Shown: one piece after another, positions 1-58,613 of the stretch | Position numbering within the stretch: position 1 is the first letter of the stretch | How the letters are laid out: each line of letters opens with the position of its first letter | IMG/VR virus record: IMGVR_UViG_3300045988_115582 | From: a virus | Reading direction: 5' to 3' (one strand) | DNA length: 58,613 nucleotides | The notes under the pieces: model-generated | What the model was told of the DNA's origin: nothing | Databases searched by the model: none | What the model saw: the letters and a program-made list of their open reading frames with translations, nothing else | Position numbers and translations under genes: made by a program

Positions 1-75
1 AAAAGATACCTAATAGAAGTGCCCATCATTGGTTTCGATTTTCGTCTGATTTTAGAATACCAACAGAAAAAAAAC
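1..75. repeat. Terminal 75-bp direct repeat identical to 58539..58613 (circular closure or assembly overlap; unit genome 58,538 bp)
   Basis: Compared base by base. An ORF (the methyltransferase) runs across the junction. Confidence 0.9.
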
Positions 76-429
76 TATATACGGCTTCGTGAAATTACAG
101 GATTATACAAAAGAGATTATAAAGATATTAAAAATGAGTTTATTTCTGAAAAGAAAAATATATGTACTTACAATGGAAACCGAGAAAGTGACGTATTAAA
201 ATATGAATTAAAAGAAAATAGAGTGCATCCAACACAAAAACCTGTCAATTTGTTAGAATACTTAATCAAAACTTATACAAACGAGGGCGATACAGTATTA
301 GACAACTGCATGGGAAGTGGCAGCACAGGCGTTGCTTGTGTAAATACAAACAGAGATTTTATAGGTATTGAATTAGATAAGGATTATTTCAATATCGCAA
401 AACAGAGAATTACCGGTAATCAAAAGTGA
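19..429 (+). CDS. DNA methyltransferase, C-terminal segment (beta-class N6A/N4C type), frame-shifted relative to the N-terminal segment at 58097..
   Basis: HPTQKP and [13 protein letters not shown] (FxGxG AdoMet motif), then IGIELD. Sensible protein continuity ([14 protein letters not shown]) needs a 1-nt correction in the A8 tract. Confidence 0.8.
67..74 (+). other. A8 homopolymer at the reading-frame break of the methyltransferase gene
   Basis: The N-terminal frame reads ...[12 protein letters not shown] then TGA at 90-92. With A7 the frame would continue as [14 protein letters not shown]... into the C-terminal segment. Confidence 0.85.
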
Positions 430-434
430 TTATT

Positions 435-456
435 GCTAACCTAGAAAAATTATAGG
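435..456 (+). repeat. 22-nt direct repeat (20/22 identical to 58067..58088) flanking the methyltransferase gene
   Basis: gctaacctagaaaaattatagg here versus gctaccctagaacaattatagg there. One copy is just upstream of the MTase start, the other just downstream of its stop. Confidence 0.8.
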
Positions 457-467
457 CAGAGGTCTAT

Positions 468-505
468 AAGCACCTTTGCTGAAGAAAGCGAGGTGCTTCT
501 TTTTT
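468..505 (+). terminator. Rho-independent terminator-like hairpin after the methyltransferase
   Basis: Stem AAGCACCT/AGGTGCTT (8 bp) followed by CTTTTTT. The 3' arm also carries the GAGGTG RBS of terL. Confidence 0.6.
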
Positions 506-2246
506 GGCATCTAAATATCTTAAAGAAACAGTTCAAAGTTATGAAAATTACATAGAGAAAAATGGAATAGATGAAAGTGTTATTGATGCATACATAGAAG
601 CGGCAGGAGTGGCAATAAATACAGAAAAGGATATTCAGTATGGGTTGCAACTTACAAAGCGTTCTAAAAGCCTTGTAGAGCGTTTTTGCATGAAAAAAAC
701 AGGCGGCACAATATGGGAATTGGAAAAGTATGCGTTTGAGAATAAGGTTGAGTATGATTTGATTGATAAATATTATAAACCGACATTATATGAAGCCCAA
801 AACAAAATTGTAGATAGTTATTTTCAGTACATAGAGAGAAAAAGAGAGCCTAAAGACAGATTTTATATGCCACGAAGAAAGCAATTAGTAAAAATTGGGC
901 TTATTGATGCATTGCAAGGCATGATTGATGATAAATACGATATTTTGTGTGTCAGCTTAGTGCCGGGTGCTGGGAAAAGTACGGTTGAAAAGTTTTTTCA
1001 TTCGGGCATAGCTGGTTGGTTTCCGAAAGATTATAGTTTGTTTTATTCGCATAGCGGTGATATTACACGGATGTATTATGATGGCGTTTACGACATTGTG
1101 ACAAATGACGATGAATATGCATGGCATGAAATATTTCCAAAACTTTCAGTAACAAGCACAAATGCAAAGATGGAACAGTTTAACATAGGGAAATATAAAC
1201 CGTTTCCAAGCGTACAATGCACATCTGTAGGAAGTAAAAATGCTGGTAAAGTTCGTGCGAGTAAATTTTTACTTGTAGATGATATGATAGGCGGTATTGA
1301 GGAAGCCTTAAATCCAGTTATTCTTGATAAACTATGGAATAAGTATGCAGTAGACGCAAGACAGCGTAAGACACAAGACACGGACGGAAAGCCGTGCAAG
1401 GAGATACACATTGCTACTCGTTGGAGCGTACATGATGTTATTGGAAGAATACAAAATATGTATGAGGAAAATCCGAGGGTTAAAGTGATTGCAGTACCGG
1501 ATGTTGACCCGATTACAGGAGAGAGCAACTTTAATTACGAATATGGGGGCTTTACAAAAGAGTTCTTTGCAGATCAACAACTTTTGATGGATGAAATCTC
1601 TTATAGATGTTTGTATAAACAAGAACCTATTGAGCGTGAGGGATTGTTGTTTCCAGATGATAAAATACGCAGATACCTTAATTTGCCACACGGAGAACCA
1701 GAGATTATTACAGGGCAATGTGATACAAAAGGAAAAGGAACGGATTATTTCGTATTACCGGTTCTTCAAAAGTATGGGGATGATTATTATTGCGTTGATT
1801 GCGTGTGTGACAATACGGCGGACTATGAAGCTCAATACAGAAACGCAGCGGGTGTGCTTGTAAATAATAAAGTACAGGAATGCGAATTTGAGCGTAATGC
1901 TGGTGGAGACAGAGTTGCAATGGAAGTTAATAAGCGTGTTGAGAGTGTCGGATGGATATGTAACATCACTGATACCCCAACGGAAACAAATAAAGAAGCA
2001 AGGATATTCCAATGTTCTAACTGGATATTACAGCACATTATTTTTAAAGACCCCTCGCTTTATAAACCTAACGAGCCATATGGAGTAATGATGTCATTAT
2101 TAAAGCAGTATTCGGTGTCGGGTAAAAAACAATTAGATGATGTACCGGATGTTTTTTCAAACTTTGCATTAAGAATAACTCAAGGAAATAGAATTTCCAA
2201 AGTTGAAGCGGCTGTAAATCCTTTTAGTAGCGGTAGGAGGTATTGA
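504..2246 (+). CDS. terL: Terminase large subunit
   Basis: 580 aa. Walker A-like VPGAGKST and Walker B-like LLVDDMIGG. Sits immediately upstream of the portal. TTG start 8 nt after GAGGTG. Confidence 0.85.
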   Translation: MASKYLKETVQSYENYIEKNGIDESVIDAYIEAAGVAINTEKDIQYGLQLTKRSKSLVERFCMKKTGGTIWELEKYAFENKVEYDLIDKYYKPTLYEAQNKIVDSYFQYIERKREPKDRFYMPRRKQLVKIGLIDALQGMIDDKYDILCVSLVPGAGKSTVEKFFHSGIAGWFPKDYSLFYSHSGDITRMYYDGVYDIVTNDDEYAWHEIFPKLSVTSTNAKMEQFNIGKYKPFPSVQCTSVGSKNAGKVRASKFLLVDDMIGGIEEALNPVILDKLWNKYAVDARQRKTQDTDGKPCKEIHIATRWSVHDVIGRIQNMYEENPRVKVIAVPDVDPITGESNFNYEYGGFTKEFFADQQLLMDEISYRCLYKQEPIEREGLLFPDDKIRRYLNLPHGEPEIITGQCDTKGKGTDYFVLPVLQKYGDDYYCVDCVCDNTADYEAQYRNAAGVLVNNKVQECEFERNAGGDRVAMEVNKRVESVGWICNITDTPTETNKEARIFQCSNWILQHIIFKDPSLYKPNEPYGVMMSLLKQYSVSGKKQLDDVPDVFSNFALRITQGNRISKVEAAVNPFSSGRRY

Positions 2247-2249
2247 CAT

Positions 2250-2684
2250 ATGATTTCAAAACAAGATTTAATACAGTATTCCGATTTAAAAAAGGAAGTT
2301 GTAGAAGTAAGAAGCAAAATAAAAAAACTTGAACAAGATATTTTAAAAATAGAATCGGGCGAAACTGTAATAGATAGCGTTACGGGCGGAAATGGCGGTT
2401 ATCAACATTTTAAAATTGAGGGCGTTCCAATTCCTGAATATAGTCATAAAAAAACATTGCTTTATTCAAGAAAAACAACATTGCAACTTCTTGAAGATGA
2501 TTTGCTTGATAAAACAAATGAAATAGAAGAATTTATTGTAAGTATCAATGACAGTAGGATAAGAAGAATAATAAATCTCAGATTTTTAGAAAATAAATCA
2601 TGGAATGAAGTAGCTGATTGCATAGGCGGTGGGAATACTGAGGATAGTGTAAGAAAAAGTTTTACAAGATTTTTTGAAAAATAG
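2250..2684 (+). CDS. Sigma-70 region-4-like HTH protein (phage transcription regulator-like)
   Basis: C-terminus RRIINLRFLENKSWNEVADCIG...SVRKSF resembles a sigma region 4 HTH. RBS GGAGG. Confidence 0.5.
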   Translation: MISKQDLIQYSDLKKEVVEVRSKIKKLEQDILKIESGETVIDSVTGGNGGYQHFKIEGVPIPEYSHKKTLLYSRKTTLQLLEDDLLDKTNEIEEFIVSINDSRIRRIINLRFLENKSWNEVADCIGGGNTEDSVRKSFTRFFEK

Positions 2685-2812
2685 TAAGTTGTCCGATATG
2701 TCCGTTAAAAATAATTTATTATTATAATTGTAAAAATATTCATATAAATACTTCTTTTCGGTGCGTATCACTTTTTAACAGGTGGTGCGCATTTTTTACG
2801 GAGAAAAACAGA

Positions 2813-3004
2813 ATGAAAAGTAAAATGATATATTGTCCTCAGTGTAGAAGAAAAGTCGCTACATATGATGGGCGAGCAACGATAAATAAAATTGCAAAAT
2901 GCAAAAAATGTGATTTACAAGTTATTTATGATGTTGCAAGGGATGAAACAATAGTTAAGCCGTTACCAAAAAGAGAAACATCTAGCGGTGCTGTTTTATA
3001 TTAG
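2813..3004 (+). CDS. Small zinc-ribbon protein
   Basis: CPQC...CKKC pairs in 63 aa. RBS GGAG. Confidence 0.6.
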   Translation: MKSKMIYCPQCRRKVATYDGRATINKIAKCKKCDLQVIYDVARDETIVKPLPKRETSSGAVLY

Positions 3005-3012
3005 GAGGGAAT

Positions 3013-4476
3013 ATGCAAAACAAAAGTCCTCTAAGAGATATTGTAAAAGGAAATTACGGCAGAAAAGTATTATATACTACTGCGGAGACAATAACACAGG
3101 ACAACATATTAAAGGTTGTCGGTGATGTTATCGGAAATTTCTATTACAACAAAACTATAACAGATTATTTGTGGCGATATTATAAAGGTGACCAACCGGT
3201 GTTGTACAGAACAAAGGTAGCAAATGATGATATAATCAATAAAATTGTAGAAAACCATGCATATGAGATAGTACAATTCAAAGTTGGACAAACTTATGGC
3301 GAGCCGGTACAGTTTGTGAGCAAAAAAGATGATGATGCCGTAAATAATGCCGTTGATGAACTTAACGACTATATGTCAGATGCAAATAAACAAGAAAAAG
3401 ACATTAAGTCGGGTGAATGGCAGTCGGCTACAGGAACATCTTTTAAAGCATTGCAGTTCTCTGATGGTGACATACCATTCAGAATTGTGTGCCCTACACC
3501 CATGAATACTTTTGTTATTTATAATCAAAGCACAGAAGAACCTATGGTTGCGGTACAAGAGTTAAAGGACTTTGAGGGCAATTATTACAAGTTATGCTAC
3601 ACAGATACAAACTCATGTATTATTAGAGATGGCGTTGTTTCTGAATGGAAGTTACATGGATTTGGGAGTATTCCTATCGTGGAGTTTCCAAACAACCATG
3701 AAAGATTGTCTGATGTTGAAATTGTTATTGATATGTTAGATGCAATTAACAATATGCAGTCTAACAGGATGGATGGAGTTGAACAGTTTGTTCAGTATTG
3801 GGTTAAGTTTATAAATTGCGAGATTGACGAAGAAACATTTGCGAAAATGAAAGAAAGCCATGCACTTGCGGTCAAGTCGGTCAATAAAGACAATAAATCG
3901 GATGTTGACATTATGACGCAAGAACTCAATCAAACACAATGTCAAGTCGCTAAAGATGATTTGATTGATAATCTTCAAGCAATTTTAGCGATACCGAATA
4001 GAGAATCACAAAACTCTGGAGGCGACACGCAGGGTGCCGTATCTCTTCGAGCAGGATGGGACTTTTCTAAATCTAGAGCAAAGTTAAAAGACCCGATTGT
4101 TAAATCAGCAGAAAAGCGGCTTGCTAAAGTAGCGTTAAACATTATTCGTATTAAAGACCATGATTTAGGCATAACATTGAGAGACTTTGATGTGCAGATA
4201 AATCATAGTCCGCAGGATAATATGTATACTAAATCTCAGACGCTATTACAGCTTTTACAGTGCGGCATACATCCGCTTATAGCTATTAAAACAGTAGGGT
4301 TGTGGGGAGATGCAGAAAAGACATTCTTACTATCACAGCCATATATAGATAACCTATGGAAAACTATTGATGATGTAGAAGCACAGGAACAAAAAGCACA
4401 AGAAATAGTGCAACAAATGAACAGTAACAATGAAGTAAATAATGATAATAACAAAAATGAAGCAGTTATCGAGTAA
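3013..4476 (+). CDS. Portal protein (SPP1 gp6-like size and position)
   Basis: 487 aa directly after terL and before the gp7-like head morphogenesis gene. Acidic/Asn-rich C-terminus. RBS GGAGGG. Confidence 0.8.
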   Translation: MQNKSPLRDIVKGNYGRKVLYTTAETITQDNILKVVGDVIGNFYYNKTITDYLWRYYKGDQPVLYRTKVANDDIINKIVENHAYEIVQFKVGQTYGEPVQFVSKKDDDAVNNAVDELNDYMSDANKQEKDIKSGEWQSATGTSFKALQFSDGDIPFRIVCPTPMNTFVIYNQSTEEPMVAVQELKDFEGNYYKLCYTDTNSCIIRDGVVSEWKLHGFGSIPIVEFPNNHERLSDVEIVIDMLDAINNMQSNRMDGVEQFVQYWVKFINCEIDEETFAKMKESHALAVKSVNKDNKSDVDIMTQELNQTQCQVAKDDLIDNLQAILAIPNRESQNSGGDTQGAVSLRAGWDFSKSRAKLKDPIVKSAEKRLAKVALNIIRIKDHDLGITLRDFDVQINHSPQDNMYTKSQTLLQLLQCGIHPLIAIKTVGLWGDAEKTFLLSQPYIDNLWKTIDDVEAQEQKAQEIVQQMNSNNEVNNDNNKNEAVIE

Positions 4477-4518
4477 TCGGTAGCTGTTTTTGTTTTGCCA
4501 AAATGAGGAAACAATATC

Positions 4519-5145
4519 ATGAGCGTACAAGATTTTGACGAACTGGATATAATCGGGAAAGCACTATCATATGAAAAATATTTTGATGAAATGGAAATTC
4601 CTGATGAAGAAAAGCAACAACGAATAAAACTTGCTAAAAAGTTTGAAAGTATGTTTTTTAGTTTATTCCTCATGCTGTTAGATGAAAACAAAGATATTGA
4701 AAATTGCTATAAGATTGCAGATGAAGAATACTGCAAAATAGCAAGAAAGTTTTTAAATACAAAACAGACACCCGCATATATCAATGATTATGCTGCACAA
4801 ATAACAATGTCTGTCATAGACACTACAATTAAAAATTTAAACAGTGATTATTATACTTCACAAGATAGAGCAATGAATATAGCCGCAAACGAAGCTAATT
4901 CCATGGGAAATTACCGGGAACAAACAGAAATGATAAAACAAGGCTACAAATATAAAGTGTGGCAAACAATGGAAGATGAAAAAGTAAGACATACTCATAC
5001 AGAAGTAGATAACACAAAAATAGGAATATTTGAGCATTTTAATGTTGGCGGTTCAGAAATGATGTTTCCAAAAGATATATCATTGGGAGCAAGTGCAGAA
5101 GAAACCGTTAATTGCAGATGTTCACTTGAATACTTGAAAAATTAG
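4519..5145 (+). CDS. Head morphogenesis protein (SPP1 gp7 / Mu F-like)
   Basis: C-terminal signature KVWQTMEDEKVRHTHTE...FPKD...NCRCSLEY. Confidence 0.8.
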   Translation: MSVQDFDELDIIGKALSYEKYFDEMEIPDEEKQQRIKLAKKFESMFFSLFLMLLDENKDIENCYKIADEEYCKIARKFLNTKQTPAYINDYAAQITMSVIDTTIKNLNSDYYTSQDRAMNIAANEANSMGNYREQTEMIKQGYKYKVWQTMEDEKVRHTHTEVDNTKIGIFEHFNVGGSEMMFPKDISLGASAEETVNCRCSLEYLKN

Positions 5146-5257
5146 CAATCCATAAGGGTTGCTTTTTTAATACAAATTTTGCACCTATGCGGTAAATAGG
5201 AGAACTCAGCAGGAGCAACCTGCGGTAACAAAAGCGTGAGTTTAACGGAGGTAATTT

Positions 5258-5821
5258 ATGACAAGAGAAGATGTAATAAAACTTTTTCCTGATGCAACAG
5301 ACGAACAGATAACTAGCTTGTTAAATCAGAACAATGCAGAAACAGCGAGGGAAAAGGAAAAAGCAAAGCAGTATAAAGCAAAGGCTGATAAGGCTGACGA
5401 ATTGCAGACACAGCTTGATGAAATTGAAGCAGGAAATCTTACAGAAGTTGAAAAAGTAAACAAAGATTTAGAAGCGGCCAATAATTTGATTGCAAAGCTG
5501 CAAAAAGATAATGCGGTCAGAGACCAAAGAGAAGCCGCTATGACTAATTTTAAAATTACTGCTGAACAGGCAAAGGCAGTTGTTAAAGATGATGGAAGTC
5601 TTGACTATACCGAACTTGGAAAGATTATGTCCGAAAAAGAAACAGCTGCGGCACAGGCTAAGGAACAGGAGATTGCAAATAATACGACAAATCCGGGCGG
5701 TAGCAGTGCAGGCAGTGATAAAGGAACTGAAAAACCGGCAGATGTTGAAAACGCTGAAAAGATAACTTTCGGAGAAGCATCAGCCAACAATGAAGCAAAA
5801 AATCATTATGTTTTATTATAG
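5258..5821 (+). CDS. Scaffolding protein
   Basis: 187 aa, highly charged and coiled-coil-like (KEKAKQYKAKADKADELQTQLDEIE). Positioned before the decoration and capsid genes. Confidence 0.7.
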   Translation: MTREDVIKLFPDATDEQITSLLNQNNAETAREKEKAKQYKAKADKADELQTQLDEIEAGNLTEVEKVNKDLEAANNLIAKLQKDNAVRDQREAAMTNFKITAEQAKAVVKDDGSLDYTELGKIMSEKETAAAQAKEQEIANNTTNPGGSSAGSDKGTEKPADVENAEKITFGEASANNEAKNHYVLL

Positions 5822-5831
5822 GAGGTAAATT

Positions 5832-6161
5832 ATGGGAAAACCGATTGAAAGAGACTTTACGCAAAGTAAAGGTATTTTAAAATACTTTCCTTATGAGGGA
5901 GCGGCGTGTATTGTACCGCAAACAATGGTAACAAGTGCGGATGCAAACGGAAAGAAAATTGCAAAAGCGGGAACACCGTTTCCGAGCAATGACGCAAAAT
6001 GTCTCGGATATTTACTTGAAGATGTAGATGTAACAATGGGAGATGCACCGGGAACATATGTGTATCAAGGTTCTATTGACAAAGCAAAAGTGACAGCAAA
6101 CGGAGTAACTGTGGCAGATGAAGCTAAAACGGCAACACCACGAGTTACTTTTTTTGATTAA
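5832..6161 (+). CDS. Putative head decoration protein (lambda gpD-like position)
   Basis: 109 aa directly upstream of an E-like major capsid gene. RBS GGAGG. Confidence 0.5.
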   Translation: MGKPIERDFTQSKGILKYFPYEGAACIVPQTMVTSADANGKKIAKAGTPFPSNDAKCLGYLLEDVDVTMGDAPGTYVYQGSIDKAKVTANGVTVADEAKTATPRVTFFD

Positions 6162-6179
6162 AGAAAGAGAGGTACATAA

Positions 6180-7271
6180 ATGGCATTACCATTATCAGAA
6201 GCATTCACAGCGAGAAGTCTCGGAGTAATGTGGAATAACTATGAAAAAACATTAGGTTCTGCCCCTTATCTTGGCAGGCAGAAATTCGGAACAAGAAAAC
6301 AGGACTATCTTGACCTCAGATTCATTAAAGGAAAGAGCGGACTTCCTGTATCGTTAAAAGCATCTGCCTTTGATGCACAAGCAGAATTAAGGGATGTTGG
6401 CGGTTTCTCTGATGTTAAGAACGAAATGCCTTTCTATCGTGAAAGCTACATGGTTACAGAGAGAGAAGAACAGGATTACGCAAATTATCAAAATGCGGAA
6501 AATTCTAGCCTTGCGAATCAGGTACTTAGAGAAATTAGCAAGAAGCCTATGAATCTTATTGAGGGGGCTGTAGTTGTTCCTGAAAGACAGATTTGGAGTT
6601 TGCTTGCCCCGGTTGACGGAGTTCCTAAAATTGATGTTCAGATTGGTAAAAATAAATTTACAGTCGATTATACATCGGACAATGGCGAAGCACACAAAAA
6701 AGACCACTTTATCGAAATAAAAGCCGCAACGGACAAATGGGACGCACCAACAACGGCAACACCCCTCGACGACCTCATTCAAGCAAGAAGAACATTTGCA
6801 AAGAAAACAGGCTATTCATTAACAAGATTTACAATGAATACAGAAACATTTGAAAAACTTCTTGAAGCAGAGGACACAAAGAAGCAGGTGCTTGGTATTG
6901 CAGCATATCAGGGCGGCATCAGGGTACAGCAAGGACAGGTTGTTGATTATCTGAAAGGCTATGGCATTGAGATTGAAGTTTATGACAAACTTTACATTGA
7001 TCCAGCAGATGGTCAGACAAAATATTTTGTGCCAACTGGTGTTATTTGTGCTCAATCGGGCGGAGTGTACCTTGGAGACTATGTGTTTGGCAGAACTCCG
7101 GAGGAAAGAAGCGGAAGCCTTACAGACGGAAATCTTTCTATTGTGGAAACTGGTATCGCTGTTTACACATATACTACAAATCATCCTATCAATACTCATT
7201 GCGTAGTATCTATGATTGGACTGCCAACTTTTGAGGGAATGGATAGTGTTGTAGTAATGAAAGTAATGTAG
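6180..7271 (+). CDS. Major capsid protein (lambda gpE-like family)
   Basis: 363 aa. The N-terminus (FTARSLGVMWNNY...APYLGRQKF) and the length are typical of Phage_cap_E-type capsid proteins. Confidence 0.8.
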   Translation: MALPLSEAFTARSLGVMWNNYEKTLGSAPYLGRQKFGTRKQDYLDLRFIKGKSGLPVSLKASAFDAQAELRDVGGFSDVKNEMPFYRESYMVTEREEQDYANYQNAENSSLANQVLREISKKPMNLIEGAVVVPERQIWSLLAPVDGVPKIDVQIGKNKFTVDYTSDNGEAHKKDHFIEIKAATDKWDAPTTATPLDDLIQARRTFAKKTGYSLTRFTMNTETFEKLLEAEDTKKQVLGIAAYQGGIRVQQGQVVDYLKGYGIEIEVYDKLYIDPADGQTKYFVPTGVICAQSGGVYLGDYVFGRTPEERSGSLTDGNLSIVETGIAVYTYTTNHPINTHCVVSMIGLPTFEGMDSVVVMKVM

Positions 7272-7281
7272 GAGGTGCTAC

Positions 7282-7506
7282 ATGAAAGCGACACACACTA
7301 TTAAGTACAACGGAAAATGGTATAACGCAGGTCAAGAAGTTCCCGAAGATAAACCGGGGGCTTCTTTTGCTTATACTAAAACAGACATAAATCGCATGAG
7401 CACGGCAGACTTACAAGCACTTGCATCTGAAAACGGAATTATAGATGCTGACAGTTTTAGCAGTGCTGATTTGAAAAGTATGTTGATTGAAAAATTCAAT
7501 TTGTAG
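7282..7506 (+). CDS. Hypothetical protein with a SAP/HeH-like C-terminal motif
   Basis: 74 aa. TADLQALASENGI...SADLKSMLIEKF. RBS GGAGG. Confidence 0.55.
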   Translation: MKATHTIKYNGKWYNAGQEVPEDKPGASFAYTKTDINRMSTADLQALASENGIIDADSFSSADLKSMLIEKFNL

Positions 7507-7517
7507 GAGGCAATAAT

Positions 7518-7763
7518 ATGGAATTAAAAGATACAGTCGAGATGATGAACAGCACTAATTATAAAGAAAGATTTAAAGCTGAATATAACCAACTTGCAAT
7601 TAGATACAAAGGTTTAAAAGCAATGCTTGATAAGTGGGATAATGGAACTTTGCAGTTTAAGCCTAATTGCCCGAGAAGTACATATAATATGCAGATTAAA
7701 GCAATGGCAGATTATCTTGCAGTTCTTGAAGCAAGGGCAGTAATGGAAAATATAGATTTGTAG
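7518..7763 (+). CDS. Hypothetical structural-module protein
   Basis: 81 aa. RBS GGAGG. Tightly packed in the head operon. Confidence 0.6.
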   Translation: MELKDTVEMMNSTNYKERFKAEYNQLAIRYKGLKAMLDKWDNGTLQFKPNCPRSTYNMQIKAMADYLAVLEARAVMENIDL

Positions 7764-7774
7764 GAGGTAGCTGT

Positions 7775-8167
7775 ATGGAATTGAACAAAGCAGAATATAC
7801 GATTTTAGCACAAGTGAAAATCAGACTTAAACAATTTCATATAGAAACTATCACAAATGAAGATGATACAACAAAGGATGTAGTCGTATTTGATAACAAA
7901 GAAGATAATTTGCTTATTGAACAGCTTATTAAACAGGCTACAGAAGATGTTAAAAACAGAAGAAATTACCCCAACAGCTACACAGATGAAATGATAACCG
8001 AGGACTTAAAGCAGTTTGAGGGAGTTATCGTCAATCTTGTTGTGTATGACCATTCACAGGCGGGCGAAGCATTTATGGCAAGCTATGGTGAAAATGGTGT
8101 AAGTCGAACTTGGAAAGACAGAGACAGCTTATTTGTCGGGGTATTTCCTTTTGTGAAAATGTTATAA
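7775..8167 (+). CDS. Head-tail connector / DNA-packaging (gp6-like) protein
   Basis: 130 aa at the head-completion position. RBS GGAGG. Confidence 0.55.
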   Translation: MELNKAEYTILAQVKIRLKQFHIETITNEDDTTKDVVVFDNKEDNLLIEQLIKQATEDVKNRRNYPNSYTDEMITEDLKQFEGVIVNLVVYDHSQAGEAFMASYGENGVSRTWKDRDSLFVGVFPFVKML

Positions 8168-8284
8168 ACATCAAAAAGAAGAATGTGCGTTACCATATTC
8201 GTGAGGTTACGAAAATGGTAGCAGGCGATGTGCTTTAAAGGGTGGTGGGCGGCACATCAACTAAAGAAAAATGGAGATATAAAA

Positions 8285-8590
8285 ATGCAAGATTTTTTAT
8301 TTCAAACTTACCTGATAGCATTACCAACGGCATTGGGATATATAGTTTGGCTCTTAAAACAGCAAAAGAAAAATAGAGATGCGAATAGCAAGGGAACAAT
8401 GTTACTTTTGCGTGTGCAACTTATTGAGTATCACGATAAGTATATGAAACTTGGTGAAATGCCCTCATATGCATATCAGAACTTTTGCGAAATGTACGAT
8501 GTATACCACGCGTTAGGCGGTAATGGTATGGTTACAAAAATGAAAAACGAAATCCAAGAAATTCATTTAGGCAAAGGAGGTAAAAACTGA
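8285..8590 (+). CDS. Membrane protein with one N-terminal TM segment (holin partner?)
   Basis: The start is moved to the RBS-preceded ATG. TM segment FLFQTYLIALPTALGYIVWLL. Abuts the holin gene. Confidence 0.55.
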   Translation: MQDFLFQTYLIALPTALGYIVWLLKQQKKNRDANSKGTMLLLRVQLIEYHDKYMKLGEMPSYAYQNFCEMYDVYHALGGNGMVTKMKNEIQEIHLGKGGKN

Positions 8591-8859
8591 TGGACTTTAC
8601 GCAAGTACCTACAGTAGTTGCTATTATAGTGATTACTTATTTAATCGGATATGCTTCAAAGCAGATACCACAGGTCAAAGACAATATTATTCCAGTTATC
8701 GTAGGTGTAGCCGGTGGAATACTCGGTATTGTTGGAATGTTTGTAATTCCAAACTATCCGGCAGATAACATTCTTGACGCAATAGCAGTTGGCATTGTGT
8801 CAGGCATGGCAAGCACCGGTGTTAATCAGATTTACAAACAGGTAAAGAAAAATGCTTGA
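8590..8859 (+). CDS. Putative holin
   Basis: 89 aa with two or three TM segments and a charged tail (...GMASTGVNQIYKQVKKNA) resembling phage holins. RBS GGAGG. Confidence 0.55.
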   Translation: MDFTQVPTVVAIIVITYLIGYASKQIPQVKDNIIPVIVGVAGGILGIVGMFVIPNYPADNILDAIAVGIVSGMASTGVNQIYKQVKKNA

Positions 8860-9316
8860 TATAAACAAGCAGTCAATGAAGTATTCACAGCAAGGGGCAC
8901 GCATCACAATTTATGAAAGAGACGATGAGGGCAATATAATTTATGAGGGCTATACCGACAGTGACGGAAACTTTGTGCCCTATCTTGATGATGAGGGTAA
9001 TAAAATTCCTAAAATTATCGGGGAAAAAGTCGGTTTTTCAAAACCTGTCGATTTTAGAGCAAACATAGCGTTTAGCGGCGGCGAAGCTAAAACAGAAGAA
9101 TTCGGCTTTGATGCCGCCGACTATGACGCAATAATGTTGACAGATAAAAATGAGTTTCCTTTAAAAAAAGGTGACTTAATATGGCTTGATAGTGAAGTAA
9201 CTTACATTGACGAAGATATGGAAACAGTTGACGAAACATCGGCAGATTTTACTATAGTCGGAGTTAAACCGGCTTTAAAGTCAACAAAATATGTGCTTAA
9301 AGCGGTTGTAAAGTAG
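8852..9316 (+). CDS. Putative head-tail joining protein
   Basis: 154 aa, assigned by position between the head and tail genes. Confidence 0.45.
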   Translation: MLDINKQSMKYSQQGARITIYERDDEGNIIYEGYTDSDGNFVPYLDDEGNKIPKIIGEKVGFSKPVDFRANIAFSGGEAKTEEFGFDAADYDAIMLTDKNEFPLKKGDLIWLDSEVTYIDEDMETVDETSADFTIVGVKPALKSTKYVLKAVVK

Positions 9317-9323
9317 GTGTTTT

Positions 9324-9872
9324 ATGACAAAGCAAACAATAACACTAGGTTTGTCTCAAAAGTCTGTAGAAAAGGCTTTAAAGCAGTTTAGGCAGTACAA
9401 ACAATGGCTTAGAAACAAAACTACAGAACTTGTAAAGACACTTGCGGAAGTTGGAATACCTGTTATAGAAACGAATGTCGCTGACGCAAGTTATACATTT
9501 GACAGCAAAGGGGTTAGGAGCGGTTCTAACACAGAACATTATACCTATGTAAAACTTAATAATTTTGGAAGTTATTCACAGGCAAATCTTGTCGTCGAGG
9601 GTGAAGAAATTCTTTTTATTGAGTTTGGAGCTGGTGTTTATTACAACGGCGAAGCAGGAACAAGCCCACATCCAAAAGGACAGGAATTTGGCTTTTTAAT
9701 TGGCTCATACGGTGTTGGTCATGGTGTTCAGAAAGTATGGGGATATTATGACGAAACAGGAGCACTTATAATGACGCATGGTGTTGAAGCAACAATGCCT
9801 GTTTTAAAAGCATATGAAAAGATTATAGCTGATTATGTATCAGTAGTAAGGAGAGTATTTGGAAATGGATAA
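9324..9872 (+). CDS. Putative neck / tail-completion protein (HK97 gp10-like position)
   Basis: 182 aa. Assigned by synteny only. Confidence 0.45.
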   Translation: MTKQTITLGLSQKSVEKALKQFRQYKQWLRNKTTELVKTLAEVGIPVIETNVADASYTFDSKGVRSGSNTEHYTYVKLNNFGSYSQANLVVEGEEILFIEFGAGVYYNGEAGTSPHPKGQEFGFLIGSYGVGHGVQKVWGYYDETGALIMTHGVEATMPVLKAYEKIIADYVSVVRRVFGNG

Positions 9873-10275
9873 ATCAAGTTTATGGGCTTTAGAATTTAAA
9901 AATACTCTTTATAGCTTGTTTTCATACAACTTAAAAAAAGAGTATGGAACAAAATATAAAAACCTTAATATTACACAAGATGAAGAATTAGAGGGAATAG
10001 CGGTGTTTCCTACAGTGTTATTTCAACAAATTTCATTTACAGAAGTAGGAAAAACACTTGACGGACAGTTAATAAACGCAATACGACCTATTTTTCAAAT
10101 AACGATAACATTTAAAGGAAATAGAAGTGATTTAGAAAATATAGCGGCATATGCCGTTTTATTTTTTAAAGATAAAAGATTTGAAGTAACAAGCATTGTC
10201 TATGGTATTTCAAACAAGGTCAGGTCAGCAACTTTCAGAGTATCAAGGGTAGTTGCGGCAAATGACAGATTGTAA
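9859..10275 (+). CDS. Putative tail-completion protein
   Basis: 138 aa immediately upstream of the major tail protein. The start could be TTG 9859 or ATG 9865. Confidence 0.45.
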   Translation: MEMDKSSLWALEFKNTLYSLFSYNLKKEYGTKYKNLNITQDEELEGIAVFPTVLFQQISFTEVGKTLDGQLINAIRPIFQITITFKGNRSDLENIAAYAVLFFKDKRFEVTSIVYGISNKVRSATFRVSRVVAANDRL

Positions 10276-10345
10276 CTTATTGACCGGACATTTTTTAGAA
10301 ATGTTCGCTAACTGCATAAAATTAGCAGAAGAAAGTGAGGTAAAT

Positions 10346-10822
10346 ATGGCAGCAGCCGGAATTTCGACACTCGGTATTACTTTTGGTTATGGTACAGAAA
10401 CGACAGCTGGAGAAAAGCCGACAGCTTTTAAACAGCTTACAAGAATAAATGCAATCGGTGGTATCAATATTGAGCCGGAGCAAATAGACGCATCAGCACT
10501 TGAAGATTACACGACAAAATATGTCAAAGGTCGTGCAGACACAGGCGGGTCTTTTGCAGTAACAGTAAACTTTACGGATGATACCGTAAAAGAGTGGGAA
10601 GCCCTTATAAAGGCGTATAAAGCGTTGACAGGCGGAAAACAGATGTGGTTTGAAACTATCATTCCGGGTATTGATAAAGCGTTATTTGTTATTGCAGAGC
10701 CACCGGAAAGCATCCCTCAGCCAGAAATCGGGCAGAATGAACTCTTAACAGTCGAGATGAACTTGACTATTGTTGAGAAGAAAAACCCTGATACAAAGGT
10801 AGACTTTACACCGGGGGAATAA
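10346..10822 (+). CDS. Major tail protein
   Basis: The start is moved to ATG after GTGAGG. MAAAGISTLGITFGYGTETTAGEKP... is typical of siphovirus major tail proteins. A terminator and the chaperone genes follow. Confidence 0.7.
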   Translation: MAAAGISTLGITFGYGTETTAGEKPTAFKQLTRINAIGGINIEPEQIDASALEDYTTKYVKGRADTGGSFAVTVNFTDDTVKEWEALIKAYKALTGGKQMWFETIIPGIDKALFVIAEPPESIPQPEIGQNELLTVEMNLTIVEKKNPDTKVDFTPGE

Positions 10823-10939
10823 AAAGCTATTCGGCTGAGACAAAGGCTGTGTCGGATAGCAAATCTAAAACAGCCGACTACTCATACGATGAAGATGAAA
10901 CAGTTTAAAAATAGCAAAATTGATTAAATGATTAAAAGT

Positions 10940-10968
10940 GGGGCGGTCTTAGGACTGCCCCCTTTCTT
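10940..10968 (+). terminator. Rho-independent terminator after the major tail gene
   Basis: Stem GGGGCGGTC/GACTGCCCC (9 bp, one G-U), loop TTAG, then CTTTCTT. Confidence 0.65.
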
Positions 10969-10994
10969 ACAAATGTAAGGGAAAGGGAAATAAT

Positions 10995-11444
10995 ATGTAT
11001 AAAATTATAAATATCAATAAAAAGGACTATAAACTTGAATACTCATTAGAAGCATCACTTTATCCTGAGAGCACAGAAAAGTTATTAGAACTTATATCAT
11101 CAACAGATGCAGAAAACGAGAATGACAAGATCAAAAATATAATTAAAGGAATGTCAAATGTTCCACAAACAACATTACATATGTTCTATGCTGGCTTACT
11201 CGAGCATCATGGTACAGGCTCAGACGGTGATGGAACGGTAACATCAATAGAAGATGCAAAGGTATTGTTAAAACAGTATATAAGTGAAAATAAAACAAAC
11301 TTCTATGCTGTTATGGAAATAATTATGGGACAGATGGCAGAAGATGGTTTTTTAGACTTGATAGGTCTGAACGACATGATACAGACCGAGGAAGAACCGA
11401 AGAAAACTCCGAAAGTTCCACAAGACCATTTGAAGAAAAATTAA
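10995..11444 (+). CDS. Tail assembly chaperone (gpG-like)
   Basis: 149 aa between the major tail protein and the tape measure. An overlapping -1 ORF follows. Confidence 0.65.
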   Translation: MYKIININKKDYKLEYSLEASLYPESTEKLLELISSTDAENENDKIKNIIKGMSNVPQTTLHMFYAGLLEHHGTGSDGDGTVTSIEDAKVLLKQYISENKTNFYAVMEIIMGQMAEDGFLDLIGLNDMIQTEEEPKKTPKVPQDHLKKN

Positions 11445-11473
11445 GTTTCAAAGAAAATATTGAAAAAAATGTC

Positions 11474-11812
11474 TTGCCAAGTGCGATAAAGGCAGGATTG
11501 ACATATAAAGAAGCTATGCATATGACGCCAAAAGCCATTGAGATGCACATAGAAGCGTACAGTGAAAGAGAACAGGAGAAAGTAAAAGTATCTGAATATC
11601 TTTCATGGCTCAATGGCTATTATGTTGTCGAAGCAATAGCTTGTACTTTTGGAAAAGGAAGATACCCTAAAAATCCTTTACAGGAAAATAACAATAGCGA
11701 AAACGGCGAAAAGCCAAAATCAGAATTGCAGAAGCAAAGAGAATTATTTGCGGCAAGATTGTTTGCTACATTTGCTAATGCAGAACTAGATAAAATCGAA
11801 AAAGAGGAATAG
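11474..11812 (+). CDS. Tail assembly chaperone -1 frame extension (gpT-like part of a G-T fusion)
   Basis: The -1 frame stays open upstream of 11474 back to about 11390 and overlaps the end of gpG (AAG AAA AAT TAA). This is the canonical G/GT arrangement. Confidence 0.55.
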   Translation: MPSAIKAGLTYKEAMHMTPKAIEMHIEAYSEREQEKVKVSEYLSWLNGYYVVEAIACTFGKGRYPKNPLQENNNSENGEKPKSELQKQRELFAARLFATFANAELDKIEKEE

Positions 11813-11856
11813 CAATTTTATTTGCCGTTCCTCTTTTATTTTTGAGGTGATAATCA

Positions 11857-12549
11857 ATGAAAATGACTACAAAATATGCAAAAAGCATTAGCTATGGGAA
11901 TAAAAGACCATTAAGTAACATCAAATACATTGTCATACATTACACAGGCAATAAAGGAGATACGGCACAGAATAATCTTGATTATTTTGCAAACGGAAAT
12001 ACAAGACAGGCAGGAGCACATTTCTTCGTTGATAAAAAAGGAAAAGTCGGCAAGTCAATAGCAATGAACCGTACAGCATGGGCAGTAGGCGGCGACCACA
12101 AAAGCGGAAGAAAAGGCGAAGCGGCTTATTTTGGTAAATGTACAAACACAAACTCGGTATCTATTGAATTATGCGATATGTGCTTAAAAACAAACTGGGA
12201 ACAGATGTATGCGACAAGAAAACTTGTTAAATACATTCAAAGCAAGTGTCCTAATGCAAAAACAATAATTAGACATTGGGATGTAAACGGAAAAGATTGT
12301 CCAGCACCTTTTATAGGCAATGGCAATGAGAAATGGACTGAATTTAAGCGTTTTATAACAGCAGGCTATAAATTTACGGCGGTTGTTACAAAAGATGCGG
12401 CATTAAGAAATAAGCCTAAGCTGGGAGCAGTAAATAAAAAAGGTACTGCAAAAAAAGGAACAAAAGTTAAGATTGTCAAACTCAATGGAAATTGGGGACT
12501 TACTGACAACGGATATTGGATAAGTCTTGAAAAAGTAAAAGAGATTTAA
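11857..12549 (+). CDS. Endolysin: N-acetylmuramoyl-L-alanine amidase (Amidase_2/PGRP) with a C-terminal SH3-like binding domain
   Basis: IVIHYTGN...AHFFVD...SIELCD...RHWDVNGKDCP. C-terminus KKGTKVKIVKLNGNWGLTDNGYWISL. Confidence 0.8.
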   Translation: MKMTTKYAKSISYGNKRPLSNIKYIVIHYTGNKGDTAQNNLDYFANGNTRQAGAHFFVDKKGKVGKSIAMNRTAWAVGGDHKSGRKGEAAYFGKCTNTNSVSIELCDMCLKTNWEQMYATRKLVKYIQSKCPNAKTIIRHWDVNGKDCPAPFIGNGNEKWTEFKRFITAGYKFTAVVTKDAALRNKPKLGAVNKKGTAKKGTKVKIVKLNGNWGLTDNGYWISLEKVKEI

Positions 12550-12567
12550 TCAGAATGAGGTGATTTG

Positions 12568-15500
12568 ATGGAGTTAGATAGTTTAGAACTGAAAGTATCG
12601 GCAGAAGCACAGTCGGCAGAAAAAGCACTTGACAGCCTTATAGGTAAATTACAGAGTTTTTCAAAAGCACTTGGCGATATAAACACTACTTCCATCAGCA
12701 AAAATCTTAAAAATCTTGCTAAAGTCGGTGGCCTGAAAACGGTTACTAAAGAGGTAGAGGACTTAGGAAAAACTGTAGACAATGTCGGTAAGAAGAAAAC
12801 AAAGGCTGAGGTTAAAGTCGATGTTAAACAAGGCTTAGAAGCTATTGCAGAATTACAGAAACGATTTGAGAATGCAGATAAAGATATAAAATTTACAGGC
12901 TCTACAACACAGCTTGAGAAACAATATAATAGGCTGTCGAATAGTCTTTCAAAACTCTTTGCAAAAGAAAATGAAGCCCTTGATTTAGGCAAGGCCAGTA
13001 CAGGTGTTGAAAACTTTGTTAAATTAGAGCGTAGAATACAATCAACTATAAACCAGCTTGACACACTTAAAACTAAAATTGCAGAAGCTGAAAAAGCGAA
13101 AGCCGAATTTTTTGAAAAAGAAAATGCAAAAACAAATCAAAATAATAAAGCTGCAATTATGATCCCCTCTGAAAGTGAAATCAAAAAAGCAGCAGATACT
13201 TATCAAAAAAGTATAGAGAAAATATCCGCAAGCACATTACCTAAGCCTGTAGGTTGGACGCAAGCTGAGGGACAAAAAGAACTCTTAAAAATGCAAAAAG
13301 AAGCGAGAGAGGGAACTGCTGGCGCATTAGAGGGATATGACGCAAGAATACAAAAAGCTACAGCCGACCTTAAAGCAGTCGAAAAAAGTGGCAAGGGAAT
13401 GGGTACTGAAGAGTGGGACAATGCGAGCATTGCGTTACAAAAAGTTGTAGCAGAGGCAAAGTGGTATAAAAACACATTAAAAGAAGCAGCTACTGAACTT
13501 GGCGTAAATGTCAAATCTATTAAGGAACTTGAAGCAGAAGAAAGCAGATTAGTACAAAAATCAAATCAACTTGCTAAAAAAGGACTATACGGAAGTACTG
13601 ATTATAACGAAACAATTTATCAGCTCGGACAAGTTAGAGGAGAATTAGATAAACAAAAAACAAAGATTACGGGGGCAAGTAATGCTTTAAAAGGTTATGA
13701 CGAGCGTATTGCACAGGCTAAAATCAATCTTGCTAATATACAAGCTAGCGGTAAGGGAATGGGTACCTCTGAATGGGACAATGCTAAAATGGCTTTGGTT
13801 AAGTTAGAAGATGAAGCAAGGCGGTATAAAGCGGCTTTAAATCAAAAAGCATTAGGACTCGATACCGACATAAAATCAACGGATAACCTCGAAACAAAGA
13901 TAAAGAAATTAAATCTTGCTATAGAGCAAATGAGAAATAGAGGTATTGGTTTCGGTGATACAAATTTTGATAAGTTGTATCAACAACTTAATCAAGCTGA
14001 AAAAGAACTTGCAGAGTATAAAGCTAGACTGACAGAAAGTGAAAACTCAACAAGAAGTTTTGGCAGTACATTAAAGAGTGCAGCAACAGGCTTTTCTAAT
14101 TTTATCAGCAAGATTAAAAACGCTGGAGCAGCAACACTTAATTTTGCTAAGAATGTCCGTAACATGAAATCGCCTTTAAAACTTGCACTCGGTCAAATTA
14201 GTAAATTAGGAAATTCGGTTGCAAGGCTGTATTTCAAGTACATGATGTTGTCAAGGGTTGCTGGTGCACTTGGTAAAGTTCTTGGCATATCAAGTGATTA
14301 TGTAGAGGAATACAACTATTTTCAAAAGGCAATAGATAAGATTGCACAGGAAAATAAAGGTAATTACAAAAAATACGGCTATGATGATGCTAAGAGTTAT
14401 GCGGATAGCTTTGAGGATAGACTTACAACTCTTACAGGCAAAATGACAGGATATAAGCCCGATAAAAATGGAAATCTTATAGATACTGATGTGGCAAGTC
14501 TTGGGCTTGATATTACACAGGTTACAAACTTTGAAGCACAGATTGCACAAATGACAAATTCTGTCGGCATGATGGGCGAAGCGTCTATTGCAACATCAAA
14601 AGCCATGACAATGCTTGCTGGGGATATGTCCTCATTAACAAATATGCCATTAGACACCGTTATGAAAAACTTTTCAAGTGGTCTTTCGGGTGCGGCAATG
14701 GCTGTCAAAAAATACGGCATGGATATATCAGTTGCGGCATTACAGGAAACAGCACTTGGGCTAGGTGTTAAGAAAAATGTTTCTGATATGACACAGGCTG
14801 AGAAAGAGTATTTGCGTGTTATCACTATGTTACAGCAGTCTAAAGTCGCATGGGGCGACTTAGCTAAGACTATCAATTCTCCCGCAAATCAATTTAGAAT
14901 GTTAAAGTCCAATATCAAACAGTGTGGTTTGATGCTTTCAAGGCTGTTTATGCCTGTCATACAAAAAGTATTACCGTGGCTCAACGCAATGGCAATGGCT
15001 GTCAAAGATTTAATGAAATATATCGGTGACTTGTTCGGCTTAAAGTTTGATAGCAGTCTTGGTTCAACAGACAGTGGCACATCAGATACCTATGACGATG
15101 TATCAGACAGTGCCGACAATGCGGCAGACAGTATAAATAATGCGGCAGACGCACAGAAGAAGTTTAACAAGCAGTTGCAAGATTTTGATAAATTAAATAA
15201 CCTTACAACAAACGAAACATCTAAGAAAGACAGTGACAAGGATAAAAATGGCACAGGAGATGTTAGTGGCGTTTTATCTGATGCTCTTATAAATGCTGTC
15301 GAGGATTATGAAAAACGCTGGAATAAAGCGTTTAAAAGCATGACAAGTGATGCTGACAAGCTCAAAGAAAAGATTGAAAAACTGTTTACAACAGCTTGGG
15401 ACACAGGTGACGGAACAGAAATCGGTGAAGCACTTGCGACAACCTTAAATAAGGGCATTGACTGGGTAAATGAAAATACAAGCAAATGGGCTAAAGGCTT

Positions 15501-17943
15501 GAAAAAGATTACCTCAATTATGGGTACTTCTTTAAATGGTTTTGTTGAAAAATTCAAGTGGAAAGGTTTAGGAAAAGCTATAGGCAATTCTATTAAAGCC
15601 GCACTTGAAGCTGAAACAAACTTCTTTAAAAAAGTAAACTGGGTAAATCTTGGAAAAGGCTTGTCGAAAACTCTTAATTCAGCTATCAAAACAGGAGTTT
15701 TGCAGTCATACTTTAAATCAATGGCAAGCAAGTTAAGAGCGGCTATTGAGACAGCGTTTGGGGCAATTACTACTTTTGATTTTAAAGGACTTGGAAATGC
15801 GTTAGGACAGGGAATAAATGACTTTTTTAAGACAATGAATAAGAAAAATAAGCAGACTGGTCTTAATGGTTGGCAAGAACTTGGTAAAAGTTTAAGTGAT
15901 GGCATAAAAGGGATAGCAGATACATTAACTACAGCTTTAAAAAAGGTGAAGTGGGAGAAAGTCGGTCAAAGTATTGGAGATTTTATCTCAGCTATTGATT
16001 TTGGCAAGGTTACTTGGAGCTTATTAGGTTTAGCAGAAGCGTTAGTAAGTGCAATAGGAAGTGCTCTCAAAGGTTCGTTTTCAAAAGCACCTATTGAGAC
16101 AGGTTTATTGGCGGCATTTGCATTGGTAAAATACACTGGCATAGGAAAGTTTATTGCTGGCGAAGTTTCTAAGAAAATGGCGGCTTTTTTAGCTGAAAAA
16201 ATGGGTTTTGAAATCGCAAAAGACGCAGGAATAAGCACAGCTATCAAAACAGGGCTTAAAGGACTTATAGCAAAAGCAGGCTTAACAAGTTTAAGTGTTT
16301 CGGTAGGTGTAGTTGGAATAGCGGCGGCAACGGCAGCATTGGTAGCTTTTTACAATTATGTTGAAAGCAAGGCTGATGAAAAAATAAAGTTAGATATGTC
16401 AGAAGCTAATAAGGCATTAGGTGACTTAAATTCATCAGCGAAAGAATGTGAAAAAGCTGTCAACAAAACTAAAGACGCATTAAAAAAAGTCGAAGAAAGA
16501 GACGAAAACGCAGAAGCTAAAGGCAAAGAAGTTGAAAATTTAGCAAGTGCTTATTATAAACTTTCAAAAAAGGTCAACAAGACAAAAGCTGAAAAGGCAA
16601 TTTTAAAGAGAATGTCAAAAGAACTTTCAAAAGAACTACCGGGCTTAAAAAAGAATGTTGATAAAGAGACAGGAGCATACAAGGGTAGTTGGAAACAGCT
16701 TAAAAAACTTGTTGAAAAAACAAAAGAATATTATAAAGCAAAAGCGGCACAAAAAGACCTTGAAGACATAGGCAATAAACTTTACGAGAATGAAAAAAAG
16801 TTAGCAGAAGCGACTCGAAAAAGCAAAGATGCTTCAGATAAACTGAGAACTGAAAGATACAAGTTAACAAATGAAACAAAACGTTTAAATGAGCTCGAAG
16901 CTAAAAACCTTAGCTGGAAAAGTGGCTCGGCTAATATGACTAAAAAAGAATACGAAGAAATGGAAAAACTTCGTGATGAAGTTCCAAGATTAGCTCTGGC
17001 TATGCAAGATCAAGAAAAGGTCTATAAAAATCATAAAAAAGAACTTGGAGAATTGAAAGATGCACAAAAAGAATTAAACGATAAATATGAAACAGCATCA
17101 GATTTTGTTGAAAAATATACCGGAAAAGTAAAAAGCAATACCTCTAGTGTTGAAAAACAGAAAAAAGCTATAAAAGGCGTTGGAGAGGAAACTGATAAAT
17201 TATCAGGCAAAAAAGCTACTGTTTCTATAGGCTCTAAAGGAGTAGAAAAGACTAAAAAAGATATTAAAAGTATACACGGCAAAACAGTTAAAGTAACGGC
17301 TGATGCTAAAAAAGGGAAAGATTTTAATAAAGTTAAAAAAGCTTATGATGATATCAGGACAAGAAATGCTAATGTAAATGTTTCTATAAAAGGATATGAA
17401 AAACTTAAAGAATCAATGAAAAATCCACTTCTCACTGATTTGGGAAGAAAGAGGACTTTAAAAAGAGATGTCGAAATAACATTTAAAATGAAAAATAACT
17501 TAACAGATAGTGTTTCGAAGGTACTAGGAAATCTCGGTAAAAACAGCAAGAGTAGTAAACCTAAAAAGAAAGCAAAAGGTGGCATATTTGAAAATGGTTC
17601 ATGGCACAATATAACAAAATATGCTACTGGCGGCGTTCCTAACATGGGACAACTTTTCTATGCAAGAGAGGCGGGACCTGAACTGGTAGGTACTCTTAAA
17701 GGTAGAGGAACGGCAGTTATGAATAATGACCAAATTGTAGCATCGGTATCGCAAGGTGTATCAGACGCAGTATATAATGTTATGACACCTGTTTTAACAA
17801 GTCTTGTATCAAGCATAAACCGTATGAATAGTAGCGGCACACCTCTCTATGTCGAGGGGGTTTCTGAGGGCGATATAGTTAAGATCACACAGAATGCTAA
17901 CGCTGATTACAAGAAGCGGTATGGCAAACCTCTTTTCACCTAG
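12568..17943 (+). CDS. Tape measure protein
   Basis: About 1,791 aa with long coiled-coil regions and central hydrophobic segments, downstream of the chaperones. ATG after GAGGTG. Confidence 0.85.
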   Translation: MELDSLELKVSAEAQSAEKALDSLIGKLQSFSKALGDINTTSISKNLKNLAKVGGLKTVTKEVEDLGKTVDNVGKKKTKAEVKVDVKQGLEAIAELQKRFENADKDIKFTGSTTQLEKQYNRLSNSLSKLFAKENEALDLGKASTGVENFVKLERRIQSTINQLDTLKTKIAEAEKAKAEFFEKENAKTNQNNKAAIMIPSESEIKKAADTYQKSIEKISASTLPKPVGWTQAEGQKELLKMQKEAREGTAGALEGYDARIQKATADLKAVEKSGKGMGTEEWDNASIALQKVVAEAKWYKNTLKEAATELGVNVKSIKELEAEESRLVQKSNQLAKKGLYGSTDYNETIYQLGQVRGELDKQKTKITGASNALKGYDERIAQAKINLANIQASGKGMGTSEWDNAKMALVKLEDEARRYKAALNQKALGLDTDIKSTDNLETKIKKLNLAIEQMRNRGIGFGDTNFDKLYQQLNQAEKELAEYKARLTESENSTRSFGSTLKSAATGFSNFISKIKNAGAATLNFAKNVRNMKSPLKLALGQISKLGNSVARLYFKYMMLSRVAGALGKVLGISSDYVEEYNYFQKAIDKIAQENKGNYKKYGYDDAKSYADSFEDRLTTLTGKMTGYKPDKNGNLIDTDVASLGLDITQVTNFEAQIAQMTNSVGMMGEASIATSKAMTMLAGDMSSLTNMPLDTVMKNFSSGLSGAAMAVKKYGMDISVAALQETALGLGVKKNVSDMTQAEKEYLRVITMLQQSKVAWGDLAKTINSPANQFRMLKSNIKQCGLMLSRLFMPVIQKVLPWLNAMAMAVKDLMKYIGDLFGLKFDSSLGSTDSGTSDTYDDVSDSADNAADSINNAADAQKKFNKQLQDFDKLNNLTTNETSKKDSDKDKNGTGDVSGVLSDALINAVEDYEKRWNKAFKSMTSDADKLKEKIEKLFTTAWDTGDGTEIGEALATTLNKGIDWVNENTSKWAKGLKKITSIMGTSLNGFVEKFKWKGLGKAIGNSIKAALEAETNFFKKVNWVNLGKGLSKTLNSAIKTGVLQSYFKSMASKLRAAIETAFGAITTFDFKGLGNALGQGINDFFKTMNKKNKQTGLNGWQELGKSLSDGIKGIADTLTTALKKVKWEKVGQSIGDFISAIDFGKVTWSLLGLAEALVSAIGSALKGSFSKAPIETGLLAAFALVKYTGIGKFIAGEVSKKMAAFLAEKMGFEIAKDAGISTAIKTGLKGLIAKAGLTSLSVSVGVVGIAAATAALVAFYNYVESKADEKIKLDMSEANKALGDLNSSAKECEKAVNKTKDALKKVEERDENAEAKGKEVENLASAYYKLSKKVNKTKAEKAILKRMSKELSKELPGLKKNVDKETGAYKGSWKQLKKLVEKTKEYYKAKAAQKDLEDIGNKLYENEKKLAEATRKSKDASDKLRTERYKLTNETKRLNELEAKNLSWKSGSANMTKKEYEEMEKLRDEVPRLALAMQDQEKVYKNHKKELGELKDAQKELNDKYETASDFVEKYTGKVKSNTSSVEKQKKAIKGVGEETDKLSGKKATVSIGSKGVEKTKKDIKSIHGKTVKVTADAKKGKDFNKVKKAYDDIRTRNANVNVSIKGYEKLKESMKNPLLTDLGRKRTLKRDVEITFKMKNNLTDSVSKVLGNLGKNSKSSKPKKKAKGGIFENGSWHNITKYATGGVPNMGQLFYAREAGPELVGTLKGRGTAVMNNDQIVASVSQGVSDAVYNVMTPVLTSLVSSINRMNSSGTPLYVEGVSEGDIVKITQNANADYKKRYGKPLFT

Positions 17944-17947
17944 AATA

Positions 17948-17983
17948 TTGCTATATTGTGCCGAATGTGGTATGATATAGCAA
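17948..17983 (+). promoter_or_regulatory. Promoter (TTGCTA-17-TGgTATGAT) embedded in a 9-bp inverted repeat, at the start of the moron island
   Basis: -35 at 17948-53 and extended -10 at 17971-76. Inverted repeat TTGCTATAT / ATATAGCAA. Confidence 0.5.
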
Positions 17984-18013
17984 ATATTTAAAAGAAAAGG
18001 AGTGTGAACGGAT

Positions 18014-18832
18014 ATGAGAAAAAGTTTTTTTACAAAGATTGTAGCATTTTTAGGGATAGCAACTCTTGTTATTTCCAGTACCTATACTACATCCTATGCA
18101 GTATGTAATCACAGATGGGTTTTAGATTCTAGTTTTAGTGAAAAACCTACATGTTCTGAGGCGGGCTATAATTGGTATGATTGTTCTATTTGTGGCGATT
18201 CTAAGAAAGTGACTGTTCCAGCGACAAGAATACATAAATGGACTGAATGGAAAGCTGATGGTTATTTATGTGAGGATGGAAAGTGGGAAAGATATTGCAC
18301 TGAATGTTACAAAGAAGAAACAAAAGCAAGACAAGGTGATGGCTCACATTTATGGTCTAATTGGGAAGTGTGGACAGAAGCTGACTGTTTAAACAAAGGG
18401 CAGGAAAGCAGATATTGTTATAATTGCTATCAAAGAGAATACAAGGATATTCCAGTTGATGACACGAAACATAATTGGAGCGAATGGAGCACAGGATGGG
18501 TATATTCTGTCGAGCCAACTATTTTTAAAGCAGGAAAGCAAACAAGATTCTGTTATACATGCTCAAAAGTTGAAGAAAAGGAAATGCCTAAATTAAAAGC
18601 AACAGTTTCAATATCATGCAAGAGCAAAACTTTAAAAGTAGGTGAAAAGCTGAAATTAAAAATAAAGAAAAGAACTTATCCCGATGTATTGAAAAATTGG
18701 ACTACTGACAATAAAAAAGTTGCTACAGTCAATAAAAAAGGAAAAGTTTTGGCTGTTAAAAAAGGAAAAGCTACAATAACCTTAAAAATGAAAAGTGGCT
18801 GTACGGCAACTTGTAAGGTAAAAGTTAAATAA
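18014..18832 (+). CDS. Secreted Cys-rich repeat protein with a C-terminal bacterial Ig-like (Big_2) domain
   Basis: N-terminal signal/TM peptide, four HxW..W...C...G...C..C modules, and C-terminus ATVNKKGKVLAVKKGKATITLK..GCTATCKVKV. Confidence 0.7.
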   Translation: MRKSFFTKIVAFLGIATLVISSTYTTSYAVCNHRWVLDSSFSEKPTCSEAGYNWYDCSICGDSKKVTVPATRIHKWTEWKADGYLCEDGKWERYCTECYKEETKARQGDGSHLWSNWEVWTEADCLNKGQESRYCYNCYQREYKDIPVDDTKHNWSEWSTGWVYSVEPTIFKAGKQTRFCYTCSKVEEKEMPKLKATVSISCKSKTLKVGEKLKLKIKKRTYPDVLKNWTTDNKKVATVNKKGKVLAVKKGKATITLKMKSGCTATCKVKVK

Positions 18833-18855
18833 AACAAATATCATATAAAACCATA

Positions 18856-18881
18856 AGGCGGATTTAATATCCGTCTTTTTT
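18856..18881 (+). terminator. Rho-independent terminator
   Basis: Stem AGGCGGAT/ATCCGTCT followed by a T-run. Confidence 0.65.
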
Positions 18882-18919
18882 AGTACAATCAAAAAACTTG
18901 AAAAAATTTAAAAAAGGTA

Positions 18920-18966
18920 TTGACTTTCTGTGGCACATAAAATATACTTTAATTGTGCCACAGAAA
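18920..18966 (+). promoter_or_regulatory. Promoter TTGACT-17-TATACT overlapped by a perfect 13-bp inverted repeat (operator)
   Basis: TTTCTGTGGCACA (18925-37) and TGTGCCACAGAAA (18954-66) bracket the -10 element. Confidence 0.7.
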
Positions 18967-18980
18967 GTGAGGTGTTTAAA

Positions 18981-19157
18981 ATGTCTCCACGCACAGGTAG
19001 ACCTAAAGCATTACAACCAAAAACAATAGAGGTTAAGGCAAGGATTGACGAAAAGACAAACGATAGACTTAATCAGTATTGTGAAAAACACAATGTTACA
19101 AGAACAGATGTTGTCAGAAAAGGGATTGAAAATGTTTTAGACAAAGAAAAAGAGTAA
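18981..19157 (+). CDS. Ribbon-helix-helix (CopG/Arc-like) DNA-binding protein
   Basis: MSPRTGRPK...IEVKARIDEKTNDRLNQYCEKHNVTRTDVVRKGIE. ATG after GTGAGG. Probably autoregulates through the upstream inverted repeat. Confidence 0.65.
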   Translation: MSPRTGRPKALQPKTIEVKARIDEKTNDRLNQYCEKHNVTRTDVVRKGIENVLDKEKE

Positions 19158-19278
19158 TCGCTAGATTTGACCGTCACACGATTACTCAATACAACAACCC
19201 TATAAAGGAATTGATAAATATATTCTATCATTACTTTATAGGGAAATCAAGCAAATTTTGAAAGCGAGGTAGAATATT

Positions 19279-19521
19279 ATGGATAAATTTTTAGAAATTA
19301 TATGCACAAATCAAATAATGAGTTCAAAACAAGGCGATAAATACAGTGAGCTTCTTGAACCGTTTATGAGTAAGCTTAAAGAAATCGTAAGCGATAAAGT
19401 TTATTGCGAACTGGAAGAGGAATTTAATAATTGCATGATAGAAAATAACACTTATTATGCTGTTGCAGGAATGAAAATGGCAGTTGGAATACTTGATGGA
19501 ACTTTTGTTCCTACAATGTGA
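19279..19521 (+). CDS. Hypothetical acidic protein
   Basis: 80 aa. RBS GAGG. Confidence 0.55.
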   Translation: MDKFLEIICTNQIMSSKQGDKYSELLEPFMSKLKEIVSDKVYCELEEEFNNCMIENNTYYAVAGMKMAVGILDGTFVPTM

Positions 19522-19538
19522 TTGGGGGCACAAAAATA

Positions 19539-20324
19539 ATGAACGAGATAAATAATGTAATAGATATGAAAACTCCGATTGAGATTGCTTTACAGATTGA
19601 TGAAAGCGGTCACACTACAGCGAGAGCGTTATATGAATTTTTAGAAATGCCTACATCGAATTTCGCAAGATGGGCAAAGCAGAACATTGAGCAGAACGAA
19701 TTTTATGAGGAAGATATAGATTGGTGGGGGTTCGTCATCGTGAAGAACGGTAATGAATGCAAGGATTATCGTCTTACAACAGATTTTGCAAAGCATTTAT
19801 CTATGGAAAGTCATTCTGCTAAGGGCAAGATGGCAAGACAGTATTTTGTTAAGGTAGAAGATAAAGTAAAGGAAGTCGTAATCAATCGTTCTCAGTTATC
19901 CCCACAGATGCAGATGTTTTATGTGATAGCAGACGAACAGGCTAAAATGGAACTTGAACAAAAACGACAGGCAGAGCAGATAAACAAAGTTGAGCAGACA
20001 GTTGATAACATGAAAGAGATATTTACACAGCCTATAGGAGATTGGAAAGCTGAAATAAATTCAAGGGTTCGTGAAATATCAATCAAGAGTAACATTGACT
20101 ATCAGAAACTTTATAATCAGCTTTACGGCGAACTTGAAACAACAGCACATTGCAGTCTTAAAAGATTACAGGATAATAAGAAAAAGCGTATGGAAAAGGC
20201 AGGCAATACAAAGACTGCTATTAAACAGGAAACTACAAAAATTGCAATTATATACGAAAAGCCACAACTTAAAGCAATATTTGAGAATATAGTCAAGAAA
20301 TATGCTATGAGTTATTGTGCATGA
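19539..20324 (+). CDS. AntA/AntB-type antirepressor
   Basis: TARALYEFLEM..SNFARWAKQNI....DYRLTTDFAKHLSMESHSAKGKMARQYFVKVEDK. Confidence 0.75.
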   Translation: MNEINNVIDMKTPIEIALQIDESGHTTARALYEFLEMPTSNFARWAKQNIEQNEFYEEDIDWWGFVIVKNGNECKDYRLTTDFAKHLSMESHSAKGKMARQYFVKVEDKVKEVVINRSQLSPQMQMFYVIADEQAKMELEQKRQAEQINKVEQTVDNMKEIFTQPIGDWKAEINSRVREISIKSNIDYQKLYNQLYGELETTAHCSLKRLQDNKKKRMEKAGNTKTAIKQETTKIAIIYEKPQLKAIFENIVKKYAMSYCA

Positions 20325-20359
20325 TATGAAATTATGTGATACATAGATATGATAATAAA

Positions 20360-20388
20360 GGGCAGAACTACATATTCTGTCCTTTTTT
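20360..20388 (+). terminator. Rho-independent terminator closing the moron island
   Basis: Stem GGGCAGAA/TTCTGTCC followed by TTTTTT. Confidence 0.7.
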
Positions 20389-20429
20389 GGTGCAAAAAAT
20401 CATTAACCTTAAAAAGTTAGAGGTAGAAA

Positions 20430-20882
20430 ATGGCAGGATTTGTAAAAGGTAAAGGTCTTGTTTCCATTGCTACAGGATATAGCGGTGGAAATTACGAATA
20501 TACCAAAATAGACCAATTCATAGCGGCAGATAATTTAAGTATCACCGCTGACAGGGCACAGGATGTAGATAGTTATGTCAATGCAAACGGTTATTTAAAG
20601 AGAAATGTTTTAAAACATATGCGTGATGGCATATCTTTTTCAACGGTCTATATGGAGTATGACAAACACGAGAAGTTCATGATTATCATACGCAAAGCTA
20701 TGAGACAAAAGGATTGTGCAGAGTCACCCGAAAAGAAAGTTCGTGTTAGATATTTTAACGAATGGACTAACGATTACGAAACAGGATTTTTCTATATACC
20801 CGATGTTGAATGGAAATACGGCGGTACATATAAGGGAACACCGACATATTTGCCAACAACATTTGAGTTAATAGAGTATTAG
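20430..20882 (+). CDS. Distal tail protein-like (Dit position)
   Basis: 150 aa. It is the first tail-tip gene after the tape measure once the inserted island is set aside. Confidence 0.5.
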   Translation: MAGFVKGKGLVSIATGYSGGNYEYTKIDQFIAADNLSITADRAQDVDSYVNANGYLKRNVLKHMRDGISFSTVYMEYDKHEKFMIIIRKAMRQKDCAESPEKKVRVRYFNEWTNDYETGFFYIPDVEWKYGGTYKGTPTYLPTTFELIEY

Positions 20883-20894
20883 CGAGGTGAGACA

Positions 20895-23561
20895 ATGCTT
20901 AATCTTACAGATAGTGAAAAAGAGAGTTTTTATAAAAGCGGTGCGTACTTTAATGACTATGAATTTAATTTTACCGATTTGAATTTTACAATTACAAATG
21001 AAACACTACATCAAGAAAGCGTGACAATTAAAGAAAGCATATGTGATAGTGAGGATTTGCAGTTAGGTGGTTGTATTGCATCGTCATGTGAATTTGAGGT
21101 ATCAGAACTTGCAGGGAAAGAACTTGCAGGACTGAAATTTACGGCAAGATTATTAGTAAATGATGGTAAAGACGCAGTTGTAAAAATGGGTAAATATCGT
21201 GTTGATAGTGCAAAGCGTGTGAATGATAAAGACTATAGAAAAATTGTTGCTTATGATGCTTTATATGATGCACAAATAGATGTTTCCGACTGGTATAACA
21301 AAGTTTTCTATGTAGTATCTGAATATGAAGAAGTAGTTGCAGTTGGAGATATTGATGATTTATGGGAACACGGAGACTATTATATTGATAATTCGGGAAG
21401 TAAACCACCTTGGATAGCGTTTTTTGCGAATGGTGCAGTACCCGAAGAATGTCAAGATACAACATATCTTGATACATCAACAGGCAAATTATACGAAGCA
21501 CAAAATACAAGTAAAGACGAAGATAACGAATTATATCGTTGGGTTGAAGTGTATCAATGTAAAAGGAAAACAACCACGAAGCGTATTTACGCAAAAACAA
21601 CATTAAGAAAACTAAGAGAAAGTCTTTTAAATCACTTGAACATTTCTTTTATAGAACAGGATTTAATAAATGATGATGTAACTATCGAGAGGACATTTGA
21701 TGCTAGCGATACTGGTGAAATCATCGGCACAGATATACTAAAATACATTTGTGAATTAAATGCTGGATTTGGAAAAATAAATCGTGATGGAAAATTTGAA
21801 GTAATTCAATTGACAAGTGCGGGGTTATATCCCGAAGAAACATTGTACCCATCTGAGGATTTATACCCCGAAGAAAGCAATTATGAGCTTTTAAGTGCAG
21901 AAGAAAACGAAGCTAATTATATTTCTGTAGCTTATGAAGAATATGAAACAGAAGCTATTACGGGTGTTATAGTAAAAAGCAATAGTGATGATGTTGGTCA
22001 AGTTGTAGGGACAAAAGATAATGCTTATATGCTTACTGGAAATCCTTTGATATACAATAAGACCTCAGAAGATTTAACAAAAATCGGACAAAATATATTT
22101 GCAAAAATAAAAGGAATTACATACAGACCAAACACAACAACTTTAGAGGGGTTACCGTACTTAGAAACAGGCGATTATTATATTCTGACAAAAAACAATG
22201 ACGATGTTGGTTCGCCTATATTTACGAGAACATTGGCAGGAGTACAAGCATTAAAAGACACTTATGAGAGCAAAGGAAACAAACTAAGAGTAAATGAAGA
22301 TACGCAAACCTCAGAAATTATGAGTTTGCAATCAAAAACAATGAAAATTCAAAAAGGTGTTGACGGACTGTTGATAGAGGTTACAGACCTTGACGAAAAT
22401 ACAAGTTCAAGATTTGAACAGACAGCAAGCAAAATTGAAGCCGAAGTAAAAAGAGCAAGCAACGCTGAGGGAGAACTTTCGGGCAGGATTACTGTTACTG
22501 CCGACCAAATAACGCAGGAAGTATCAAGAGCCAAAGGAGCAGAGGGAGACCTATCGTCTCGGATAACGATGACAGCGGATGATATCACAGCAGAGGTAAG
22601 TCGAGCAAAGGGAGCAGAGGGAGACCTATCGTCTCGGATAACGATGACAGCAAATGAAATCAGCTCAAAGGTATCAAAAGGTGATGTTTGTTCTGAAATA
22701 AATCAGAGTGCTGAGCAAATTACATTATCAGGTAACAGGCTTGTGGTGAACAGCACGAATTTTCAATTAGATGGATATGGAAATGCTACATTTAGCGGAA
22801 ATTTAAGTGCTGCTACTGGAACTTTTGCAGGTGATTTATCAGCACCAGTAGTAAGATTTTATGGCTTGGTAAGTACAAATAATGCAATGACAATAGATGG
22901 CACAAGTGGGGTGTTACATGGTTCGGTATCTGGAGATTATGCTTCTGTAAATAAAGTGTCAACAGACAGCATATATAATAGGGGTACAAATAAGATTAAA
23001 ATATATATTGATTATGATGAAGGCTATGGTGTAATACTCGACAAAAATTCATCAAACAAATACCATTTCAGACCTGGTTCTAATGATTCACTAGACTGCG
23101 GTTCATCATCGTATAAGTGGGATAATATATATGCGACAAATGGCACAATACAGACATCTGATCGTAATGAAAAGACAAACATTGCTGACATGACAGAACA
23201 ATATGCAAAGATGTTAATAGATGGAGCTATGCCTAAGACATATCAGATGCGTGGTGGAAAAAGTGGAAGGACACATGCAGGAATGATATCGCAGGACCTA
23301 GAATGGCAGCTTATGCAAAATGGTATGTCATCACAGGATTTTGCAGGATTCATTAAATATGCAAAGGAAGATGAGAATGGATATCCAACAGGTCAGTTTG
23401 GATACGGGATACGCTATGAAGAATATATTGCACCGCTAATAAAGTATTGTCAGATGCTAAAAAGAAATTTGCAGGCAGAAAGAGAGTTTAGGGTGCAGAT
23501 GCAGAGCGATATTCTGAACATACAAGGTGAAATTGGCATTTTAAAGCAACAGTTGAAATAA
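20895..23561 (+). CDS. Tail-tip/fibre protein with a C-terminal peptidase S74 intramolecular chaperone domain
   Basis: 888 aa. C-terminus TSDRNEKTNI...GRTHAGMISQDLEWQL matches the endosialidase-chaperone motif. Contains internal 25-aa repeats. Confidence 0.75.
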   Translation: MLNLTDSEKESFYKSGAYFNDYEFNFTDLNFTITNETLHQESVTIKESICDSEDLQLGGCIASSCEFEVSELAGKELAGLKFTARLLVNDGKDAVVKMGKYRVDSAKRVNDKDYRKIVAYDALYDAQIDVSDWYNKVFYVVSEYEEVVAVGDIDDLWEHGDYYIDNSGSKPPWIAFFANGAVPEECQDTTYLDTSTGKLYEAQNTSKDEDNELYRWVEVYQCKRKTTTKRIYAKTTLRKLRESLLNHLNISFIEQDLINDDVTIERTFDASDTGEIIGTDILKYICELNAGFGKINRDGKFEVIQLTSAGLYPEETLYPSEDLYPEESNYELLSAEENEANYISVAYEEYETEAITGVIVKSNSDDVGQVVGTKDNAYMLTGNPLIYNKTSEDLTKIGQNIFAKIKGITYRPNTTTLEGLPYLETGDYYILTKNNDDVGSPIFTRTLAGVQALKDTYESKGNKLRVNEDTQTSEIMSLQSKTMKIQKGVDGLLIEVTDLDENTSSRFEQTASKIEAEVKRASNAEGELSGRITVTADQITQEVSRAKGAEGDLSSRITMTADDITAEVSRAKGAEGDLSSRITMTANEISSKVSKGDVCSEINQSAEQITLSGNRLVVNSTNFQLDGYGNATFSGNLSAATGTFAGDLSAPVVRFYGLVSTNNAMTIDGTSGVLHGSVSGDYASVNKVSTDSIYNRGTNKIKIYIDYDEGYGVILDKNSSNKYHFRPGSNDSLDCGSSSYKWDNIYATNGTIQTSDRNEKTNIADMTEQYAKMLIDGAMPKTYQMRGGKSGRTHAGMISQDLEWQLMQNGMSSQDFAGFIKYAKEDENGYPTGQFGYGIRYEEYIAPLIKYCQMLKRNLQAEREFRVQMQSDILNIQGEIGILKQQLK
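22536..22651 (+). repeat. In-frame tandem duplication (75-nt period) with two identical 41-nt cores
   Basis: ggagcagagggagacctatcgtctcggataacgatgacagc occurs at 22536-76 and 22611-51. A third, diverged copy lies upstream (about 22456). Confidence 0.85.
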
Positions 23562-23575
23562 GGAGGAAATAAAAA

Positions 23576-23821
23576 ATGGTAAAATTAAACAAACAAACTA
23601 CAGTAACAGGAGCATGTGTATTGACAGTTGATGGAAAGGAAGAACAAGTAGCATATATGAACGCTTCAATTCCAGTCGGCGGCGCACCTAACATTGGGAA
23701 AGCCATTCAGAATGTAGAGTTATTCAATGAAAACAAAGAGGAAGTATTGAAAGACTTTGCGGCATTTGACAATTATGTATATAGCCTTATGGAAACAGAG
23801 GAAACAAAAACAGCAGAATAA
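23576..23821 (+). CDS. Hypothetical tail-module protein
   Basis: 81 aa. RBS GGAGG. Confidence 0.6.
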   Translation: MVKLNKQTTVTGACVLTVDGKEEQVAYMNASIPVGGAPNIGKAIQNVELFNENKEEVLKDFAAFDNYVYSLMETEETKTAE

Positions 23822-23834
23822 GAGGTGACACACG

Positions 23835-24713
23835 ATGGCAGTAATAAAGGTTTACACCCGAATAAATTGGCTTAATAAGTCGGAAAGTCTGACAACACCG
23901 CTTGGTAAAACAAACTTAAATAAGATGGATAAAGCGATAAATCTTATTGATGATGAAGTTGTATCAATGTCAGCTAAAATTGATGAAATTGATACTACAA
24001 AAGTAAGTGCAGACCAACTTAATAACATGGTGACTGATGTATCTTTTAATGATAAAAATGGTGTTATCAGTATAACGAAGCACAATGGTACAGTTTTGAA
24101 CATTGATACCGCAATGGAAAAGATAGCCGTAAACTTTGAGTATAACGCACAGACACAGCAGCTTATACTTACACTTGAAAACGGCGAAAAGCAATACATT
24201 GATATGTCAGCTTTGATTACTCAGTATGAGTTTAAAGACACTGATACGATAGCTTTTAACATTGATACTGCTGGAAAAGTGAGTGCGTCTATTAAAAGTG
24301 GCAGTATAACAAAAGCTATGCTATCAAGCGAAGTTATGTCGGCTATAACATTGTCAGAAAACAATGCGGCGGCAAGTGCAAAAGCGGCGGCTCAGTCAGC
24401 TACAAATGCAGATATAGATGCTAAATTGTCACAATCTTATAGTGTTGGCAAGAGTGGTATTCGCGATGGTGAGGATGTTGATAATGCGAAGTATTATTCG
24501 AAAAAGGCAGAAACAGTGAGTGCGAATGTGCCGTCGTACATAAAACAAATAGAAGATGCTGGAAAAAGTCAAATAGACAAGATAAATGATGCATTGGGAC
24601 AGGCAGAAACGACTTTTGAAGTGAATTTATTAACTGGACATCTTGAATACACAGGAGCAAAGTTTTCTTTTAATGTAGTAGATAATGGACATTTAAACTG
24701 GGAGGTAAATTAA
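23835..24713 (+). CDS. Putative tail fibre / baseplate-associated protein
   Basis: 292 aa. Assigned by synteny. RBS GAGGTG. Confidence 0.5.
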   Translation: MAVIKVYTRINWLNKSESLTTPLGKTNLNKMDKAINLIDDEVVSMSAKIDEIDTTKVSADQLNNMVTDVSFNDKNGVISITKHNGTVLNIDTAMEKIAVNFEYNAQTQQLILTLENGEKQYIDMSALITQYEFKDTDTIAFNIDTAGKVSASIKSGSITKAMLSSEVMSAITLSENNAAASAKAAAQSATNADIDAKLSQSYSVGKSGIRDGEDVDNAKYYSKKAETVSANVPSYIKQIEDAGKSQIDKINDALGQAETTFEVNLLTGHLEYTGAKFSFNVVDNGHLNWEVN

Positions 24714-24714
24714 C

Positions 24715-26184
24715 ATGGCAGATGCAGGAAGAATAGTAATAATTCCTAAAGGCGAATATAAAAATAATGTAACATATGAGAGATTGGATGCAGTTTTATA
24801 TAACGGCAAAGGTTATATAGCACTGAAAACAGTAACAGGCGTTACACCTGTAGCAGACGGAGAAAATTGGCAGATTTATGTGGATAATGTAAATATTGAT
24901 GTAGATAATTTAAAGCCTAATTTTGAAATATCTAGTGAAAGAAAAAATATTTTTTCAGGTGAAACATTGTCTGCAATTTTGGGTAAGATAAAGAAATATT
25001 TTTCTGATATCAAGGAGCATGCTTTTAAAGATTTGGCAACAACATTCGATGTTGATGAGATAGGAACGGGACTTGATGCAACTGTAGGGAAAGAGCTTAA
25101 TGATAAACTGAATACAAACGGATATGGCGAGTTTGCTGGTGGGAAGAATTTATTTCACTATAGGGATGCAAAAATAGAAACAACAAGTTGTTCATATACT
25201 TTTTCAAATAATTCAATCTCTATAACAAGTAATTCAAATAACGCACAAATTGTGATAAGAGGAATCAAGGTAAAGAAAAATACAGATTATATACTTAGTG
25301 TTGGGGCAATTACTAATGCACTCTCTGATACTGCTATATTAGTGTATAGAGCAGACAATAGCAAGAATGTCGGAGGAAGTTTAACAAATCCATCTAATAG
25401 GTCATTTAAAATATCGAAAGGCGATTACGATGAAGTATTTGTTATACTTCGACATTCACAAAATAGTGTAGCATCTTCAGACAAAACATTAGTGTGGAAT
25501 AACATTCAAATTGAAGAAGGAAATACTTCAACACAATATGAACCATATTATCCATCGAATAAGATGCTTGCAGAAGAAAAAGCTGATAAATCAGAAACTG
25601 CTGTAAATATATTAAATCCTACTTTGCAGACTACTACTCAAGATGGAGTAACTTGCACTAATAATGGAGATGGTACTTATGCTTTGAATGGTACTGCTAG
25701 TGGAACAACCATTTTTGCTTTAAATGATATCCAGTTATCCGCAGGAAATTATAAAATGGTCGGTTGTGTAAAAGGAGGTTCTAATAATACTTATAAATTG
25801 GATGTATTTTCAGGAACTCTTCAGACAACATATCTTGCCGATTATGGTGACGGAAAAATAGAAAATGTGCCTGCATTAAATGGAACCATAAGAATAGTTG
25901 TGTATGCTAATACAACAGTAAACAACTTAATATTCAAACCAATGATTACAACCAATTTAAATGCTACTTATGATGATTTTGTACCTTACACGGGTGATAC
26001 GGGCTCTTTGAATAGTGATGTAGCAAGCTTGTTAAAAAGAATACAAGCATTAGAAAGTCAGTCAGCAAGTGCAACAAGCAAACTTTGCAGTGATGCTATA
26101 GACGATTTAGCCTCTGTGGTGTCAACACAAGATGAAGCTATAGACGAATTAGCAACAATAGTAACAGAAAGTGAGGAAAAATAA
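24715..26184 (+). CDS. Putative tail fibre / receptor-binding protein
   Basis: 489 aa. N-terminus GEYKNNVTYERLDAVLYNGKGYIALK...GENWQI is fibre-like. The C-terminus is a coiled coil. Confidence 0.55.
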   Translation: MADAGRIVIIPKGEYKNNVTYERLDAVLYNGKGYIALKTVTGVTPVADGENWQIYVDNVNIDVDNLKPNFEISSERKNIFSGETLSAILGKIKKYFSDIKEHAFKDLATTFDVDEIGTGLDATVGKELNDKLNTNGYGEFAGGKNLFHYRDAKIETTSCSYTFSNNSISITSNSNNAQIVIRGIKVKKNTDYILSVGAITNALSDTAILVYRADNSKNVGGSLTNPSNRSFKISKGDYDEVFVILRHSQNSVASSDKTLVWNNIQIEEGNTSTQYEPYYPSNKMLAEEKADKSETAVNILNPTLQTTTQDGVTCTNNGDGTYALNGTASGTTIFALNDIQLSAGNYKMVGCVKGGSNNTYKLDVFSGTLQTTYLADYGDGKIENVPALNGTIRIVVYANTTVNNLIFKPMITTNLNATYDDFVPYTGDTGSLNSDVASLLKRIQALESQSASATSKLCSDAIDDLASVVSTQDEAIDELATIVTESEEK

Positions 26185-26409
26185 ATGGTAGATTTCTTTT
26201 ATCGTAGAGTGATTAACGGAGTGAAAAAGTGGACTGATGTTCCTAAACTGTGGAGAGAACAGGTCAAGCAGATGCTTGTTGAGAGCGGCTATATTCTTAA
26301 CGAAGATGGAACAGTGGCAAAGTATGAACCCGACACTGATAACAGTACGGATGAAATCACGGATAGCAGTAATGAAAATGTTGATATAGATACAACTCCT
26401 GTCGAATGA
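26185..26409 (+). CDS. Small fibre-associated protein (XkdX-like position)
   Basis: 74 aa. Last gene of the late operon. Confidence 0.45.
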   Translation: MVDFFYRRVINGVKKWTDVPKLWREQVKQMLVESGYILNEDGTVAKYEPDTDNSTDEITDSSNENVDIDTTPVE

Positions 26410-26517
26410 TGGAAAAACATAACAGTATTTGTCATCTGACAACTATTTAAAACCCCCTCAAATAGTCATACAATAAGAATGTCGATAAAAACATCGGCAT
26501 ATCAAGTTTCGGCTTAT

Positions 26518-26555
26518 GGGCGGTGTAATTGGCGTTGCACTGCCCTGTTTTTTTG
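26518..26555 (+). terminator. Rho-independent terminator ending the late operon
   Basis: Stem GGGCGGTG/CACTGCCC followed by TGTTTTTTT. Confidence 0.7.
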
Positions 26556-26561
26556 AGGGGA

Positions 26562-26590
26562 TTGACATAGCAGAACAACCGTTCTATAAT
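26562..26590 (+). promoter_or_regulatory. Consensus sigma-70-type promoter TTGACA-17-TATAAT
   Basis: Exact hexamers at 26562-67 and 26585-90. Confidence 0.7.
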
Positions 26591-26611
26591 GTGTCACATA
26601 GGAGGAATAAA

Positions 26612-26743
26612 TTGAGTAAAGAAGAACTAAAAAGAGAAATTGTGGACCTTGTAGACCAAATTGACAACAACGAAATATTATATAAAATCTTAGTTGTTAT
26701 CAGAACACACTTAGAAATCTTAAATAACAAAGGCGAGGAATAA
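26612..26743 (+). CDS. Small moron ORF (43 aa, TTG start)
   Basis: GGAGGA lies 7 nt upstream of the TTG. It has its own consensus promoter and terminator. The 5' part of track ORF 26516.. is rejected because it spans a terminator and a promoter. Confidence 0.5.
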   Translation: MSKEELKREIVDLVDQIDNNEILYKILVVIRTHLEILNNKGEE

Positions 26744-26759
26744 TTCCCCGCCCCTTTTT
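26732..26759. terminator. Bidirectional terminator between convergent genes
   Basis: Stem GGCGAGGAA/TTCCCCGCC (one mismatch) followed by a T-run. Confidence 0.55.
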
Positions 26760-27112
26760 CATTTTATAAATCTTTCAAAAAACTTCCAAAACAATTCTTT
26801 ATCTTCATCAGATAATTTCCAATATTCCAATATAGCTTGTTTAGCTTTAGGGTCTGTTTCACCGATATATACTGCTACAGACTCGTAATCAGTATCAATA
26901 GAACTTTCCATATCGCCTTTTCCGGTTAAAAGCCATTCTTTATTAACATGGCATTTCTGACAAATAAGTTGTATAACTCCATCAGATGGGCTTCTTCTTC
27001 CTGTTTCGTAGCTTGAAATATTCTGTTTTGATATTCCGAGAAATTCCGCAAAGGCATCTTGCGTCTTTCCATAAGGACTGTTTTTCCTAATCTGTTTTAG
27101 TCGTTCTTTCAT
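26759..27112 (-). CDS. CI-like repressor (XRE-family HTH)
   Basis: MKERLKQIRKN...TQDAFAEFLGISKQNISSYETGRRSP. The start is moved to the ATG after GGAGG. Divergent from the early operon. Confidence 0.8.
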   Translation of the reverse strand: MKERLKQIRKNSPYGKTQDAFAEFLGISKQNISSYETGRRSPSDGVIQLICQKCHVNKEWLLTGKGDMESSIDTDYESVAVYIGETDPKAKQAILEYWKLSDEDKELFWKFFERFIK

Positions 27113-27134
27113 TTGTACCTCCTTTCTAAAATTG

Positions 27135-27245
27135 ATTATAAAGCATAAAAATATAAAAATCAATACAAAAAATTGTACAAAGTACAAAAAAGTTATTGAC
27201 ATAACAACTACAATGTACTATTATTAAATCGTACAAAGTACAAAA
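27135..27245. promoter_or_regulatory. Lysogeny switch: divergent promoters plus two direct 15-bp operators
   Basis: Leftward promoter TTGATT-17-TATAAT (27163-27135). Rightward promoter TTGACA-17-TATTAT (27196-27224). GTACAAAGTACAAAA at 27175-89 and 27231-45. Confidence 0.7.
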
Positions 27246-27270
27246 TACATTTGAAAGTGAGGTGGTCAAT

Positions 27271-27432
27271 ATGGCACAGACTTTAAGAAAAAAAGATATT
27301 GAAGATGCTAAGAAAATTTCAACTATTTTTTCAACACTTTCAGAAGAAAGTAAGACAATAGCAGTTATTTATCTGTCAGCTTTAAGAGATAAGGAAATGG
27401 CAGACGGAGAGAGAGTGAGGTGTGCACAATGA
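27271..27432 (+). CDS. First early gene, small protein (53 aa, Cro position)
   Basis: ATG after GTGAGGTGG. Too short to appear in the ORF track. Confidence 0.5.
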   Translation: MAQTLRKKDIEDAKKISTIFSTLSEESKTIAVIYLSALRDKEMADGERVRCAQ

Positions 27433-28154
27433 ATGATTTACAAATTTTTGAAAGTTCAGAATTTGGAAAAATCCGGACAGTTGAAATTGATGGCAAGCCA
27501 TATTTTGTAGCAACAGATGTAGCAAGGGCACTTGGATATTCTAATCCACGCAAAGCAGTTAATGACCATTGCAAGGGAGTAACAAAATGTGACACCCCTA
27601 CATCTAGTGGTGTTCAGCGAATGTCATACATAAATGAGGGCGATTTGTACCGCCTTATTATGAAATCAAAATTGCCTAGTGCAGAAAAATTTGAAAGCTG
27701 GGTGATGGATGAGGTTCTTCCTACCATTAGAAAGACAGGTTCTTACAACAAGCCTATGACAACAGCGGAAAAAATCCACTTACTTGCACAGAGCGACGAG
27801 GAATTAACTCACAGGGTAGATGAAGTCGAAGCAGAGGTTGAAGAACTGAAAGAAACAATGCCGTTACTTGCGGTTGATTGCGACAGGATAACAAATGCAG
27901 TCAAAGCAAAAGGCGTTGAAACACTCGGCGGTAAAGATAGTAATTCATACAAGGACAGGTCATTGCGTGGTCGTGTATATGCTGATATTCACAGAGAAGT
28001 AAAAAGACAGTTCGGAGTTACTACATATAAAGCTATAAAGCGTAATCAGTGTGAAAAGGCTGTTGCGTTTGTGAGAAATTACAATGTGCCGTTTGTTTTG
28101 CAGGAAGAAATAGCAGAAAACAATGCACAGTTGAATTTGGAGGTAACAGCATGA
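27429..28154 (+). CDS. Bro-N / ORF6C-type antirepressor
   Basis: LQIFESSEFGKIRTVEIDGKPYFVATDVARALGY...EKFESWVMDEVLPTIRKTG. Confidence 0.8.
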   Translation: MNDLQIFESSEFGKIRTVEIDGKPYFVATDVARALGYSNPRKAVNDHCKGVTKCDTPTSSGVQRMSYINEGDLYRLIMKSKLPSAEKFESWVMDEVLPTIRKTGSYNKPMTTAEKIHLLAQSDEELTHRVDEVEAEVEELKETMPLLAVDCDRITNAVKAKGVETLGGKDSNSYKDRSLRGRVYADIHREVKRQFGVTTYKAIKRNQCEKAVAFVRNYNVPFVLQEEIAENNAQLNLEVTA

Positions 28155-28408
28155 GAAATGACAGATACAGCATAACAGGCAGAAACGGCAAAAGTATAAT
28201 TGCCGAGAGAGACGGTGCTAGATACGTCGGTATTGATGAATTTGCACAGCATATAGCATTAGACATTTTAGATGACTACAGATATATTACAAACGGCGTT
28301 AAGCAGATTGATGAAACCAATATCGAGTTATCTATCAAAGTGCTAAACGCCATATCCCCAGTAGCCACAGCGTTTAGAAGCGCTTTGGGTTACGGAGAGG
28401 ATTGTTGA
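28151..28408 (+). CDS. Hypothetical protein
   Basis: 85 aa. RBS GGAGG. Confidence 0.6.
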   Translation: MRNDRYSITGRNGKSIIAERDGARYVGIDEFAQHIALDILDDYRYITNGVKQIDETNIELSIKVLNAISPVATAFRSALGYGEDC

Positions 28409-28565
28409 TTGCTTCAATTTTTGCTAGTTGTGGTTCTTCGGCAGGCAATGAGTTGATGGTTTCCGAATAGTATTGGTCGTACAGTTTCTTGAAATCATCA
28501 TATGAGCCTTTATAACCACAAATTTTAGCGGTAGCGTATGAAGCAACAATTATTTCAGTATCCAT
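28374..28565 (-). CDS. Hypothetical protein (isolated minus-strand gene in the early region)
   Basis: 63 aa from the ATG preceded by AGAGGTG. Convergent with 28151..28408. Confidence 0.55.
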   Translation of the reverse strand: MDTEIIVASYATAKICGYKGSYDDFKKLYDQYYSETINSLPAEEPQLAKIEAINNPLRNPKRF

Positions 28566-28637
28566 GATTTCACCTCTTTTCATAAAAAGATAGTGAAATT
28601 ATAGCATAAAAACAAAATATGAGAAAGTGAGGTAAAT

Positions 28638-28733
28638 ATGTTCGTAAACCCATTTGTTTTAGGAATTTTGGCAACTTTATTTGCAGAAATGGCATTACTT
28701 ATTGTATTGTCATGGTTTTCTAGTAAGAAATAG
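28638..28733 (+). CDS. 31-aa hydrophobic peptide with a basic C-terminus
   Basis: MFVNPFVLGILATLFAEMALLIVLSWFSSKK. ATG after GTGAGG. Confidence 0.5.
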   Translation: MFVNPFVLGILATLFAEMALLIVLSWFSSKK

Positions 28734-28750
28734 AAAGGAAAAAGATATAT

Positions 28751-29533
28751 ATGAGTATAAAAGCATACAAAGGTTTTAACAAAGATATGACTTGCCGTGG
28801 TTTTCAGTATGAAGAGGGCAAGGAATACGAAACAGAGATGGCGAAGTGTTGTGAGAGTGGTTTTCACGCTTGCGAGTATCCGTTAGATTGTTTTTATTAT
28901 TATTCACCGAATAAGAGTGTTTATCACGAGGTGGAATTAGATGGGAATACAGATGATGATCGTGGTGATGATACAAAGATAGCATCGACAAAAATTAAAA
29001 TTGGTGCAAGTTTGAACATTGCCGGGATTGTTAAAGCGGCTATTGAATATACAAGCAAGAGAAGCAAAAAAGAAAATGGCTGTGATGGAGATTATGGTGC
29101 TTCATCAGCTACCGGAGATTGTGGTGCTTCATCAGCTACCGGAGATTATGGTGCTTCATCAGCTACCGGATATAAAGGTGCTTCATCAGCTACCGGATAT
29201 AAAGGTGCTTCATCAGCTACCGGAGATTATGGTGCTTCATCAGCTACCGGAAATTGTGGTGCTTCATCAGCTACCGGATATAAAGGTGCTTCGAGTGCAG
29301 AAGATAAAGAAAGCATAGCTGTTGCTTGGGGCTATCATGGAAAAGCAAAGGGTGTCATAGGCTCTTATCTTGTATTAGCTGACTGGGAGGGTGACGAAAA
29401 TGATTACTGGACGCAGGAATTATGGTCGCTTAAAGGTGCAAAGATGGTAAGAGTTGACGGCGAAAAAATCAAAGAAAACACATGGTACACCATGAAGAAC
29501 GGTGAAATTGTAGAGGTGAAAGAAGATGAATAA
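28751..29533 (+). CDS. Repeat protein: Cys-containing N-domain plus GASSATG-xx nonapeptide array
   Basis: 260 aa. N-terminus KAYKGFNKDMTCRGFQYEEGKEYE..CCESGFHACEYPLDCFYYY, then 7.5 copies of GASSATG(DY/DC/YK/NC). Confidence 0.7.
   Translation: MSIKAYKGFNKDMTCRGFQYEEGKEYETEMAKCCESGFHACEYPLDCFYYYSPNKSVYHEVELDGNTDDDRGDDTKIASTKIKIGASLNIAGIVKAAIEYTSKRSKKENGCDGDYGASSATGDCGASSATGDYGASSATGYKGASSATGYKGASSATGDYGASSATGNCGASSATGYKGASSAEDKESIAVAWGYHGKAKGVIGSYLVLADWEGDENDYWTQELWSLKGAKMVRVDGEKIKENTWYTMKNGEIVEVKEDE
29090..29299 (+). repeat. 27-bp in-frame tandem repeat array (about 7.5 copies) with an invariant 21-nt core
   Basis: ggtgcttcatcagctaccgga is identical in 7 copies. Only the 6-nt linker varies (gattat, gattgt, tataaa, aattgt). 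Confidence 0.9.
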
Positions 29534-29660
29534 AAATAAAATTATCACAGATATAAGTGAATTGTATGTTTTTGAGATAGAAAAGTTGATAAAAGCATTG
29601 GATTTTGAGTTAATTATCAACAACGGCAAAGAAATAGAATTTGTGAGAAAGGAGAAATAA
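29526..29660 (+). CDS. Small hypothetical protein (44 aa)
   Basis: The ATG overlaps the upstream stop (ATGAATAA). Below the track size cutoff. Confidence 0.4.
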   Translation: MNKNKIITDISELYVFEIEKLIKALDFELIINNGKEIEFVRKEK

Positions 29661-29663
29661 TAG

Positions 29664-30056
29664 ATGATAGACGCAAGTAGAAGTGTGGAGAAACCGACAG
29701 AAAATGTTCCAGTGCCGTTTGATGAATACAATAAACTTTCAAGCATATCGACGAAGGTTGATATTATAGTTGACTTGATGTGTCATGGAACACTGATAGC
29801 AGAAGATGTTTTGAGAATATTGAAAGTTGACACAACTTTTCCGAAAGGAATTGAAAGAGATATAGTAGTTTCGGTGTGCATTTATAACAATCTTTTAGAT
29901 TTAAAAGTGCGTGTAGATGTGCTGTTGGATATGTTAGAAAAGGAAGACTATGTATCAACAGACGAGATTTTAAGAACACTTGGCACAGAGTTGGCTATCG
30001 AAGAAGCAGACAGACAGGAGAAGGAGCTAAATGGAAGATTTAATAATAAGCAATAA
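29664..30056 (+). CDS. Hypothetical protein
   Basis: 130 aa. RBS AGGAG. Confidence 0.6.
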   Translation: MIDASRSVEKPTENVPVPFDEYNKLSSISTKVDIIVDLMCHGTLIAEDVLRILKVDTTFPKGIERDIVVSVCIYNNLLDLKVRVDVLLDMLEKEDYVSTDEILRTLGTELAIEEADRQEKELNGRFNNKQ

Positions 30057-30837
30057 GGACTATCGGGCAAGAGAGGGAGTAAGTAGCACAGACTTAAAGA
30101 AGATTGCAAAATCCCCAGCTCACTTTCGTTACTGGAAAGATAACCCACAGGAAGATACTCCAGCGTTGCTTTTCGGCAGAGCAGCACATAAATATGTATT
30201 AGAAAAAGAAAAGTTTAATGAAGAATTTGCCGTTGCACCCGAAGTGAACCGAAGAACCAAAGAAGGCAAGGCTCAGTGGCTTTTATTTCAAGACCAAAAT
30301 GAGGGCAAAGACATTATTTCCCTTGAAGATTTTGAAAAGATAAAAGCTATGAGGGAGGCGTTATACAACACACCTTTTGTTCCTCAGTTGTTAAAAGGCA
30401 AAAAAGAGCTGTCTTATTTTACAACAGCCAATGAAACAGGATTGACGATAAAGTGTCGCCCTGATTGTCAGACACAAATCGGAGATACACATATTCTGAT
30501 TGATTATAAGTCTTGTGCAGATGCCAGCGGTGATAAATTCATGCGTGACGCAATCAACTTAATGTATGATTTGCAAATGGCATTTTACAAAGACATCATG
30601 GATAAAGTAACAGGCTATGAACACTCTGTAATCTTCATAGCACAGGAAAAAACACCGCCGTATGTAGTAAACATTCTTGAAGCAAATGAGTATTTTCTAA
30701 GAAGTGGTAGGGATATGTATAGAACCTATCTCAATGTCTACAAAGAGTGTTTAGAAAGCGGCAACTGGTATGGTTACACAAATGGCGAGGTAAACACGCT
30801 TGGTTTGCCAAACTGGTTACAGAAACAATATGAATAG
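30031..30837 (+). CDS. PD-(D/E)XK recombination exonuclease (RecE/exonuclease VIII-like)
   Basis: AHFRYW...LLFGRAAHKYVLE...CRPDCQT...ILIDYKSC (D..IDYK nuclease motif). Sits upstream of recT. Confidence 0.7.
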   Translation: MEDLIISNKDYRAREGVSSTDLKKIAKSPAHFRYWKDNPQEDTPALLFGRAAHKYVLEKEKFNEEFAVAPEVNRRTKEGKAQWLLFQDQNEGKDIISLEDFEKIKAMREALYNTPFVPQLLKGKKELSYFTTANETGLTIKCRPDCQTQIGDTHILIDYKSCADASGDKFMRDAINLMYDLQMAFYKDIMDKVTGYEHSVIFIAQEKTPPYVVNILEANEYFLRSGRDMYRTYLNVYKECLESGNWYGYTNGEVNTLGLPNWLQKQYE

Positions 30838-30853
30838 AAAAGGAGAATAGAAC

Positions 30854-31546
30854 ATGAATGAAATTGTAGAAAAAGAAGAAAAGTCAGAACTTGCAGAAGT
30901 AGTAGATGAAAAGGTGAGTTTGCTGCCTAACAATCCATTTGAGAGCAAACAGGCTTTGAACGATTACTTCACAATGGCAAATGTACTGAGTAAGTCAACT
31001 ATGGTACCACAGACATACCAGGGCAACCCTAGCAACTGCCTTATTGCATTAGAACAGGCGGCGAGAATGAAATGTAGTCCGTTAATGGTTATGCAGCAGT
31101 TGTATGTTGTTAAAGGAAAGCCGTCATGGAGCGGACAGGCGTGTTCAATGATTGTAAATGGCTGTGGATTATTTGAGAGCGTAAAACTTAATTATGTAGG
31201 CGAAAAAGGTAAGGAAACTTATGGTGCTTATGTATCTGCTATAAGAAAAGAAGATAAAGCAGAGGTTATCGGCACAACAATAACAATGGCAATGGCAAAG
31301 GCAGAGGGTTGGCTGTCAAATCCAAAATGGAAGTCAATGCCCGAACAGATGTTAGGCTATCGTGCATATGCTTTTTTTGCAAGACTGCATTGCCCTAACG
31401 CTTTGAGTGGTTTTTCTACAGAGGGTGAGTTTGAGGACATCGAAGCAAATAGAAACAAAAGTACAGCGGCACAGAAAATGACTGCTTTACTTGAAGAAGC
31501 TGAGAAAGAAGAAAAAGAGAAAGCACAGAAAGAGGAAAAGAAATAA
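30854..31546 (+). CDS. recT: RecT-family single-strand annealing protein
   Basis: STMVPQTYQGNPSNCLIALEQAARM...LYVVKGKPSWSGQ...WKSMPEQMLGYRAYAFFARL. Confidence 0.7.
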   Translation: MNEIVEKEEKSELAEVVDEKVSLLPNNPFESKQALNDYFTMANVLSKSTMVPQTYQGNPSNCLIALEQAARMKCSPLMVMQQLYVVKGKPSWSGQACSMIVNGCGLFESVKLNYVGEKGKETYGAYVSAIRKEDKAEVIGTTITMAMAKAEGWLSNPKWKSMPEQMLGYRAYAFFARLHCPNALSGFSTEGEFEDIEANRNKSTAAQKMTALLEEAEKEEKEKAQKEEKK

Positions 31547-31959
31547 TGACATACAAAGTGATGATTGATAAGAAAAACAATACATTTCCTTTAAAAGGTT
31601 TAAATGAATTGTTGGGTGCGAGATTGTACAATCCACGCACGAAAAGATATACAAATTCTGTCAAGACTTCAAATGACAGAACTTGCTTAAAAGCCATAAA
31701 AAAGTGCTTACCATCGGTACATATTGATAAGCCTGTTAGATGTACTTATCACATCTATACAGCAGACAAAAGGCACGACAGAAGCAATCTGTACAGTGCG
31801 ATTGAAAAGTCATTTTTAGACGCTTTACAGATAGCGAAAGTCATCAAAAATGATGGTTGGGATGATGTTGACGACAGCATCTTTCACACAGAGGTTGACA
31901 AAGAAAACCCGAGAGTTGTAGTGGAGATTGAGGTTTTAGAAAAGGAGATTTTGAAATGA
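31546..31959 (+). CDS. rusA: RusA-like Holliday junction resolvase
   Basis: 137 aa. DRSNLYSAIEKSFLDALQIAKVIKNDGWDDVD pattern. Follows the exonuclease/RecT pair. Confidence 0.55.
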   Translation: MTYKVMIDKKNNTFPLKGLNELLGARLYNPRTKRYTNSVKTSNDRTCLKAIKKCLPSVHIDKPVRCTYHIYTADKRHDRSNLYSAIEKSFLDALQIAKVIKNDGWDDVDDSIFHTEVDKENPRVVVEIEVLEKEILK

Positions 31960-32192
31960 CAGTATATGAATTGATACAGGAATTGAGTCAGTATAATGCA
32001 GATACGGAAGTCGAGTTTCATTGCAAAGCTGTATATGACACCGATGTTGAAGCAGAATTTGACAGAGAGGACGAAAACGACATACAGGAAGTGACAGTTA
32101 GTGCAGAGTTTGATGAGGATGTAGACTACGATGGCATTAAATACAACACGAGAACAAGGACACCATTTATTGTCATCGACTTAGAATATTAA
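31956..32192 (+). CDS. Very acidic small protein
   Basis: 78 aa rich in D/E (EAEFDREDENDIQEVTVSAEFDEDVDYD). Confidence 0.6.
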   Translation: MTVYELIQELSQYNADTEVEFHCKAVYDTDVEAEFDREDENDIQEVTVSAEFDEDVDYDGIKYNTRTRTPFIVIDLEY

Positions 32193-32203
32193 GGAGGAAG
32201 AAT

Positions 32204-32554
32204 ATGAGAGTTATATCACAGAATGGAAAATCTGATTTACCTTATGAAAATCTAGCAATTTTTGTTGAATACGAAAATGTTATTGCTAGATTTGAAAATG
32301 AGAGACATTTGTTGGCTCAGTATTCAAGTGAAGCAAAGGCAATTAAAGCTATGGAAATGCTTAGAGAAACATATGCTGGTATGCCTATTATGATGCAGAA
32401 TGTTGAACTTACAGAAGAAGAGATAAAAGTATTTGAAAAAATAAAGAAATGCGGCATTATGGTGCGGCTGGTAGATGAACCGTCAAAAGTCGAGTGCTTT
32501 AACAATATTATCTTTCAGTTTCCACAGGATGATGAAATCGAGGTGAGCGAATGA
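32204..32554 (+). CDS. Hypothetical protein
   Basis: 116 aa. RBS GGAGG. Confidence 0.6.
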   Translation: MRVISQNGKSDLPYENLAIFVEYENVIARFENERHLLAQYSSEAKAIKAMEMLRETYAGMPIMMQNVELTEEEIKVFEKIKKCGIMVRLVDEPSKVECFNNIIFQFPQDDEIEVSE

Positions 32555-32748
32555 CACTTAGAGAGCGAGTGATTGTAGAAGCCTATACAGGATATTGTAT
32601 GACAACAGGTGAGGATAGGGACGAGTTTTGTAAGTATATAGCAAAAATTATGGGTAGACCGATTTTTACTCACGAGTTAGCAGACGAGAATATACAAAAT
32701 GAAATACATGATAAATCTAAAGTAGATTTTATTAAACTTTGTAAATGA
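32551..32748 (+). CDS. Hypothetical protein
   Basis: 65 aa. Start overlaps the upstream stop. Confidence 0.55.
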   Translation: MTLRERVIVEAYTGYCMTTGEDRDEFCKYIAKIMGRPIFTHELADENIQNEIHDKSKVDFIKLCK

Positions 32749-32777
32749 TAGTGAATAGTGGAATAGCGAGGTGCAAT

Positions 32778-33035
32778 ATGAAACAAAATCCAGCAAACGC
32801 AATTAAAACTACCATGTGGAAATTTCTCATGGATAAAGGGCAGAAAGAAAATATACCAACTTTAAAAAAGTATGTTTTTGACCTTATCAAAATGACAACG
32901 CAGAAGACTGCCGGTCAGAGAAAAGAAACAAAGAATGATATAAGTTGGGATGAACTTGATATGACGCTTATGTCAATAGTGATAGAAGCTACTGCATTAG
33001 TGTTGTCAGGAAGATTAGACGAGTTAAAAGACTAA
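32778..33035 (+). CDS. Hypothetical protein
   Basis: The start is moved to the ATG after GAGGTG. Confidence 0.55.
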   Translation: MKQNPANAIKTTMWKFLMDKGQKENIPTLKKYVFDLIKMTTQKTAGQRKETKNDISWDELDMTLMSIVIEATALVLSGRLDELKD

Positions 33036-33050
33036 GGAGTTGAAATACAA

Positions 33051-33617
33051 ATGAGTGCAAGGAGAGCCGCTATAAGGCGTGAGAGATTGCAGAGGAACAA
33101 GATTGAAAAGAAAAAAGGTAAACTCGGTAGCTTAGAAAGAGCAAAAGAACAAGGTATTATTGATGGCAGAGCATTGGCTGTAAGTGTGTGTCTTGAAGTG
33201 TTGCATAGCAAGTACAAACTTAGCAATAACAAGGCACAACAGTTATTAAACGCTATCGGTAAAGAAAGTGCGAGATTTGACAATCCAGGAGTGCGATTTG
33301 TTCTTGAATATTACGCTGAGAAGATTGCTAAAAAGATAAATGCAATCAAGGAATATCAAGAGATAAAAGATGTTGAAACACAAATTTACTGTATATCAAG
33401 GGATGATTTGTATGTTACATCAGTAGCAATCATTTTAACAGAGTTAAACGAATTGTTTAATTTTAGCAGCAACGGCAAAAACACAGGTCGGCTTGATTAC
33501 ATCATGGAATATTGCACTAATCGTTATTTGGAAGTGCAGTTGGATTGTGAACACAATACAGCACAGTATTATTTTGAACGGATGCTTAGAAAGACAGGCT
33601 ATCAGTTGAACTGGTAG
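33051..33617 (+). CDS. Hypothetical protein
   Basis: 188 aa with a basic N-terminus. RBS AGGAG. Confidence 0.6.
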   Translation: MSARRAAIRRERLQRNKIEKKKGKLGSLERAKEQGIIDGRALAVSVCLEVLHSKYKLSNNKAQQLLNAIGKESARFDNPGVRFVLEYYAEKIAKKINAIKEYQEIKDVETQIYCISRDDLYVTSVAIILTELNELFNFSSNGKNTGRLDYIMEYCTNRYLEVQLDCEHNTAQYYFERMLRKTGYQLNW

Positions 33618-33798
33618 AGGTGATTATATGATTGAAGCAAAAGAACAGGCAAAAAGAAAGGAATAACGAATACCTGGTAAACCAGGTTGATGCTGAGGGT
33701 GTTTAACAGCTTGCATAAAAATGTTCATTAGTAGCGTGTAAAAAGCAAGGGAAGCCATTGAACATTTATCCATGTTACTGTATTTGTAGCGTGGTGTT

Positions 33799-34545
33799 AT
33801 GACTAAAAAGCTAAATGTATGTTGGATAAGTGCAGGAATATCAAGTTTTATGGCTGGATATTTAGCAGGGAATGTAGATGAATGGATTTACATTGATATA
33901 TCAGACCAACATAGTGACAGCATTAGATTTATTAAAGATTGCGAGAAAGCAATCGGAAAAGAAATACAGGTTTTGAGCAGTAAGGAATATAGGAGCGTTG
34001 AAGATTGTGTAAGAGTATTCGGCGGCTTTAGAAATCCGTCAAATGGCTTTGCGCCTTGCACAAATTGGTTAAAAAAGAGAGTCCGTAAAGAATGGGAAGA
34101 ACAGCACAAAGATTGCGATTTGACTTATGTGTGGGGATTTGATTTGAAAGAGAAAAATCGAGCAGAGAGAACAATCGAAGCAAACCCACAGGCACAACAT
34201 GAATTTCCGCTTATTGATAAGCAATTATCAAAAGAAGAGGTACACGGATTGTTTGAACGGACTTTTGATTTTAACCGACCAAAAATGTATGAGTTGGGTT
34301 ATCCGAATAATAACTGTATCGGATGCGTAAAAGGTGGCATGGGTTACTGGAATAACATCCGAAAGGATTTCCCTAATGTATTTGAAAGCAGAGCCAAATT
34401 GGAAAGAGAAGTCGGCTATTCAATACTGAAAGACAGTGACGGCAAACCTATATTTCTTGATGAATTAGACCCGACACGAGGAAATATGAACACAGAGATT
34501 TTCCCCGACTGCGGAATAATGTGTTATTTGAGTTTAGAAAGGTGA
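33799..34545 (+). CDS. PP-loop ATP pyrophosphatase superfamily protein (PAPS reductase-like)
   Basis: N-terminal VCWISAGISSFMAGY (SGGxDS-like PP-loop) and C-terminal NNNCIGCVKGGMGYW. Confidence 0.55.
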   Translation: MTKKLNVCWISAGISSFMAGYLAGNVDEWIYIDISDQHSDSIRFIKDCEKAIGKEIQVLSSKEYRSVEDCVRVFGGFRNPSNGFAPCTNWLKKRVRKEWEEQHKDCDLTYVWGFDLKEKNRAERTIEANPQAQHEFPLIDKQLSKEEVHGLFERTFDFNRPKMYELGYPNNNCIGCVKGGMGYWNNIRKDFPNVFESRAKLEREVGYSILKDSDGKPIFLDELDPTRGNMNTEIFPDCGIMCYLSLER

Positions 34546-34554
34546 GGTAAAAGA

Positions 34555-34710
34555 ATGATTTATAAGATTGTAACAAAAAGAACTACTTATGTAAATGCGG
34601 AATTTTATGAAGAAGCTATGGAGAAATATGAAGAGGATGATTATTTGACACAGGATGAAGAAACGCAGAGCGTTACTGAATCGAATATCGAAGAAGCCTT
34701 TTCTATATAA
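34555..34710 (+). CDS. Small acidic protein (51 aa)
   Basis: ATG after GGTGAGG. Below the track cutoff. Confidence 0.45.
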   Translation: MIYKIVTKRTTYVNAEFYEEAMEKYEEDDYLTQDEETQSVTESNIEEAFSI

Positions 34711-34732
34711 AATTTTGTGAGGTGAGAACATT

Positions 34733-34879
34733 ATGAAAAAGTATGTATATGTAGCTTATTCAAAAGATAAGTATAAACTGCCGATTTTTGTTGCTGACAG
34801 TCCTAGAGAACTGTCGGCAGTAGTCGGAGTAGACACGAATACAATTTCTTCCGTAATATCTCATGCGAAAGCTAAATAA
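34733..34879 (+). CDS. Small protein (48 aa)
   Basis: ATG after GAGGTGAG. Below the track cutoff. Confidence 0.45.
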   Translation: MKKYVYVAYSKDKYKLPIFVADSPRELSAVVGVDTNTISSVISHAKAK

Positions 34880-34934
34880 AAAGATTGGCGTTTTGCAAAA
34901 GTGGATATTAGTGAAGTGTGAAAGGAGCTTGAAC

Positions 34935-35141
34935 ATGATAAAACAGATGTGTATAGAAAGAGGTTACGCTAATGTTTATGATCGCGAGAGTTTGGATAAA
35001 TTTGTCAAGAAAGTTACGAAAAAGGCAAATAAGATAAAAGGAGAAATCCTTAATATTGAATATGTGAGGAATGAAAATAAAGATTGTAGCGGCACCATTG
35101 ATACAGCAATAATAGTTTATAAAATAAAAGAAAGGGAGTAA
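34935..35141 (+). CDS. Hypothetical protein
   Basis: The start is moved to the ATG after AAAGGAG. Confidence 0.55.
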   Translation: MIKQMCIERGYANVYDRESLDKFVKKVTKKANKIKGEILNIEYVRNENKDCSGTIDTAIIVYKIKERE

Positions 35142-35329
35142 TGCAAATGACGGTAGACGAGTTTAAGCTACTTGCAGTAGATACTAAGATTTCGGTGCGT
35201 GACATACACAGCGGAAAGTATCTCAAAGACAAGAAAGAATATGGTAGCAGAAAGATACAGGAAGTGTACGCAAGAGCACATAAGTATCAGGACGGCTACG
35301 AAGGAAACATAGTTTTGATGGTGAGGTGA
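35141..35329 (+). CDS. Hypothetical protein
   Basis: 62 aa. Start overlaps the upstream stop. Confidence 0.5.
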   Translation: MQMTVDEFKLLAVDTKISVRDIHSGKYLKDKKEYGSRKIQEVYARAHKYQDGYEGNIVLMVR

Positions 35330-35334
35330 TTTCG

Positions 35335-35724
35335 ATGGAAGATAGATATTTATCCAAGGCAAAGAGAATTGATAATGGAGAGTGGGTGCAAGGTTATTTA
35401 TTCGGCATTTGGGAAGAGAGATATATCCTTTGGGGAATGACAAATGATATTCCTGATATGATTGAAGTAGACCCATCCACAATCTGCCAGTGTACAGGTT
35501 TAAGAGACAAGAACGGCAAGTTGATTTGTGAGAATGACATTGTTAAAGGACATAGAATTAGTTTTGGCAGTCATAGGCATATCGGTAAAGTCAAATATAT
35601 AAATGGTCGCTATGAAATTATAGGTGTTAAACAGTATGCTGGATTTTCTGATGCTTTAAGATTATCATATGAGGTTCTTGGAAATATATTTGACAACCCT
35701 GAGTTATTAGAAAGTGAGGAATAA
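35335..35724 (+). CDS. YopX-family protein
   Basis: GEWVQGYLF...CQCTGLRDKNGKLICENDIV...GNIFDNPELLE. Confidence 0.7.
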   Translation: MEDRYLSKAKRIDNGEWVQGYLFGIWEERYILWGMTNDIPDMIEVDPSTICQCTGLRDKNGKLICENDIVKGHRISFGSHRHIGKVKYINGRYEIIGVKQYAGFSDALRLSYEVLGNIFDNPELLESEE

Positions 35725-35725
35725 T

Positions 35726-35992
35726 ATGACAGAGAGCGAAGCAATAATGATTATAGAAAATGAACGCCCAAGTTGCGGAGAGAAAATTAAATTTACGGAA
35801 GAAGAAAAATACGAAGCATATAGCATGGCAATACAGGCACTTGAAAAACAGATGCCGAAGAAACCAGATTTTACAGAAGATAAAGAATTTGTTTTATGTC
35901 CTTGTTGCAATGGTAAGGGTTTACTTAACAAGCAGAAATATTGTGATAATTGCGGTCAGAAGTTGGATTGGTCAGAAGAAAGTGAGGGATAA
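35726..35992 (+). CDS. Zinc-ribbon protein
   Basis: CPCCNGKG...YCDNCGQKL. ATG after GTGAGGA. Confidence 0.6.
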   Translation: MTESEAIMIIENERPSCGEKIKFTEEEKYEAYSMAIQALEKQMPKKPDFTEDKEFVLCPCCNGKGLLNKQKYCDNCGQKLDWSEESEG

Positions 35993-35993
35993 T

Positions 35994-36458
35994 ATGGCAA
36001 AGATATTTAGATTTAGTGGCTATTTAGTTGAAAATAGCAATATAGAGGATTTGGAAAATGTCAAATACAGACTAGGACTTATTAAAAGTGAATATGACGA
36101 TGTTATACAGCAGTTACACATCGAAGAAAGTGAGAGGTTTGAAGCTAAAGAAGAACTGGAAGAAAATTGTGACCTTGCGTTACTCACAAGGCATTTTAAG
36201 AAAGATGTTGATTACAATTTTGACCGACCTATTCCACAGAAAGGCGAGAAATACAAACATTTCAAGTTAGGCAAGATTGTTACCGTTATCGGCATTTCAC
36301 GGCATACAGAAACAGAGGAAATGTCGGTTGTGTATGAATATGAGGGACATATTTGGAACAGACCTCTTGAAATGTTTATGAGCGAAGTTGACAAACAGAA
36401 ATACCCTGATGCGAAGCAGAGATATAGATTTGAAAGGCTTACTGATGTTTTGGTGTGA
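35994..36458 (+). CDS. DUF1653-like domain protein
   Basis: KYKHFKLGKIVTVIGISRHTETEEMSVVYEYEGHIWNRPLEMF. The start is the ATG after GTGAGGG, and the longer track ORF is rejected. Confidence 0.65.
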   Translation: MAKIFRFSGYLVENSNIEDLENVKYRLGLIKSEYDDVIQQLHIEESERFEAKEELEENCDLALLTRHFKKDVDYNFDRPIPQKGEKYKHFKLGKIVTVIGISRHTETEEMSVVYEYEGHIWNRPLEMFMSEVDKQKYPDAKQRYRFERLTDVLV

Positions 36459-36687
36459 GAAAGAAAATAGGTGGTGTTCGATTTGGAGTTGTGACAGAAA
36501 GGAATGTGAATTTGTGGTAAGAGCAAGTGACAAAGAAAGATTTTATCAATGTTTAACTTGTCTACACATTGAAAACTGCAATTTAGATGAAAAGTCAGAA
36601 GATGAAAGAGGGTTGTGCAAAGAATATAGAATTGACAAGGACTATATAAAGCGTTTAAAAAAACAGATAGTTTCAAAAATGAGGTGA
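36445..36687 (+). CDS. Cys-rich hypothetical protein
   Basis: The start is uncertain (36388, 36409 or 36445). Confidence 0.45.
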   Translation: MFWCEKENRWCSIWSCDRKECEFVVRASDKERFYQCLTCLHIENCNLDEKSEDERGLCKEYRIDKDYIKRLKKQIVSKMR

Positions 36688-36691
36688 TAAT

Positions 36692-36895
36692 ATGATAATG
36701 GAATTGATTGAAAAGAAAAACAAGCCTTTAAAGACAAAGTTTCAATTTACAAAAAAAGAATATGAGAAACTTGATATATTTACTCAGTCGATATTTTCAA
36801 ATTCAGCAGAAACAGTAGGTGAAACAGCAAGAAATATTTATTTTATTGTAGCTGGAGATTGGCTTAATATGAGAAAAAGTGAGGTGGTTAAGTGA
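36692..36895 (+). CDS. Hypothetical protein
   Basis: 67 aa. Confidence 0.55.
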   Translation: MIMELIEKKNKPLKTKFQFTKKEYEKLDIFTQSIFSNSAETVGETARNIYFIVAGDWLNMRKSEVVK

Positions 36896-37092
36896 TACCA
36901 GAATGTATAAACTGTAAAAATCTCTTTACTTGCACAATAAAGGATAAACCAAGAGGTGAAGCGTGTGTGATGTTTGAGGAAAGAGACAAGGATAAATCAG
37001 AAGCTAGGAAAAGATTTGAAGAAGAAATGCAAGGCTTTTCTGAGTTGACTATAGAAGCATTGAAAGAGACGGTGAGTAAAAATGAGCAGTAA
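36892..37092 (+). CDS. Small Cys-containing protein
   Basis: GTG start after GAGGTGG. CINCKNLFTC...EACVMF. Confidence 0.5.
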   Translation: MIPECINCKNLFTCTIKDKPRGEACVMFEERDKDKSEARKRFEEEMQGFSELTIEALKETVSKNEQ

Positions 37093-37894
37093 GTTACACG
37101 AAATACCACATTTTAACTCTTATGATGATATAAGAACTGAAATGCAAAACGATTTACAGTACAGGCTTGCGAATAGAACAGATAAAACATCTTTTGGCAG
37201 ACCTTTGTATTATCGAATAAATGTACAGTTGATATTAACGCAGGAATGCCCATATAATTGTCCGTTCTGCTTAGAGAGAAAGAACCCTATGCAGGGTGAA
37301 AATGATTTTACGGCACAAATCGAAGCACTTAAAAAGATACTGTCGGAACATCCGAACGCGAGACTTACAATTACAGGCGGCGAGCCGGGACTATATCCTA
37401 AGCATGTATCAGATATTGTTGATACATACAGACAGCATAGTAATAATGTGTTTTGCTCAATCAATACAACAGGATATTCAAAGAGTATTAACGGATTAGC
37501 ACATATCAACTTATCATATAACGATTATGTGCATAAAAACCCTGGTAATTTTCCTAACTGTACAGTTCAGACAGTAGTTGAAAATCCAACGATTGAATAT
37601 ATCAAAGATTTCATGCAAATGGAAGCTGATAATTTTTCATTCAGATTTTTAAGTGGTCTTGAAAAGAAAGATTATTCAGCGGAAATATGGAATGATTTAC
37701 AGAACGATGATGATATTGATATTCATACCTTTAGAATCGGTGATTTCTTTGCATATGCGACATTTGATTATATAGGAAAACATGCAAGATTGACATTGGG
37801 TGATATGTGGCAGCAGAGAAACAATGATTATAAGGATGGGTACTCGAACATTATTATTCATCCCGATGGAACTATTGGGACTAATTGGAGATAA
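37082..37894 (+). CDS. Radical SAM enzyme (single CxxxCxxC cluster, no SPASM domain)
   Basis: LTQECPYNCPFCLERK and LTITGGEPGLYP. Confidence 0.75.
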   Translation: MSSKLHEIPHFNSYDDIRTEMQNDLQYRLANRTDKTSFGRPLYYRINVQLILTQECPYNCPFCLERKNPMQGENDFTAQIEALKKILSEHPNARLTITGGEPGLYPKHVSDIVDTYRQHSNNVFCSINTTGYSKSINGLAHINLSYNDYVHKNPGNFPNCTVQTVVENPTIEYIKDFMQMEADNFSFRFLSGLEKKDYSAEIWNDLQNDDDIDIHTFRIGDFFAYATFDYIGKHARLTLGDMWQQRNNDYKDGYSNIIIHPDGTIGTNWR

Positions 37895-37912
37895 GAAAGT
37901 GGGTGGTTCAGA

Positions 37913-38092
37913 ATGAGCAACAATGCAAATATAGTAATAGCACAGGCTTTAATGATGAGAATTAAAGATTGTACAGAAAGAGCTTTGAATAAAAAAGATG
38001 TAACGCTTGATGTGGCTATGGCTGAAATACGCTGTACGGTTGACGCTTATGACGAATATTTTCAGACAGGCAGAAAACCAGCACATAACTAA
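37913..38092 (+). CDS. Small hypothetical protein (59 aa)
   Basis: ATG after GTGGGTGG. Below the track cutoff. Confidence 0.45.
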   Translation: MSNNANIVIAQALMMRIKDCTERALNKKDVTLDVAMAEIRCTVDAYDEYFQTGRKPAHN

Positions 38093-38155
38093 AAATTAAA
38101 GAAAGGAATAGGTTGTCCGGACATAAAACCGAGGTTTCCTTTTGGTAGAAGAAGT

Positions 38156-38554
38156 ATGGATTATTCTTGCAGCAGACAGATGGCTATATTTGATTTCTTA
38201 GAAGAAAAGAACAAAGCGGAAGAGTTTAACCCACTGAAAGCACTTGCTTTATGCGGTACAAGGGTTCGAGGTGGGATGAAAAGGATAAAAGATTATTTTC
38301 TTGAAAATCATAATTTGAGAGAAAAAGTTGCGTTTTTGAAAAACGAATACGGGACAGGCGGTTTCGGTTCACCAACCAAAAAACCTTGCTATATACATGG
38401 TATGTGTACGGCTACTTCACAGAAGTTGATTGAATATGAGTATTACGATGAAGATATGCAGGACATAAAGAAGTATTGCAGTTGGGTTGACTTAGCGAAT
38501 GTTATCACAGAAATGATTGAGCATAATGAGTATATTTACAGAGAGGGTGATTGA
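38156..38554 (+). CDS. Hypothetical protein
   Basis: 132 aa. Confidence 0.55.
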   Translation: MDYSCSRQMAIFDFLEEKNKAEEFNPLKALALCGTRVRGGMKRIKDYFLENHNLREKVAFLKNEYGTGGFGSPTKKPCYIHGMCTATSQKLIEYEYYDEDMQDIKKYCSWVDLANVITEMIEHNEYIYREGD

Positions 38555-38698
38555 ATGAAAGGGAGATTTCCTGAAACACTTATTAAAAGCGAATATAACA
38601 GGATGCCTGCTAATGTAGATTTGACGAAATATACATCTCCTAAAAAGTACGGCATTTATTTACAGGAGAAGAAACATAAGAGAAAAAGGAAGTGGTGA
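38555..38698 (+). CDS. Small basic protein (47 aa)
   Basis: The ATG abuts the upstream stop. C-terminus KKHKRKRKW. Confidence 0.4.
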   Translation: MKGRFPETLIKSEYNRMPANVDLTKYTSPKKYGIYLQEKKHKRKRKW

Positions 38699-38700
38699 TT

Positions 38701-39498
38701 ATGGCGATTTACAGAAATGTAAGGCTTTCGTTTTGGAGTGATAACAAGGTAATAGACGAGTTCACGCCCGAAGATAAGTATTTTTATTTGTATCTTTTAA
38801 CAAATCCTCAGACAAATTTATGCGGCTGCTATGAAATAAGCTACAAAAGTATGAGTGAGGACACCGGATATAACAAAGATACTTGTCTGAGATTATTAAA
38901 AAGATTTGATGAAGTACACAATGTTATCAAATTTAATGAAAGTACAAAAGAGATATTGATATTAAACTGGTATAAATACAACTGGAGTAGTTCCGCAAAA
39001 ACTATTACAGGAGTTATATTAGCGGCGAAGTACATAAAATGTGAGAAATTCAGAAACTATGTTTTAAATCTTGCAGAAAGTGTGAAGAATGGTAATAAAG
39101 AGCCAGTCCGATACCCCATACAAGCATCTGATACTGTTTCTGATTCTGTTACTGAAACTGTATCTGAAACTGATACTGCAAATAATAAAAAGAACAGAGC
39201 AGGAGAGGACATAAAGGAAATTGTTACTTATCTGAATAAAAAATGTGGTACACATTACAGATGTAACACAGCAAACACTAGAAAGCATATAACAGCGAGA
39301 TTTGCCGATGGCTACACCGTTTCAGACTTTATAACAGTGATTGATAAGAAAACTGCTGAATGGCAAGGTACTAAATTTGAATTGTATTTACGACCCGATA
39401 CTTTGTTCGGGAGTAAATTTGAAAGTTATCTAAATCAGCAGATTAAGCAGAAAGATGAAACATCGGATTTTTTAAGCAGTTGGGGGATAGGAAAATGA
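38701..39498 (+). CDS. Phage replisome organizer / replication initiation protein (with a conserved phage C-terminal domain)
   Basis: N-terminus RLSFWSD..FTPEDKYFYLYLLTNPQTNLCGCYEIS. C-terminus IVTYLNKKCGTHYR....HITARF.DGYTV.DF..VID.K...W.....YLRP.TLFG.KFE.YL. Confidence 0.7.
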   Translation: MAIYRNVRLSFWSDNKVIDEFTPEDKYFYLYLLTNPQTNLCGCYEISYKSMSEDTGYNKDTCLRLLKRFDEVHNVIKFNESTKEILILNWYKYNWSSSAKTITGVILAAKYIKCEKFRNYVLNLAESVKNGNKEPVRYPIQASDTVSDSVTETVSETDTANNKKNRAGEDIKEIVTYLNKKCGTHYRCNTANTRKHITARFADGYTVSDFITVIDKKTAEWQGTKFELYLRPDTLFGSKFESYLNQQIKQKDETSDFLSSWGIGK

Positions 39499-40148
39499 CA
39501 AAAGAAGAAGTTCAAATGTTACTTGCAATGACACAAGCGACATATCCTAATTACAACCCACCTGACAAGATGGCAGCAGTAAACGCATGGTTTTTATGCT
39601 TGGGTGAGTATGATAATAATGTTGTGATGGCGGCATTTAAAGCGTATATGACTACTAATACAAGTGGCTTTGCACCTGCCCCAGGGCAACTTATAGAAAT
39701 ATTACAGACACTGACACAACCACAGGAGCTTAATGAATTGGAAGCGTGGTCGATAGTCAGAAAAGCGTTAAGAAATTGTGGTTACAATTCTGAACAGGAG
39801 TTTGCAAAGTTGCCGACAGTAGTACAAAAAGCTGTCGGAACACCACAGCAGTTAAAGATTTGGGCTTGTGATAGTGAATTTAATGAAAATGTTGTGAGCA
39901 GTAATTTTATAAAAACATATAGAACAGAAGTCAAGCGAGCAACGGAGTTAAACAAGATGCCGAGTGATGTAAAAAAACTTATAGAAATGGTAAACACAAA
40001 TTCTGTATCGGCTCAAATAGCAAGTGAAAACAAAAAGGCTATATCTTTATCACTCGAAGATAAAAAAGCCGAGGAAACAGGCAAAATGGGAGTTAGAAAC
40101 AGTGTTCCTATGCCTGAGAAATATAAAAAAGAATTTGGCATTGAATAA
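39495..40148 (+). CDS. Helicase loader (G40P loader/inhibitor-like)
   Basis: YPNYNPPDKMAAVNAWFLCLGEYDNNVVMAAFKAYM...FAPAPGQLIE. Follows the replisome organizer. Confidence 0.6.
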   Translation: MTKEEVQMLLAMTQATYPNYNPPDKMAAVNAWFLCLGEYDNNVVMAAFKAYMTTNTSGFAPAPGQLIEILQTLTQPQELNELEAWSIVRKALRNCGYNSEQEFAKLPTVVQKAVGTPQQLKIWACDSEFNENVVSSNFIKTYRTEVKRATELNKMPSDVKKLIEMVNTNSVSAQIASENKKAISLSLEDKKAEETGKMGVRNSVPMPEKYKKEFGIE

Positions 40149-40174
40149 TGGGTTTTAAGGAAAGGAGAATTAAA

Positions 40175-40510
40175 ATGAAGAAATCTGAACCTAAAATGAT
40201 TTTAAATATATCACTTGAAAGTGAAGAAATTGAAGAAAAAGTCAAGATTGCTATGGATAAATATGTAGAAAAAGTTATCTATAAAAATCTTGATGAAGAA
40301 ATTACAAAAATCGTTGACAGGAGAATTGAAAGGCTTGTGTCTGCTTCAACCTGGAGTAGCGACAGAAAAATACAGGGGGTTTCATTTGAGCAGTTCGTAA
40401 AGGACAGAACCGAAAAAGCTATCGGCGATTTTGTAGCGATGAATATTAAAGAAATACTTGCTAAAAGGTTCGCTGAAATTATGACAGACAAGAGCTTTGA
40501 CAATAATTAA
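40175..40510 (+). CDS. Hypothetical protein
   Basis: The start is moved to the ATG after AAGGAAAGGAG. Confidence 0.55.
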   Translation: MKKSEPKMILNISLESEEIEEKVKIAMDKYVEKVIYKNLDEEITKIVDRRIERLVSASTWSSDRKIQGVSFEQFVKDRTEKAIGDFVAMNIKEILAKRFAEIMTDKSFDNN

Positions 40511-40528
40511 AGGCAGAAAGGAGCAGTA

Positions 40529-41017
40529 ATGGATATTGATACTTTTATAGAACATACAAAAGAAAAAGCAAGAGAAAAAGCAAGCGACTATAGATACCAT
40601 GCGTATTTCTTTGAGAGTGATAATCATCTGAATGCAGCTTGTATTAAAGCCGCAAAAGACCATGAGCAGTTAGCTGAGTGGCTTGAAAAAATCAAAGAGT
40701 ATCAGCAGTTGGAGGAACAGGGTAGACTTATCAAGTTGCCTTGCAAGGTGGGAGATACGGTATGGGTAGTTACTTCTCCGTTTAATGTGTTTGACGACAT
40801 TGAATATGATGAGAATATGAGAGATGAAGTCTATGAATCTTATGTTTCTAGTGTATCATTTTATGAATGCGGAGAACAATATAGAATTTATGCTAAAGCA
40901 ACAAATCATTTTATCGGAGCTTATTTTAGAAAATGTGATTTTGGCAAAACAGTATTCTTCACAAGATCCGAAGCAGAAGCAAAACTGAAAGAAGAATTGA
41001 GAGGTAGAAAAAAATGA
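40529..41017 (+). CDS. Hypothetical protein
   Basis: 162 aa. RBS AGGAG. Confidence 0.6.
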   Translation: MDIDTFIEHTKEKAREKASDYRYHAYFFESDNHLNAACIKAAKDHEQLAEWLEKIKEYQQLEEQGRLIKLPCKVGDTVWVVTSPFNVFDDIEYDENMRDEVYESYVSSVSFYECGEQYRIYAKATNHFIGAYFRKCDFGKTVFFTRSEAEAKLKEELRGRKK

Positions 41018-41592
41018 TTGTAAAAGAATATATGTTATCAAAGGAAGAATTGAAACATGATTTCCCTATCGGCTCAAAGCATATCATTGACGGAAAAGAG
41101 GTAGTGGTTGCAGAAATTCACGACCCTATGACAGCTAATTGTATGGCTTCATATCCAATGGTATTTTTTGCAGAAGTGGCAAGCATACAGAACTATGAAA
41201 CTAGCCACACTTGCAACTGTCAGCACAACAGCAATTCAAGAGATAATGAGCCTTGTTGCAGATGTGACAGCGTAATAGCAAATATAAATAAGGCTAAGGT
41301 AGATAGCTTAGAAATAATCGCACAAATGCTAGATGATAAGCCTTATTATGAATTGAAGTACAGACTGGTTGACAAAAACGATTATTCTATCGGGTATAGT
41401 TCTTACGATTTAAAAATTGTATTAGGTTACATTGACGAATATTTTGAAATTGAGGAAAACGATAGACAGACCAATGCCGACAGGATAAGGAATATGTCGG
41501 ATGAAGAGTTAGCGGAGCTTATGCAGAAATTGGAATACACTTGCTTGGTAGCTTTTATAGGATATGAAGATAAAGGCAGGTGGCGAGAATGA
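41014..41592 (+). CDS. Hypothetical protein
   Basis: 192 aa. Confidence 0.6.
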   Translation: MIVKEYMLSKEELKHDFPIGSKHIIDGKEVVVAEIHDPMTANCMASYPMVFFAEVASIQNYETSHTCNCQHNSNSRDNEPCCRCDSVIANINKAKVDSLEIIAQMLDDKPYYELKYRLVDKNDYSIGYSSYDLKIVLGYIDEYFEIEENDRQTNADRIRNMSDEELAELMQKLEYTCLVAFIGYEDKGRWRE

Positions 41593-42086
41593 CGCTTGAA
41601 TGTAAAAACTGTTCTATGCATGAACAATGTATTTGCGAAGCAAGTGCAGACGAATGTGAAATCAGAAAGCAGTCTTATAACAAGGCTGTTGATGATTTTT
41701 ATAACAAAATTATTGAAGCATACGAAGAAATGAAAAATATTCCACAGATGGAGAAAGAAACAGTACATACAATAGCATTAGGAATAATGGAGCAGTTAAA
41801 AAATAAATATTTAGCGAGGCGATTTCAAATGAAGAATATAAGTCTTTTAACAAATATTTTAATGGATATCATGGAATCTGAGGGCTTGGAATTTGAAAGA
41901 ATAAATATTGATGATGGTGCAACAGAAGAAGCAGAGGTTCATTATCACATTAAATGTCCTTATCTTGTCGGAGATGAAAGAGCCTTATGTCATGGATGTA
42001 AACTCAGTGATAAACTCAGTGATGTCGGAAGAGATTTATGTGTTAAGTGTAAATTTCAATGGTTATTGGATGAAGTAGACAAATAA
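41589..42086 (+). CDS. Cys-rich hypothetical protein
   Basis: CKNCSMHEQCICE at the N-terminus and CHGC...CVKC at the C-terminus. Confidence 0.55.
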   Translation: MTLECKNCSMHEQCICEASADECEIRKQSYNKAVDDFYNKIIEAYEEMKNIPQMEKETVHTIALGIMEQLKNKYLARRFQMKNISLLTNILMDIMESEGLEFERINIDDGATEEAEVHYHIKCPYLVGDERALCHGCKLSDKLSDVGRDLCVKCKFQWLLDEVDK

Positions 42087-42122
42087 TAACGATAAACTGA
42101 AATTAAGAAAGGAGTAAGAGTT

Positions 42123-42803
42123 TTGTGCACAGTAAAAACCGGTTTTACTCCAAAAAAAGAAATTATGTCAGAAAGTACATATTACAGAAGAAAAAGTCAG
42201 GGAATATGCGTAAGATGCGGTAAAAAACCAGCGAGAGACGGGAAATGTATGTGTGTTGAATGTGCTGAGGCTTCAAAGGAATACACAAACAAAAGTAGGG
42301 AATTTTTCAGAAAACAAGGGTTATGCCCTCGATGCGGCAAAAATAAATTATTTGGTGATGAAAAAAATTGTCCGGAGTGCCTTGCAAAATGTGTAAAAGT
42401 GACTTTGAAATCGGATGCCAAGAGAATTGACAAAGTTAAAAGTTACAGAAAAGAATATTATCAAAGAAAAAAGAAGCAACTTGAGGAAGATCATCTTTGT
42501 GAGGATTGTTGGAAAAGACGAAGAGTAGACGGGCATATATATTGCAGCATTTGTCTTGCTAAGCGGAGAGAAAGGAAAAAGCAAAAAGAAAGAGAAAAAA
42601 GGCAGGACTTCTTAGAAAGAAGTGAAAGACCGGCTTATGGGCTTTGCTATTGCTGTGGAAAGCAACTTGATAGAGATGGCAAGCTTTGCAAAGTTTGTGC
42701 TGAAAGAGTAAACCGGAATTTGCCGGAGAAAAGAGGTGGCAATTATTACTGGCGGCTTGACAATCAAATTGCTTTTAATAAAAAGGGGGCGGTAAAATGC
42801 TAA
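42123..42803 (+). CDS. Protein with four tandem zinc-ribbon modules
   Basis: CVRCGKK..DGKCMCVEC, CPRCGKN..EKNCPEC, CEDCWKR..DGHIYCSIC and CYCCGKQ..DGKLCKVC, each followed by a basic helix. Confidence 0.6.
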   Translation: MCTVKTGFTPKKEIMSESTYYRRKSQGICVRCGKKPARDGKCMCVECAEASKEYTNKSREFFRKQGLCPRCGKNKLFGDEKNCPECLAKCVKVTLKSDAKRIDKVKSYRKEYYQRKKKQLEEDHLCEDCWKRRRVDGHIYCSICLAKRRERKKQKEREKRQDFLERSERPAYGLCYCCGKQLDRDGKLCKVCAERVNRNLPEKRGGNYYWRLDNQIAFNKKGAVKC

Positions 42804-42991
42804 AATTTGAAAGTGAATGTGTTGACTGCCCCAGCGAAATAGGTTGCCTTGGGGATAGTTGCCCGAAACGCAATATACCTCACCTTATATGCGATTGTTG
42901 TGGTGAAGATGTAGAAGACTTGTACGGATATGACGGAGAGCAGTTGTGTAAAGACTGTTTGCTTGATGCAGTACCAAAAGTAGAAATATAG
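42797..42991 (+). CDS. Small zinc-binding protein
   Basis: 64 aa with several CxxC-type pairs. Confidence 0.55.
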   Translation: MLKFESECVDCPSEIGCLGDSCPKRNIPHLICDCCGEDVEDLYGYDGEQLCKDCLLDAVPKVEI

Positions 42992-43002
42992 GAGTTTGGC
43001 TT

Positions 43003-43227
43003 ATGAAGTTTTCAGAACTGACTAAGCCGGAGCTTGATATTATTTTAGAAAACGCCAATTTTACAGAGGAAGAAGAAGAAATATTCAAATTACTTTCAAG
43101 AGGAAAAAGCATAATCGAAATTGCTGAACATATAATGATATGTGAGCGTACTGTTAATAGAAAAGTACTAAAAATTAAAAACAAGATTGGCAAATTGGAG
43201 GGTTTAAATGGTAAAGATAACTGTTGA
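43003..43227 (+). CDS. Sigma-70 region-4 / LuxR-type HTH regulator (candidate late activator)
   Basis: FKLLSRGKSIIEIAEHIMICERTVNRKVLKIKNKI. Confidence 0.6.
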   Translation: MKFSELTKPELDIILENANFTEEEEEIFKLLSRGKSIIEIAEHIMICERTVNRKVLKIKNKIGKLEGLNGKDNC

Positions 43228-43303
43228 TGGTAAAGAAGTAAAAGCAGAAGATATAAAACTTTCTGCTGATGTTGTGAAAGTCATATCATCATGTCTTGAT
43301 TGA
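43208..43303 (+). CDS. Small ORF (31 aa)
   Basis: The ATG lies within the end of the upstream gene. Weak call. Confidence 0.3.
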   Translation: MVKITVDGKEVKAEDIKLSADVVKVISSCLD

Positions 43304-43323
43304 CATTAAGGTAAAAAGAGGTT

Positions 43324-43366
43324 AGAATGTGTCGTAAAGTACGATAAATACGGCACATTCTTTTTA
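43324..43366 (+). terminator. Rho-independent terminator ending the early operon
   Basis: 11-bp stem AGAATGTGTCG/CGGCACATTCT followed by TTTTT. Confidence 0.75.
43335..43353. repeat. Left copy of the inverted repeat flanking the integrase gene
   Basis: TAAAGTACGATAAATACGG. Its reverse complement matches 44791-44809 at 17/19 positions, including 13 contiguous. Confidence 0.75.
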
Positions 43367-43384
43367 TATAAAGGGGGATTTAAG

Positions 43385-44746
43385 ATGGAATGTGTTGCGT
43401 ATATGAGAGTATCAACAGAAAAGCAGGTTGAAGAAGGCTATGGACTTGAAAGTCAGCAAAGAGACATCAAAGAGTATTGCCAAAAAAATAATATGATAAT
43501 ATCTCACTGGTATATTGATGCTGGTCTGACTGGTATGGAGATGAGTAAAAGAGTTGCATTACAAGAACTTATTTCTGATTTAAAGAAGATAGATAAAGTG
43601 GTTATCTATAAGCTTGATAGACTTTCGAGAGATAGTGTTGATGCTTTAAATATGATTGAAAAAATATTCGTGCCTAGAAACGTAGAAGTGTTAAGTGTGC
43701 ATGATTTTGCAAAATATAAAACGCCACAGGATAAATTTCAAACTCAAATTATGGCAGCAGTAGCGGAGTATGACAGAAACACTATGTTACTCCGTATGCG
43801 TGGCGGTATGTTGGAAAGAATAAAACAAGGCTACTGGCCGGGTGGAGGCAATACACCTTATTGCTATTCTTATAGTAAAGAGACAGGAACACTTGTGCCG
43901 ATACCGGGAAGAAAAAAACAAGCAAATGAAGCAATAGACTTGTTTTTACAAGGCTATTCAGATAACAAAATTCGTGATATGTTAGGCTTCAAAAGTGAAT
44001 TTGTTGTAAGACATATACTTACAAGTAAGGTCAATATAGGCTATATACCATATAAGGGCAAAATTTACAAAGGTAAACATGAGCCGATTTTTGAACTTGA
44101 TAAATTTAATTTAGCGCAGGAAGTTAGAAAAAATCGAAGAAAAAAGAAAACGACTTGTATAAGCAAAGAGCCAAATTTACTTACTGGATTATGCTATTGT
44201 GGTGTTTGCGGATGCGCCATGCGTTATCAAAAATGGACACATGGAAAGCATAAGATATATTGTATGTCTCGAAACAAGTCTATGAATTATCTTCCTAATT
44301 ATAATGCTGATTGTAATAACTCTCTTGAATGGGCTGTTGATATTGAAAAACAAGTTGAAGAAGAAATAATTAAAATATCATTGAATTTGTCATCAGAAAA
44401 GCCAGTTGCAAAACAAAGTAAAATCGAAATTTTACAGTCGCAGATAAAAAAAGAAGAAAACCGCAGAAAAAGATTGTTTAATTTGTATGCCGACGGAAAC
44501 GATGATGTATTGGTGAGTATAAAAGAAATCAACAATACAATTAAGGATTTGGAAGAACAGCTTGAAAATGAAATATCAAATGCCAATATAAATAAGAAGA
44601 AAAGCATTACCTATAAAAACATAAAAAAAATTGCCGATGTTTGGGACAGCATCGACAAAAGAGATAAAAACACTATACTCAAGAGTATAATTGATAAGAT
44701 TGTTATAGTCAATGGAAACATAGAAATACAATTGAAGAATTTTTAG
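43385..44746 (+). CDS. int: Large serine recombinase (phage integrase)
   Basis: Resolvase-type N-terminus AYMRVSTEKQ...YKLDRLSRD, a recombinase domain, a Zn ribbon CYCGVCGC and a coiled-coil C-terminus. Confidence 0.85.
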   Translation: MECVAYMRVSTEKQVEEGYGLESQQRDIKEYCQKNNMIISHWYIDAGLTGMEMSKRVALQELISDLKKIDKVVIYKLDRLSRDSVDALNMIEKIFVPRNVEVLSVHDFAKYKTPQDKFQTQIMAAVAEYDRNTMLLRMRGGMLERIKQGYWPGGGNTPYCYSYSKETGTLVPIPGRKKQANEAIDLFLQGYSDNKIRDMLGFKSEFVVRHILTSKVNIGYIPYKGKIYKGKHEPIFELDKFNLAQEVRKNRRKKKTTCISKEPNLLTGLCYCGVCGCAMRYQKWTHGKHKIYCMSRNKSMNYLPNYNADCNNSLEWAVDIEKQVEEEIIKISLNLSSEKPVAKQSKIEILQSQIKKEENRRKRLFNLYADGNDDVLVSIKEINNTIKDLEEQLENEISNANINKKKSITYKNIKKIADVWDSIDKRDKNTILKSIIDKIVIVNGNIEIQLKNF

Positions 44747-44787
44747 CACTTACTATATGCTGTTCCGATGGCATTAAGTTAGTGCTA
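44744..44787. other. Imperfect 44-bp dyad immediately after int (candidate attP core)
   Basis: TAGCACTTACTATATGC-N10-GCATTAAGTTAGTGCTA. No T-run follows, so it is not a terminator. Confidence 0.3.
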
Positions 44788-44790
44788 ATA

Positions 44791-44809
44791 CCGTGTTTAT
44801 CGTACTTTT
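44791..44809. repeat. Right copy of the inverted repeat flanking the integrase gene
   Basis: CCGTGTTTATCGTACTTTT, compared with the reverse complement of 43335-53. Confidence 0.75.
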
Positions 44810-44826
44810 TACAATTAAATAAAATC

Positions 44827-44870
44827 AAACTGTCGTTTTTGTGTCGTTAAACTGTCGTTTTTCTGTCGCT
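44827..44870 (+). repeat. Two tandem 22-bp direct repeats
   Basis: AAACTGTCGTTTTTGTGTCGTT and AAACTGTCGTTTTTCTGTCGCT (20/22 identical). Confidence 0.85.
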
Positions 44871-45041
44871 TTAAGCGGCTTTTTTTATGTGAAAATAAAA
44901 TTACAAAAAGGAGAGTGATTGAAGTGTACGACGAAGATTTAAGAGAGCGATTACTCTCGCGTGAACAGATACAAAAATTAGACTTAGTAACTCAAACAAT
45001 ATTGTTTAGCGTTATTGAGGATGTATTAGAGGAGAGAGAAC

Positions 45042-45566
45042 ATGATAAACAATCCTTATCAACAGCAAATGATGACTTATACTCCGGGTTATAACGCATA
45101 TCCATATAATCCGATGCAAAGATTTCAAGAACAGCAGTTGCCGCAACAGCCAGTTCAACAAGTACCACAACAGCAGAATTTACAGATACAAGCAGGGATA
45201 AATGGCAGAATGGTAGCGGCAGTTGAACAAATTGCGGCTAATGATGTTCCAATGGACGGCAGTGTGGCATTTTTTCCTAAACAGGATTTAACAGAAATAT
45301 ATGCAAAGCAATGGGGTGCAGATGGTTCAATAAAAACAGTCGTGTATAAGCCTTATACAGAGCCTAAAAACAGTCAAGGCATGAATAATACAGAAAATAT
45401 CGAAAACTTGAAAATTGACCTATCGGACGAAAGTACAGCGGTATTTATGCAAAAGTTTGATGAGATTTTTAATAAATTTGACGAGTTGGAAAACAAGATG
45501 TGTAAAACTTCGACTTCTCAAAGAAAAACTTCGACTTTAAAAAAGGAGGGCGGCGTAAATGAATAA
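45042..45566 (+). CDS. Q/P-rich N-terminal low-complexity protein
   Basis: 174 aa. QQQMMTYTPGYNAYPYNPMQRFQEQQLPQQPVQQVPQQQ. RBS GGAG. Confidence 0.6.
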   Translation: MINNPYQQQMMTYTPGYNAYPYNPMQRFQEQQLPQQPVQQVPQQQNLQIQAGINGRMVAAVEQIAANDVPMDGSVAFFPKQDLTEIYAKQWGADGSIKTVVYKPYTEPKNSQGMNNTENIENLKIDLSDESTAVFMQKFDEIFNKFDELENKMCKTSTSQRKTSTLKKEGGVNE

Positions 45567-45789
45567 TCAGATTATGCAGATGTTAAATCAGATTAAAAAT
45601 ATAAAAAATCCAAAAGAAGCCGCTATGAAAACATTAGAGCAAGCGGCAAATCAAGGAAATCCAATGGCAAAAAATATGTTGCAAAAAATAAACAGTGGCG
45701 ACATGAATGGAGCACAGCAAATTCTTGGTAATTTTATGAATGAACAGGGATTGAATATACAGGAAATTCAAAAACAAATTCAAAAATAG
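45559..45789 (+). CDS. Small helical Q/N-rich protein
   Basis: 76 aa. RBS GGAGGG. Confidence 0.6.
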   Translation: MNNQIMQMLNQIKNIKNPKEAAMKTLEQAANQGNPMAKNMLQKINSGDMNGAQQILGNFMNEQGLNIQEIQKQIQK

Positions 45790-45865
45790 TACATATTAGG
45801 GTTTTGTCCGGACAATAAAAACCAGTTCCCTATTTTGTAAATAAATCAAATGGAGGTAAACTAAT

Positions 45866-46645
45866 ATGTTTAACAACGGAGTTAGCCTTGCCGATATTGC
45901 GGCAGTAACAGGCAATAACAGAAACAATGATGGTATGTGGGGAGACGGTGCATGGTGGATTGTCATTCTTCTTATTTTCGGCTGGGGTGGTTTTGGTAAC
46001 AACGGCTGGGGTAACGGTAATGGAATGGGTTCTACTGCCGCCGCTTATACAGACAGTGCTATTCAGCGTGGATTTGATAATCAGGCTGTTGTTTCAAAAC
46101 TTGATGGCATTTCAAACGGCTTATGTGATGGCTTCTATGCCATGAACAATAGTATGCTCACAGGTTTCAATGGTATCAATACAAATATCATGCAGACCGG
46201 CTATGGCATACAACAGGCAGTAAACGCTGATACAGTTGCTAATATGCAGAATACTAACGCTTTACAGTCACAGCTTGCTAACTGCTGCTGCGAGACGAGG
46301 GAAGCCATTCAGGGAATTAATTACAACTTAGCAACCAACACTTGTGCTTTACAGAACACAATGAACAATAATACAAGAGATATTATTGACAGCCAACAGG
46401 CGGGAACAAGAGCAATTCTTGACTTCCTGACAAATGACAAGATTGCAACCTTACAGGCAGAGAACAACGATTTGCGCAGAGCTGCTTCACAGGATAGACA
46501 GAACGCACTTCTGACTACTACAATGGCAGCGCAGACAAATCAGATTATTGATGCAGTAAGACCTACACCGGTTCCATCGTTCCCGGCTTCTAACCTTTAT
46601 GGTTATGCATATGGCTGCGGTTGCAACACCGGCTGTAACTGCTAA
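45866..46645 (+). CDS. Membrane-anchored, N/Q-rich coiled-coil protein with a Cys-rich tail
   Basis: TM segment WWIVILLIFGWGGFG, G/N/W-rich linker, internal CCCE, C-terminus YGYAYGCGCNTGCNC. Confidence 0.65.
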   Translation: MFNNGVSLADIAAVTGNNRNNDGMWGDGAWWIVILLIFGWGGFGNNGWGNGNGMGSTAAAYTDSAIQRGFDNQAVVSKLDGISNGLCDGFYAMNNSMLTGFNGINTNIMQTGYGIQQAVNADTVANMQNTNALQSQLANCCCETREAIQGINYNLATNTCALQNTMNNNTRDIIDSQQAGTRAILDFLTNDKIATLQAENNDLRRAASQDRQNALLTTTMAAQTNQIIDAVRPTPVPSFPASNLYGYAYGCGCNTGCNC

Positions 46646-46715
46646 AACTGAATAATTGAGTATCTTAATTGAGTTTAACTCGATTATGTCTGCTAAGCAG
46701 TATTACTTATAATCA

Positions 46716-46747
46716 AAGGGCAGGCTATAATGTTTGCCCTTATTTTT
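46716..46747 (+). terminator. Terminator-like hairpin
   Basis: Stem AAGGGCA/TGCCCTT followed by ATTTTT. Confidence 0.5.
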
Positions 46748-46767
46748 ATGAAAGAGAGGTAAAAATA

Positions 46768-47187
46768 ATGGAAATAACAGGAATTGCGTTACAAACAGTT
46801 GCCGCCGGAGAAGATGTTGCATTTACAGAAACACCGGTATGCGGTAGCAAATGTATAGTCCACAGACAGGGAAGCGGAATTATCAAGTTAAGAGGTATTA
46901 CAAATCAGTGCAAAGCAAGATTTTTAGTATCGTATAGTGGAAACATTCAGATACCTACAGGCGGTACAGTTGAAGAGATTTCGCTTGCCATTGCAGTAGA
47001 CGGAGAGCCTTTACAGTCAACAAGAATGATTGTAACACCAGCCGCAGTTGAGAATTTCTTTAATGTATCGGCACAGGCATATGTGGATGTGCCTTGTGGT
47101 TGTTGCAGTACCGTAGCGGTGCAGAATACATCTACACAGGCTATTGAAGTACAGAATAGTAACTTAATCGCAGTAAGGGAGGCTTGA
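46768..47187 (+). CDS. Beta-rich Cys-containing small protein (spore-surface/BclA-C-like pattern?)
   Basis: 139 aa from the ATG after GAGAGG. Alternating beta pattern, PCGCCSTVAVQNTS..IEVQNSNLIAVRE. Confidence 0.55.
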   Translation: MEITGIALQTVAAGEDVAFTETPVCGSKCIVHRQGSGIIKLRGITNQCKARFLVSYSGNIQIPTGGTVEEISLAIAVDGEPLQSTRMIVTPAAVENFFNVSAQAYVDVPCGCCSTVAVQNTSTQAIEVQNSNLIAVREA

Positions 47188-47191
47188 TAAT

Positions 47192-47851
47192 ATGCACAAA
47201 TGGGCTAAACAGATTATGGAATGTGTCAAGGCTAAGGTTGACGGAATTGGAATTGACAATTTTGAGGGGCAAAACCTTGACGATTTAAAGGATTTTACAG
47301 AGATAGCAAAGAACATAGCTTGCTTTGATAAGGATTACAGAATTGTTGAAGCTATGGAAAAGTCAGAAGATAATGAGGATATTATGCGTATGCTTGAACA
47401 GTACGAAGCTTATCCGGACAGAAGATATTATGACGCTTACCGCTATGCAAACGGTAGATTTGCCCCTAAAGGTCGTGGAACACGCAGAGGATATGAAGAA
47501 CCACCATATTATCATATGTACCCTTATGACGATATGGAACACATGAGGGACATGGATAGGGATGATAGAGGAAAGATGTATTACAGCGAACCTGCAAGCA
47601 ATGTGAGTGGTAGCAATAATATGTCAAGAAACTACTCTGAGAGCAACTATGACAGGGCGAAACGCAACTATACAGAAACAAAAGAGTTACACAAAGGGAA
47701 CACTCAGGAAGATAAAGAGCATAAGATGAAATCCCTTGACGGCTATATGAAAGAGTTGTCAACAGACATTACGCACTTGCTTGGTGACATGACCGCAGAA
47801 GAGAAAAATCTTTTAAGAACAAAACTTAGTACGCTTGTTTCTAAGATTTGA
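47192..47851 (+). CDS. Y/R/D-rich low-complexity protein
   Basis: DRRYYDAYRYANGRFAPKGRGTRRGYEEPPYYHMYPYDDMEHMRDMDRDDRGKMYY. Confidence 0.6.
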   Translation: MHKWAKQIMECVKAKVDGIGIDNFEGQNLDDLKDFTEIAKNIACFDKDYRIVEAMEKSEDNEDIMRMLEQYEAYPDRRYYDAYRYANGRFAPKGRGTRRGYEEPPYYHMYPYDDMEHMRDMDRDDRGKMYYSEPASNVSGSNNMSRNYSESNYDRAKRNYTETKELHKGNTQEDKEHKMKSLDGYMKELSTDITHLLGDMTAEEKNLLRTKLSTLVSKI

Positions 47852-47875
47852 GAATAATATTTTCCGACAATCTAG

Positions 47876-47908
47876 GGCTATAGATAGCAATATCTGTAGC
47901 CTGTTTTT
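47876..47908 (+). terminator. Rho-independent terminator
   Basis: 10-bp stem GGCTATAGAT/ATCTGTAGCC followed by TGTTTTT. Confidence 0.7.
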
Positions 47909-47941
47909 AAATAATAAAATCAATGTTTGTGAGGTGATTTT

Positions 47942-48262
47942 ATGTTTATAATAAACAATATAATGTGGCAAATTGTATTTGTGCCAAGTGATAGTAATAA
48001 ACTTATGCGTTCTGATGGTTCTATTAGCCTTGCTGTGACCGATTTTAATGACAAGACAGTATATGTATCAGATAATGTAAAAAACGGTTATTTACGGAAA
48101 ATAATGGCTCATGAATTATGTCATTGTTTTTGTTTCAGCTACAACATATATATGCCTCTTCAGCAAGAGGAATATTTAGCTGACTGGATAAGCCTGTATG
48201 GTGCAGACTTGATATATTTGCTTGATGATTTGATGATGACTTTAACAAGGAGTGTGGCATGA
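47942..48262 (+). CDS. Small HExxH zinc metallopeptidase-like protein
   Basis: IMAHELCHCF motif in 106 aa. Confidence 0.6.
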   Translation: MFIINNIMWQIVFVPSDSNKLMRSDGSISLAVTDFNDKTVYVSDNVKNGYLRKIMAHELCHCFCFSYNIYMPLQQEEYLADWISLYGADLIYLLDDLMMTLTRSVA

Positions 48263-48417
48263 TAAAGGAATTATTAAAGCAGATACAAAAGACAAATCCC
48301 GACATAACAGTAGAAAAACTTATATCTGAGATACGATACAGTGACTATTTAACAACAGCGTTGATGATAAGTAAAGGAATTGCCAGTAAAGAGGAAAACT
48401 GCTATACTAACAAATAA
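48259..48417 (+). CDS. Small hypothetical protein (52 aa)
   Basis: ATG after AAGGAG. Below the track cutoff. Confidence 0.45.
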   Translation: MIKELLKQIQKTNPDITVEKLISEIRYSDYLTTALMISKGIASKEENCYTNK

Positions 48418-48431
48418 AAAGGAGTTTCAGT

Positions 48432-48686
48432 ATGGCAATAACAGGAACAAAAGGTGTACAAATATCATATGAGTGTGACGACTTGATAGAAAGCCTTGAA
48501 CTTGATATATCAGAGTATGGTAAAAGTTGTAAGATTTACGCAATATCTGAAATGATGCAGGGACTGGAAATCTATACAGGTTATGAATATACAGACAGAA
48601 TACAGTTAAAGCGAGGGCAAAAATATACGCTTATGTCAGCCGGTCAGCTTATGGATATTTTACAAAAACAAAATTCTATATTGTAA
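48432..48686 (+). CDS. Small acidic protein
   Basis: 84 aa. RBS AGGAG. Confidence 0.6.
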   Translation: MAITGTKGVQISYECDDLIESLELDISEYGKSCKIYAISEMMQGLEIYTGYEYTDRIQLKRGQKYTLMSAGQLMDILQKQNSIL

Positions 48687-48815
48687 ATACTTGTCAAATG
48701 TGGTATTATAGAATTACAAGATAAGTTTAAAATGTTTGTCTTGTAAGTTTTGCACAATATATAGATGGCAGTATGTGAGTGCGAATGTGCAAACTGCCGA
48801 AAGTGAGGTGACAAC

Positions 48816-49478
48816 ATGAGCAGTCCCGAAAATGATTTTATCGTTGTGAACACAAAGGAAGATGTTTTAAAAGAACGGTATATTGCTGGTGCTGATTTAG
48901 TCGGCAAATATGGATTTCCACAATTAAATCCGGTTTATGCACACTTAGAAGATGTTGAGCCGGTACCGTTCAATCTTGCAAGTAAAGAAAAGCATCCAAA
49001 AAATTGTGTTTGCCATTTTTTTATAGATGATGTACGGTTTGAGCGACTTTGGAACAATCCAAGTAAATACATGGATATACTGAAAAACTTTAAGTATGTA
49101 TGCAGTCCCGACTTTACTTTCTATGATAATATGCCACTTGCTTTGCAAATATGGCAGATATACAGAAGTCGGGCATTAAGCTATTGTTTAAGTCGAGCTG
49201 GTTTAAAGATTATCCCGGCTGTAGGCTGGGGAAGCGAAGAAACATATGACTATTGTTTTGACAGCTTACCGACACACTCCACGCTTGCGGTATCGACAAA
49301 CGGATGCTTTTCAGCAGAGGGCAAAGAATGTTATAGAAAAGGATTTAAAGAAATGTGCATGCGATTGGATCCAAAACAAATTGTTGTCTTTGGTTCTCGA
49401 ATTGATGTAGATATAGATATAGACATTGTTTACAAATCAAGTTACTGGCAGCAGATGAGCGAACGATTAAAGGGGTGA
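48816..49478 (+). CDS. DUF4417-like protein
   Basis: HFFIDDVRFERLWNNPSKY...SPDFTFYDNMPLALQIWQIYRSR...IIPAVGWG. Confidence 0.65.
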   Translation: MSSPENDFIVVNTKEDVLKERYIAGADLVGKYGFPQLNPVYAHLEDVEPVPFNLASKEKHPKNCVCHFFIDDVRFERLWNNPSKYMDILKNFKYVCSPDFTFYDNMPLALQIWQIYRSRALSYCLSRAGLKIIPAVGWGSEETYDYCFDSLPTHSTLAVSTNGCFSAEGKECYRKGFKEMCMRLDPKQIVVFGSRIDVDIDIDIVYKSSYWQQMSERLKG

Positions 49479-49479
49479 T

Positions 49480-49629
49480 ATGATGGGTAGTAGAAGCGGT
49501 AGCAAAAAAGGCGGCTATATTTATACGCCCGGCTTAAAAAAGATAATCTATACAGAAAAAAGAGGGGGGATTACTATTGTAAAAACAAGATATAAATTCT
49601 TAAAACAACGGCGGTCAAAGAACAAATAG
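49480..49629 (+). CDS. Small very basic protein (49 aa)
   Basis: MMGSRSGSKKGG...KFLKQRRSKNK. Abuts the upstream stop. Confidence 0.35.
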   Translation: MMGSRSGSKKGGYIYTPGLKKIIYTEKRGGITIVKTRYKFLKQRRSKNK

Positions 49630-49725
49630 TAACTATACAGCGGTTATTATATACATAGATAGGAAAAACAAGGCTAACAAGAAAAACGGCTGTATAAGGC
49701 TGTAGCAAAGAGATAAGCATACACG

Positions 49726-49758
49726 AAAAAAGAGACTGTAAAAAGTCTCTTTTCTTTT
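49726..49758. terminator. Bidirectional Rho-independent terminator
   Basis: Stem AAGAGACT/AGTCTCTT, with an A-run on one side and a T-run on the other. Confidence 0.75.
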
Positions 49759-49859
49759 CCAAAATGTAGCTATTAAAATAATAGTTAAATATAATTTATT
49801 GTTTACATCCCAAAATGTGCTATTAAATACAATTACTAAATATAAACTATTATTTACAT
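49759..49859 (-). CRISPR. crRNA-like mini-array: handle-only start, 21-nt spacer, one full 30-nt repeat, 20-nt spacer, truncated repeat
   Basis: Minus strand reads ATGTAAAT | AATAGTTTATATTTAGTAATT | GTATTTAATAGCACATTTTGGGATGTAAAC | AATAAATTATATTTAACTAT | TATTTTAATAGCTACATTTTGG. It can equally be read as two imperfect 51-bp direct repeats. Confidence 0.45.
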
Positions 49860-49866
49860 CGTAATC

Positions 49867-49895
49867 ATTTTATGATATTTTCGGCTCGATGTCAA
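49867..49895 (-). promoter_or_regulatory. Consensus promoter TTGACA-17-TAAAAT driving the mini-array
   Basis: -35 at 49895-90 and -10 at 49872-67 (minus strand). The predicted start site is about 7 nt downstream, at the ATGTAAAT handle. Confidence 0.65.
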
Positions 49896-49899
49896 TATT

Positions 49900-50601
49900 T
49901 TAAGCTAAAAATATCGGATTATCGTTATCAAAAAGATTGCTGAAAATTTTAGTGTCTTTATCTAGATAACGGCATCTCACTTTATTAAACTTCCTAAATC
50001 CTTTTTTAGTATATTCATATTTTTTATTTATATTATATGATATGCTACACAAATCGTCAGGTACAAAAATCTCAGGAACATAAGCATCTTTTTTTAATGT
50101 CCCTATTTCGTTCTTTTCTTGTAACTCAACAATTTCAACATCATCAACTCGTAACAAATCTTCATAACGCCCTAATGACAAAAATTTGCGTGGAAATTTC
50201 AAAGATGTATAGGCCACTTCAAGATCATCATCATCTACAGTTTGTATATAAATTTCAAGCTGTAAATTTGCTAAATAATAAAATGTTTTAGGCGATTGAA
50301 CCCAGCCGGTATAACTGCTGTCATTTTCATCTTCAACAATTACTGACCATCTTTTTTTAATTTCTTCTGTGATTGTCTTAAATTTCGCCCCACCTTGCCA
50401 CTGCATTTTCAGCTCTTTATTTATATAACCTTTTCCCGATATAAAAAAATTCATGTCATGGTACTCATGCCAGCCGCAGGCGTTATGTACCATACCTGAC
50501 ACTGTTGAAAATGGTGGCAGGGGTAAAATATCAGGAGAGCAAGACAAACTTACAGGAAACCTTGCGGTTTCCATGTAAGCGTTTAATTTAACTGCTTTCA
50601 T
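49900..50601 (-). CDS. cas5: Cas5-like RAMP protein (subtype I-B-like), solitary
   Basis: MKAVKLNAYMETARFPVS...ILPLPPFSTVSGMVHNACG and LSLGRYEDLLRVDDVEIVEL resemble Cas5 N- and C-terminal signatures. The start is moved to the ATG after AGAGG. Confidence 0.55.
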   Translation of the reverse strand: MKAVKLNAYMETARFPVSLSCSPDILPLPPFSTVSGMVHNACGWHEYHDMNFFISGKGYINKELKMQWQGGAKFKTITEEIKKRWSVIVEDENDSSYTGWVQSPKTFYYLANLQLEIYIQTVDDDDLEVAYTSLKFPRKFLSLGRYEDLLRVDDVEIVELQEKNEIGTLKKDAYVPEIFVPDDLCSISYNINKKYEYTKKGFRKFNKVRCRYLDKDTKIFSNLFDNDNPIFLA

Positions 50602-50611
50602 TGCTTTACCT

Positions 50612-50803
50612 CTATTCTGCTTCACATTCAAAGCCTAAAAGAATATTTTTATAAAGTTCTTCACTGATATTCTCTTCTAAAAGAGGTTTTCTGTTCTCAA
50701 ATCCGAGTTCCGCATCAAGTGAAGCGTCAATTTCTTCTAATGCTTTTTCTCTACTAAATCCCAACTCCATAACCTCATTTAATAAATCAATAGTTTTTTT
50801 CAT
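50612..50803 (-). CDS. Small acidic protein (63 aa), anti-defence candidate
   Basis: ATG after AAAGGTG. Very acidic (EEIDASLDAELGFEN...EENISEELY..ECEAE). Confidence 0.55.
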   Translation of the reverse strand: MKKTIDLLNEVMELGFSREKALEEIDASLDAELGFENRKPLLEENISEELYKNILLGFECEAE

Positions 50804-50864
50804 AATAGTCACCTTTTAACCTTTCTTTTATTTTTTATAATTATATCTTTTATAGTGATGTTTT

Positions 50865-51062
50865 TCAATTACTGCTTCCCATATTTTTACCCTCCACTTC
50901 TTCAATATAAATTCTTTCTGTTTTGCCGGTGTCATCATCTTCATAGACTCCGCCGAAGTCGTCCCACCAACTTTCGGCACCTCTTTTGTTATATGTCTGC
51001 CCTCCAAGGAGAACTGTACCACTTTCTGTAACCAATCTGTATTTTTTGTTATCTTTCTTCAT
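50865..51062 (-). CDS. Small acidic protein (65 aa), anti-defence candidate
   Basis: ATG after GGAGG. WWDDFGGVYEDDDTGKTERIYIEEVEG. The overlapping ORF 50828..51022 is rejected. Confidence 0.55.
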   Translation of the reverse strand: MKKDNKKYRLVTESGTVLLGGQTYNKRGAESWWDDFGGVYEDDDTGKTERIYIEEVEGKNMGSSN

Positions 51063-51108
51063 AATCTTGTACCTCCAATGTTTTATTTGTATTTCTTATG
51101 TTGTATAT

Positions 51109-51234
51109 ATAATACATCATTGTGCACTAATATTCAATGGGCAAAATATACAAAAATGTATTAAATAATTATGCAAAATACACAAAAATGTACAACTTAA
51201 AATACTTGACATATAATACATAAAATTATATTAT
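51109..51234. promoter_or_regulatory. Divergent promoters with two palindromic operators
   Basis: Leftward promoter TTGAAT-17-TATTAT (51137-51109). Rightward promoter TTGACA-17-TATTAT (51206-51234). ATACAAAAATGTAT at 51148-61 and TACACAAAAATGTA at 51179-92. Confidence 0.6.
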
Positions 51235-51259
51235 ATAAAAAAGAAAAGAGGTGCTATAC

Positions 51260-51487
51260 ATGGAGAAAAGAAAAAATACTTATAAAGGAAATATATCTTA
51301 TAAAAGATTGTGGGAAACGATGGAACGACGCAATATAACAAAAATGAACTTAAAAAATGACTTTAATCTATCACCTACGCTAGTCAATAGATTAGTTAAA
51401 AATCAGAATGTGAGTGTTGACACAATAATGTATTTGTGTGACTGCTTAGATTGTCAGCCTTGCGATATTTTAGAATATGTAAAGTAA
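51260..51487 (+). CDS. XRE/Cro-type HTH regulator (Aca-like position)
   Basis: LWETMERRNITKMNLKNDFNLSPTLVNRLVKNQNVSVDTIMYLCDCLDCQPCDILEYV. ATG after GAGGTG. Confidence 0.7.
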   Translation: MEKRKNTYKGNISYKRLWETMERRNITKMNLKNDFNLSPTLVNRLVKNQNVSVDTIMYLCDCLDCQPCDILEYVK

Positions 51488-51540
51488 ATACAAAAAAGTG
51501 TATTTTTAACATTGACAAACAATACACAAAGATGTATAAT
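51488..51540 (+). promoter_or_regulatory. Consensus promoter TTGACA-17-TATAAT with two more copies of the palindromic operator
   Basis: ATACAAAAAAGTGTAT at 51488-503. ATACACAAAGATGTAT at 51522-37 overlaps the spacer and -10 element. Confidence 0.65.
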
Positions 51541-51588
51541 AAGTTTATCAAATAAAGAAAGGATGGCAATGCCGCAAAGGTGAATGTT

Positions 51589-51843
51589 ATGAGAAGAACA
51601 GAATTAAAAAATGAAAATGTAATCTACACAGGAACAGCAAGAGAAATCTTGAGCTTGTGGAAAAATTTGACAGAGCGTCACATGGATGATTGGAGTTTTA
51701 TTCTTAATACTCCAAAAATGAATATGAATAAAAATTACGGTCTTTATGTGGATCTAGTAGATGGCTTAGACGAGCCATACAACAAGCCACAGCTTGGCAT
51801 TTTAAACGCAAGTGGTGTACTTGAAGCATTAAATTTAATTTAA
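51589..51843 (+). CDS. Hypothetical protein (84 aa) under the operator-controlled promoter
   Basis: ATG after AAGGTG. Confidence 0.55.
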   Translation: MRRTELKNENVIYTGTAREILSLWKNLTERHMDDWSFILNTPKMNMNKNYGLYVDLVDGLDEPYNKPQLGILNASGVLEALNLI

Positions 51844-51886
51844 TTAAAACCCGCCCCGGAGGGACAAGGGCAGAAAGGTGGATATT

Positions 51887-51967
51887 ATGACAAGTATTGA
51901 AGTTTTAAAAATGGATGGATGCACAGAAAAAGCCGGTTACAGACTGGGGAATAGTCGAACATGGTGA
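51887..51967 (+). CDS. Possible 26-aa peptide
   Basis: ATG after AAAGGTGG. A terminator follows. Very short. Confidence 0.25.
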   Translation: MTSIEVLKMDGCTEKAGYRLGNSRTW

Positions 51968-52017
51968 AAAAACATATTATATCCAGTATTGTTTATAAAA
52001 ATAAAAATTGATTTTTT

Positions 52018-52044
52018 AGCAGCTTGAAATATAGCTGCTTTTTT
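52018..52044 (+). terminator. Rho-independent terminator
   Basis: Stem AGCAGCT/AGCTGCT followed by TTTTTT. Confidence 0.7.
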
Positions 52045-52378
52045 AATACAATCATATTTTATAATAATACAGAAAATTGAGTTGCGGATAGGGTATATGT
52101 CATTACTCGAAAATCTATATAAATCTAGTCTAGTTTCTGTATAATTTTACAAACACGAACTCGAATTTCTGTGTATTTCTAAAAACAGCATTTTTGTATT
52201 GCAGTTTTAACAAGTAAATAACAACAAAGCTGTTTGCTTTTTGTGAATGATGCATAAGTTTTTCACTATAATTATACGGATTTTCGAGTTTGTATGATGG
52301 GGTATCTATACCCCATACAAGCATCTGTTATCTGTTTATATATCAAAGAGTTAAACTCTTAGATAAAACTATAGTATT

Positions 52379-52485
52379 AGCCAGTAAAGTATATTAAGCA
52401 TAAATATATATATAAATACAGCCAGTACAGTATAGTATAAACCAATACAGTAAATTATATACACATATATAGCCAGTATGTAGAT
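52379..52485 (+). repeat. Four phased AGCCAGTAnnGTA-type repeats upstream of terS
   Basis: Copies start at 52379, 52420, 52440 (degenerate) and 52471. The spacings of 41, 20 and 31 bp are near multiples of a helical turn. Confidence 0.6.
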
Positions 52486-52522
52486 TATATATATATATAC
52501 CAAAAAAATATATTTAGGGGTA

Positions 52523-52551
52523 TTGACAGTAGTTGTATTTAGCTGTATAGT
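52523..52551 (+). promoter_or_regulatory. Promoter TTGACA-17-TATAGT upstream of terS
   Basis: Hexamers at 52523-28 and 52546-51. Confidence 0.55.
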
Positions 52552-52681
52552 AGATGCATAAATTAAATAACTTAGCAGATTTGCACTTGATAGAGATATA
52601 AACATATATAGCGTATATGCCATGTATGTATATCTTTTCAGGTGCTTTTTTTATTTATATAACAATACTGGAGGTGAAAAG

Positions 52682-53335
52682 ATGGTAAAAGATGTAGAGC
52701 AAAACATAGATGTATTTGAAAATGACGTAGATAAATATTTACAGCTTTTTCTTGATGAGCAGGGAATAGAAGATATGAGAAGTGAACCACAGAATGTGTG
52801 GAGTTCTGCATTGATGTACATTCAAAAGCATGTTTTTAAAAATAATAAAATGCTTAAAATGACTACACCACCTGACGGTTATAGAAGTAATGATTACAGC
52901 AACCAATACAGTAACTTGAATCAAAGTAACTGCAATGCATATGACTTAGCGAAAGTAAAGCATGTATGTGATATATATATATATGAGTGTATGCTATACG
53001 ATAAAATACCTACACAACAGGGCTTTGTATATATGACAGGTATCACAGCTGATACTATATGCAGATGGAAGAAAGATAGTAGTGTATTAAGTAAATCGGG
53101 TTCAGAGTTTTTGCAAAATCTTTATGATAGCGAGGAAGAGGCGTTAATGTCTAAAGCATTCTCGCTCAGGAATCCGACCGGAGCACTGGCAGCACTCAAT
53201 CATAAAAAGGGATGGCGAGAGGATGGCAAGCTGCACATACAGCAAGTCGAACAAAAGACAGCGGACCAACTCCCAAGACTTGATGCGAAACCACAAGATG
53301 TAGTGGCTATTGAGGACAGCAGTCACAAGATGTAG
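52682..53335 (+). CDS. terS: Terminase small subunit
   Basis: GFVYMTGITADTICRWKKD... and LRNPTGALAALNHKKGWRED resemble TerS HTH and C-terminal motifs. ATG after GGAGGTG. Confidence 0.6.
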   Translation: MVKDVEQNIDVFENDVDKYLQLFLDEQGIEDMRSEPQNVWSSALMYIQKHVFKNNKMLKMTTPPDGYRSNDYSNQYSNLNQSNCNAYDLAKVKHVCDIYIYECMLYDKIPTQQGFVYMTGITADTICRWKKDSSVLSKSGSEFLQNLYDSEEEALMSKAFSLRNPTGALAALNHKKGWREDGKLHIQQVEQKTADQLPRLDAKPQDVVAIEDSSHKM

Positions 53336-53542
53336 TGGAAAATAACTTTTTAGAAAACAAGGATTTATCCAAGAGTTAATGTGTCAAAGATGTGTCAAAA
53401 TTGATCATGGTGGAGCAGTGACGAGAGAACATAAAGGCAGCTACCGGGGGTCCCCCTCTGACAGAGCTGGAAAATTCGCCCCACTAAGTCCCTCAAACAA
53501 CCTCAAAAACAAAAACCGGCTTTTTAGGAAAAGGAGTAGTCT

Positions 53543-53728
53543 ATGAGAAAATACACTGTAAAAGAATTGTTTTCATTGAGACATAATGGAATTGCAGCAA
53601 AATTTATCCTTGGGAAATTCTTGCTGGTACAAAATCATATAGTTGATTGGCATTTCCCGAAAGATGGCAGTAGTCCTAAGAAAGCATATATCGTCCTCAA
53701 GGGCAAGCATTTAGCAAGATTGGTATGA
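53543..53728 (+). CDS. Hypothetical protein
   Basis: 61 aa. RBS AAGGAG. Confidence 0.5.
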   Translation: MRKYTVKELFSLRHNGIAAKFILGKFLLVQNHIVDWHFPKDGSSPKKAYIVLKGKHLARLV

Positions 53729-53735
53729 GGTGTAT

Positions 53736-53891
53736 ATGATAGCAGAGACTTTGAAAAGATTATTTTGTAAGCATGAATGGGAATTAAAACATTGTATTGC
53801 GATACATGAGAAAGATAGTAAATTTCCAGTCGGATATAAAGATGTTTATGTTTGTAAAAAGTGCTTGAAAAAGCATGCTATAAAATATTAA
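53736..53891 (+). CDS. Small zinc-ribbon-like protein (51 aa)
   Basis: CKHEW...C...CKKC. ATG after GAGGTG. Confidence 0.45.
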   Translation: MIAETLKRLFCKHEWELKHCIAIHEKDSKFPVGYKDVYVCKKCLKKHAIKY

Positions 53892-54047
53892 TAAGGCGGT
53901 GGATAGAATGACAATAAGAGCACCAACAATTTAAAATAAAACATTTTCTGAAACTTGTTTAATATCTGTATTTTAATTCATATCTTTTGTACTTTATAAA
54001 AATATTACGTGTCACATCCGCAAGGCAATAACAGTCTTGCTGGATAA

Positions 54048-54119
54048 TGGGGTATCGTCAAGAGGTTAAGGCATAGCACTTTGACTGCTACATCATGGGT
54101 TCAAATCCCATTACCCCAG
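54048..54119 (+). tRNA. tRNA-Gln (anticodon TTG)
   Basis: Full cloverleaf: acceptor TGGGGTA/TACCCCA, anticodon arm TAGCA-CTTTGAC-TGCTA, T arm ATGGG-TTCAAAT-CCCAT. Closely resembles the E. coli tRNA-Gln layout. Confidence 0.85.
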
Positions 54120-54160
54120 TTTGGCAAGATATGCCATCTTTGTTTTTCTTCTTGCAAAAT

Positions 54161-54259
54161 CGCGGAGAAAAGCTCCTTTCCCACACTAGCGGAATGCTGT
54201 TAAGAGCCATCGCACGGCTCGGTGTGGTTGTTCGGGTGTCTATCCCACGATGCCCGAAC
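54161..54259 (+). ncRNA. GC-rich structured element of unknown class
   Basis: Helices seen: GGAG/CTCC, CCACAC/GTGTGG enclosing AGC/GCT and GAGCC-ATCGCAC-GGCTC, then TTCGGG/CCCGAA. There is no credible ORF. Confidence 0.35.
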
Positions 54260-54371
54260 TTACATACTTTTTCTGTACTGGACTAATGTAGTTCCATTAC
54301 AACTTTCACACCAATAACACATAGGTGCTTGCATACCATCTTAAAAGCCTATACAGAGGTGTATGCAACTT

Positions 54372-54443
54372 TGGCATATAGTTCAATGGTAGAACACCTG
54401 ACTGTTAATCAGGATGTCGCAGGTTCGATACCTGCTATGCCAG
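54372..54443 (+). tRNA. tRNA-Asn (anticodon GTT)
   Basis: Acceptor TGGCATA/TATGCCA, D arm GTTC-AATGGTA-GAAC, anticodon arm CCTGA-CTGTTAA-TCAGG, T arm GCAGG-TTCGATA-CCTGC. Confidence 0.85.
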
Positions 54444-54636
54444 TTATGTCAACACTTGTGCAGAAACCAATGTCGGCAATGGAAGAACAGAAACTAGCTG
54501 TTGACATTATACTTTTACTCTCGACAAACATCAATAAGGATGGTTCGGGAACGGTATAACAAAGTCCGTATGAATTATACAAATACAGCAACAAAAATAG
54601 TTCAATCCGTAAGTGGATGCTGTGCACTTACGGTAT

Positions 54637-54717
54637 CGGATAGTAGTTCAGTTGGAAGAACAACCATTGCGATAACAGTAGTAGGTGGAGTCACAGGTTC
54701 AATTCCTGTCTATCCGA
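54637..54717 (+). other. tRNA-like element with a defective or non-canonical anticodon arm
   Basis: Good acceptor (CGGATAG/CTATCCG), D arm (GTTC-AGTTGGAA-GAAC) and T arm (ACAGG-TTCAATT-CCTGT). No 5-bp anticodon stem or 7-nt loop can be drawn. A 9-bp hairpin precedes it (54607-33). Confidence 0.4.
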
Positions 54718-54800
54718 TGGCAATATGCTGTTGTTTACTGACGGCATATTGAATAACCGAATAATATGCCCACGCAAAAATACTAGTTACGACGCGGGTG

Positions 54801-54912
54801 GTAGATAGTGACGGAATAGGTAAACGGAATTGTCGTAGAGAATTGGTTGAAACCGACAACATAGATGACCAGATTGTACACTCCTGTGTGGTGCAAATCC
54901 ACACCTATCTAC
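54801..54912 (+). other. Long tRNA-like element (8-bp acceptor-like stem plus 6-bp T-like arm)
   Basis: GTAGATAG...GTGTGG-TGCAAAT-CCACAC-CTATCTAC. The internal roughly 75 nt do not fold into a standard D or anticodon arm by eye. Confidence 0.3.
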
Positions 54913-54976
54913 TTATTCTCAGTGATTTTGAGAATAGCTGATAAACGGGCTTGTTAAAGCTCCTCCTGACAATAAG

Positions 54977-55024
54977 AAGAGTAGACAGATGGTGTTTTAT
55001 CCGGTTCGACCCCGGACTACTCTT
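54977..55024 (+). other. tRNA minihelix-like element (acceptor plus T arm only)
   Basis: AAGAGTAG-N15-TCCGG-TTCGACC-CCGGA-CTACTCTT. Confidence 0.3.
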
Positions 55025-55063
55025 TACTAAATAAGTTTTAAAATATCAGAAAAGGAGTAAACA

Positions 55064-55582
55064 ATGGATAATTTACAGCAACACAAACAGCTTTTACAAC
55101 AAATACATGATACATATGTCAAGAAAAATCATGATTACGGCGATAGTTTCAGCCGCTCATTTAAGAAATATGGATTAGTAGCGGCTATGGTTCGCATGGA
55201 AGATAAATGGAACAGACTTGATAATATGGCATCAGGAGCAGAACAGAAAGTTGCTGACGAAACTATAAGAGATACGCTGCTAGACCTTGCTGGATATTGC
55301 GTTATGACAACGATGGAACTGGACAGAGAGAAAGATAACGCAAATCAAAAGGCATTTGAAGAACAGGTTCGGGATGAATATGCCGAAGTTTTTGGAGAAG
55401 ATAACGAGAACGAAAATGAAGAAACAGATACTTCTAATAAAACATCAGCGGAAAAGAGTTCTATTGATGTAGGCAAAGTAATGGCTTTACATAATGCAAA
55501 ATGGTCGCAAGCAAAGATTGCTGATGAAATGGGATGCTCACAAAGCATGATATGTAAGATTATTAAAAAATATAAACAGTGA
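55064..55582 (+). CDS. DUF1599/Nmad1-like helical domain protein with a C-terminal HTH
   Basis: KKNHDYGDSFSRSF...MVRMEDKWNRL...DTLLDLAGYCVM. C-terminus WSQAKIADEMGCSQSMICKIIKKY. Confidence 0.5.
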   Translation: MDNLQQHKQLLQQIHDTYVKKNHDYGDSFSRSFKKYGLVAAMVRMEDKWNRLDNMASGAEQKVADETIRDTLLDLAGYCVMTTMELDREKDNANQKAFEEQVRDEYAEVFGEDNENENEETDTSNKTSAEKSSIDVGKVMALHNAKWSQAKIADEMGCSQSMICKIIKKYKQ

Positions 55583-55601
55583 GGTAAATTTGAGGTGTAA
55601 T

Positions 55602-55820
55602 ATGTGTGAATTTTGTAATAATAAGCCCAAAGCGATAATTTCATCTATAAAACAGAAGCCTGATGTAATTGAAATGGTTACCGCTGGAATAGAAGGTGGT
55701 AATACTTTAACAGTTCTAGGAATTTTACAAAGTTCATATTTTGTAGGTGTCATTCCTTTAGAAGCGGAAGCAAAAATATCTTATTGCCCTATGTGTGGCG
55801 AAAAATTGAGAGAGGACTAA
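55602..55820 (+). CDS. Zinc-ribbon protein, paralogue A
   Basis: MCEFCNNK...YCPMCGEKL. Confidence 0.6.
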   Translation: MCEFCNNKPKAIISSIKQKPDVIEMVTAGIEGGNTLTVLGILQSSYFVGVIPLEAEAKISYCPMCGEKLRED

Positions 55821-55822
55821 GT

Positions 55823-56047
55823 ATGTGTGAATTTTGCTCGTATAAAAACAATCCATTTATAATTTACGGAAAAGAAATCAAAATAAATAAATGTGCCAAA
55901 GAAACAGACTTGACGGAAGCACAGGTTATGAGAAACAGGGATGATGAAGTTCCGGGAATTGTGATTTATAAAGGATGTAGCGCAACCGGATATTTTGATA
56001 TCAATTATTGCCCTATTTGCGGTAGAAAGCTGGTGAAAGATGATTAA
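55823..56047 (+). CDS. Zinc-ribbon protein, paralogue B
   Basis: MCEFCSYK...YCPICGRKL. Confidence 0.6.
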   Translation: MCEFCSYKNNPFIIYGKEIKINKCAKETDLTEAQVMRNRDDEVPGIVIYKGCSATGYFDINYCPICGRKLVKDD

Positions 56048-56249
56048 AGAAGCATTGCTTGAGTGCTCAAGTAAGGGAATTATCACGCTATCATTTGATG
56101 GCGAAATGGTAAGGGGAATAGTAAGCATTGATAACATATCCAATATTTATCAAAAAGACACAGCAAAAGAAATTCAAATAACATTACTAGCAGAAGAAGT
56201 TAAGGTAAAACTTCCAGATGGAGAAATAAAGGATATATCAGAAATGTAG
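56040..56249 (+). CDS. Hypothetical protein
   Basis: 69 aa. Confidence 0.55.
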   Translation: MIKEALLECSSKGIITLSFDGEMVRGIVSIDNISNIYQKDTAKEIQITLLAEEVKVKLPDGEIKDISEM

Positions 56250-56264
56250 AAAGTTGGTGGAAGA

Positions 56265-56612
56265 ATGAATGAAACTATTTTGTATATTTCCAAAACAGAA
56301 CAGGACATACAAAGTTTTCTGAAATATCTTCAATCAAAACTAAAAGCAGAGCAAAAGGAATGTACCCTAGATAAAGAACACGATATTTTAAAAGTGCCAA
56401 AATATTACGATATTGTCGGAAAAAGTATTCACGGCAATATGCTTGGAGTAGGATATGGATATTGCAAATATTATTGTTTTTCAGAAGCGTATAACAAAGA
56501 CAAGTATAGCAATACAGAAAATGAAAAACTTAAAGAAATTCTTATGCACACAAGACAAAGTGCAGGGAGAATAACAGGACTTGATATTTTGTATATGCTA
56601 GGATTGGTTTGA
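56265..56612 (+). CDS. Hypothetical protein
   Basis: 115 aa. Confidence 0.6.
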   Translation: MNETILYISKTEQDIQSFLKYLQSKLKAEQKECTLDKEHDILKVPKYYDIVGKSIHGNMLGVGYGYCKYYCFSEAYNKDKYSNTENEKLKEILMHTRQSAGRITGLDILYMLGLV

Positions 56613-56626
56613 AAGTTGGTGAAGAA

Positions 56627-56824
56627 ATGAAACATCAAAAAGAATGGCACACTTGCGACAGGTGCGGTGAAGAAATAAACGAAAATGAAAGAAGCATGTT
56701 TCTAAAAAGGGTTTATAGAATAAGCGGACTCTTAGTTAGAAAATATGCTTTTGAAAGTGTGAATGCTTTTGATTTATGCCCTAAGTGTAGGAAAGATTTT
56801 GAGAGGTTTATGAGGAATGAGTAA
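56627..56824 (+). CDS. Zinc-ribbon protein
   Basis: CDRCGEE...CPKC. The start is moved to the ATG after GGTG. Confidence 0.55.
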   Translation: MKHQKEWHTCDRCGEEINENERSMFLKRVYRISGLLVRKYAFESVNAFDLCPKCRKDFERFMRNE

Positions 56825-57035
56825 AATATTTAAAATGCCTGAAAATGTGATAATTCCAAAAGCTAGAGTTGAAAAAACAGGAGAAGAAGTAATGTCAGTT
56901 GCGTTTGATTTAGGCTCGGAAACAGGAGAGCGACCATTAGCAATGGTATTTGAGAACTATAACGGAAAAACCTATATCAGAAAACTTCTCAAAGATGATG
57001 AAGCGTTAGAATTGCATAAGTTGTTGACAGAATAG
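56817..57035 (+). CDS. Hypothetical protein
   Basis: 72 aa. Confidence 0.55.
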   Translation: MSKIFKMPENVIIPKARVEKTGEEVMSVAFDLGSETGERPLAMVFENYNGKTYIRKLLKDDEALELHKLLTE

Positions 57036-57046
57036 GAGTTTTGAAA

Positions 57047-57226
57047 ATGAGTATGGCAGAAGTAATTAAATCAATAGAGTGCGGAGCGTTTAGAGAGATA
57101 GAACCGCATAAAATAGGCGGTAGAAACGGTGAAACTATAGATTGTTCTACTTTAGAAGATAAACCTGTTATTGTGGCAGATAATGAAGCAGACAGGCAAG
57201 CGTTGAGAGATTGCTTTAAGGGGTGA
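57047..57226 (+). CDS. Hypothetical protein
   Basis: ATG 8 nt after AGGAG. Confidence 0.5.
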   Translation: MSMAEVIKSIECGAFREIEPHKIGGRNGETIDCSTLEDKPVIVADNEADRQALRDCFKG

Positions 57227-57230
57227 GATT

Positions 57231-57425
57231 ATGAAAATATCAGAAATGAATAACTGCATTGAAAAAATGCGTGATTGTTACAAGTTTGATGATGATAAAA
57301 CGGAAATAAGACTTGGCAATATACCAAGTGGTGACCGTGACAGATATGTAACTGTCGGCACTTGGGACGAAAACGGAACACAGATTGAAATGACAAGGCG
57401 TGCGGATGAATTAAACAAGGAGTGA
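57231..57425 (+). CDS. Hypothetical protein
   Basis: 64 aa. RBS GGGGTGAG. Confidence 0.55.
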   Translation: MKISEMNNCIEKMRDCYKFDDDKTEIRLGNIPSGDRDRYVTVGTWDENGTQIEMTRRADELNKE

Positions 57426-57429
57426 GATT

Positions 57430-58029
57430 ATGTTAATAGTGGCATTGCAAGATGATGTAGACAATCTGTATGCTATATGGAATACAGTTACAGATAGATT
57501 TTTAGGAGTTAATCTTGGAAAATATGAAGCTGTCGGAATTATTATGGATTACAAAGGAAATTACACCTTTGAAGAGGCATTAAACAGAGTTGAACATCCG
57601 CAACAATTTATTGATATTGCAAAATGTATTGTCAATGGATACTCAAGTGAAAAAGATATTAAAAAAATATTACAAAGCAAAGACGATGAGATAAGAGAAT
57701 TAAAGCATATAATTGATGAAAAATTAGGTGGATGGACAAAAGACAAAAGATACGGCTTGACATTTAAGGATTTAATGCTTGTGCTTGAAAAGGCTGAAAA
57801 ATATGATAAATTATCATCCCAATCATCAAAAGCAAAAAGCGAAATATTATTAGATATGTGCTACAAATATAACGCACGAATTACATTGTTTTTAAATGGA
57901 CACGAGATACCTAATGTTCGCGATATAATATCAGCGGCAGAAGTTGGAGACAAAAAACAATTAGTTGTTGTATTTGAAGCTGATGAGTTGAAAATAAGGG
58001 ATATAGACGGAAAAATCAAAGAATATTAA
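57430..58029 (+). CDS. Hypothetical protein
   Basis: 199 aa. RBS AGGAG. Confidence 0.6.
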   Translation: MLIVALQDDVDNLYAIWNTVTDRFLGVNLGKYEAVGIIMDYKGNYTFEEALNRVEHPQQFIDIAKCIVNGYSSEKDIKKILQSKDDEIRELKHIIDEKLGGWTKDKRYGLTFKDLMLVLEKAEKYDKLSSQSSKAKSEILLDMCYKYNARITLFLNGHEIPNVRDIISAAEVGDKKQLVVVFEADELKIRDIDGKIKEY

Positions 58030-58066
58030 AAATAAAAACATTACCGGCTAACAAATAGAGTTAGTC

Positions 58067-58088
58067 GCTACCCTAGAACAATTATAGG
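58067..58088 (+). repeat. 22-nt direct repeat (partner of 435..456) just upstream of the methyltransferase start
   Basis: gctaccctagaacaattatagg. Confidence 0.8.
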
Positions 58089-58096
58089 TGAGTATT

Positions 58097-58613
58097 ATGA
58101 GTAAAATTGATTTATATAATGGCGATTGCCTTAAACTAATGAAAAATATATCTGAGAAATCTGTTGATTGCGTTATTTGTGATTTGCCATACGGAGTTAC
58201 AGAATACGAATGGGATAAAATTATAAATGGGAAAGAGTTATTTGCAGAATACAAAAGAGTATGTAAACAAAACGCAAACGTATTGCTTTTTTGTCAAATT
58301 AAATTTGCTAAATATTTAATGTGCTCAACTTACCCAACAGAATTTTCACATTGCTTAATATGGGTAAAAGGAAATAAAACACGACATTTAAGTGTTGATA
58401 AATTGCCAATGTCGCAATATGAAATGATATTATGCTTTCGCATTAATAAATACGATAATAAAGAAAGACACAAAGCATTAAGACAATATTTTACAGATGA
58501 ATTAAAAAAAAGTGGGTTATCAATTAAAGAAATTGAAGAAAAGATACCTAATAGAAGTGCCCATCATTGGTTTCGATTTTCGTCTGATTTTAGAATACCA
58601 ACAGAAAAAAAAC
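58097..58613 (+). CDS. DNA methyltransferase, N-terminal segment (catalytic DPPY-type motif), continuing across the circular junction
   Basis: MSKIDLYNGDCLKLM...VDCVICDLPYGV. The ORF is open to the window end. In circular coordinates it stops at window nt 90-92 unless the A8 tract is corrected. Confidence 0.8.
   Translation, partial: MSKIDLYNGDCLKLMKNISEKSVDCVICDLPYGVTEYEWDKIINGKELFAEYKRVCKQNANVLLFCQIKFAKYLMCSTYPTEFSHCLIWVKGNKTRHLSVDKLPMSQYEMILCFRINKYDNKERHKALRQYFTDELKKSGLSIKEIEEKIPNRSAHHWFRFSSDFRIPTEKK
58539..58613. repeat. Terminal 75-bp repeat, copy 2 (identical to 1..75)
   Basis: Identical by direct reading. Confidence 0.9.

Follow-up and report, generated by a model that had tools for sequence, protein, structure and literature searches.

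A phage locus pairing a creR-like mini-array with an orphan Cas5 homologue, most likely directed against the cas operon of its type I-B host

The viral DNA analysed here (IMG/VR record IMGVR_UViG_3300045988_115582; 58,613 nt, the whole of which is called the window below) carries a lone Cas5 homologue and, after it, a promoter, two crRNA-like units whose guides are 21 and 20 nt long, and a terminator; this locus of a gut phage most likely makes the type I-B machinery of its host switch off its own cas genes. We put a probability of about 0.75 on the reading in which the RNA is a viral copy of the host creR that makes host Cascade repress the cas operon, and the orphan, diverged Cas5 acts as an altered Cascade subunit. 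Direct support comes from the homology and fold of the protein, the identity of the host, the identity of guides and creR, the target site with its PAM, and the linkage of the parts.

Anatomy of the phage locus

An initial annotation of this DNA had described a reading frame, a promoter and two crRNA-like units, and a sequence check of the window found all of these elements on the minus strand where they had been placed. The cas5-like gene (49900..50601, minus strand, 233 aa) begins with the ATG at 50601 and ends with the stop codon at 49900-49902. Its AGAGG ribosome-binding site overlaps the stop codon of a 66-aa ORF directly upstream (50612..50812, minus strand), and this ORF is for that reason a probable operon partner. 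The 66-aa product has no assigned function and no match in Pfam; small ORFs homologous to it precede the viral cas5 gene in relatives, and it is a candidate small anti-defence protein. The neighbours of the cas5-like gene are small ORFs without assigned function by the ORF list and Pfam. The window has a terminase gene but lacks a cas operon, and a tblastn search with all 11 proteins of one Butyribacter intestini-type cas locus (eight Cas proteins and three uncharacterised genes) found no other cas homologue in it, which agrees with the earlier statement that no further cas gene is present. Rfam returned three tRNAs from the window and nothing else, and a near-identity DNA search of the locus among GenBank phages gave no match.

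The array has a dedicated sigma-70-type promoter, TTGACA-17-TAAAAT (49867..49895, minus strand), with TTGACA at 49895-49890 and TAAAAT at 49872-49867; it scores 11/12 and ranks in the top three sites over 2 kb. As promoter-like hexamers are frequent in so AT-rich a stretch (17, with 10.7 expected), what mainly supports the call is that diverged relatives keep the promoter at this position: identical hexamers and spacing occupy the same place in L001, L009, L019 and L203, while L005 and L205 have TTGACG/TTGACA-17-TATAAT. This bears out the promoter first proposed from inspection. Transcription is predicted to start about 6–7 nt past the -10 box, at (G)ATGTAAAT, a handle-only repeat remnant (49852..49860, minus strand) that would provide the 8-nt 5′ handle of guide 1. 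GATGTAAAT occupies 49860-49852, and the layout of -10 box, 6 nt and GATGTAAAT is kept in L001, L019 and L203, with GATATAAAA in L009. At the far end, between convergent genes, lies an intrinsic-terminator-like hairpin, AAAGAGAC...GTCTCTTT, with a U-run (about 49726..49753, minus strand). Of the terminator annotated there, the hairpin and U-run stand, being present in the RNA fold and conserved in relatives, but a strict terminator scanner made no call at this hairpin.

Between these signals follow, all on the minus strand, pseudo-spacer 1 (49831..49851, 21 nt, AATAGTTTATATTTAGTAATT), a full repeat-like unit of 30 nt (49801..49830, GTATTTAATAGCACATTTTGGGATGTAAAC), pseudo-spacer 2 (49781..49800, 20 nt, AATAAATTATATTTAACTAT), and a terminal repeat-like unit of 22 nt that has no 8-nt handle (49759..49780, TATTTTAATAGCTACATTTTGG). 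Independently of this, Tandem Repeats Finder gives 2.0 copies of a 51-nt unit at 82% identity (49759-49860). The 30-nt unit would comprise the 3′ repeat part of RNA 1, a presumed Cas6 site and the 5′ handle of RNA 2. It resembles the host repeat GATTTAATAGGAACATAATGGGATGTAAAT, with which it has ATTTAATAG..ACAT..TGGGATGTAAA in common, and its likeness to related cellular I-B repeats stands at z=5-7 over shuffles, so that the comparison with CRISPR repeats suggested at the outset came out in favour of kinship. The host repeat ends in ATGTAAAT, the very handle that the initial annotation had given for clostridial I-B repeats. The guides set the locus apart from a canonical CRISPR array, as they are 20-21 nt long against 33-39 nt (mode 36) for the immune spacers of B. 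intestini-type I-B arrays, resemble each other and are conserved from phage to phage. The array lies on a virus, outside any CRISPR-cas locus, with host-repeat-like units flanking the spacer-like segments.

The host, its creR and the cas6 promoter

Metagenomic contigs, spacer matches and cluster names assign the phage to a Butyribacter intestini-type Lachnospiraceae host with a type I-B system. A metagenome scan for handle plus guide recovered five I-B operons with the element divergently oriented upstream of cas6; the pattern is AT-rich and its 38 viral and more than 120 metagenome matches are mostly due to chance, and 13 matches passed a context filter. The Cas7 of the five operons shares 98% identity with the representative of a 90%-identity cluster whose named members come from Butyribacter intestini. 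Host spacers of 33-39 nt match sister phages perfectly, with CCA or CCT flanking the perfect matches, which indicates CCA/CCT as the immune PAM. Four of them match the window itself: at 23756..23789 (minus strand, 34/34 to a spacer of the B. intestini-type I-B array of L198, CCA PAM), at 18084..18117 (plus strand, 33/34 to an L194 spacer, CCT PAM), at 27753..27789 (minus strand, 36/37 to an L196 spacer, 5′ flank TCT and not CCW) and at 50905..50939 (plus strand, 32/35 to an L198 spacer, 5′ flank CTT). The protospacer at 50905..50939 falls within the minus-strand anti-defence block. Longibaculum-type and other I-B organisms were considered as hosts and rejected because their spacers do not match the phage; the Longibaculum-type I-B locus independently possesses the same autorepression circuit.

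Judged by its sequence, the host element upstream of cas6 is a creR, the crRNA-like RNA that autorepresses the cas operon. The phage units follow it collinearly, the handle-less second repeat included. Pseudo-spacer 1 and the creR pseudo-spacer of host locus L083 are identical over 21/21 nt, and pseudo-spacer 2 has its first 16 nt in common with that of L115 and L199; Liu et al. (bioRxiv 10.1101/2024.10.29.618823) require identity of at least 9 PAM-proximal nt with a host CreR/CreA pseudo-spacer. The 23-nt stretch TTTTAATAGCTACATTTTGGAAA (49778-49756) is identical to the second, likewise handle-less pseudo-repeat of L115 creR, and this identity runs 3 nt beyond the phage terminal unit.

The site with which both guides pair is CCA-flanked and lies in the cas6 promoter. 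CCA and protospacer are 0-3 nt away from the -35 box, TTGAC(A/T), or overlap it, and the cas6 ATG follows 121-136 nt downstream. For guide 1 the target is CCA|AATAGTTTATAAATAGTTACT|TAC|TTGACA, matched at 17/21 with an 11-nt seed; two of the mismatches are at paired positions (13 and 20), and the same ones occur in the host's own creR. Guide 2 matches the promoter target of L115 and L199 at 19/20 and the commonest host promoter variant at 18/20, with mismatches at positions 12 and 18 only. Several of the guide-target mismatches fall at positions 6, 12 and 18. Three promoter variants exist among 11 host loci, each covered by one guide or the other: guide 1 fits one variant and guide 2 the other two. 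The initial annotation had proposed to compare the guide segments with phage and host DNA, and it is host creR and the cas6 promoter that they match; neither has a target in the window at ≤3 mismatches, and self-targeting was accordingly rejected.

The viral Cas5 homologue and the published systems

Profile searches and the predicted fold identify the product of ORF 49900-50601 as a real but divergent homologue of type I-B Cas5. The match to TIGR01895 (E=5.1e-20, 72 bits against a curated cut-off of 96.7) aligns residues 1-220 with positions 1-206 of the 217-position model, PADLOC Cas5b is matched at E=1.3e-20, and Pfam PF09704 at E=1e-4 with 22.7 bits, just under its cut-off of 23. An AF2 model (pLDDT 90.2, pTM 0.81) gave as best Foldseek matches the Cas5 chains of I-B, I-A and I-E Cascades (probability 1.00, TM about 0.5). 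Thus the Cas5 identity first proposed for this protein is upheld over its full length and by the fold of Cas5 in solved Cascades, with the curated cut-offs missed. A profile search of PDB sequences gave no match, and a PHROGs search no meaningful one. The protein is 31.8% identical to the Cas5 of its cognate host, and its clade retains the core Cas5 motifs while adding a clade-specific W(Q/K)GG insertion.

Its most likely role, by analogy, is that of a faulty or altered Cascade subunit, as for AcrIB3 of Listeria mobile elements (Katz et al., bioRxiv 10.1101/2023.06.24.545427). Both are full-length Cas5 homologues found alone on a mobile element and outside any CRISPR-cas locus, the viral gene having no cas7 or cas8b neighbours, unlike Cas5 of cas operons, and AcrIB3 is about as distant from its own cognate Cas5 (about 35% identity). 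Judged by pairwise identity and motif, the viral Cas5 falls outside the AcrIB3 sequence clade: it is no closer to AcrIB3 (34% identity) than to cellular Cas5 (31-38%), an equal distance that makes the functional analogy weak, and AcrIB3 is without the W(Q/K)GG insertion. AcrIB3 homologues are moreover reported only in Listeria, with no adjacent crRNA-like RNA reported. Close relatives of the viral gene are among the orphan viral cas5 genes in Table S3 of Katz et al. A protein search of GenBank phages with the viral Cas5 gave only two ‘Listeria phage’ records, of which L200 was rejected as an orphan AcrIB3 because it carries a complete I-B cas operon, and a scan of representative genomes found no prophage copy, only cellular Cas5 at ≤38% identity.

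A mini-array adjoins the gene in 9/9 sampled viral Cas5 lineages, whose proteins are 45-97% identical; across this range the promoter, the handle, the terminator and the length of the guides remain conserved. There are two gene orders, the array being downstream of cas5 in eight lineages and upstream in L021, and at least three guide families. RNA and gene are apparently co-transcribed in L201 and L021. Sister phages carry the array at the same slot without a Cas5 gene, and the RNA therefore does not need the viral Cas5; the more distant lineages L023-L026 have no mini-array within the DNA examined.

On sequence grounds the RNA fits two published classes, the viral regulatory mini-array (Shmakov et al., 2023; PMC10120712), of which viral I-B copies were predicted in that year, and the Cracr array, which is co-encoded with Acr proteins (Liu et al., bioRxiv 10.1101/2024.10.29.618823). 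Like Cracr arrays, it copies a host CreR/CreA mini-array onto a virus, has a cas promoter as target and short pseudo-spacers (21-24 nt in Cracr, 20-21 nt here), aims two guides of one array at variants of the same system, and lies in an anti-defence island beside the gene of an anti-CRISPR protein, the anti-CRISPR role of Cas5 being putative here. It differs in that the tested Cracr cases are V-A, I-E and I-F and the multi-guide arrays I-C, I-E and I-F, with I-B present only as predicted single candidates; the partner there is AcrIF24 and not a Cas homologue, Cas5 is never mentioned, and the first handle of the phage array is set by the promoter and not by an upstream repeat. With the mini-arrays of Shmakov et al. 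it has in common Firmicutes hosts with I-B systems, a host mini-array upstream of cas6, a PAM-flanked target between the two, and a phage copy that keeps the seed-proximal guide in slightly shorter form. Those phage examples, from Clostridium perfringens phages and a Fusobacterium-related phage, have single guides and no reported cas5, and a tblastn search of GenBank phages with the viral Cas5 did not turn up such a gene there. From host creR, with which guide length, PAM and target agree and the units are partly identical, the phage array differs in lying away from a cas operon, in its duplication into two guides and in its near-consensus promoter. The initial suggestion that no such system had been described is thus overstated, since both component classes are published; the tight pairing of Cas5 and mini-array appears to be undescribed so far, as we found no description of it in the literature, where the Cracr preprint was compared without its Table S2.

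Proposed action, alternatives and significance

In the host, creR together with I-B Cascade would repress the promoter of its own cas6-cas8b-cas7-cas5-cas3 operon, and the phage would have taken up a copy of this creR and duplicated it into a two-guide array. Transcribed from the dedicated promoter, the RNA would be cut by host Cas6 inside the central repeat into two mini-crRNAs, each consisting of an 8-nt ATGTAAA(T/C) handle, a 20-21-nt guide and a 3′ repeat part, with the 5′ ends ATGTAAAT and ATGTAAAC. The handle of guide 1 would be defined by the transcription start and the terminal unit is handle-less, so no further product is expected. Loaded into host Cascade, the guides would pair with the CCA-flanked site at the cas6 -35 box, and their length, from published CreR and Cracr work, should allow binding and not cleavage by Cas3. 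The outcome would be a tighter autorepression of the cas operon together with competition with immune crRNAs for Cas proteins, which may contribute besides repression. Here we infer the transcription start, processing, Cascade loading, repression and protein activity. Of the three hypotheses attached to the initial annotation, the evidence favours the hijack crRNA that turns host Cascade to binding-only, CreA/CreR-like repression: the guides copy the host creR pseudo-spacer and match a PAM-flanked site in the cas6 promoter. The protein introduces a difficulty: AcrIB3 leaves Cascade unable to engage DNA (bioRxiv 10.1101/2023.06.24.545427), and if the viral Cas5 did the same, the block of guide-loaded complexes would defeat a repressor RNA that depends on Cascade.

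No such conflict arises if the viral Cas5 is a helper and not an inhibitor, capping the handles of the viral guides, including the start-defined 5′ end of guide 1, within a hybrid, cleavage-incompetent mini-Cascade with host Cas7, Cas8b and Cas6 that specialises in silencing the cas6 promoter. The adjoining mini-array in every sampled lineage of the clade, across two gene orders and swapped guides, would suit such a partnership, as would the apparent co-transcription in L201 and L021 and a protein that keeps its core motifs while carrying an insertion of its own. We nevertheless consider this unlikely, since sister phages do without the Cas5 gene, L023-L026 show no mini-array in the DNA examined, and the same handle, which does not differ between viral and host RNAs, should already be capped by host Cas5. 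Doubtful to a like degree is an obligate union in which viral Cas5 and creR-like RNA form a short hybrid Cascade that can only repress and also spoils complexes with full-length crRNAs, the handle of one guide being defined by the start of transcription and not by Cas6; if true, it would amount to a takeover of a type I effector by protein plus RNA rather than two independent inhibitors side by side.

A decoy of the Racr type (Camara-Wilpert et al., 2023; PMC10651486), which would only sequester Cas6 and Cas7 in aberrant complexes while its guides had no targeting role, is improbable. The phage RNA mimics host repeats as Racrs do, Racrs are known beside acr genes (RacrIC1 and AcrIC5 are on one transcript), and competition with crRNAs is part of the Cracr mechanism as well (bioRxiv 10.1101/2024.10.29.618823), but the RacrIF1 product has no 5′ handle (PMC10651486), whereas the phage units, which are no solitary repeats, keep handle and guide. 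The guides are moreover at least as conserved as the repeats. They have the sequence of host creR pseudo-spacers and match a PAM-flanked promoter site, and the two of them cover three variants of it. Of the decoy hypothesis raised at first, the RNA half thus fits poorly, while a Cas5 mimic acting as inhibitor is plausible. It is hardly credible that the array is a non-functional remnant, whether left from a phage array or from host DNA that was captured, or else a weapon against competing phages. Mini-arrays of phages in inter-viral conflict are mentioned among the works cited in PMC10120712, and the terminal repeat does appear truncated; this truncation belongs to host creR itself, the guides are too short beside immune spacers, they match the host cas6 promoter and nothing in their own phage, and the conservation of signals over 45-97% protein identity and two gene orders contradicts the degenerate remnant considered initially.

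The preferred reading, a viral creR copy with an altered Cas5, makes the locus a complete, sequence-resolved type I-B example of a phage hijacking CRISPR autoregulation, in a host type that is an abundant butyrate producer of the human gut. Host, repeat, anti-phage spacers, host creR, PAM and promoter target are identified together, as are three promoter variants facing two viral guides. The conserved module brings together Cas-protein mimics and crRNA-like regulatory RNAs, both of them anti-CRISPR strategies that came to light only recently, and raises the question of how a Cas5 mimic coexists with an RNA that depends on a working Cascade. For AcrIF24 and Cracr, compatibility is resolved through guide length (bioRxiv 10.1101/2024.10.29.618823), and a solution based on Cas5 would differ from this in mechanism. 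As compact repressors, short-guide I-B mini-Cascades have a practical interest as well.

Organization of the Cas5-like gene and its RNA array

The 233-aa Cas5-like ORF starts with an ATG at 50601 and stops at 49900-49902, and its AGAGG ribosome-binding site overlaps the stop codon of a 66-aa ORF upstream. TIGR01895 (E=5e-20, 72 bits against a curated cut-off of 96.7 bits) and PADLOC Cas5b (E=1e-20) match the protein over its full length, and PF09704 scores 22.7 bits, under its curated cut-off of 23. The best structural matches of its AlphaFold2 model (pLDDT 90.2, pTM 0.81) are the Cas5 subunits of solved I-B, I-A, and I-E Cascades (prob 1.00, TM ~0.5). The type I-B Cas5 call of the initial annotation is thereby upheld by profiles, although below curated cut-offs, and by structure. 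Both hallmark motifs, PLPPxSTxxGMxHxxCG and LSLGRxEDL, are retained, and a W(Q/K)GG insertion is present in the viral Cas5 clade and absent from the aligned cellular Cas5 proteins. When the window was searched by tblastn with all 11 proteins of the cognate host cas locus, nothing except Cas5 was matched; the gene is therefore solitary, as had been claimed, and the protein half of the locus reads as an orphan viral Cas5.

Sequence reading of 49500-50800 recovered on the minus strand all elements listed initially. A TTGACA-17-TAAAAT promoter (49895-49867; score 11/12) lies in an AT-rich stretch where promoter-like sites are frequent around the array (17 found vs 10.7 expected). Six bases past it comes the handle GATGTAAAT (49860-49852), followed by a 21-nt pseudo-spacer (guide 1, 49851-49831), a 30-nt repeat-like unit (49830-49801), a 20-nt pseudo-spacer (guide 2, 49800-49781), a 22-nt handle-less copy of the unit (49780-49759), and a terminator hairpin with U-run (~49753-49726), which appears in the RNA fold and is not called by a strict terminator scanner. 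Tandem Repeats Finder reports a 51-nt unit x2.0 with 82% identity, so that each period comprises a handle, a guide, and the 5' part of a repeat, arranged as in a single mature type I crRNA.

Divergent from this minus-strand block is a 78-aa Cro/C1-type HTH protein (51251-51487, plus strand; PF13443, E=2e-14), which may be an Aca-like regulator of an anti-defence operon; HTH_26 genes flank the block in relatives too. The plus strand also encodes a large serine recombinase, suggestive of a temperate phage, and three tRNA genes (Gln-TTG, Asn-GTT, and Ser-CGA) (43385-44746; 54048-54718). By terminase, the nearest GenBank phage is Dulem virus 39 from lemur faeces (79%). In-frame tandem repeats occur within structural-region ORFs at 29087-29292 (27 nt x7.6) and 22528-22673 (75 nt x1.9).

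Host identity and the cas6 promoter as target

The I-B loci adjoining the nearest cellular Cas5 proteins possess repeats of the family ...CCATATTGGAATGTAAAT, which the phage units match at z=6-8 over shuffles, and two such loci contain, upstream of cas6, a native mini-array whose pseudo-spacer is 21 nt long. In the Longibaculum-type locus (L013/L014, 6500-6700), 17 PAM-proximal pseudo-spacer bases match a CCT-flanked site near the cas6 promoter -35, in L013 abutting TTGACA-17-TATACT; this is the arrangement of a CreR autorepressor. A second Firmicute I-B locus (L015 4956-5045; L016 ~533-620) has a 21-nt-guide mini-array next to cas6, and a search for the target of the L015 guide found none.

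Viral and metagenome contigs were scanned for the handle plus conserved guide; most matches were due to chance, and a context filter kept 13. Five of these are operons of subtype I-B (cas6-cas8b-cas7-cas5-cas3), and in them the element lies upstream of cas6 in divergent orientation. The Cas7 of these operons shares 98% identity with the representative sequence of a 90%-identity cluster in which the named members come from Butyribacter intestini. Six longer contigs yield the host CRISPR repeat GATTTAATAGGAACATAATGGGATGTAAAT, which the 30-nt phage unit resembles, and spacers of 33-39 nt that match the window at 34/34, 36/37, 33/34, and 32/35 and the sister phages perfectly. The PAM of perfect matches is CCA or CCT; two imperfectly matched protospacers, at 50905-50939 (CTT), within the anti-defence block, and 27753-27789 (TCT), have non-CCW 5' flanks, which escape variants would be expected to show. 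Repeat mimicry, immune spacers, and identity to creR, the host crRNA-like autorepressor of the cas operon, are three independent lines that link phage and host. In one host locus (L194, 14116-15660), cas3 is separated from the CRISPR array by three additional genes, which encode a DUF4869-like, an AAA_22-like, and a 233-aa protein.

Native creR-like mini-arrays diverge from cas6 in L083 (4195-4285), L115 (2440-2530), L101, L118, L150, and L194-L199 (~7200-7596). These B. intestini-type loci show three pseudo-spacer/promoter variants, and in the commonest the host's own mismatches fall at 6 and 12 only. Guide 1 is identical to the L083 creR pseudo-spacer (21/21), and the first 16 nt of guide 2 are common to that of L115 and L199. 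Collinearity between the phage units and host creR extends from the 3' portion of the first pseudo-repeat to within the second, which in the host also lacks the handle, suggesting that creR was captured directly and then duplicated.

The target, read on the cas6 strand, consists of CCA, the protospacer, a gap of 0-3 nt, and TTGAC(A/T), 121-136 nt before the cas6 start codon, with three promoter variants among 11 host loci. Guide 1 matches variant A (L083) at 17/21 with an 11-nt seed, its mismatches (12, 13, 18, 20) being those of L083's own creR. Guide 2 matches variant B (L115, L199) at 19/20, with a mismatch at 17, and variant C (L101, L118, L150, L194-198) at 18/20, with mismatches at 12 and 18. 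Type I Cascade leaves every sixth base unpaired, and thus mismatches at 6, 12, and 18 should not matter. Survey figures mark every sixth base likewise (PMC10120712). Judged by pairing, the two guides jointly cover all promoter variants seen in the 11 loci. We conclude with high confidence that the RNA half is a viral mimic of type I-B creR, namely a Cracr (viral crRNA-like regulatory anti-CRISPR RNA) array directed at the cas6 promoter in B. intestini-type hosts. The creR-derived guides and the CCA-flanked target favor the early proposal of a hijack crRNA steering host Cascade to binding-only repression.

Conservation among related phages

Relatives of the Cas5-like protein (57-97% identity) sit on phage-sized metagenomic contigs, and a mini-array adjoins the viral Cas5 gene in every lineage for which flanks were obtained. 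Two guides are found in the window, L019, L001-4, L009-12, and L203, and one in L005-8, L020, and L205. L201 differs in phage backbone and in its 20-nt guide, and its array lacks a promoter of its own; in L021 (45% identity) the array instead precedes the Cas5 gene, sitting between promoter and RBS. The guides (AATAnnTTATATTTAnnnATT) are conserved between phages, which would not be expected of acquired spacers; neither guide has a target inside the window, where a check had been proposed. Individual arrays vary: in L001 (3770-3800) 13 nt are duplicated where guide 1 meets the repeat, in L002 (~4035-5554) an IS605-family element is inserted immediately downstream, and in L009 (~3745) the first handle is mutated to GATATAAAA.

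Sister phages carry the RNA array in the same genomic slot, behind unrelated small ORFs rather than a Cas5 gene. In L066, L129, L048, and L071 the slot is convergent with a DUF4417 gene, and a single-guide mini-array follows ORFs of 71, 69, 55, and 126 aa, which are candidate anti-CRISPR proteins. The association is asymmetric: in lineages with flanks the Cas5 clade always has the RNA, whereas the RNA also occurs without Cas5.

Known systems and the coexistence of Cas5 with the RNA

The initial claim of novelty was overstated. I-B host mini-arrays upstream of cas6, and slightly shorter copies in Clostridium phages, were predicted by Shmakov et al. 2023 (PMC10120712). Cracr RNAs and arrays repressing cas or creT promoters were defined by Liu et al. 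(bioRxiv 10.1101/2024.10.29.618823), with guides of 21-24 nt multiplexed against variants and AcrIF24 synergy through guide length; in that study I-B is represented solely by predicted candidates, and Cas5 goes unmentioned. AcrIB3, a Cas5 homologue, enters Cascade and stops DNA engagement, and the UViGs of L019, L020, and L024 are listed as orphan viral cas5 with predicted Lachnospiraceae hosts (Katz et al., bioRxiv 10.1101/2023.06.24.545427, Table S3). A full-text literature search found no paper pairing a viral Cas5 with a crRNA-like RNA. L200 (OR846720.1 36372-42100, 'Listeria phage LM 4-11-1', UNVERIFIED_ORG) was rejected as an orphan cas5; it holds a complete I-B operon, cas8b-cas7-cas5-cas3-cas1, which represents either a CRISPR-Cas system carried by the phage or host DNA that entered the assembly.

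The window Cas5 shares 34% identity with AcrIB3, which does not exceed its identity with cellular Cas5, and so it was likely captured independently. Its role can be drawn by analogy only: blocking DNA binding, as AcrIB3 does, would be at odds with an RNA that depends on Cascade engaging DNA, and the viral Cas5 would either act at another step, discriminate between complexes, or help the viral RNA. It is this coexistence of a viral Cas5 with a Cascade-dependent RNA that makes the locus of interest.

Follow-up and report, generated by a model that had tools for sequence, protein, structure and literature searches.

We propose, with a probability of roughly 70%, that a small HTH_26 protein encoded by a temperate Lachnospiraceae phage is an autoregulating Aca-type repressor, which together with its cognate operators forms an exchangeable cassette in an anti-CRISPR/anti-defence hotspot. 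The gene lies between the DUF4417 gene and terS in the stretch of viral DNA analysed here (58,613 nt, hereafter the window). The preliminary description of this DNA had presented the region as a self-contained 2.3-kb island bounded by terminators. Both terminators do fold, but comparison with relatives indicates that the locus is a mosaic hotspot of independently exchanged modules. Its control elements are the following:

49726..49755, minus strand: left terminator, a stem-loop with a U-run that ends leftward transcription (-12.8 kcal/mol, z = -2.3; conserved in L001, L056, L057 and L059)
50840..50868, minus strand: internal promoter before the 63-aa gene, TTGAAA-17-TATAAT (11/12 consensus positions), without operator
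51109..51137, minus strand: PL, the leftward promoter, TTGAAT-17-TATTAT
51113..51126, no strand: putative operator 1, TACATCATTGTGCA, degenerate, within the PL spacer
51148..51161, no strand: putative operator 2, auxiliary, upstream of the PL -35
51179..51192, no strand: putative operator 3, auxiliary, upstream of the HTH promoter -35
51206..51234, plus strand: HTH promoter, TTGACA-17-TATTAT (11/12 consensus positions)
51216..51229, no strand: putative operator 4, TACATAAAATTATA, right half degenerate, within the HTH promoter spacer
51260..51487, plus strand: HTH regulator gene, 75 aa, HTH_26 (Cro/C1-type, VanU-like), pI 9.0
51488..51503, no strand: putative operator 5, auxiliary, directly 3' of the HTH stop codon
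51512..51540, plus strand: P3 promoter, TTGACA-17-TATAAT (12/12 consensus positions)
51522..51537, no strand: putative operator 6, within the P3 spacer and overlapping its -10
52018..52039, plus strand: right terminator (-12.3 kcal/mol, z = -2.8)

The putative operator is a 14-bp palindrome, TACA-N6-TGTA, with half-sites 10 bp apart. Four palindromes had been reported at window coordinates 51148-61, 51179-92, 51488-503 and 51522-37, and all four are exactly there; the count is however six, the sites at 51113-26 and 51216-29 having been overlooked. The coordinates given earlier for the promoters, the HTH gene and the small ORFs were equally accurate, as was the placement of the last palindrome over the spacer and -10 of the perfect P3 promoter. 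A loose version of the pattern matches 18 times in the 58.6 kb, with 4 of the 18 matches falling inside 390 bp where about 0.12 would be expected. All three promoters have a common layout, with one operator in the spacer and one auxiliary site 31-37 bp upstream, these spacings not all being in helical phase. The two overlooked sites align with better preserved ones elsewhere: operator 1 with perfect TACAC(A/T)A..TGTA sites of 14 relatives, and operator 4 with TACA(C/T)AA..TGTA of relatives. The spacer sites 51113-26 and 51216-29 are likely the repressing sites of the divergent promoters; this phage has both in degenerate form, and its repression may therefore be weak. The position of operator 5 is shared with 29 of 38 relatives, and a P3 promoter with its spacer operator is found in 30 of the 38. 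Another candidate, TACAAAAAATTGTA at 27164, was discounted as an HTH operator and sits among the differing GTACAAAGTAC repeats of a CI-like region.

The HTH gene and its operator travel together. The HTH recurs in 52 loci (36 viral and 16 Lachnospiraceae genomic), and in almost all of them the same 14-mer, with the consensus AATACACAAAGATGTAT, lies on its flanks; cultivable lysogens with the HTH cassette include Parablautia intestinalis D8-82 and Eubacterium sp. 14-2. The strict 14-mer occurs 181 times in 38 distinct control regions of this kind and 10 times in the 298.5 kb that flank them. On both sides of this constant HTH the cargo is hypervariable and falls into 128 protein clusters. The preliminary description had suggested comparing related phages for a conserved HTH gene amid swapped cargo, which is what we observed; conversely, cargo is also kept while regulators are swapped. 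Indeed, sister phages carry the same cargo operon paired with other regulators, and the spacers of the same promoters then hold a repeated motif particular to each regulator. One constant scaffold made of the -35, the -10 and the leader is shared by at least six regulator types, and its spacer differs from one type to the next: it reads TACACAAAGATGTA beside this HTH, AAGGCACAAA beside one RHH-like protein and ACGCACTTAT beside another, and ATTCTAATATTAGAAT, GCATAGTTTAATAA or TACATTATTTTTAATGTA beside three further regulators. Such regulator-for-regulator exchange on a fixed scaffold is a natural swap experiment, in which the predicted operator and the regulator co-vary. At the individual promoters, the -10 box and 5' UTR of PL are conserved with the cargo while its spacer and -35 travel with the regulator; both hexamers of the HTH promoter are conserved among relatives, and the P3 scaffold is conserved also in phages with other regulators.

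A small Cro/C1-type HTH protein with divergent promoters and multiple operators could also be a Cro-like or CI-like switch protein whose palindromes are immunity operators, and integrases do adjoin some of its relatives. We consider this reading very improbable. The phage has a second regulatory region at 26.7-28.2 kb, with a CI-like repressor (HTH_3 and Phage_CI_repr), a divergent small gene and a Bro-N/ORF6C antirepressor, indicating that the HTH protein is not the main lysis/lysogeny switch. In addition, the divergent partner of the HTH gene is cargo instead of a repressor gene, and sister phages of the same lineage replace the HTH by unrelated regulators while the rest of the genome is unchanged.

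The HTH protein itself is small, stand-alone and single-domain (Pfam HTH_26, 1.9e-14). It matches the NCBIfam VanU model at 2.2e-9, below cut-off, with 37 bits against an equivalog cut-off of 150. Its nearest solved structure is 3TYR, the only PDB sequence match at E <= 1, and no chain named Aca was among the PDB matches. Relatives in GenBank phages are all below 44% identity and none is annotated as an Aca; a DNA search of GenBank phages with the region gave no match. Bifunctional HTH proteins that are both Acrs and autorepressors are known from Listeria, and the protein might accordingly be a DNA-binding anti-CRISPR, CasPR- or AcrIIA1-like, silencing both its own locus and the cas genes of the host. 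Acrs that bind DNA and shut down cas genes have been described (bioRxiv 10.64898/2026.02.23.707548). The chances of this seem very small to us, because the Pfam scan found neither a CapR nor an AP2 domain in the protein and because, in four HTH-carrying host genomes, the prophage locus is the only place where operator-type 14-mers cluster. Outside it these genomes hold no operator clusters, the 14-mer frequency being that of a reversed-pattern control, which gives no hint of targets in the host.

The Aca-type reading also draws on the genes that surround the regulator, which are:

49759..49860, minus strand: crRNA-like mini-array, two 51-bp units with direct repeat D1 and their own promoter (49895-49867), without HTH operator and hence listed as context to the regulated genes
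49900..50601, minus strand: cargo gene for a 233-aa orphan homologue of Cas5b
50612..50803, minus strand: 63-aa gene, encoding an acidic three-helix protein, partner of the viral Cas5
50865..51062, minus strand: 65-aa gene, the first of the leftward operon
51563..51575, plus strand: small hairpin in the leader, preceding the RBS of the 84-aa gene and weakened in the window copy
51589..51843, plus strand: 84-aa gene, cargo driven by P3
51887..51998, plus strand: frame-shifted remnant of an 83-aa gene

The two small proteins of the leftward operon had been called strongly acidic. This holds for the 63-aa protein (pI 4.30; 17 D/E against 7 K/R) but the 65-aa protein is only mildly acidic (pI 4.82; 13 D/E against 10 K/R). 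Homologues of the latter are 53-58 aa long, and the window copy reads 7 codons further, beside a 561-bp deletion; in sister phages, 101-aa and 56-aa genes lie between the 65-aa and 63-aa genes. Conservation of the small ORFs, raised earlier as a point on which the proposal could fail, was found for all three: the 63-aa family comprises 1191 clusters at 90% identity (pN/pS 0.19), the 65-aa protein has 9 clusters at 70-88% identity (pN/pS 0.15), and the 84-aa protein (pI 5.24) has 10 clusters at 75-100% identity (pN/pS 0.23). Such pN/pS values of 0.15-0.23 indicate that they are under purifying selection and hence real genes. Of the 5 pairs of the leader hairpin, 3 show compensatory changes among 7 sequences (window alone, z = -0.25). 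The possible 26-aa peptide proposed behind the 84-aa gene turned out to be the 5' piece of the 83-aa gene, which a deletion has disrupted and whose 3' end follows out of frame; an intact copy is at L058:3225-3476, where two blastn pieces flank the gap of about 140 bp.

None of the 63-, 65- and 84-aa proteins has a match in Pfam, PHROGs, NCBIfam or PADLOC. AF2 models of the 63- and 65-aa proteins (pLDDT 92 and 85.6) gave no significant fold match, with best Foldseek E-values of 3.6 and 0.34 in the PDB and 1.1 in BFVD, and a sequence comparison of the 84-aa protein with the PDB gave none. Thus, no described Acr family or fold was matched by the three proteins, the 84-aa protein being compared by sequence only. 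By analogy with AcrIB4, the 63-aa protein was also considered as a mimic of the Cas8b C-terminus or of Cas11, which was rejected at the sequence level: hhalign against L. eligens Cas8b gave a probability of 0.1%, and essentially all of the 114 cluster representatives of the family are short (31-283 aa), a single 640-aa match being weak and fragmentary. In all ten places looked up, the 63-aa gene is followed by a Cas5 homologue with a 4-nt overlap; one exception to this pairing was seen, in L058. The internal promoter before the 63-aa gene is conserved in all relatives, including L002 with its different upstream genes. As this promoter lacks an operator, cas5 may escape HTH control.

The Cas5b homologue matches TIGR01895 over its full length (5.1e-20; residues 1-220 of the protein, 1-206 of the 217 of the model) and PADLOC Cas5b at 1.3e-20, its 72 bits staying below the 96.7-bit TIGR01895 cut-off for a true Cas5b. 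By pairwise identities it does not group with Listeria AcrIB3 in preference to host Cas5b, its identity being 37% with Cas5b from the cas operon of L. eligens and 25.7% with the Listeria phage copy. This low identity to the Listeria copy suggests that the window Cas5b is probably an independent co-option. Next to it, the mini-array has spacers of 21 nt. In Butyribacter intestini (L096), a 66-nt stretch situated about 210 nt 5' of cas6b-cas8b matches it at 91%, and it also has matches upstream of the type I-B operon cas6b-cas8b-cas7b-cas5b-cas3b of Lachnospira eligens (L078). A search of 596 Gb of genomes with an exact 17-mer of the repeat returned 70 single matches, about the number expected by chance, and no CRISPR array; a blastn re-screen of these 70 again singled out Butyribacter intestini and Lachnospira eligens. 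An Rfam scan of 49.4-52.7 kb gave chance-level matches only.

Elsewhere, the cargo of the same HTH gives a further link to CRISPR antagonism. In L005, the first gene behind the HTH and its operators encodes an AcrIC5-domain protein (PF22147, 8.2e-20, 71 bits against a gathering cut-off of 27), and L004-type loci encode a protein with AP2 and a weak CapR match and with the CxCxC...CxC pattern of CasPRs (bioRxiv 10.64898/2026.02.23.707548). The Acr/Aca-like layout noticed in the preliminary description is thus supported by the recurrence of the HTH, by regulator/operator co-variation, by the Cas5b (AcrIB3 class), AcrIC5 and CapR/AP2 cargo and by the host look-alikes of the mini-array next to type I-B cas genes. 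A broader reading is that the HTH is the general repressor of an accessory ("moron") hotspot, silencing whatever small genes adjoin it, of which a minority are CRISPR-active. Few of the 71 cargo proteins scanned are annotated, and among these are Ant/KilAC antirepressors, proteins of the HNH, GIY-YIG and endonuclease VII types, and also a transposase and integrases. Only some loci have the Cas5 pair, the AcrIC5 domain or the CapR/AP2 protein, and in L028, L038 and L043 the HTH cassette is located between lysin and integrase. With such antirepressors or homing endonucleases, the anti-CRISPR label may be too narrow for the hotspot. Nevertheless, we regard the broader reading as rather unlikely, because specific functional homology, where the cargo has any, suggests CRISPR antagonism, because small acidic proteins are numerous in the cargo, and because the layout is that of published multi-operon Aca loci; it also departs from the Aca reading in label and not in mechanism.

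From the anatomy, conservation and co-variation of the locus, we infer the binding, direction and timing of an Aca-type regulation as follows. On phage entry, PL, the HTH promoter and P3, all strong and sigma-70-type, would fire, PL giving the 65-aa gene, with transcription continuing in the direction of the 63-aa gene and cas5, and P3 giving the 84-aa gene, products whose anti-CRISPR activity is putative. As the HTH protein accumulates, dimers would settle on the 14-bp TACA-N6-TGTA sites. The site inside the 17-bp spacer would block RNA polymerase and the second site 31-37 bp upstream could permit cooperative binding, so that all three promoters would be turned down; in lysogens the same repression would hold the locus quiet. 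Since separate promoters without an operator serve the 63-aa/Cas5 pair and the mini-array, HTH control of these would be only partial.

More tentatively, and with the balance against it, the regulator cassettes could act as anti-defence immunity groups. The repressor of a resident prophage would then shut down those acr promoters of an incoming phage that match it, and selection would favour swapping the regulator with 10-14 bp per spacer while the -35, the -10, the leader and the cargo stay fixed. Separately, and at the same doubtful level, the 63-aa protein, the viral Cas5 and the crRNA-like RNA could form a three-part decoy of the type I-B Cascade, in which the 63-aa protein would be an undescribed, near-obligate co-factor of the viral Cas5. 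The pairing of the two proteins, with its 1191 clusters, points to such a co-factor, and the available portions of the work on viral cas genes make no mention of a partner gene. Beyond this, the HTH/operator pair could be used as a flag for harvesting anti-defence candidates from metagenomes, the 128 cargo clusters beside the HTH being a start. The six or more regulators on one scaffold offer a ready panel of putatively orthogonal repressor/operator pairs, and their swaps a clean natural test of control-element exchange among anti-defence loci.

Among known systems, the closest characterised sequence relative is VanU, the regulator of the vanG operon (3TYR/3TYS), also a 75-aa single-domain Cro/C1-type HTH protein, whose genomic context is unrelated to that of the window HTH and whose family cut-off the latter does not reach. 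For the Cas5b homologue, the counterpart is AcrIB3, a viral Cas5 homologue from Listeria that becomes part of a defective type I-B Cascade and represents a published Acr class (Katz et al., bioRxiv 10.1101/2023.06.24.545427). Both are orphan Cas5b homologues on a mobile element, in a small-gene cluster with a regulator, and their identity to host-type Cas5b is alike (about 37% here, 38% reported for AcrIB3). Unlike AcrIB3, the window Cas5 comes nearly always with a 63-aa partner and, here, with a crRNA-like mini-array. This mini-array resembles the Cracr/CreR-like crRNA mimics (Liu et al., bioRxiv 10.1101/2024.10.29.618823) in its 21-nt spacers, its position beside Acr-type genes and its host look-alikes directly upstream of type I-B cas operons; it differs in being paired with a Cas5 homologue, Cas5 going unmentioned in that preprint.

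For the regulator, the comparison is with Aca1/Aca2, Aca11/Aca13 and Aca14 (Feussner et al. 2026, PMC13551039). As in those loci, small cargo genes accompany a small DNA-binding regulator, here putatively autoregulating; inverted repeats, here putative operators, lie across strong promoters of its own and adjacent operons; and HTH regulators can be replaced by RHH-type ones. Multi-operon Aca control and HTH-to-RHH replacement being published (PMC13551039), the HTH protein is a new example of an already known control type, not a new kind. Unlike in Aca loci, it is transcribed alone, divergent from and upstream of the cargo, instead of last in an acr-aca operon; six operators follow a regular spacer-plus-upstream order, and the cargo consists only of candidate Acrs. 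It belongs to an HTH_26/VanU-like family of Lachnospiraceae phages, which may be separate from Aca1-14. The HTH family probably represents undescribed Aca-like regulators of gut Lachnospiraceae phages, provided with an operator consensus of their own.

Re-inspection of the sequence found every element of the preliminary description in place, including its four palindromes (51148-51161, 51179-51192, 51488-51503 and 51522-51537). A loose version of the palindrome matches 18 times in the 58.6-kb window; four of the 18 matches crowd into 390 bp, against an expectation of about 0.12. The count of four had to be raised to six when the divergent control region was aligned against 15 related loci, which carry perfect sites at two positions that are degenerate in the window. 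The elements of the control region are the following:

51109-51137, minus strand: leftward promoter, TTGAAT-17-TATTAT (promoter match)
51113-51126, inside the leftward-promoter spacer: putative operator, degenerate TACATCATTGTGCA (alignment with the 15 related loci)
51206-51234, plus strand: promoter of the HTH gene, TTGACA-17-TATTAT (promoter match)
51216-51229, inside the HTH-promoter spacer: putative operator, degenerate TACATAAAATTATA (same alignment)
51512-51540, plus strand: downstream promoter P3, perfect TTGACA-17-TATAAT (promoter match)
51563-51575, plus strand: leader hairpin of 5 bp, loop AAT, directly ahead of the RBS of the first gene after P3

Adding the two degenerate sites makes the layout regular: all three promoters hold a predicted site in the 17-bp spacer and have a second one further upstream, at centre-to-centre distances of 35, 37 and 34 bp.

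The HTH gene (51260-51487, plus strand) encodes a 75-aa protein (pI 8.98) that belongs to Pfam HTH_26 as judged by profile search (1.9e-14) and whose closest characterised relative is of the VanU type. Relatives sharing 53-83% identity are encoded on 36 IMG/VR contigs, and further ones by 16 genomes or MAGs, all of them from Lachnospiraceae or closely related bacteria (Parablautia intestinalis, Acetatifactor, Eubacterium sp. 14-2, Dorea, Blautia). Almost all are bordered by a common 14-mer, typically with four copies upstream and two downstream. Strict TACA-N6-TGTA sites (consensus AATACACAAAGATGTAT) number 181 in 38 distinct control regions, against 10 across the 298.5 kb that flank them, and 30 of these 38 regions have a downstream promoter with a site in its spacer, indicating that the HTH protein and its predicted operators are a conserved module. 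An action on host genes, in the manner of CasPR, is argued against by four host genomes, in which operator-type sites elsewhere do not form clusters. Activation of the late genes is likewise argued against, both by the position of the operators in promoter spacers and by a terminator before terS.

The HTH gene lies between the DUF4417 gene and terS in most loci, including the window, and between lysin and integrase in some. The genes on either side of it fall into 128 clusters, many of them small and acidic, so the cargo changes across related loci while HTH is kept, the pattern for which the preliminary description had suggested looking. In one locus, the first gene behind HTH and its two downstream operators (L005:1142-1519, plus strand) encodes a protein of 126 aa in which the PF22147 AcrIC5 domain is complete (residues 66-117; 71 bits, cut-off 27). 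The AcrIC5 domain is fused there to an N-terminal domain that is also found alone, as a 67-aa protein (L060:385-588) adjoining a homologue of the 84-aa gene. Another cargo protein, of 169 aa, has AP2 and weak CapR matches and bears the CxCxC...CxC pattern known from CasPR proteins, which silence cas genes (bioRxiv 10.64898/2026.02.23.707548). CapR/AP2-type proteins with this pattern and CasPR architecture are encoded at L004:4683-5189 (plus strand) and L001:5970-6614 (minus strand), and one such protein is the second gene behind HTH in the commonest locus type. Antirepressors and homing endonucleases are also annotated beside HTH.

The converse arrangement was seen in sister phages belonging to the lineage of the window (L001-L003, L056-L059). 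Their DNA is 92-93% identical over the stretch that runs from DUF4417 and takes in cas5 and the 63-aa gene, and the 65-aa gene is common to them too, along with its -10 box and 5' UTR. As divergent regulator, L057 and L059 have a second HTH_26 protein, L056 has an RHH-like protein of 65 aa with repeats CATAAGTGCGTGACA, and L001-L003 and L058 have an RHH-like protein of 66 aa with repeats TTTGTGCCTTA. In every one of these phages ATTGACA, TATAAT and the leader of the downstream promoter are preserved, and the spacer holds the motif of the adjoining regulator. The exception is L057:3509-3600, and also L059, where an RHH-type spacer motif AAGGCACAAAG stands behind the second HTH_26 regulator; this suggests a regulator swap stopped short, a recent replacement having left one promoter mismatched. 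A second phage lineage (L061-L070) has an equal design with three further regulator/operator pairs. Of the in-silico evidence for the palindromes being operators of HTH, this co-variation of regulator and spacer is the strongest. That HTH could instead be the main switch of the phage is argued against by this free exchange among sister phages and by a distinct pair at 26.7-28.2 kb, a CI-like repressor and an antirepressor. In the intergenic region of this CI-like repressor (27150-27260) lie repeated GTACAAAGTAC motifs, which differ from the TACA-N6-TGTA sites and are likely the operators of that repressor.

The leader hairpin occupies the same place in L001, L002, L056-L058 and L060, whichever regulator is present, with compensatory changes in three of its five pairs (GCGGC/GCCGC, CAGTC/GACTG, CAGCC/GGCTG); the second lineage has another hairpin, GCCCC-AGAA-GGGGC, at this position.

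The three small cargo genes of the window are real, as their pN/pS values of 0.15 (65-aa gene), 0.19 (63-aa) and 0.23 (84-aa) indicate. The 65-aa protein (pI 4.82) has homologues of 53-58 aa at 70-88% identity, and the 84-aa protein (pI 5.24) has homologues at 75-100%. The 63-aa protein (pI 4.30) belongs to a family of 114 clusters at 50% identity (1191 at 90%). Structure prediction, proposed in the preliminary description, gave confident models, a three-helix structure for the 63-aa protein and a small alpha/beta fold for the 65-aa protein, neither of which had a match in structural searches. The supposed 26-aa peptide proved to be a fragment, the 5' part, of an 83-aa gene whose intact copy is at L058:3225-3476. 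In the window this gene has lost about 140 bp at a short repeat; what is left of it (51887-51998) is frame-shifted, and the 26-aa ORF and an out-of-frame 27-aa ORF represent the two ends of the 83-aa gene.

The cas5-like gene was correctly recognised, its 233-aa product being a Cas5b homologue (TIGR01895, 5.1e-20 over full length; PADLOC, 1.3e-20). At all 10 of the places examined, the gene of a 230-aa Cas5 homologue follows the 63-aa gene with a 4-nt overlap; in L058 the 63-aa gene is present without any cas5. At L022:5370-5687, the Cas5 homologue is truncated to about 105 aa beside an intact 63-aa partner. A comparison of the 63-aa protein with host Cas8b showed no similarity. In Butyribacter intestini, a site some 210 nt ahead of cas6b-cas8b (L096:5689-5754) is a 91% match to a 66-nt stretch of the mini-array (49759-49860, minus strand). 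Lachnospira eligens has shorter matches in front of its cas6b-cas8b-cas7b-cas5b-cas3b operon (L078:5156-5218). These operons are of type I-B, and both species are candidate hosts and targets of the phage lineage.

One promoter before the 63-aa gene and another before the mini-array are free of operators, so cas5 and the mini-array RNA would be expressed in part independently of HTH. The terminators proposed to bound a self-contained island are supported by folding. The island itself is, on sequence comparison, a mosaic of separately exchanged modules and not one mobile unit. Between its 65- and 63-aa genes the window lacks 561 bp, with genes of 101 aa and 56 aa, that are present in sister phages. 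Three cargo genes share a near-identical translation-start context, AAAGGTGnnTATTATG (50797-50812, 51574-51591 and 51873-51889), which may mark junctions of cassette exchange.

The predicted multi-operon layout, with its candidate anti-CRISPR cargo, matches a published kind, as the preliminary description had it: there are reports of Aca proteins whose sites lie on several neighbouring operons and of the swap of HTH for RHH regulators (PMC13551039), of Cracr RNAs (bioRxiv 10.1101/2024.10.29.618823) and of viral Cas5 homologues (bioRxiv 10.1101/2023.06.24.545427). Cas5 of the phage and Cas5b of the L. eligens operon share 37% identity, close to the 38% reported for AcrIB3, a validated viral Cas5 homologue. 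What is new here is an HTH_26 regulator family with a defined putative operator, a very clear regulator-swap series on a single scaffold, and a near-constant 63-aa partner protein of viral Cas5.
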